From positions 1 through 25,308 of IMG/VR virus record IMGVR_UViG_3300027741_000253: a DNA stretch of 25,308 bases, one strand, 5' to 3'. Shown here piece after piece: positions 1-25,308 of the stretch (the first letter of the stretch is position 1; each line of letters opens with the position of its first letter). Both the position numbers and the translations under genes were made by a program. Source of the stretch: a virus. Lineage: Duplodnaviria; Caudoviricetes. The notes below the pieces were generated by a model. The model was given only the letters and a program-made list of their open reading frames with translations. It did not search any database and had not been told where the DNA came from.

Positions 1-422
1 GCAGCTTCTTTAGCTTCTTTTAGACTATCCTTGGCTTCATCTAGCGCATCGTCTAGTGCATTAACTTTTTGACCGTCGCCATCAGTAATAGCTTGGGCAC
101 GACTCTCTTTAATTTGTTTAATCTGCGCTTCGTAATCATTTACTTTGCGCTCGTATGCTTCTCGTTGGAATGTTTTAAATTCCTCAGCAGCTTGTCGAAA
201 CTCTTTCAACTGCTCCTTTGTTTGATTTAAGTCCTTCATAAGATTTTCGTTATTCTTACGAAGAATAGGGAGAATCTCACGACCTCGTTTTACAAACGTA
301 TCAGCATCAACCCAATCTTGCTCGTTGCCACGAAAACGTTCTTTAGGAACCCAGCCTTGCGACTCAGCTTCACGAACTACTTCTGGTGCTGTTTCATGTG
401 AAACATTTTGTTCTTCACTCAT
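1..422 (-). CDS. probable capsid scaffolding protein (5' part; runs off window)
   Basis: Not in ORF track. ATG at 422 with AGGAG RBS; reads MSEEQNVSHETAPEVVREAESQGWVPKERFRGNEQDWVDADTFVKRG... then coiled-coil. Sits after portal/GroES in the head module. Confidence 0.6.
   Translation of the reverse strand, partial: MSEEQNVSHETAPEVVREAESQGWVPKERFRGNEQDWVDADTFVKRGREILPILRKNNENLMKDLNQTKEQLKEFRQAAEEFKTFQREAYERKVNDYEAQIKQIKESRAQAITDGDGQKVNALDDALDEAKDSLKEAKEA
390..405. promoter_or_regulatory. parS-like palindrome (ParB binding site)
   Basis: TGTTTCATGTGAAACA, 15/16 match to the universal parS TGTTTCACGTGAAACA. Confidence 0.5.
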
Positions 423-436
423 ATCTTACTCCTAGA

Positions 437-784
437 TTAATTTTTAGCCAAATACGGATCAACCAAATCTACATCAGCGTCAAGTGTGCCAGTGATGTCG
501 TGGTCATTAACAATGCGGTAGTTGTGTCCGTCTTTACCACGGTAAAGCAAACCAGCGTACTTAGCAAAGATAACCTTATCACCCACAGCGCACCAAGGCT
601 GTTCGTCCTCAAAGTAGCACCCGTCACCCATAGCAATTACTACCCCAGTAGTGTTAGCCATTTGTTCGCGCTCTTTGGTGGACTCAGTTGTCAAAATAAT
701 CCCGCCTTTAGAAACTTCTGCAATCTCTAGCGGTTTAATTAGGACACGGTTGCCTACCGGATTAATGCCTGCATCATTACTCAT
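437..784 (-). CDS. groES: GroES-like co-chaperonin
   Basis: PVGNRVLIK, mobile loop SKGGIIL, GVVIAMGDG, VGDKVIFAKYAG, IVNDHDI are Cpn10 hallmarks. Confidence 0.9.
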   Translation of the reverse strand: MSNDAGINPVGNRVLIKPLEIAEVSKGGIILTTESTKEREQMANTTGVVIAMGDGCYFEDEQPWCAVGDKVIFAKYAGLLYRGKDGHNYRIVNDHDITGTLDADVDLVDPYLAKN

Positions 785-795
785 ATATCTATTCC

Positions 796-1011
796 TTACT
801 CTTGTTGAAACATGTCTTCGTACTGAATGTCAAGGATGACAGCAATTACTCGGCAACGGCCTTTAATTTCTGCATCATCTTCAAACGCACCCATTGCTAA
901 ACCTTCTTTGAGTTGTTCTCGGTCATCCCGAAGTTGCCTCATAAAACGTTTAGTTACTGGATGGTGTTTCCACTCTTCAAATGTTTCTAACGTTACTTTC
1001 TCAGATCCCAT
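796..1011 (-). CDS. small head-module hypothetical protein
   Basis: 71 aa ORF with AGGAG RBS, packed between portal and GroES. Confidence 0.8.
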   Translation of the reverse strand: MGSEKVTLETFEEWKHHPVTKRFMRQLRDDREQLKEGLAMGAFEDDAEIKGRCRVIAVILDIQYEDMFQQE

Positions 1012-1030
1012 TCTTACTCCTAGTTAAAGA

Positions 1031-3151
1031 TCATAGTGCGGGTTGCCCCATTCCTTGTTGCCCCATCCCACCCATACCGCCCATCATGTTTTGCATGTTA
1101 GGCATTTGAGGAGATTGTTGCTCTGGTTGATCTTTGGTCATAGACGCAAAGACTTTATTCATTGTTTCGATAGAGCCAATAATGCCCTCTCGACGTTCAC
1201 GCTGCAAACCAATTTGCGTGTTAATCTCTTGCAGACGAAGCTTCTCACCTTCGTGCAGCACACCAATTTTAAGAACTTCAGCTTCTGCTTCCAGCTTTTT
1301 AATTTTGGCTTGGTTAAGTTCTGCCTCACCCATAAGCTTAAGCAGACCCATCTTCATTTGCAGTTCCATGTCTGCATGTTTAGTCTGTTGCTTAAGCTGT
1401 TCAATTTGCAGCTTAGGATTAACAGGTGGAGGTACAGCATTAGGCCCTTTGGGATCTGGCAACACACGATCAATGTTGGGAATTTTCATAGCCTTCAAGA
1501 AGGTGTGTTCAACTTCATAGCGGTTGTACATACCCGGCGTAGACTGCACACGCATAGCCAAAGCATTAGCTTGGTTCATACGTTGAGCATCAGAAGTAAT
1601 GCTTGGGTCAGAGCTAGGCATAACGTCAGTTACTGGGCCTTCGTAATCTGTAGCCAAGATCAAACCATCATTAATGGCATCAGTTACATAAGACGTATTG
1701 TTAGAAATAAAGATTTGATTCAAACGATACAACTTGCGAAACTCTTGTTTAAGACTACGGTGAGTACGTTTGAAAATGCCGTTAAAAATCTTCATGCCTT
1801 GCTCAGCCATAGTACGGGTAGTCTCAGCAGGAGTATTCTGTCCGGGGTTTTGACCAGTCAGAATGTCTACAGAACCACCGATACGTTCTCCGTAGTTGAT
1901 CAACAAGTTCAACAGGGTGAACAGAACCTGAGAGGGTTCACGTACTGGAAGAGGGACAATGCCTTTGCGGAGATCATCACCAGTTGTGTCCACATGCTTC
2001 CACTCCATAGGACGGAAACTAGACTCCCCACCACGAAGCTTGATACCACGACTAAGGAAACCACCAGCAGTATTCGCCATAGTGCCAGCATCAACCAACT
2101 GGTTGACAATGGTATTAATTGACTCATTAAGAGGCCCAAGAAGAACGCCAAAGCCCAAGTCATAGAAACCGCCATCAGGAGAGGGAACAAAAGGATATTT
2201 AGTAAAGTACTGCTCAGCTTTAATGCTTAGAACAGTTTTGCCATCTTTGCCGTATTGAATGTCTTTCTCGGTGTAACGAGCAACAATACGAGCAACTTGT
2301 TTGTTGTCTCGACGAACATAAACAATGTACGGCTCAGCATAGCCGTCATCATCAAAATCAATGTGGCAATGCTGCTCAAGGATTTCAATGGGGGTACTAG
2401 AGTCATTTGGCTCAGGAGGTTGAATGCCTTGAGCTTTGTCTTGAGCTTGTTGTAGGGTGTTACCCATTGCATAGCCAGACGAACCTTGTTGACGATCTTC
2501 AGAGACCTCATTCCACAAACCACGGGCTACACGCTCATAGATTTCATTGCGAGACATTTGCAACACATGGGTTACACGAGTTGCACTTTCAAGACTCTTA
2601 GTCCAGTAGTTAACTACTAGGTCTTTAGCCAACACGTTCTCAGAAACATTGTGTTGTTTGATTGGATCGTAGTAGGTCTTTTTAAATGCACAACCAATGA
2701 TGGGCTGTGTAATTAGAACCTTATCCATTTCAGATTCCCAGTCTTCATCTTCTTCCAGAAGCTGGTAGCTCATGTGCTGCTCAACACGAGAAGCACGCAT
2801 AGCACGCAGACCGTCTTTGTCATCACCAAGTACTCGGCACTTAACAGGACGATCTCCGTCAATCAGGACAGGATAACTACGAGCATGGTATTGCAAAGCT
2901 GCAATAGTGATGAGGGGGAACTTGACGTTACTGGCATTAGGCCAAGGGAAGTTTTTAGTCTCAGCAACTTGCAAAGCCAATTTCAAAGAAGCTTCAGTAC
3001 GCTTTTCCCAACCACTGCGAGAGATAAGATCATTGTCAAAGTCTCTAACAACCTGAGTGCCAATTGCTGCCAAGTCCTCTTTGCACAATAGGGGAGCAAT
3101 GTTGGCTTCATACATGAGGCCCTTGATGTCAAATTTGTCTTTGAGGTTCAT
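1031..3151 (-). CDS. portal protein
   Basis: ~706 aa directly downstream of TerL; FPWPNASNV, FYDLGFG and TA.ET..M.EQG motifs of P22/LUZ24-like podoviral portals; Q/M/G-rich tail. ATG 3151 preferred to GTG 3166. Confidence 0.88.
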   Translation of the reverse strand: MNLKDKFDIKGLMYEANIAPLLCKEDLAAIGTQVVRDFDNDLISRSGWEKRTEASLKLALQVAETKNFPWPNASNVKFPLITIAALQYHARSYPVLIDGDRPVKCRVLGDDKDGLRAMRASRVEQHMSYQLLEEDEDWESEMDKVLITQPIIGCAFKKTYYDPIKQHNVSENVLAKDLVVNYWTKSLESATRVTHVLQMSRNEIYERVARGLWNEVSEDRQQGSSGYAMGNTLQQAQDKAQGIQPPEPNDSSTPIEILEQHCHIDFDDDGYAEPYIVYVRRDNKQVARIVARYTEKDIQYGKDGKTVLSIKAEQYFTKYPFVPSPDGGFYDLGFGVLLGPLNESINTIVNQLVDAGTMANTAGGFLSRGIKLRGGESSFRPMEWKHVDTTGDDLRKGIVPLPVREPSQVLFTLLNLLINYGERIGGSVDILTGQNPGQNTPAETTRTMAEQGMKIFNGIFKRTHRSLKQEFRKLYRLNQIFISNNTSYVTDAINDGLILATDYEGPVTDVMPSSDPSITSDAQRMNQANALAMRVQSTPGMYNRYEVEHTFLKAMKIPNIDRVLPDPKGPNAVPPPVNPKLQIEQLKQQTKHADMELQMKMGLLKLMGEAELNQAKIKKLEAEAEVLKIGVLHEGEKLRLQEINTQIGLQRERREGIIGSIETMNKVFASMTKDQPEQQSPQMPNMQNMMGGMGGMGQQGMGQPAL

Positions 3152-3155
3152 ATCT

Positions 3156-4670
3156 TTAATACCCACAAGTTACAGAACGTCCAGTAAACATTCCATTGTT
3201 TTCGGCTTTATAAGCCTCGTACTCTTCTTCCTCAAGTTCCTTTTCAGTTGGAGCTTCCCACATCCTATCGAGCATCAAGCCCAAGTAAGCCCAAGCATCT
3301 ACTTGGTCATCATGCTTGTCTCTAGGAAACCGGATCAACTCATCTTCAAAGGCTTGATACCACTCAGCGTCCTTATCAAACTTACAGGCCCCACTTCTCA
3401 TACGAGCTTGAATGCTCCTAGCACGAGTAAGTTTATCACCGCTTGGTTTTAGCAATACCGTGTTGATAAACTCACCCCGCTTTAGCATTGCCTCATTGAG
3501 ATAGGGGCCAATAGCTTTCTGGATAGTACCTTGTTCAAGTCCAAAGAGTACGGGCTTATAAATCTTTTGTAGCATCAGGATTGTATCCACAATTTCTAAG
3601 GCGTCCATACGTTGTTTAATAACGTGTACGGCATACAGCCTTCCGTCTTCATCCATGCCACCAACAACAAAAGCTGAATAGTCAGCTCGTTGAGATTGGG
3701 ACACAGCCAAGTCACAGGTAGCATAGTAGACAAGTTTCTTCTTCTTGTCTTCTGGTTTCATGGCTACAAAGTCTGTGGGTTTAAAGAAAGTATCAGTAAC
3801 ATCCATAGGGACGTTTAATACTTCTTGGGAGTACACATCTCCCAAACCTTGGCGAACAAAGTCATCTTTCATTAGCCTAAACTCTTCAGCAGACTTCATC
3901 TCGGGCCACAATAACTTTTTAAAGTCATCCGTGTGAGCACGGTACTTAACTGACTTCCAAGGAAGCACATTGAGAGAATACTCCCGCAAATCTTCTTGAA
4001 TAAAGCTTTTAACTCCTCTATGGCTAACCAACAGAGAAGAAGGCATTAAGTTATTAAGCAAACTATCTAAGTGCAAGATAGTTCCAACAATACGAATTTT
4101 GCCACTAGAAGAGATACAGGGAATTAATGCACCATAAAACCAACGTTTAAATTTCATACGTCGGTCTTTGTTCATAACAATCTCGTCGTTCTCCATGTCA
4201 TCACCAATGACAAGATCAGGACGGAGGTTAGCCCACTTTAATCCACGAAGCTTTTGTTCTGAGCCTTTAGCTTGGATACGGAACGTGTAGCCATCCTCCA
4301 TTTCCACAATGAGATCATCTTCGGTGTCTTTTGGAAACGACGATACTGCAAAGAGCGACCTAAGATCCTCGTTGTCGAGTAATTCTTTTTTGATGTCTCC
4401 AAGGAATTGGATAGCTTGCTTAACTGTGTCCGAGACAATAAGGACGTATCTAGACTCTCTAAATAAGACCGAAGCAAGCGTGTACGCATGAGTGATTGCC
4501 GTGCTTTTAGCATGATACCGTGGAGCAGCTATAGCTACTTGTTTGCTGTTACTAGTAACAAGTTCCCACATTTCTTTGTGGAACTCAGGGGTAGGAACAG
4601 GTTTGTCAAAATTCTTACGCAGAACAGAATTAACAAAACCTTCCATTACTGTGGCATTAAGCCTGCTCAA
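3156..4670 (-). CDS. terL: terminase large subunit
   Basis: Walker A-like APRYHAKST, Walker B LVIGDDME, coupling motif VGT, RNase H-like nuclease residues TCDLA...DYSA and HDDQVDA. Confidence 0.93.
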   Translation of the reverse strand: MSRLNATVMEGFVNSVLRKNFDKPVPTPEFHKEMWELVTSNSKQVAIAAPRYHAKSTAITHAYTLASVLFRESRYVLIVSDTVKQAIQFLGDIKKELLDNEDLRSLFAVSSFPKDTEDDLIVEMEDGYTFRIQAKGSEQKLRGLKWANLRPDLVIGDDMENDEIVMNKDRRMKFKRWFYGALIPCISSSGKIRIVGTILHLDSLLNNLMPSSLLVSHRGVKSFIQEDLREYSLNVLPWKSVKYRAHTDDFKKLLWPEMKSAEEFRLMKDDFVRQGLGDVYSQEVLNVPMDVTDTFFKPTDFVAMKPEDKKKKLVYYATCDLAVSQSQRADYSAFVVGGMDEDGRLYAVHVIKQRMDALEIVDTILMLQKIYKPVLFGLEQGTIQKAIGPYLNEAMLKRGEFINTVLLKPSGDKLTRARSIQARMRSGACKFDKDAEWYQAFEDELIRFPRDKHDDQVDAWAYLGLMLDRMWEAPTEKELEEEEYEAYKAENNGMFTGRSVTCGY

Positions 4671-5175
4671 CTATTTGCCCTTGTACATCAATAGTTTTCA
4701 TAGAAGCAAACCGAGCAAACTCTTCACTGAGACGGAGCAAACGGTCATCAATTGTTTTCTCAATCTGTTCTTTCTCAGGAGCTTGTCGAATCTTTTCTTG
4801 CTTGGTAAGCAGGTCAGTAGTAATCTTAAGAGCTACGTGAGCTTTGACAGGCACTCGTGTGATCTTGCCAGTTTTCTGGTCAAACTGAGCATCACCCAAA
4901 TCCAACCGATCTTCTACAGCTTTAAGAGCTTTGTCTACAACCCTTTTGAGGTTGGAGTCCATCTGCTGCACATCTTCAGTTTGTAGCTGAAGGGCAAACT
5001 CTTTAAACCAGTCAGAGGTCTTCCAGATCTTTAAGGTAGGTAAGGGTATACCCGTAACAATAGCTGTCTCTGACAAATTGCCAAGCATCAGGTACGTACT
5101 GACAGCTTGAAGCTTTTGGTTCTGTGTCCAGACAGATTTTTTGTACCTACGATCAGTAGATGTCTTTCTCTTCAT
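4657..5175 (-). CDS. terminase small subunit (N-terminal HTH)
   Basis: HTH-like segment (LSETAIVTGIPLPTLKIWK) plus helical body; overlaps the TerL start. Confidence 0.7.
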   Translation of the reverse strand: MKRKTSTDRRYKKSVWTQNQKLQAVSTYLMLGNLSETAIVTGIPLPTLKIWKTSDWFKEFALQLQTEDVQQMDSNLKRVVDKALKAVEDRLDLGDAQFDQKTGKITRVPVKAHVALKITTDLLTKQEKIRQAPEKEQIEKTIDDRLLRLSEEFARFASMKTIDVQGQIVEQA

Positions 5176-5178
5176 TGC

Positions 5179-5433
5179 TCAGCACTTCCATTTCTTCAAA
5201 GCTTTGTTGATACGAGAGTTGGGATCTTTAGCCTTCTCTGTACCAGTCAACTTCTTCTTCATACCACCCATACGGGCACAGAAGCTATCTTTACGACTAC
5301 CACCTTCAGGTTGAGGTGCTTTGAGGTTATGACCTTCCTTCTTAGCAGAAGCACGACCTTTGGCATTCAATCCACCCGAAGGAGACTTGCCCTCTTTACG
5401 TTGCCATGCTGGACTCTTTTTACCTGTAGCCAT
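5179..5433 (-). CDS. small basic phage protein, DUF6321-like
   Basis: GGLNAKGRAS...LKAPQP...RKDSFCARM...DPNSRINKALKKWKC resembles a widespread phage family (recalled, not searched); AGGAG RBS. Confidence 0.75.
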   Translation of the reverse strand: MATGKKSPAWQRKEGKSPSGGLNAKGRASAKKEGHNLKAPQPEGGSRKDSFCARMGGMKKKLTGTEKAKDPNSRINKALKKWKC

Positions 5434-5460
5434 GTGTGCTCCTATCAGTGAGTGGAGCGA

Positions 5461-5488
5461 ACTATATCATCCTTTTGTAAAAGCACAA
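5461..5488 (-). promoter_or_regulatory. putative sigma70-like promoter for the late/packaging operon
   Basis: Minus strand TTGTGC-N16-TATAGT with extended -10 TGn, just upstream of the first late gene. Confidence 0.45.
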
Positions 5489-5607
5489 CACACTGGATAA
5501 ACGATCAGTAGTTGTGTTCTTAAAAAGCTGGTGTACAATATTTATATTCTTTTTCTTTTTTACCGTTTTTTCTTTTTCTGGTGCAGGTATAGAGTGTTAG
5601 TAATGTT

Positions 5608-5629
5608 AGAGCCGTAAGGCTCTTTTTTT
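5608..5629 (+). terminator. intrinsic terminator
   Basis: AGAGCC-GTAA-GGCTCT followed by a T tract. Confidence 0.65.
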
Positions 5630-5810
5630 ATGTCCATTCTGTTCTATGCGAGTCCCAGTAGGGACGAGCACCTCTAAGCACCTATCCCCCCTATCCGGTG
5701 TAACCCCCTCTTGTTTTAAAAACTTGTAGCAGCGTTACAAAGTGCCATAAGTAAAAATTAAAAACAAAAACATTTCCCCCCCTCTACCCCTACTACTTAA
5801 CAGGGTTATT

Positions 5811-5831
5811 GGTAATGAGAATTATTCTCAT
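5811..5831. promoter_or_regulatory. Fur box-like palindrome
   Basis: ATGAGAAT-T-ATTCTCAT perfect 8-1-8 palindrome; GGTAATGAGAATTATTCTC is 15/19 to the Fur consensus GATAATGATAATCATTATC. Confidence 0.6.
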
Positions 5832-5848
5832 CTACTCACCACCTTATA

Positions 5849-5861
5849 TATCAACAACTTA
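5849..5861 (+). promoter_or_regulatory. IHF binding site-like
   Basis: TATCAACAACTTA matches WATCAANNNNTTR exactly. Confidence 0.5.
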
Positions 5862-6076
5862 CATTACTTCCCCCCACTACAAACTAGTCACTGTTCTAAC
5901 CATTGTTTGATACGTCCAGAACGTCTTTAAACACCCTTTCCTGAAGCAATCTGTTCGGTGTGTGTACCCACCTACATGCACACCCCTATCTCCCCTTTAA
6001 ACAAACATATCTTCCGTCCATTGTCTTGCTCGGAAAGATTGTTGCGTTTACATCAAAATCGTTTGAAGCCAAGCTG

Positions 6077-6319
6077 ACCTTCGGTAAGTTAGATCGCTGG
6101 ATCCGCCCCCCCGCTTCTTGTTCGGGTTGCCACCGTTCGCTGCGCTCACTAGCAGAAACCACGCCAGTCGCTGTCGTCCGCTTCGCTCCCTCGGCTTTGT
6201 GGCATGGCTCCGCGCGTTCCGCGCTCCGGGCTAACGCCTTTCTGCCTTGGCAATCGCTACGCGACTGCGCCCCTGCGGGGCTTGCCCTCACGCCCAGCTT
6301 CTGTGAGGGGGGCGGTTCC
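6077..6319. other. GC-rich multi-hairpin structured element A
   Basis: Nested inverted repeats 6099-6111/6307-6319, 6127-6132/6248-6253 and 6152-6158/6239-6245; several GNA-triloop hairpins on the minus strand. Confidence 0.6.
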
Positions 6320-6350
6320 CTCTCACCTAACCAACCAAAGGAACCACATC

Positions 6351-6587
6351 ATGGCTACTCAAAACGACTTCGACTTCAACGCTTTCAACAATCTTACGCA
6401 GCGCAAGCCTGCTGGCCTCCAGATCTTCTTGGCACAGCAGTTGCTTTCTAACGCACTCTGGAGCATGGAGAACTATGACAATCCTCGTCAAACCGAAGTA
6501 CGCGATGCACTCAATGCAATCAAGACACTTCGTTCACAGATGAAAGCTGATGCAGCAGCTCGCAAGATCGGTGAAGCATCGTTTTAA
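6351..6587 (+). CDS. early hypothetical protein (78 aa)
   Basis: ATG 6351 with AAGGA RBS; phage-typical codon usage starts here (the ORF-track start at 6204 lies inside element A). Confidence 0.8.
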   Translation: MATQNDFDFNAFNNLTQRKPAGLQIFLAQQLLSNALWSMENYDNPRQTEVRDALNAIKTLRSQMKADAAARKIGEASF

Positions 6588-6600
6588 CATTATTTCAACA

Positions 6601-6637
6601 AAGGTAGTAGTTAGCTCTACTACCTTATTTATTTTTT
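6601..6637 (+). terminator. stem-loop, terminator or processing site
   Basis: AAGGTAGTAG-ttagct-CTACTACCTT 10-bp stem followed by a T-rich tract. Confidence 0.55.
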
Positions 6638-6651
6638 AACTGGAGTAACTT

Positions 6652-6849
6652 ATGACTCAATTAGATCTCGTTGATGAAATGTCGTGGGAAGACTGCGACA
6701 AAGTGGAGCTTATAGGTCTCGATGAGGCTGGTCTGGAGGAGCCTGCGTTGGAGACAGAATCTCATTTACACGGGAGAATGTTTCATTCAGGCATTCATGC
6801 TTACTTAGATTGGTTCTATGACGGAGAGTGGTCTGGATATACAGAGTAA
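6652..6849 (+). CDS. early acidic hypothetical protein (65 aa)
   Basis: GGAG RBS and ATG start. Confidence 0.75.
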   Translation: MTQLDLVDEMSWEDCDKVELIGLDEAGLEEPALETESHLHGRMFHSGIHAYLDWFYDGEWSGYTE

Positions 6850-6854
6850 ATTAT

Positions 6855-6908
6855 CTTAGTAAGTAATTAGCAATAGTTACTTACTGAGGCTATTTTGCCT
6901 ATATGGAG
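6855..6908 (+). promoter_or_regulatory. hairpin-plus-RBS leader element, copy 1
   Basis: 15-bp stem (2 G-U) with GCAA tetraloop, then GAGGCTATTTTGCCTATATGGAG. Confidence 0.55.
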
Positions 6909-6914
6909 TTTATT

Positions 6915-7052
6915 ATGAGACAACATTACGACATAACTAACGATGTTTACTATCGTAAACAACATAACTCTCTTATACGAGAGATTATTGCATCACTCAT
7001 ATTAGCTGGTGCTATAGGTATACCCTTTGCAATATATTTCTGGAGAATGTAG
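6915..7052 (+). CDS. small membrane protein (45 aa)
   Basis: Not in ORF track. GGAG RBS; MRQHYDITNDVYYRKQHNSLIREIIASLILAGAIGIPFAIYFWRM with one hydrophobic helix. Confidence 0.7.
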   Translation: MRQHYDITNDVYYRKQHNSLIREIIASLILAGAIGIPFAIYFWRM

Positions 7053-7053
7053 T

Positions 7054-7338
7054 ATGTTTCATTTAATATACCTTAATGACAATGCTGTACTACGTTCAGC
7101 TAATCACGGTGTATCTGCTATCGAATGGGAACATAACTGTAGACCATTGTTACTCACAGAACCAACTCTCTACTCTGCCACTAAATACGCTAAACATCTT
7201 GGCTTTAACTTACTGGATAGCAACGAGTGGAATGAGTTCATAAGCTCATTAGATGAGCCTAGCAATGTTCCTAGTAACAATTTCATCAACTCTCGTCCAC
7301 GACTTGACAAATGGGATGATCGTCGGGAAATTTACTGA
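7054..7338 (+). CDS. early hypothetical protein (94 aa)
   Basis: ATG 7054 one base after the upstream stop; GGAGA RBS. Confidence 0.7.
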   Translation: MFHLIYLNDNAVLRSANHGVSAIEWEHNCRPLLLTEPTLYSATKYAKHLGFNLLDSNEWNEFISSLDEPSNVPSNNFINSRPRLDKWDDRREIY

Positions 7339-7478
7339 TGTTTCACATCACCAATTTTTTGAGACACATCGGTATGGCGACAGCCGTACTGATGTTGTTC
7401 TGTTACATGTGGGCAAGCACACCCCTTGTAGCTATCAAAATGTGCAAATCAACTGTCATTGACAAGGTGTTCCAATGA
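7338..7478 (+). CDS. small hydrophobic protein (46 aa)
   Basis: Not in ORF track. TGATG and ATGA overlaps with both neighbours; MFHITNFLRHIGMATAVLMLFCYMWASTPLVAIKMCKSTVIDKVFQ. Confidence 0.6.
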   Translation: MFHITNFLRHIGMATAVLMLFCYMWASTPLVAIKMCKSTVIDKVFQ

Positions 7479-7690
7479 ACGAGAATTATCTTCCTATTTG
7501 TACTTGCTGCTACGCAGTACGTGTTGAACCACAACGTGCAAAGATGGCTAGACCAACTTGCATGGAATGTGGTGAGATGCTTGCACAACGTGTCAAGCAC
7601 ACCATCGCACCAATGAACAAAAGCAACTACATGCTCTTCACAGATCCAGAGATGCTCAAACAACTCAATCCCAAGCGTACAGCGTGCTAA
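7475..7690 (+). CDS. zinc-finger-like protein (71 aa)
   Basis: CxCC...CxxCG cysteine pairs; ATGA coupling with the upstream gene. Confidence 0.75.
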   Translation: MNENYLPICTCCYAVRVEPQRAKMARPTCMECGEMLAQRVKHTIAPMNKSNYMLFTDPEMLKQLNPKRTAC

Positions 7691-7816
7691 CGCTCAGCCC
7701 TAGCATCCCGAGACGCCAGCCGCCAAGCGGTCTGGCATACGGGCTGCGGTGGGCTTCGCTTGACAATCTTTCCGGGCTTGCTCCCCGCCCTTAAGGGGGG
7801 CGGTGAGGCTGCGCCC
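7684..7816. other. GC-rich multi-hairpin structured element B (paralog of A)
   Basis: Shares GCTAACGC, ACGCCAGyCGC..TGGCAT and GGGCTTGC..CGCCC..GGGGGGCGGT blocks with element A. Confidence 0.6.
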
Positions 7817-7857
7817 TCTGTTGTTTTTTAACCACATCTTTATAGGAGATCACTATT

Positions 7858-7986
7858 GTGGGCTTGTTTTACATAGAAACAAATGAATACGACGACGTTC
7901 TGGTTGAGCTAAATCCAGACGATACTCGTGACCTTTTCACCGAAGAAAACGACAGCACTGTTAACCAACCAACTGGAGATCAATAA
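7858..7986 (+). CDS. small acidic protein (42 aa)
   Basis: Not in ORF track. AGGAG RBS, GTG start, TAATG overlap with the next gene; MGLFYIETNEYDDVLVELNPDDTRDLFTEENDSTVNQPTGDQ. Confidence 0.6.
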   Translation: MGLFYIETNEYDDVLVELNPDDTRDLFTEENDSTVNQPTGDQ

Positions 7987-8417
7987 TGGGCTTAGACATG
8001 TATTTGCACGCAAAACGTTACTTGTGGGACGCAGACAAAGACACTAAAGACAAGATTGCAGAAGCTTTGCCTGAGATCAAAGCTGAAGTCAAAACAATCG
8101 TTGTTGAAGCTGCTTATTGGCGTAAAGCTAATGCCATTCACGGGTGGTTTGTAGACAAAGTACAAGAAGGTGTAGACGATTGTGGAGAGTACAACGTCAC
8201 ACTGAAGCAACTACAAGACCTTGTAGCTTTATGCAAGGAGGTTCTTAGTAACAAAGAAAAAGCTCTTGAACTATTACCACCAACTAAAGGTTTCTTTTTT
8301 GGAGCTTCTGAAATTGATGATTGGTACATGGAGAACTTGCAGCTTACTGTCAATCAAATTGAAGAATGTTTGAAGTGGCCTGCTGAGTGGGACTTCTACT
8401 ACCACTCTTCTTGGTAA
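7986..8417 (+). CDS. conserved phage hypothetical protein (MGLDMY...YWRKANAIH family)
   Basis: GGAG RBS; motifs MGLDMYL, YWRKANAIHGWF, GFFFG and terminal YYHSSW. Confidence 0.85.
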   Translation: MGLDMYLHAKRYLWDADKDTKDKIAEALPEIKAEVKTIVVEAAYWRKANAIHGWFVDKVQEGVDDCGEYNVTLKQLQDLVALCKEVLSNKEKALELLPPTKGFFFGASEIDDWYMENLQLTVNQIEECLKWPAEWDFYYHSSW

Positions 8418-8421
8418 AGCA

Positions 8422-8479
8422 CTTTTACATGGCCTTGTACCAACAGGGCTATGTGGAGGCAATTTCGCCTATTCTGGAG
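8422..8479 (+). promoter_or_regulatory. hairpin-plus-RBS leader element, copy 2
   Basis: 17-bp stem with 5 G-U pairs, then GAGGCAATTTCGCCTATTCTGGAG. Confidence 0.55.
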
Positions 8480-8484
8480 CCACT

Positions 8485-8934
8485 ATGACTACCTCTGTCT
8501 TAGCGACTTTGTATGCAGCAGCAACTGAGAGCTTAGTCTCAGATGCGTCTGCTACGAGTACTTTTGAAAAGATGATTGCGGAAGCATTCACTCACGGAAC
8601 TGTAGAGACTTTCACTAGAGACTTGATTGAGACTGAAAAACAGATCAAGAAAGAATTTGAAGTCAAGTCTATGCCCGGGCCTTGGAGGTCTGGTAAATCT
8701 GTGTTGTTGTCTGCTATGAAGCTAAACATCAAGCTTGTAGACACCAATGGGAACTACTATGGCAAAACAGCTTTGCAAAACAAAATCAAGGCAATGAAAC
8801 TGGAGACTAAAGATCCTGTTACCAGCATTGAATATGCTGACAAGATCATCAAGCTTCTGATGAACACACCTGCTGAATTGGATGTAGGTTTGGTTTACCA
8901 AGCTGTTTCTGATTTTATTAAACATGCTGACTAA
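8485..8934 (+). CDS. hypothetical protein (149 aa)
   Basis: GGAG RBS; overlaps the start of the vWA gene. Confidence 0.8.
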   Translation: MTTSVLATLYAAATESLVSDASATSTFEKMIAEAFTHGTVETFTRDLIETEKQIKKEFEVKSMPGPWRSGKSVLLSAMKLNIKLVDTNGNYYGKTALQNKIKAMKLETKDPVTSIEYADKIIKLLMNTPAELDVGLVYQAVSDFIKHAD

Positions 8935-10729
8935 AGCTATTGAAGTCACAAAGTACATACGCGCCAGTGCAGGAAGGGCTGGCTTATCAGTACAGTTTGA
9001 GGACACTAATCAACCAAGGCACGACGGTAACACTATCTTCTTGCCAAAGATTACTATCTCAACTACTGAAAAACAACTCAAAGAGTTAATGACTTCGGTA
9101 GACCATGAGGTCGCACACGAACGTTTTAGCTCTTTTGATTTGTTGAAAGAGAAAAAACTTGATCCTTCTAGCGCACTGATGTTTGTGTGGAACTTCTTAG
9201 AAGACTCCCGCATTAACGCCATAGAAGCTAGAGAGTATCTAGGATTCCGATATAACTGGGATGAAACTTCATCTGGGATCATCAAGGCAATCTTAGAACG
9301 TAGCAACAAAATTGCAACGCCCACAGCGGCTCTAACGCGATCATTGCTGTGCTGGGAAGCTCCTATCACAGCACATCTCTTTCCGACGGTTGAGTCTGTC
9401 ACTAGTCACTTTAAAGCAGATAAGAAAATCATAGATGTTCTTAATAACTATTCTGATCGTCTTGTTGCTTGTCAGCAAGTTTTAGACAAACGACTTGGCA
9501 CACAAGCTACTTATGACATAGCTTTGGACATTCTTAAAGATCTTGGCATCAAGAACCCTGAAGAAATGCCGCCAGAAGCAAAAAGCAAAGCAGCTAAAAA
9601 GTCGTCTGAAACAGGTGAAGGCAAAACAGAAGAAACTACATCAACAGAAACAACTGATGATGAAGCTAATTCTGGAGAAGGTGAAAACAAAGAAAACAAC
9701 GACGATGAATACAAAATTATTACGGTAAAACTTACCAAAGATGATTTGGACAAATTGTCGTTGACTATGCCTACAACTGGTAAGAAGATGGGCAAAGTTG
9801 GCATCAACCATGAACCAGTTGACTTGCACAGCATGGACAAGTGGGACATGACAGACTATGAAAAATTCACTGTTGTTAACTACCCTAAAAATATTGGTAA
9901 TGCTCATTACTTTAGAGAAACACCTGACTCGCGGGAGTTTGTGCGTCAGTACAACATTCGTGTAGGAGAAAACTTAGTTTCTCAAGAAAACTTTGCACAA
10001 CAGGTACGTAGACTGATTCAAATCAGAGCTAGAGTTCAAACTCAATACGGCACAAAGAAAGGCAAGCTAGATCAATCTAGGTTGTCTCGTATTTGTTTTA
10101 ATGCACCCGGCTTTAACGAGCGTGTGTTCAAAACTCGTATTGAGAACAAAACTCTAGATGCTGCCATTTCAATTTTGGTTGACATGTCAGGCTCTATGAG
10201 TGGGTCTAAAGCGTATTACGCTCTTGCTTCTGCTTTGTTGATGAACGAAGTGTGTACTACGTTGCGTATCCCAGTTGAGATCGTTGGTTTTACTGACGAA
10301 AACATTAGTAGTGGTGGTGCATTACCAGTCATGTTTGTCTACAAAGCTTTTTCTGATTTGCATGTTAGCAATGATGTGTTGTTAGAAAACTTTGCAAAAA
10401 GCAGCAATTTCATGTGTGGCAATCCTGACGGTGAAAACATTCTGTGGGCTTACGAACGATTGCTTAAACGCAAAGAACGTAAACGTGTATTTGTTGTCAT
10501 GTCTGACGGTGAACCAGCAGCATCTAAATCTTCTTATGGTCTAGAAGCTTTTACAAAGCGTGTGATCAAAGAAATCGAACAAGCCAAAAAAGTAGACATT
10601 TATGGTCTTGGCTTACAAAGCAACAGCGTTAAACACTACTACTCAGCACATGACGTAGTAGATAAACCTGAGCAGATTCCGAGTAAGTTGTTATCCCTAA
10701 TAGAAAAGAAAGTGATTGGATATGTCTAG
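8924..10729 (+). CDS. CobT-like vWA-domain protein with N-terminal HExxH metallopeptidase-like domain
   Basis: DHEVAH...NFLEDSRIN, acidic linker, MIDAS DMSGSM, VVMSDGEP; adjacent to an AAA+ ATPase. Confidence 0.85.
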   Translation: MLTKAIEVTKYIRASAGRAGLSVQFEDTNQPRHDGNTIFLPKITISTTEKQLKELMTSVDHEVAHERFSSFDLLKEKKLDPSSALMFVWNFLEDSRINAIEAREYLGFRYNWDETSSGIIKAILERSNKIATPTAALTRSLLCWEAPITAHLFPTVESVTSHFKADKKIIDVLNNYSDRLVACQQVLDKRLGTQATYDIALDILKDLGIKNPEEMPPEAKSKAAKKSSETGEGKTEETTSTETTDDEANSGEGENKENNDDEYKIITVKLTKDDLDKLSLTMPTTGKKMGKVGINHEPVDLHSMDKWDMTDYEKFTVVNYPKNIGNAHYFRETPDSREFVRQYNIRVGENLVSQENFAQQVRRLIQIRARVQTQYGTKKGKLDQSRLSRICFNAPGFNERVFKTRIENKTLDAAISILVDMSGSMSGSKAYYALASALLMNEVCTTLRIPVEIVGFTDENISSGGALPVMFVYKAFSDLHVSNDVLLENFAKSSNFMCGNPDGENILWAYERLLKRKERKRVFVVMSDGEPAASKSSYGLEAFTKRVIKEIEQAKKVDIYGLGLQSNSVKHYYSAHDVVDKPEQIPSKLLSLIEKKVIGYV

Positions 10730-11864
10730 TACTGACAAAGTGGAGCATCTTGTGAAAGAAGCACTTAAAGAAGCAATGGAGAAACGTAAATTGTCTACTA
10801 CAGCGGTTCCTCCTGTAAAACCACCTGACCTCCTTATGGACATGCTTGGTAAAGAAGAAATGGTAAAGCCAATTACAGTAAGCAGTGATGCTCCCAAAGG
10901 CATTGTGTTAAAAGCAAATCAACAGTTGTTTTCAACTGTTACTAGTACCACGGGCATGGATTGGAACTCAGACTTTCCAGTCACAGTGTTTGACAAATAT
11001 GAGTGGGATGAACGTATTGCCTTGTTTATTCCAGAAGTTGATCCTGAGTATGTCATTGACACGGATCTGGCTATGAGCATCTTGCGTGCTTGGGAAATGA
11101 ACGAAAAGGTACTTTGCTACGGCCCAACAGGTGCTGGCAAATCATCGTTGATTGAACAGTTGTGCGCTCGTACTTCTCGTCCTTTTGTCCGTATTAACTG
11201 CACAGGTGACATGGACTCGTCAATGATCTTTGGTCAACTGACTGCCAAAGATGGTTCTACACAATGGGTAGACGGTGCTGTTACCGAAGCTGTACGCTAC
11301 GGTGCTGTGTTTGCTTGGGACGAATGGGACGTAACACCTCCCGAAATCTCAATGGGTTTGCAATGGCTCTTAGAAGACAACGGCAAGCTCTTTCTCAAAG
11401 AGATGCCGGGTAACACCAAAGATCGTCAGATCATTCCACACGAACACTTCAAACTTGTGGCTATCGGCAACACACAGGGTCAAGGCGACGATACAGGTTC
11501 ACATGCAGGTACAAACGTACAAAACTCTGCTACGCTAGATCGCTTTGGTACTGCTGTATACATTGGGTATCTAGCACCTGAAGTAGAAGAAAAGATGATT
11601 CAAAACAAATGGTCATCAGTTATTACCAAGAAAGCAACCAAAGAGCTTGTTAAACTTGCTAATTTGGTTCGCCAAGGTTATACCAGTGGTCAGTTGAATT
11701 TGACTCTCTCACCTCGTTCATTGTTTAGCATCTGCAAAAAGCTTTCGTATGGTTCATCTCTTACAAAAGCTTATCAGCTTGTGTATCTCAACAAGCTGAA
11801 CGACACACAACGTAAAGTTGCAAACGAACTGTTTGTAAAAGTTTACGGCACATCTCACATCTAA
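10722..11864 (+). CDS. CobS/MoxR-like AAA+ ATPase
   Basis: Walker A GPTGAGKS, Walker B FAWDEWD, ATLDRF arginine finger, SPR sensor II. ATG 10722 preferred to TTG 10716. Confidence 0.88.
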   Translation: MSSTDKVEHLVKEALKEAMEKRKLSTTAVPPVKPPDLLMDMLGKEEMVKPITVSSDAPKGIVLKANQQLFSTVTSTTGMDWNSDFPVTVFDKYEWDERIALFIPEVDPEYVIDTDLAMSILRAWEMNEKVLCYGPTGAGKSSLIEQLCARTSRPFVRINCTGDMDSSMIFGQLTAKDGSTQWVDGAVTEAVRYGAVFAWDEWDVTPPEISMGLQWLLEDNGKLFLKEMPGNTKDRQIIPHEHFKLVAIGNTQGQGDDTGSHAGTNVQNSATLDRFGTAVYIGYLAPEVEEKMIQNKWSSVITKKATKELVKLANLVRQGYTSGQLNLTLSPRSLFSICKKLSYGSSLTKAYQLVYLNKLNDTQRKVANELFVKVYGTSHI

Positions 11865-11877
11865 AAATTCAAAAACT

Positions 11878-11907
11878 CAACAGCTCCACACGGGGCTGTT
11901 GCCTTTT
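11878..11907 (+). terminator. putative intrinsic terminator
   Basis: CAACAGCTCC-acac-GGGGCTGTTG stem followed by ccTTTT. Confidence 0.5.
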
Positions 11908-11925
11908 GTGTTTATAGGAAATCAC

Positions 11926-12735
11926 ATGATTGATCGCACACTCATCAAAACAGTTGGATCTGCTGCCGTTAACATTGGAGACCAAATCCATGTTAACCAC
12001 ACAGGATGCCCTGCTGGTGAAGACAAAAAACGTAGGCTGTACGTCAAACGTACTCCTACTGGTCTGGTTGCTTACTGCCATCATTGCAACGAAGCAGGCT
12101 TTGCTTCTGATCATGGGTCACGTTTATCTACATGGCTTACGCTCAAAGATGAGTCAGTTTATGAGCTCAATAAACCGCCAATTTTAAAATGGATTGAGCC
12201 TACTGCATCATTGTGGTTGTATAAATACCACATCCTACCAAACAACACATGTTTTAACGGTGTGGTTGATCACCCAGACCAAGTTGCACTTACACTTTTC
12301 AACCCCAACGGAGACGTTATTGGCTGGCAAGTACGTAACCTCAAACCGGGAGCAACACCCAAATACATTACGACCTACAACAGAGAATTTGACAAAGGTG
12401 AAAGTTGTTGGTTTAAGTCTGCTGGAAATGCTTTGTTTATTACCGAAGACTATCTCAGCGCATACCGCATCAACTCACAAACAGGCAACAGCTCTGTAGC
12501 GTTACTAAGAACAACACTCACAGACAGAACCTTACTCCAAATTTACGACCTCAACTATGACCACGTTTTTATTTGGTTAGACCCCGATGAAGCAGGCATG
12601 AAAGGAGCAGCTAAAGTAGAGAAAGACCTAAAACACTTTCTTCCAACAACCACCAACATCAAAGTAATTAACGTTGGCAAAGAGCCAAAAGAATGTTCAG
12701 CTACTGAACTTAACAAGATAATTTTGGAGCTTTAA
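11926..12735 (+). CDS. DNA primase (Zn-binding plus TOPRIM)
   Basis: HxxC...CHHC zinc motif, TOPRIM ITEDYLSA and WLDPDEAG; ATG 11926 with AGGA RBS. Confidence 0.85.
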   Translation: MIDRTLIKTVGSAAVNIGDQIHVNHTGCPAGEDKKRRLYVKRTPTGLVAYCHHCNEAGFASDHGSRLSTWLTLKDESVYELNKPPILKWIEPTASLWLYKYHILPNNTCFNGVVDHPDQVALTLFNPNGDVIGWQVRNLKPGATPKYITTYNREFDKGESCWFKSAGNALFITEDYLSAYRINSQTGNSSVALLRTTLTDRTLLQIYDLNYDHVFIWLDPDEAGMKGAAKVEKDLKHFLPTTTNIKVINVGKEPKECSATELNKIILEL

Positions 12736-14000
12736 TGGACTACGATGTCTTATTTCTTTGTGCTGAAAGCAAAGAAAATCTATACAAATACAGGCGACAC
12801 ATCAAACCACATGTGGTAGCCAAAGAAACAAACATCATCCTTGACGGGATGGACAGGTACTACAAAACATTTCCATCGCTAACAACGTTTAACTGGGAAT
12901 CGTTCTCTGCGTATCTTATTGCAGACCAAAGCAAACGTCTTACAGAAGACTCGCTAGTCAAACTGCGTATCACACTGACCAAAGCAAAAAGCTACACACC
13001 ACACGTAGCACACGAGGAAGTCATCAAGAGCGTCATAGAGCTTGATTACTTGGCTCAGATTATGGAAGAGTGTGAGCGTGTTCGTGAAGGCGCTAGTGAC
13101 CTAGAACACGTACACATCCTTGCAACTGATGCTCTCAAGAGCGTGGAGAGATTCATTGAAAAAGACGAATTGTTTGTATCTGCTGACTTATCTAGTATTG
13201 CAGATCGCATCAGTAGTACTGGTTATGAGTGGCGATTGGATGTCCTCAATCGTTCTCTTGGGCCTTTGCGTAGTGGTAACTTTATTATTGTTGCAGCGCG
13301 TGTTGAGGTAGGTAAAACAACATTCCTTGCAAGCGAGGTCAGCTACATAGCACAACAGTTGCCCAAAGAACGTCCTGTTGTGTGGGTCAACAACGAAGAA
13401 GAATCTTCTGTCGTGTTCTTTCGTATTGTTCAAGCTACGCTTGGTATGGAGTCTAAGCACATCATTGCTGATTCAGCTAAAGCTATGGCTGACTACACAG
13501 CTCTTATGAGTGGTGACAAAGACAAGATACGTGTTACTAAAGACACCAACAATGTCCGTGACCTAGAGACTTTGTTTCGTGAAGTTAACCCGGGCATGAT
13601 TATCTTTGATCAGCTCGACAAAGTTAGTGGCTTTGACAAAGGAGATGAACGTGAAGACATCAAACTGGGTAAGATTTATAAATGGGCTAGGGAACTTGCC
13701 AGAACTTATGGCCCTGTCATTGCAGCTTCTCAGCTTAGTGCTACGGCTGTGGATCTTAAAGATCCTCCGTTTATCGGTTTGGATGCTCTCCGTGGAAGTA
13801 AGACGGACAAACCGGGTGAAGCAGACGTTGTTATCACTCTTGGAAAATACAAGGAGCCTAAAAGCCCAGAAGAAGAAATAATCCGCACTATCAATGTTCC
13901 TAAGAACAAATTGCCCGGTGGCGGGCCTAAGCACATGGAATCTGAACGTCATGGTCAGTTCCTTGTAACCATAGATCCAATCAGAGCAAGATTTGAATGA
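12735..14000 (+). CDS. DnaB-like (SF4) replicative helicase
   Basis: AARVEVGKT Walker A, IIFDQLD Walker B, ASQLS motif H3; follows the primase. Confidence 0.88.
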   Translation: MDYDVLFLCAESKENLYKYRRHIKPHVVAKETNIILDGMDRYYKTFPSLTTFNWESFSAYLIADQSKRLTEDSLVKLRITLTKAKSYTPHVAHEEVIKSVIELDYLAQIMEECERVREGASDLEHVHILATDALKSVERFIEKDELFVSADLSSIADRISSTGYEWRLDVLNRSLGPLRSGNFIIVAARVEVGKTTFLASEVSYIAQQLPKERPVVWVNNEEESSVVFFRIVQATLGMESKHIIADSAKAMADYTALMSGDKDKIRVTKDTNNVRDLETLFREVNPGMIIFDQLDKVSGFDKGDEREDIKLGKIYKWARELARTYGPVIAASQLSATAVDLKDPPFIGLDALRGSKTDKPGEADVVITLGKYKEPKSPEEEIIRTINVPKNKLPGGGPKHMESERHGQFLVTIDPIRARFE

Positions 14001-15928
14001 AACCTTTCTTTGTAGCTATAGACGTTGAGACAACACTCAACGGCAACGAAGACGTAGGGTCAGCACACCCTATGCACCCAGACAACAAAGTAGTGTTGTA
14101 TGGGATACATCGGGGTCTAGGCCCTGCTGTAACAGACAATCCCAAAGACTTTAAACGATCTGTAGCAGAAACAGTTGGTCTTAACTCCACCTATTGTGGC
14201 TGCAACATTTCGTTTGACTTGTTGTATTTGTATCGTGAGAGTCCTGCTCTCAAATCTGTGTTTCAAGAATCAAAGATTTGGGACATACAACTTGCTGAAT
14301 ACATCCTTACAGGACAACGCAGCAAATGGGCTAGTCTTGATGAGATGGCTGTTAAGTACGGCTTGCCAGTTAAAGATGAAAAGATCAAAGCTTACTTCCA
14401 AGCAGGTCTTGGGTCTGACAAGATTCCTCGTGAAGAACTGGAACCTTATCTCAAACATGATCTGGAGATCACACAACGTATTGCTGAGTTGCAATACAAC
14501 GAAGCATACGGCAATGGTCAACTAACACTCATCTACACACAGATGGAAGCACTACACGCAACCACTGAGATGATGTTTAATGGTCTTAAAATTGACGAAG
14601 ACAGGCTGTCTAAATACACAGTAGAAGTTGTTGACCAATACGTTGAAGTTAAATTGAATCTAGAAGAACTTGTTGTTGGCAGCATAGATGACATCAACAG
14701 TCCTAAGCAATGGAGTCAGTTTTTCTTTGGTGGTAGTAAACGTATCAAAGTCAAAGAAGAAGTTGGTCTGTACAAGAATGGCAATCCCAAGTTCAAGCTT
14801 GTAGAAAAACTTGTTGAGATCTTGCCTGCTGTAAAGTACGTTCCTGATCCAGAAAAAGTGTCAGCTAAAACTGGTCAGGTCAGTGTAGACGACTCCGTTC
14901 TTAGTAACATGCTCGACCACACGTTTGATCCTAAGATTCAAGCTGTAATTAAAGAGTTGCTAAAGTACCGGGAGCTGTCAAAGCAACTGTCTACTTACGT
15001 GCAAGGCTTGTCTAAACATGTGATCAACGGATTTATTCACGGCAAGCTTAATCACACAGCAACTGTCACAGGTCGTCTGTCTTCTACCAGTCCTAATTTA
15101 CAAAATATTAGTAATAACCCTATCAAACAAATCTTTGTTTCAAGGTATGATGGCGGCCTTATTGTCGAAGTTGACTTCAACCAATTGGAGGTTGTAGCTC
15201 TTGCCCATGTGACTAAGGACAAGCAGCTCATAGCAGACATTGGTGGAGGTGCAGACATTCACTCAGAGCTATACAAAGACATGTTTGGCAGGTATCCAAC
15301 TAAAGAAGAACGTAAGCCTTTTAAATCAAGGACGTTCCAACTTATCTACGGTGCAGGTGCTAAAGCTATTAGCAAACAGGCTGGTTGCAGCCTTGACGAA
15401 GCTAAGAAGTTTATTGATGTCTTTTATGGTCGTTACCCACAAGTTGCAGACTGGCACACCTCTTTTGCTAAAAAGGTTGAGACTGATGCTTCCTATGATC
15501 TTGATAAAGATGGATTCCGGGAGAAGTTTAGGTCTTACACACTAAACACTGAAACTGGACGCAAGTTTGTATTTACTGAGTACTACAACGAATCAAGTTG
15601 GTCTACTCGTACATACAACTTCAGCCCAACAGAACTTAAGAACTACCCGGTTCAAGGATTAGCTACGGGTGATATTGTCCCAATGATGTTGGGCATTATT
15701 TTTCGCAAGCTAAAGGATAGGGACGATGTGAAGATGGTTAACACTATTCACGACTCCCTAATGTTTGATGTCAAAGGCGATTCTGCCGCTAACTTTATAT
15801 TGGAGATTACTGATGTTCTAAAAGAAACACACAAATATTTTGAAGAGATATTTAAGAAGCCACTAGCACTGAAGCTCAATGCAGGCGCTAGTTATGGTTC
15901 CAATTGGTTTGATATGAAAGAAGTTTAA
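13997..15928 (+). CDS. polA: DNA polymerase family A with 3'-5' exonuclease
   Basis: ExoI AIDVET, TVTGRLSS..PNLQN, motif A DFNQLE, motif B RKPFKSRTFQLIYG, NYPVQG, motif C IHDS. Confidence 0.95.
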   Translation: MKPFFVAIDVETTLNGNEDVGSAHPMHPDNKVVLYGIHRGLGPAVTDNPKDFKRSVAETVGLNSTYCGCNISFDLLYLYRESPALKSVFQESKIWDIQLAEYILTGQRSKWASLDEMAVKYGLPVKDEKIKAYFQAGLGSDKIPREELEPYLKHDLEITQRIAELQYNEAYGNGQLTLIYTQMEALHATTEMMFNGLKIDEDRLSKYTVEVVDQYVEVKLNLEELVVGSIDDINSPKQWSQFFFGGSKRIKVKEEVGLYKNGNPKFKLVEKLVEILPAVKYVPDPEKVSAKTGQVSVDDSVLSNMLDHTFDPKIQAVIKELLKYRELSKQLSTYVQGLSKHVINGFIHGKLNHTATVTGRLSSTSPNLQNISNNPIKQIFVSRYDGGLIVEVDFNQLEVVALAHVTKDKQLIADIGGGADIHSELYKDMFGRYPTKEERKPFKSRTFQLIYGAGAKAISKQAGCSLDEAKKFIDVFYGRYPQVADWHTSFAKKVETDASYDLDKDGFREKFRSYTLNTETGRKFVFTEYYNESSWSTRTYNFSPTELKNYPVQGLATGDIVPMMLGIIFRKLKDRDDVKMVNTIHDSLMFDVKGDSAANFILEITDVLKETHKYFEEIFKKPLALKLNAGASYGSNWFDMKEV

Positions 15929-15929
15929 G

Positions 15930-16457
15930 ATGACGATGATGTCTGGCGTTGTGGAAGCCGTATCCACTAAAGATGTAACTACTAAATTTGGCACTAAGCC
16001 AACCTACTCGTTTAAAGTAAACGGTACTTGGATTAAGTGCGGTTTCAAAAATCCTAACGTTGACGTTGGTTACACTGTTGACTTTGATGGTGTCACAGGT
16101 ACGTATGGTGTAGAGACTAAAGCAGTCAACATCACTAGCCGTTCACCAGCACCTGTAGCAGCTCCTGCTGTTACTAGTATTGCAGGTGCTAAACCTGCTT
16201 ACAGCAGCTACAAAGAAAAAGTGTTTCCTATCCCAGCTTTGCATGGTGATCGTGCAATTATTCGTCAAAACGCACTAGCTCGTGCTACTGACTTGTACAT
16301 TGCAGCTCGTGGTGCTAAGCCGTTTGACTTGGACAAAAGCAATCTTAGTTTGATTATTGAGTTTGCTCGTACCTTTGAGGCGTATACAGCAGGTGATTTA
16401 GACATGGCAGAAGCTATGAATGAAGCTGGTGCTGAAAACGAAGCAAACTTGTTCTAA
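15930..16457 (+). CDS. putative single-stranded DNA-binding protein
   Basis: Beta-rich OB-like N-terminus, Pro/Ala linker, acidic C-terminus ending in F; lies between polymerase and exonuclease. Confidence 0.5.
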   Translation: MTMMSGVVEAVSTKDVTTKFGTKPTYSFKVNGTWIKCGFKNPNVDVGYTVDFDGVTGTYGVETKAVNITSRSPAPVAAPAVTSIAGAKPAYSSYKEKVFPIPALHGDRAIIRQNALARATDLYIAARGAKPFDLDKSNLSLIIEFARTFEAYTAGDLDMAEAMNEAGAENEANLF

Positions 16458-16465
16458 AATGTTTT

Positions 16466-16555
16466 GGGGGCTGTTAAGCCAGCAATCGAGGATGTCAACG
16501 TAGGAAGTTTTCTGGCTTTCTGTCCTACCTAGTTGAAGACCAAATCGAAGCCCCC
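16466..16555 (+). ncRNA. candidate structured RNA with pseudoknot
   Basis: Four nested helices plus 7-bp loop/bulge complementarity (AAGCCAG/CTGGCTT). Confidence 0.5.
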
Positions 16556-16572
16556 TCTTTTAAAGATAACAA

Positions 16573-17319
16573 ATGAAAGCACTTATAGATGGCGACATTG
16601 TGGTTTATAGAGCCGCAGCGTCAGCAGAAGATGCAGAGCAATGGGTAGCCCTAGCTAGAGCAGACAAGCTTATGCAGGACATCCTAGAAGACACACAAGC
16701 AGACAGCTACAGTGTGTACCTCACAGGAGCAGGTAACTTTCGTAGAGAAATAGCACCTAGCTACAAAGCACACCGACCTGAATCTAGACCACAACACTGG
16801 CAAGCAGTCCGAGAGTTCCTAATAACACAACACAAAGCAGTGATGTGTGATGGGTTTGAAGCTGATGACCAGTTAGGCATAGAACAAGACAAACATGGTG
16901 GCTCTACAGTGATTTGTTCTATCGACAAAGATCTACTCCAGATCCCGGGCAAGCACTACAACTTTGTTAAGAAAATCTTTCGAACTGTTACACACGATGA
17001 AGGCATTAGGTTTTTGTACATGCAAAGTCTTATTGGAGATCGCAGTGACAACATCATTGGTGTTCAGGGCTTAGGCCCCGTTAAAGCGGATAACGCTTTA
17101 AAAGGACTGCTTCCAGAAGAGTACTACGACAAGTGCAGAGCACTGTACGATGACGACAAACGGTTCCACCTCAACATGCAATTGCTTTACATCTGGCAGA
17201 AGCCTAACGATATGTGGCAACCGCCAACAGCTCCGCGAAGCGGAGATCCCACAACACCCGGGTTGTTCCCCACGGAACAACACGGCAACACAACCACAAA
17301 ACAGGAAGCGGCAACATGA
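16573..17319 (+). CDS. 5'-3' exonuclease / RNase H (T7 gp6-like, FEN family)
   Basis: LIDGDI, NFR...YKAHR, EADD, SIDKDLLQIPG, GDRSDNI.G..G.GPVKA. Confidence 0.92.
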   Translation: MKALIDGDIVVYRAAASAEDAEQWVALARADKLMQDILEDTQADSYSVYLTGAGNFRREIAPSYKAHRPESRPQHWQAVREFLITQHKAVMCDGFEADDQLGIEQDKHGGSTVICSIDKDLLQIPGKHYNFVKKIFRTVTHDEGIRFLYMQSLIGDRSDNIIGVQGLGPVKADNALKGLLPEEYYDKCRALYDDDKRFHLNMQLLYIWQKPNDMWQPPTAPRSGDPTTPGLFPTEQHGNTTTKQEAAT

Positions 17320-17507
17320 AAAAGTACAACGTAAACATGCTGTATGAAGTTTGGATAGAACGTACTGTAGAAGCAGAAGATGAGATTGCAGCAGAAGCTG
17401 AAGCTTGGAAACAAATGCACTTGGAAGAAGGAAGTGATTGGCTTCACAATGGAACTTGGAAAGATATTTATGTAACTGAACCCAAAACAACAGAGGAAAC
17501 AACATGA
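17316..17507 (+). CDS. hypothetical protein (63 aa)
   Basis: ATGA overlaps on both sides; starts MKKYNVNML. Confidence 0.75.
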   Translation: MKKYNVNMLYEVWIERTVEAEDEIAAEAEAWKQMHLEEGSDWLHNGTWKDIYVTEPKTTEETT

Positions 17508-17704
17508 TTAAAGATCTAAACATGCAGCATTTATCTATGAAAGAGTATGTCTGCATAGCTTTGCTTACAGAGTTTGCTACTAAAGATGGGACTTTAGAAA
17601 TGCTTGCTATCAAAGATATTACTCCGCAACAGGTGATCCACACTTGTTTTGATTGGGCAGAAGTGTGGATGGAAGTTCGTGAGGAGCGTAATGCCAAGAC
17701 CTAA
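17504..17704 (+). CDS. hypothetical protein (66 aa)
   Basis: GAGGA RBS and ATGA overlap. Confidence 0.75.
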   Translation: MIKDLNMQHLSMKEYVCIALLTEFATKDGTLEMLAIKDITPQQVIHTCFDWAEVWMEVREERNAKT

Positions 17705-18092
17705 ACGACATAACCCAGCAGGCTACCGCAGTGGTTTGGAATCTAAATTCCAAGCAGCTACAGCAGCCAAAGGCTGGACGTTAGGATACGAACAAGACAA
17801 AGTTAAGTACGTCATCCCAGCAAGCAACCACACCTACACACCAGACTTCACTGTTACTAAGAACGTCTACATAGAAACCAAGGGACTGTGGACAGGAGCT
17901 GATAGGAAAAAAGCTGTGTTGATTAAACAACAACATCCAGAGATTCAGATCCTCTATGTGTTCCAACGTAATCAGGGGCTGTCTAAAAAAAGCAGCACTA
18001 CATACCTAGATTGGTGTGCTAAGAATGGTCTAGATGCTTGTGTGTTTACTAACACAGAGCACTGGTCTAACTACATTCTAAAGCATCTGTAA
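17691..18092 (+). CDS. endonuclease I-like Holliday junction resolvase (T7 gp3-like)
   Basis: YRSGLE, YTPDF, IETKG...DRKK PD-(D/E)xK motifs; ATG 17691 with GAGGAG RBS. Confidence 0.9.
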   Translation: MPRPKRHNPAGYRSGLESKFQAATAAKGWTLGYEQDKVKYVIPASNHTYTPDFTVTKNVYIETKGLWTGADRKKAVLIKQQHPEIQILYVFQRNQGLSKKSSTTYLDWCAKNGLDACVFTNTEHWSNYILKHL

Positions 18093-18099
18093 AAGCAAC

Positions 18100-18267
18100 A
18101 TGACTATCAAACAACCTAAACATAGCAAGTACTACCAGTCAACGGAAGAAAGACTTGCTAAGAAAGATTGGAGCAATCGGAAACAAACTAACAAGCAGAA
18201 GGTGTTGCTAGACGCTAAGCGTAAAGCACAACAGTACAAAGACTATTTAGACGAAGAGAGAAATTAA
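18100..18267 (+). CDS. small basic protein (55 aa)
   Basis: Not in ORF track; fills the gap up to the next start; MTIKQPKHSKYYQSTEERLAKK... Confidence 0.6.
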   Translation: MTIKQPKHSKYYQSTEERLAKKDWSNRKQTNKQKVLLDAKRKAQQYKDYLDEERN

Positions 18268-18468
18268 ATGAAACTTTATAACGTTCCACGTAATAGCAAA
18301 ATTTTGTTAAATGATGGTTTAGTTTTGAACTTTCACCATGTTGACGGAATGTACAGTGTGTGTACAGATGACAACGGAGAAATTTTTCATATTAGATCAG
18401 TTGAAGAAGTTGAAATAGTAGAAGAAAACAATGAGAGTAAATCAAGAGCCGAGGATTGTAATGACTAA
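18268..18468 (+). CDS. hypothetical protein (66 aa)
   Basis: Abuts the previous stop; MKLYNVPRNSKI...FHHVDGMYS. Confidence 0.75.
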   Translation: MKLYNVPRNSKILLNDGLVLNFHHVDGMYSVCTDDNGEIFHIRSVEEVEIVEENNESKSRAEDCND

Positions 18469-19027
18469 AGACGAAGCATTGAATCTGGCGTTTGATGCGT
18501 TGTCGGATTTTGATTATGAAAAACGATTGACCGCCCTTACCGCCATCAAAGCAGCCCTAGCACAGCCAGCGCAGGGATGGAAGTTGCGCGAGGTTTACTT
18601 TGATGAACATGGAGAGCCGACCATGCACAAAGAACCAGCGCAGGAGCCTGACCGCCAAACATTGCAAGCAAATGGAACGCACCCAGCACCATGCGCCCGA
18701 CACTGCGAAGCACAAGCCTTCAAGGTTGAGATACGGAATCTGAAGGCGCAGTTGGCACAGCCAGCACAGGAGCCTGAAAGCGAATGCAACTTTGAATCAG
18801 TATACCAGCGCGGCTATTTGGATGGCATAGGGCGTGACTGCCCCCACTGCAAAGACTATCGGGCTATGTACATCAAGGTGCGTGATGAGCTTGCAGCAGA
18901 GCAGCAAGTTACCCAGCGCCCGTGGGTAGGGTTGACGGATGAGGAACGCCGAGTATGTACGCAGTCGCCATTTACAGATGAAAACTACCGAGACCTTGAA
19001 GCCAAACTCAAGGAGAAGAACACATGA
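18461..19027 (+). CDS. mosaic phage protein with AQPAQEP linkers
   Basis: MTKDEAL...AIKAALAQPAQ...WVGLTDEE...EAKLKEKNT; GAGGA RBS before ATG 18461; more G/C-ending codons than the core genes. Confidence 0.8.
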   Translation: MTKDEALNLAFDALSDFDYEKRLTALTAIKAALAQPAQGWKLREVYFDEHGEPTMHKEPAQEPDRQTLQANGTHPAPCARHCEAQAFKVEIRNLKAQLAQPAQEPESECNFESVYQRGYLDGIGRDCPHCKDYRAMYIKVRDELAAEQQVTQRPWVGLTDEERRVCTQSPFTDENYRDLEAKLKEKNT

Positions 19028-19233
19028 CTTTGGAGGAATTTTCTATGAAAGCGGGAGTATCCCTTGTTCCGTGCGATCCTGATTGGGGTGGACGCATTGC
19101 ATATAAGACGGACGACCACCCGAACATGACTACCTGCGGGTTTAACACTCGCAACGCAGCATACAAACATTGGCTTGAAGGTACGTTCGGAAAGCAAACC
19201 GCTAAGGCGGTATTTAAACTTTTGAAAAAATAA
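19024..19233 (+). CDS. hypothetical protein (69 aa)
   Basis: AAGGAG RBS and ATGA overlap. Confidence 0.75.
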   Translation: MTLEEFSMKAGVSLVPCDPDWGGRIAYKTDDHPNMTTCGFNTRNAAYKHWLEGTFGKQTAKAVFKLLKK

Positions 19234-19265
19234 AAACACAAAGACGATAACTTAGAGAAGAACAC

Positions 19266-19379
19266 ATGATTGACTGTAAGACCTGCCAGAAAACTACCTG
19301 CGCCAAACAAACGGCAAAGCAAAAAATTATTGTGTTGTTTTGCAGTGGATACAAACTCAAGGGGCGCAATCATGGATAA
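19266..19379 (+). CDS. small Cys-rich protein (37 aa)
   Basis: Not in ORF track. MIDCKTCQKTTCAKQTAKQKIIVLFCSGYKLKGRNHG; start lies in the repeated GAGAAGAACACATGA junction. Confidence 0.5.
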   Translation: MIDCKTCQKTTCAKQTAKQKIIVLFCSGYKLKGRNHG

Positions 19380-19450
19380 AGATATTGATGCAAGCAAGGG
19401 CATCGGTTATATGCAGCCATACCCAAACTATGTTTGTAAAAAGGAAACGA

Positions 19451-19711
19451 ATGTATAGCTATAACAAACAAGTGCGTCAAGTACTACGGGATAACCCTGA
19501 TGGCCTTAGAGTAGCTGAAATAGTAAAGCTAATAAATGCCCCAGAAAACACTGTTAACAGGTTACTAAGAACAATGCCCGACACTTACATTGACCGATGG
19601 GTGTACCGTGGAACACAAAAGTATCTTAGTGCTGTCTGGTGCGTTGTTAATGTTCCAGAGAATTGCCCCAAACCAAAGGATATAGAAGATGATGCTTCCA
19701 ATAGGGACTGA
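19451..19711 (+). CDS. winged-HTH-like protein (86 aa)
   Basis: AAGGA RBS; PDGLRVAEIVKLI...TVNRLLRTM; ATG 19451. Confidence 0.7.
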   Translation: MYSYNKQVRQVLRDNPDGLRVAEIVKLINAPENTVNRLLRTMPDTYIDRWVYRGTQKYLSAVWCVVNVPENCPKPKDIEDDASNRD

Positions 19712-19898
19712 ACTGAAAGTATGTAACGACATAGCTATGAGGCAAGCTAGAGGACTTGTAAAATATGGAACCACTGTGGCTGACAACCCACTAGTGCTAC
19801 GGGAATGGTTACAACACGCTTATGAAGAGTGTTTAGACCAAGCAATTTATCTACGACGAATTATGGAAGAAATAGATGGCCCAGAACAACTCACCTGA
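19689..19898 (+). CDS. small all-alpha protein, possibly nucleotide pyrophosphohydrolase-like
   Basis: R..RG..KYGTT...WLQHAYEECLDQAIYL contains an EExxD motif as in MazG-like folds. Confidence 0.6.
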   Translation: MMLPIGTELKVCNDIAMRQARGLVKYGTTVADNPLVLREWLQHAYEECLDQAIYLRRIMEEIDGPEQLT

Positions 19899-20058
19899 CT
19901 TTGCTACTTGGAGCAATAACAACCTAATTAACTTCGCAAAAGAAGCTAATGATCGAATGAAAGAACAACAAGAAGCAATAGAGCACCTTAAAAAAGACCT
20001 CAACTTTGCTATGAAAGAGCTTAGAAAAGTTGCTTTTTTACAACATGACTATGCGTAA
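19876..20058 (+). CDS. hypothetical coiled-coil protein (60 aa)
   Basis: Overlapping start; PDFATWSNNNLINFA followed by heptad repeats. Confidence 0.7.
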   Translation: MAQNNSPDFATWSNNNLINFAKEANDRMKEQQEAIEHLKKDLNFAMKELRKVAFLQHDYA

Positions 20059-20118
20059 CACACCTAGTGTAAGATGTTTTTGCAGCAGTGGTTGCTGCGT
20101 TTAATTTTGGAGAACAAC

Positions 20119-20451
20119 ATGCTTTTTACCGTTACTGTAGATTTGAATGAATTTGGTCACTTCCAATTCTCTACTCCCTCTTTGTTCCAACTTGCAGAAA
20201 TTGCACAGATGCTTGGCAGCACTGAAGTTGAAGACGAAGAAGATGTGGTTGTCCCAGACGAAATTGCTCAATACTTTGAAGAAGGCGTAGAGTACGCTTA
20301 CGACGAAGACGCTGAGTGCTTTTGCTGGTACGATGACGAGCATGATGCTTGGTACTGGCTGGACGAAGAGTCTGGTGAATGGCTCTTGGCTGAAGATGAA
20401 GACGAAGATGAAGACGAGTCTGAAGACGAAGACGAGGCTGAAGAAGCCTAA
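20119..20451 (+). CDS. highly acidic protein (110 aa), DNA-mimic candidate
   Basis: GGAG RBS, ATG 20119; about 42 D/E residues and no K or R. Confidence 0.8.
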   Translation: MLFTVTVDLNEFGHFQFSTPSLFQLAEIAQMLGSTEVEDEEDVVVPDEIAQYFEEGVEYAYDEDAECFCWYDDEHDAWYWLDEESGEWLLAEDEDEDEDESEDEDEAEEA

Positions 20452-20514
20452 TTTGGGTACGATCCTACCCAATACGGGGATGTTCTTAGCAACATCCTTC
20501 TTCTGCCCTTACGG

Positions 20515-20558
20515 GAACAAAAGGCTGCTATATGTAATGTATAGCGGCTTTTTTGTTC
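20515..20558. terminator. bidirectional intrinsic terminator between the convergent arms
   Basis: GAACAAAAGGCTGCTATATG-taa-TGTATAGCGGCTTTTTTGTTC, with A and T tracts flanking the stem. Confidence 0.75.
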
Positions 20559-20559
20559 T

Positions 20560-21513
20560 TTAGAGGCCACCTACATTAATCACTTCACCACGGAACTCAA
20601 TCTGCCCATCGTCCCATTTGTGGACAAGTTCAGGCCAAAGCAGCTTACCATCCTTGATTGTCAGTACGGCAAAACCGGAGCGATGGTTTAGTGGGCTACC
20701 TTCAGAGTAATCAAATTGGGGGCCATAAGGTTCTGCAAGAGTACCTGTGTCAACACCAAATCTATTGCCGTTGTAGTCTGCAAACGGTGTTACTTTAAGG
20801 CTATGTAGGTGTCCTGTAACAATAGATTTGCCTGCATTGACTGTATTGTTGTGGGCAGCATGGACACCACCTTTGTAGCGATGCTTGACAATAATGTCAT
20901 TTGTTACCCAAACAGACATACAAAATGACCAATTCGTCAAGTGGTCTTCTAATCTAAAGCCGGGAGTCTGTACGTATTGGGGAGCATTAGCTGCTAGACG
21001 CATTTCAAACCTAGCGTCATGGTTGCCCATTGTGTACATGAGTTTAGCGTTGTGTCTACTGTTCTTAGTAACTTCTGCTATCTCACCAAGAGATTCTTTA
21101 CAAGCGTTTAGTTCATCAATGACGCTGGGTGTACGAACCCAGCCCAAAGGAGGATGGCGAGAGATAGATGCACCATCAAAAGCGTCGCCATTGCAAATAA
21201 CTGCTTTAGGTTGTAGCTTTTTAATTGCCCACAATAATCCCTGAAAAGCAGTAGTCCGTATCCCAGGCCAGAAATGAGCGTCAGAAAAAACAATAACTGT
21301 GCCATTCTCAATTCCTAATTCATGTTTGGGAGCAGGTGGTGACCACGTTTTAACTTCTTGGTGACTAGCTAGACTAACGTTGTATTTTTTTGCTAGATGA
21401 TCTCTACGTCTATACACACCACGGACTTGTAGGCCAGTAACTGCTGCTAACTTAGCAGGAGATTTGTGGGTCTTCCAAAGTTCAATAAACTCTTGATCAG
21501 AAATAACAGCCAT
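20560..21513 (-). CDS. calcineurin-like metallophosphoesterase with N-terminal HTH-like domain
   Basis: SDAH, GDAFD, GNHD, H and GHLH motifs; AAGGAG RBS before ATG 21513. Confidence 0.9.
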   Translation of the reverse strand: MAVISDQEFIELWKTHKSPAKLAAVTGLQVRGVYRRRDHLAKKYNVSLASHQEVKTWSPPAPKHELGIENGTVIVFSDAHFWPGIRTTAFQGLLWAIKKLQPKAVICNGDAFDGASISRHPPLGWVRTPSVIDELNACKESLGEIAEVTKNSRHNAKLMYTMGNHDARFEMRLAANAPQYVQTPGFRLEDHLTNWSFCMSVWVTNDIIVKHRYKGGVHAAHNNTVNAGKSIVTGHLHSLKVTPFADYNGNRFGVDTGTLAEPYGPQFDYSEGSPLNHRSGFAVLTIKDGKLLWPELVHKWDDGQIEFRGEVINVGGL

Positions 21514-21561
21514 AGATAGCTCCTTATGTACAGACCCTAAACGTAACACACTTTAGTTACA

Positions 21562-22056
21562 TTATTGTGTGGGTGTCGATTGATGAAGAAGGCTATCTTT
21601 ATTTTGGCTAGAGGCACTAGAGCCAAAGTAAAACCCTATGATGCCAGTCCAAGCTGTGCCAAGACTACCAAGCATGATGTCAATCTGTGGAGCATGTTGG
21701 ATCTGACCGTACATTAAACCAAACAAGATCCCAAAGAAACCAACAGTTACACCAATAGCCAAAGCCGGTGGAATAAAAGAACGAGTAACAGACTGCATAT
21801 CACGAGCAGATTTACGATCATCGTTGGCTAACTTGGCAAAATCTAAACCCATTTGTTGGGCTTGTTTTTTAAGTTCTAGTTCAGCAAGTTGTATAGCAGC
21901 AACTTGAGAAGCATCTAGTTTGCCGTTACTAATAACACTCTGCACTTCTTCAGGAGAACAACCAATAGCTTTGCTAACAGCAGACACAGCCATGCCAGCA
22001 AGAGGGCCACCAAGAGCCGTAGCAATAGTGGGAGCAATTTGTGCAAGCCAATCCAT
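21562..22056 (-). CDS. holin-like membrane protein (3TM holin type)
   Basis: APTIATALGGPLAG N-terminus, DRKSARDMQ, two C-terminal TM helices ending FYFGSS; lysis cluster; GGAG RBS before ATG 22056. Confidence 0.7.
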   Translation of the reverse strand: MDWLAQIAPTIATALGGPLAGMAVSAVSKAIGCSPEEVQSVISNGKLDASQVAAIQLAELELKKQAQQMGLDFAKLANDDRKSARDMQSVTRSFIPPALAIGVTVGFFGILFGLMYGQIQHAPQIDIMLGSLGTAWTGIIGFYFGSSASSQNKDSLLHQSTPTQ

Positions 22057-22057
22057 G

Positions 22058-22528
22058 TTAGTTATCTCCAATAAAAGTTATTGTGAACCAAGCAGACAGT
22101 GTGATTATTAACGCAGCAAGAATAGTGACAAGGCCAATCGTAATGATTTGACCAATCTCTTTTTTACGTTTCTCTGCTTTCTTTTGTAAAGCAATTTCTT
22201 CTGCTTTACGTTTGGCAATTATGTCGTTACGTTCTTTAAGAACTGCATACCACACTGGAGCATTGCCAGACCATATCAACATCTCTTTGAGTTGATTCTC
22301 AGCATCGTTAAGCTCCTTTAAGTGCATCACAGTTTGTAATGCCTTAGAGGTATCTGACTGAGCAAAGCTTTTAGGTTGTGCGGCTACTTTGGCGATTTGA
22401 TCTTTGCAATCAAAGAACTTCATCATATCGCCGACAATACCGTTTACATCTTTGCCTGCCTGTATAACGGCTTTAGCCCCCGCTATTGCGGCTTGTGCTG
22501 TCGCAAATAACGTTATGGGGTCTAACAT
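22058..22528 (-). CDS. membrane-anchored coiled-coil protein in the lysis cluster
   Basis: MLDPITLFATAQAA N-terminus, coiled coil, single C-terminal TM helix. Confidence 0.75.
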   Translation of the reverse strand: MLDPITLFATAQAAIAGAKAVIQAGKDVNGIVGDMMKFFDCKDQIAKVAAQPKSFAQSDTSKALQTVMHLKELNDAENQLKEMLIWSGNAPVWYAVLKERNDIIAKRKAEEIALQKKAEKRKKEIGQIITIGLVTILAALIITLSAWFTITFIGDN

Positions 22529-22529
22529 G

Positions 22530-22973
22530 TTACGCCGTCAAAAACAAAGTTTGTTCGGCAACACGACGGTTATGAAGACCTGCGACGGAAACACCGCCAA
22601 CTTTATCCCACCTAAGGAACTGCTCACTAGCTCCTTGTATGTCGCCAGCGTTCAATAGCTTAAGCAGGGTAGAGTTTTTAAAGGCGGTGACACCAACATT
22701 GTACGCAAAAATAACTAAAGCATCAAACTGATTTTGAGTAATGTCTCTAGTAACAGCAGCGTTAACACCTTTAACAGCAGTGCTTACGTCATTAATTAGC
22801 AGCTCTGTAGCTTTAGTAGCATCAATGATGTCACCATTGCCACCCACACCATCACCGGGAACAATCAAATGACCATAACCAACAGTCATCTTGCCACCAG
22901 AGTCAGCATAAGGTTTAGCACGGAACCCTTCTAGGGCCTTAAGTTTTTCTACACCATTGTTAGAGAAGTTCAT
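22530..22973 (-). CDS. endolysin, phage lysozyme (GH24)
   Basis: E-x8-D-x5-T triad (EGFRAKPYADSGGKMTVGYGH), QFDAL..F.YN.G, GL..RR..E. Confidence 0.93.
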   Translation of the reverse strand: MNFSNNGVEKLKALEGFRAKPYADSGGKMTVGYGHLIVPGDGVGGNGDIIDATKATELLINDVSTAVKGVNAAVTRDITQNQFDALVIFAYNVGVTAFKNSTLLKLLNAGDIQGASEQFLRWDKVGGVSVAGLHNRRVAEQTLFLTA

Positions 22974-22985
22974 GTTGTTCCTTTG

Positions 22986-23375
22986 TTAAGCAACGCTAGT
23001 AATAATACCTTTTACAACAGTAACTGTAGTTCCTGTACCTGTTGTAAATGAGCCAGTATATCCAACCGTATCAATAGTCACAGAACCTGTGCTACTGGAT
23101 GTAGAAATGCGAGTGCTACCAGTTAAAGACGTAACACCTCCGTTAGATATGATGATGTCTCCAGTGGGCTTAGATACATTAATGCCCGTACCAGCAGCAA
23201 CAGACGTTACCCCCAGATTGACACCAGTGATAGTGCCGCCTGTGATGTTTACGTTGTTAGAGTTTTGAGTAGCTAGATCTCCAAACACTTTGTTACTAAG
23301 TTTTTGAAACCATTCTCTCCAAACAAAACTTTCTCCAATTTTGTCTTGGGGAATAGGAGTTGTTAGTCTTTGCAT
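22986..23375 (-). CDS. short Gly/Thr-rich fibre-like virion protein
   Basis: WREWFQKL followed by GVTS(V/L)xxG repeats; AAGGAG RBS 8 nt before ATG 23375. Confidence 0.6.
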   Translation of the reverse strand: MQRLTTPIPQDKIGESFVWREWFQKLSNKVFGDLATQNSNNVNITGGTITGVNLGVTSVAAGTGINVSKPTGDIIISNGGVTSLTGSTRISTSSSTGSVTIDTVGYTGSFTTGTGTTVTVVKGIITSVA

Positions 23376-24703
23376 TCGCAATACTCCTTGTCTGAATAGC
23401 CCATCTTTTTAAGCTCTGGCAATTGTTTTTCTAACCTGCATCCAATGTCAATGCGATAGCCAATGCTGTTGGGGATGTTAATTTTCTTTTTCAGAGTCTT
23501 GTAGCACGCATCACGAGCGTCTTCAACAGTCTCACCAGTACCAGTAACAATGCAGACGTAGTTGCCAGCAGTTACAAACTGCTCGTGTTTAAGTTTGACC
23601 TTGCCATCAACCATAGCAGGAGCTACACCGCGCTTGACGTAAGCAAGGTGGACGTTCTTAATAACATCCTCATCAGTCAAATCAAACATGGGATAGCCAG
23701 CATGTTCATCTTGAGGCACACCTTTGTTGTGTGGGTATGGGGGCATAGACACCACTACACCACAGGCAATGTCTTTGCTAACTTTCAGTGTGTCTTTACC
23801 ATCAAGCATGTCCAACATCCACTGAGCTGGATCACCTTTGTGCAAAGCTTGTTGGATCATAAACAAGGGCCAACCCGGGCGCATAGTGAACTCCAAAGGC
23901 CACGGAGTACCCTTGTCATCAATGATGCAGTTGACATCAATGTAACCAGTGTAGCGCAACCCATGCAGGTAACCTTCCAAGGGCTTAAGAACTTTGTCAG
24001 CCAATAACGAGTCTTCTACATAGTAAAGAATGGTTCCTTCTTCACCAGTAGAGACACCCAAATCACCAGCTAACAGCTTCTTGAACTCATGGTTAATACA
24101 TAAATGCTTAGAGAAACCGCCAGTACCAAACCAACCACCGACAGCAATTTCAATTCCCCCATGAAACTCCTGAAGAATAAAAGAGCCTTTGTACGCATTT
24201 GATTTCTTCCATTTCTGAAGCATAAACACCATGTCAGCAGGAGATTTAGACACGTAGCTTAAAGCCTTGTCACCATCACCCAAAGGCTTAGACACATACC
24301 GTTTGTTGTTCTTAATAACAAATGCAATCGCTTCATCGTAGCTCTTGAACTCTGTAGATGGGATCACCGGGATACCAGCACGTTCAAAAACATCTGCACC
24401 ATGTTGTCGGTCTTGTTCCCAACGATTAGTGTCAATGCTAGGCCCAATGATAGGATAGCCTTTGTCTCGATAGCGTTCTAGTTGGTGAATGTACTTGGTG
24501 TTGTCTGTACAGAAGATTAGGTTAGCCCAGTTCATGTGAGCTTCCCAATCATTGACACGGGTAATCAAACCACCATCACCAACTTGAGAACGAGTACCGT
24601 CAGGGTGGTTACGGATGTAGCATTTGACTATGTGACCATAAGCTTGGCAACGAAGAGCAAAGTCTAGGCACACACTGCCTGCGTCAATAATTAAAATGTT
24701 CAT
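23363..24703 (-). CDS. PurD (GAR synthetase)-like ATP-grasp ligase
   Basis: IIGPS...EQDR, AGIP, VSKP, ILQEF..G.E, KK...GDLG..TGE.G, Y.G.IDVN and LEFT.R.G.P parallel the PurD motifs. Confidence 0.8.
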   Translation of the reverse strand: MNILIIDAGSVCLDFALRCQAYGHIVKCYIRNHPDGTRSQVGDGGLITRVNDWEAHMNWANLIFCTDNTKYIHQLERYRDKGYPIIGPSIDTNRWEQDRQHGADVFERAGIPVIPSTEFKSYDEAIAFVIKNNKRYVSKPLGDGDKALSYVSKSPADMVFMLQKWKKSNAYKGSFILQEFHGGIEIAVGGWFGTGGFSKHLCINHEFKKLLAGDLGVSTGEEGTILYYVEDSLLADKVLKPLEGYLHGLRYTGYIDVNCIIDDKGTPWPLEFTMRPGWPLFMIQQALHKGDPAQWMLDMLDGKDTLKVSKDIACGVVVSMPPYPHNKGVPQDEHAGYPMFDLTDEDVIKNVHLAYVKRGVAPAMVDGKVKLKHEQFVTAGNYVCIVTGTGETVEDARDACYKTLKKKINIPNSIGYRIDIGCRLEKQLPELKKMGYSDKEYCECKD

Positions 24704-25308
24704 TGCAGTTTAGCCTTTTTCTTTTCAAGATTTATTTTTTCACGTTCAAGACGTTTAGCTTCTTTAATGTGAGTTGGAGTTACTTGTTCTCTACCTGCTT
24801 CAATTTCTTTTTGGTGGTAGTTCCAAGCATTCTTTTCAGACCGTAATTTACGATCTTCTTTGTCTACTTTACGTTGCTCTGGAGTTTTGCCATATACAGG
24901 AAAACCTAGTGTACCCAATGCTGCACGTTTAAGACCTTCTCCGGGTGGAGCTGTATCCGCAGCTTGTATTTGAAAAGGTGTAGCAGATTGAGCAATAACT
25001 TTAGCACGACCAAGAGCTTCATCAATTTTAGGATTGCCAGTGTAATCTTCTGGAATAAGTTTTTGGGCTTGAGGACTAGCGTACTCCGTACCAGCCAAAC
25101 CAACCCACAAAGCTTTAGGCACAAACCCTAACTTACTAGCAAGTGTTTTGTCTGGATCAGCAATCCAATGGTACGGTTCCATAGCGTGTTTCATAGCTTG
25201 CATAGACGTACCATCAGGCCATTCAATACGAGTTGGATCTTTGTTCTCCCAGCTAGGACGATTAGCTGTCATCAAGTTAATGCCGTTGATCAAAGTAAAG
25301 TAAGTCAA
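24700..25308 (-). CDS. C-terminal part of a large late protein (possibly internal virion/ejection protein)
   Basis: Open frame to the window edge; ATGA overlap with the ATP-grasp gene; late-arm position. Confidence 0.55.
   Translation of the reverse strand: MTYFTLINGINLMTANRPSWENKDPTRIEWPDGTSMQAMKHAMEPYHWIADPDKTLASKLGFVPKALWVGLAGTEYASPQAQKLIPEDYTGNPKIDEALGRAKVIAQSATPFQIQAADTAPPGEGLKRAALGTLGFPVYGKTPEQRKVDKEDRKLRSEKNAWNYHQKEIEAGREQVTPTHIKEAKRLEREKINLEKKKAKLQ

Follow-up and report, generated by a model that had tools for sequence, protein, structure and literature searches.

A predicted template-strand DNA fold with sigma54-like arms, conserved ahead of the early genes of a freshwater podovirus family

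The window analysed here is the whole 25,308-nt stretch of a tailed virus (Duplodnaviria; Caudoviricetes; positions 1 to 25,308 of IMG/VR record IMGVR_UViG_3300027741_000253). Its parent genome is 43.8 kb long and podovirus-like, and contig G001 matches the window at 100% identity in TerL, TerS and the first early protein. Packaging genes run leftward from 5433, and small early genes run rightward from 6351, followed by a T7-like replication set that includes a CobT/CobS-like pair (a CobT-like vWA and a CobS-like AAA+ protein, 8924-11864, downstream of e2); a primase and a helicase are among the phage's own gene products. Two GC-rich elements, e1 and e2, precede early genes, and the region is laid out as follows.

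6063..6090, plus: weak sigma70-like candidate TTGAAG-16-TAAGTT, a rival promoter at a position that is not conserved (score scan)
6077..6343, minus (early-template strand): e1, predicted branched rod (folds; 45/45 covered relatives; strand census)
6078..6092, minus: left arm of the outer helix, pairing with 6329-6341, with G.T on minus and A.C on plus (arms co-vary, by eye)
6099..6111, minus: C-tract arm, pairing with the G-tract 6307-6319 (repeats, fold)
6151..6167, minus: left arm of the core, minus strand reading CTGGCGTGG-TTTCTGCT, GG-N10-GC, 10/12 consensus positions; predicted non-template strand of a folded promoter (arm comparison)
6168..6199, minus: variable tip between the arms, holding the GCGAAGC hairpin 6180-86; 7-49 nt in relatives (alignment)
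6200..6207, minus: -24 half of the right arm, plus strand reading TGGCATGG; predicted template strand (arm comparison)
6208..6238, minus: pair of hairpins that lie within the right arm and break it up in the duplex, predicted to be looped out in the fold (folds)
6239..6245, minus: -18 to -12 half of the right arm, plus strand TTTCTGC, inverted-repeat partner of 6152-6158 (predicted pairing drop at -11)
6254..6281, minus: accessory C-GTA-G and C-GCA-G hairpins (repeats, fold)
about 6257: putative e1 start site, placed by sigma54 geometry
6351..6587, plus: first early ORF, 78 aa, three helices, no family; Shine-Dalgarno (SD) sequence at 6338-6342
6652..6849, plus: very acidic 65-aa ORF, homologues of which directly follow e2 in most relatives
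7688..7822, minus: e2, two domains (profile search, folds)
7702-7718, minus: e2 left arm, N11 (arm comparison)
7733-7748, minus: e2 right arm, GG-N10-GC intact on plus (arm comparison)
about 7759: predicted e2 start site
7858..7986, plus: acidic 42-aa ORF with a GTG start, directly after e2; homologues known in relatives

The first early protein returned no match at E<=0.001 in a fold search, and its apparent mimicry of Region I of sigma54 (E 0.056 over 10 columns) was lost in distant homologues and was rejected. Downstream of e2, the relatives encode mostly small acidic proteins; the 65-aa protein may act as a DNA mimic, and the early genes behind e1/e2 are probably anti-defence genes. Long AT-rich hairpins between the early genes (6601-6626, 6854-6889, 7366-7395 and 8424-8452) may be terminators or RNase III-type sites.

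Leftward of e1, the late side carries an extended -10 element, TGaTATAGT, with TTGTGC 16 nt upstream (5461-5488, minus), which is likely a late promoter. An A-tract followed by C-tracts (5700-5795) is kept across relatives and in two distant phages, and is possibly a packaging or terminal region. The palindrome TGAGAATTATTCTCA (5816-5830), which resembles a Fur box, has similar counterparts in L027, L035 and the distant phage MW202796. An IHF-consensus match lies at 5849-5861 (plus); in 26/47 loci (L001-L047) such a match stands 350-740 nt ahead of the ATG of the first early gene, and in six more, which have an inserted gene, 1290-1490 nt ahead of it; in 14/47 loci, the window not among them, two DnaA-box matches 11 nt apart lie near the IHF match. 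The IHF, DnaA, Fur and sigma70 motifs used throughout are general consensus forms. Elsewhere, overlapping GNA mini-hairpins occur on both strands at the 3' end of the exonuclease gene (17230-17245; on plus, a 6-bp C-GAA-G stem), and the gene of a PurD-like ATP-grasp protein (23363-24703, minus) sits amid those for virion and lysis functions. An internal protein of 1386 aa, the largest of the virion (L111:53-4213, minus; its C-terminal part is window 24700-25308), shows HExxH and GNAT-like RRKGVG motifs by eye, and its atlas leads, all below 0.9, are LPD38/LPD39 polyvalent proteins.

The original prediction, made from the letters of this region, described a GC-rich island with nested inverted repeats and a run of minus-strand GNA hairpins, and read it as a structure-based element on the template strand. 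The island is real (66% GC vs 43% for the window), the three repeats pair as described (6099-6111/6307-6319 at 12/13, 6127-6132/6248-6253 at 6/6 and 6152-6158/6239-6245 at 7/7), and all six hairpins are present. Between 6077 and 6320 the minus strand has six C-GNA-G hairpins and the plus strand none; the mean of 2000 dinucleotide shuffles is 0.77, and no shuffle reached six. Some details need revision: the island stretches to about 6343, its second copy at about 7688-7822 had been missed, and the sequence of the 6077-85 hairpin, while present, is predicted to form part of a longer outer helix (6078-6092/6329-6341) that reaches the SD. When both strands are folded as DNA and RNA, all z values are negative (minus DNA -1.8, plus DNA -1.0, plus RNA -1.8, minus RNA -3.4), which for a single copy is only modestly better than shuffles. 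The statement that no convincing sigma70 promoter is present holds inside the element by consensus scan, and has to be qualified by the weak candidate at 6063-6090.

Conservation among relatives, on which the prediction had been staked, is present. Forty-seven loci were collected with the first early protein as query, and all of those with upstream DNA (45/45) show a core, Y-R-CGCCAG, at 162-198 nt from the ATG on its upstream side. An e2 paralogue was found in 45/47 loci with a profile of the second GC-rich island; in the two remaining loci the sequence stops less than 500 nt from the gene. Three copies of the element occur in one locus. Only two cores were found in G003, a complete genome, and the parts of G001 that were searched also yielded two, all on the same strand; e1 and e2 each end just upstream of an SD. 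After identical and short sequences had been dropped, 41 distinct e1 copies, in two architectures and some with a large central bubble, were analysed and 43 distinct e2 copies were kept; counts over these copies are not independent, because the copies are related and modules have been exchanged among them. The IHF match lies 150-500 nt upstream of the core and is separable from it by insertions: in six loci e1 has kept with its gene despite an insertion of about 1 kb that separates the IHF/DnaA sites. On a TerL tree, the core is present in 37/39 anchored loci (N10 in 30, N11 in 4, N12 in 3), with the types mixed across clades, and the most distant of these loci, L238, also carries it. Several carriers stand outside the derivation of the model (L169, L196, L198, L238, L405 and the e2 of L234).

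The carriers of e1/e2 are a freshwater phage family; the best-matching sequencing run is a freshwater metagenome, possibly the one from which the window came. A strict e2 pattern search gave 40 matches, 31 of them on contigs already known. A relaxed core pattern run on viral contigs gave 120 loci from 5/64 parts, mostly chance matches and a single prophage coding stretch (lambda tail protein K-like), none of which looked like a new carrier. Rfam returned only sub-threshold chance matches for the window and 14 related loci, and BLAST against cultured phages and plasmids gave only short, chance-level matches. Among cultured phages, the nearest by TerL are Alcaligenes phage QDWS535 and MW202796; both lack the element, and QDWS535 has a strong sigma70 site in its place. 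The host is probably a Proteobacterium, because the closest cultured TerL is that of an Alcaligenes phage (53%) and because of the IHF-consensus matches. Sigma54 is present in 114/121 genomes (one of them, G029, unpublished) sampled from the order to which a Propionivibrio MAG carrying a distant TerL belongs; this order serves as a host proxy only.

The arms of the fold vary in concert. RNAalifold found double changes in 9/19 pairs across 40 e2 copies, and in a named structure of 29 pairs 13/29 change on both sides. Double-change cells in e2 number 106 vs 27 after shuffling, and pairing is 92% vs 29-45% in slid controls, for a 29-pair structure that was chosen on the same alignment of related copies. 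A strand census, in which both strands were folded with wobbles forbidden and mismatches were counted within helices found on both, is strongly asymmetric. Read on minus, the e1 mismatches are G.T 37 vs A.C 4, A.G 16 vs C.T 8 and G.G 15 vs C.C 1, and those of e2 are A.G 23 vs C.T 0 and G.T 14 vs A.C 0. Among 2x2 loops, tandem GA/GA is the most frequent in e1 and e2 alike, its G.A columns being kept in 37-38 of 40 e2 copies; another invariant motif is a GGGC/GCCC helix.

The DNA folding energy is lower on the minus strand in 36/41 e1 and 42/43 e2 copies. C-GNA-G triloops are likewise concentrated there (e1: minus 91, plus 8, shuffled 15; e2: minus 53, plus 14, shuffled 10), about six-fold above shuffles and about three times as frequent as minus-strand GNRA loops (30 in e1, 15 in e2), while cUUCGg is absent. 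According to the cited account, the RNA counterparts of GNA mini-hairpins are far less stable and the mini-hairpins bind SSB poorly (PMC13037366). Because of the mismatch census, the energies, the GNA loops and this instability of the RNA forms, the folded molecule is most likely the template (minus) strand as DNA, and that e1/e2 is a conserved template-strand DNA fold seems to us highly probable. The central idea of the original prediction, a structured template strand acting as DNA ahead of the early genes, thus gains support from conservation, strand census, covariation and GNA loops. The GNA hairpins themselves are missing from the minus strand in 10/41 e1 and 9/43 e2 copies; by comparison of the copies they are variable accessories, and the constant part is the stem with the sigma54-like arms.

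This conserved core, a sigma54-like -24/-12 stem, had escaped the original prediction. A single stem is common to e1 and e2: its left arm reads YTGGCG(Y)R-N4-(Y)TGC on minus and its right arm TG(G/T)CAY...GC on plus, so that each arm resembles a sigma54 -24/-12 promoter, which is described as having GG and TGC elements (PMC3844500). The left-arm GGC and the right-arm G(G/T)CA are each present in 84/84 copies of e1 and e2, in a search whose pattern itself demanded the invariant letters and matched at the expected place in every copy. Sigma54 is reported to contact the GG of the top strand and the T of the bottom strand (PMC3844500); in the folded minus strand the left arm takes the place of the top strand (GG) and the right arm that of the bottom strand (T), and the bases that match the reported contacts are exactly the invariant bases of the fold, 84/84. 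The facing bases drift (right arm G>T in 24/84, left arm A>G in 76/84), and the left-arm A>G change accounts for a near-invariant T.G pair (38/40).

Spacing in sigma54 promoters is strict in duplex DNA. In the left arm, GC stands at N10 from GG in 29/41 e1 copies (3.3 expected) and 21/43 e2 copies (3.8 expected), as compared with a background of 29/492 at other TGGCR sites. At least one arm has N10 in 36/41 e1 copies, with TGTC right arms counted, and in 32/43 e2 copies; neither arm has it in 5/41 and 11/43, a total of 16/84. The spacer letters vary and co-vary with the opposite arm, and GC is retained at -13/-12. Between -12 and -11 the predicted pairing of the arms falls from 0.58 to 0.22 in e1 and from 0.91 to 0.35 in e2; melting of sigma54 promoters is described as beginning at -11 (PMC10083551, PMC7057263). 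As a rightward site in duplex DNA, the core is intact in only 3/41 e1 copies and broken in 38/41, because of the G>T change, a spacing other than N10 or the insertion of hairpins, as at 6208-6238. Among the e2 copies, 13/43 have it intact, that of the window included. The left arms are intact leftward sites in 50/84 copies. CTG precedes the core in 41/41 e1 copies, and a C stands at that place in only 19/43 e2 copies. Sigma54 docking on the element appears rather probable.

The architecture extends to more distant phages. A profile search returned 94 clusters related to the first early protein, and rods were examined where DNA was obtainable. L406/L407/L408/L418 and L409/L419 have a rod at the same place (L406:2265-2490, L409:2295-2505), with a minus-strand fold that is better by about 6 kcal/mol; the left arm reads TTGCAA and the right arm TTG(A/G)CA, and sigma54 boxes are absent. 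The left arm of L409 continues as TTGCAA-16-TATAGT, and L406 has no good -10. TTGAC-bearing hairpins occur in L412 and L416, with no -10 at 17 nt, and GC- and GNA-rich elements with no clear core precede the homologue of the first early gene in L404, L411, L232 and L234. In L379, L414, L415 and L420 the gene is second in its cluster and no core was found within the stretch examined; L421 and L422 were false matches. The sister-lineage rods are, by their sequence, candidate sigma70-type single-stranded DNA (ssDNA) promoters in dsDNA phages, and the occurrence of boxes of two sigma classes on the same architecture favours RNA polymerase as the reader.

We see an even chance that e1/e2 is a Frpo-like ssDNA promoter with sigma54 specificity that drives the small early genes rightward. 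Its basis in sequence is conservation, covariation, strand asymmetry, a constant distance from the SD and a sigma54-like consensus on both arms. Near this end of the genome, the minus strand would become single-stranded when the plus strand is resected 5' to 3', during replication, or by extrusion with the help of SSB; resection starting from a left end would be one way of exposing it. Once single-stranded, it would fold into a stem that rebuilds a sigma54-type -24/-12 promoter, the left arm acting as the non-template and the right arm as the template strand, and host sigma54 RNA polymerase would bind the folded stem and transcribe the adjacent small early genes. G.A and G.T pairs and GNA caps would stabilise the minus fold, and the matching C.T and A.C mismatches would disfavour the fold on the plus strand and in the duplex; the combination would make a switch that works in ssDNA only, like Frpo on plasmids. 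In 7/41 loci a plus-strand terminator lies 330-390 nt before the ATG, which in those loci places the promoter within or just ahead of e1.

The need for an activator is a difficulty of this mechanism. Destruction of the -12 fork junction is reported to allow activator bypass in vitro (PMC4551910). Accounts of wild-type sigma54 holoenzyme describe tight binding to pre-melted promoters with the AAA+ activator still needed, and a -12/-11 fork that is repressive (PMC4005640, PMC5095919). No enhancer or GAFTGA activator was found: the phage AAA+ protein is CobS/AAA_5-like, and as a sigma54 activator it was not accepted (weak PF00158 match, 21.1 bits, cut-off 20.2; GAFTGA absent). Opening from -11 may lower or remove the need for an activator, or a host activator may act from solution. 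The fuller scenario, in which this lytic podovirus family exposes its template strand near a genome end and starts its early genes from a folded-only heteroduplex sigma54 promoter that is pre-opened at -11 and bypasses the activator, while in sister lineages sigma70 -35 boxes are built into an identical architecture, is possible but doubtful.

Promoter and priming origin are both compatible with sequence alone. It seems unlikely to us that the folded site is an ssi/sso-like priming signal at which a primer made by RNA polymerase or primase converts or repairs a single-stranded genome end, the link with gene starts being incidental. Frpo itself also primes replication, to judge from the title of Masai and Arai (cited in PMC11541004), and GNA mini-hairpins with poor SSB binding occur at the G4 and RSF1010 ssiA origins (PMC13037366). 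Relatives have IHF-consensus matches and pairs of DnaA-box matches upstream, and the minimum of the cumulative GC skew falls in the e1 region; contigs gave no genome ends. However, the skew also tracks the transcription switch, the phage has a primase and a helicase of its own, e1 follows its gene rather than the IHF/DnaA sites across the insertions of about 1 kb, and the two or three copies per genome each have an SD at a fixed distance. Similarly unlikely is a real fold read by some other phage or host protein, an N4-like extruded cruciform included, the sigma54 likeness being a coincidence of the short TGGC...TGC. Such a reader would account for the 16/84 copies that are off spacing, for the missing activator and for the further invariant motifs (the GGGC/GCCC helix and the tandem G.A), but not for a spacer that is free to vary while GC stays fixed at -13/-12, the predicted drop in pairing at -11 or the strand-wise match of invariant bases with the contacts reported for sigma54 (PMC3844500). 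Nor was a virion RNA polymerase found: as the original prediction had it for the window, no RNA polymerase gene came to light in this podovirus or its relatives by family and motif scans, which included the ORFs of G001 and G003, and PF00940 matched 0/5 relatives (95-100% complete) in a search whose positive control gave no match either.

Ordinary duplex promoters, either a weak sigma70 site upstream or the duplex-intact sigma54 arms, would leave the element as a poised or repressive sigma54 dock or switch, a reading that we consider quite unlikely. TTGAAG-16-TAAGTT at 6063-6090 has similar weak counterparts in some relatives, the intact rightward e2 sites and leftward left arms are there to be used, and sigma54 is reported to be able to repress by competition (PMC4551910). 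Yet no sigma70 motif recurs at one position before e1/e2, whereas the extended -10 recurs in 15/27 of the late-side best matches, and covariation and strand asymmetry over 270 nt are left unexplained. By score, 15/41 regions upstream of e1 exceed shuffles, on a matrix of general frequencies whose positive control failed by score, the likely late promoter not being separated from shuffles (17/27). Least probable, in our judgement, is a structured antisense transcript of minus-strand sequence, which might serve sigma54 polymerase as a decoy of the 6S type. The z of -3.4 for the minus RNA, the use of G.U and tandem G.A as RNA motifs too and the large central bubble of some e1 copies would suit it; against it stand the roughly three-to-one excess of C-GNA-G over GNRA, the absence of cUUCGg on minus, the want of an Rfam match and the fact that a leftward transcript from the left arm would begin outside the core.

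If the preferred reading, a folded sigma54 promoter on the exposed template strand, is true, dsDNA phages of this kind would lay one strand bare as infection begins or when their end is resected, and would use it as a trigger of transcription. A template that is naturally open in advance could also hold sigma54 polymerase or make it fire, a question that, in the accounts consulted, has long been studied and approached with synthetic heteroduplexes. Both implications are open to direct testing with oligonucleotides and purified holoenzyme, given a 130-nt e2 that comes in 43 natural variants. The host-polymerase ssDNA promoters in the literature found are sigma70-type and lie on conjugative plasmids; a search that covered few subscription papers found no description of a sigma54 ssDNA promoter or of the e1/e2 element.

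Several known systems share parts of this design. Like the G4 origin and RSF1010 ssiA, for which the cited source describes SSB-resistant GNA mini-hairpins on a single strand (PMC13037366), e1/e2 carries such hairpins; unlike them, it adjoins ribosome-binding sites and has a shared sigma54-like core. With sigma54 (RpoN) promoters and their melted heteroduplex mimics, as far as the cited accounts describe them, it has in common TGGC-N-TGC, GG-N10-GC and an opening beside -12 (PMC3844500, PMC10083551, PMC4005640), but its site is divided between both arms of a single strand and, as a rightward duplex, is for the most part broken. The comparison with N4 early promoters made in the original prediction captures template-strand GNA hairpins, sheared G.A pairs, a weaker complementary strand and early genes near a presumed end (PMC4496689). 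It fails in that N4, according to the same source, relies on a single short hairpin in a constant position and on a phage RNA polymerase of 3500 aa (PMC4496689), whereas the fold here is 130-270 nt long, its GNA hairpins vary in number and position, and a virion polymerase was not found, the 1386-aa protein being the largest of the virion. The closest likeness is to Frpo/ssi1-3 of F and ColIb-P9 and to classes 1-3 of pESBL, in which, as the cited accounts have it, a large imperfect stem of the template strand rebuilds a promoter for host RNA polymerase, in several copies that each precede the first-expressed small genes (PMC11541004, PMC12672017). The boxes of e1/e2 are -24/-12 and sigma54-like, those described for Frpo -35/-10, and the carrier is a dsDNA podovirus as opposed to a transferred plasmid strand. 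Conserved sigma70 boxes are absent from the stems of e1/e2, -35-like boxes occurring only in the distant relatives, and BLAST against the PLSDB plasmids gave a single chance-level match of 36 nt. By analogy, then, e1/e2 would work like a Frpo promoter and yet stand outside that family, and its identity with N4 promoters is rejected.
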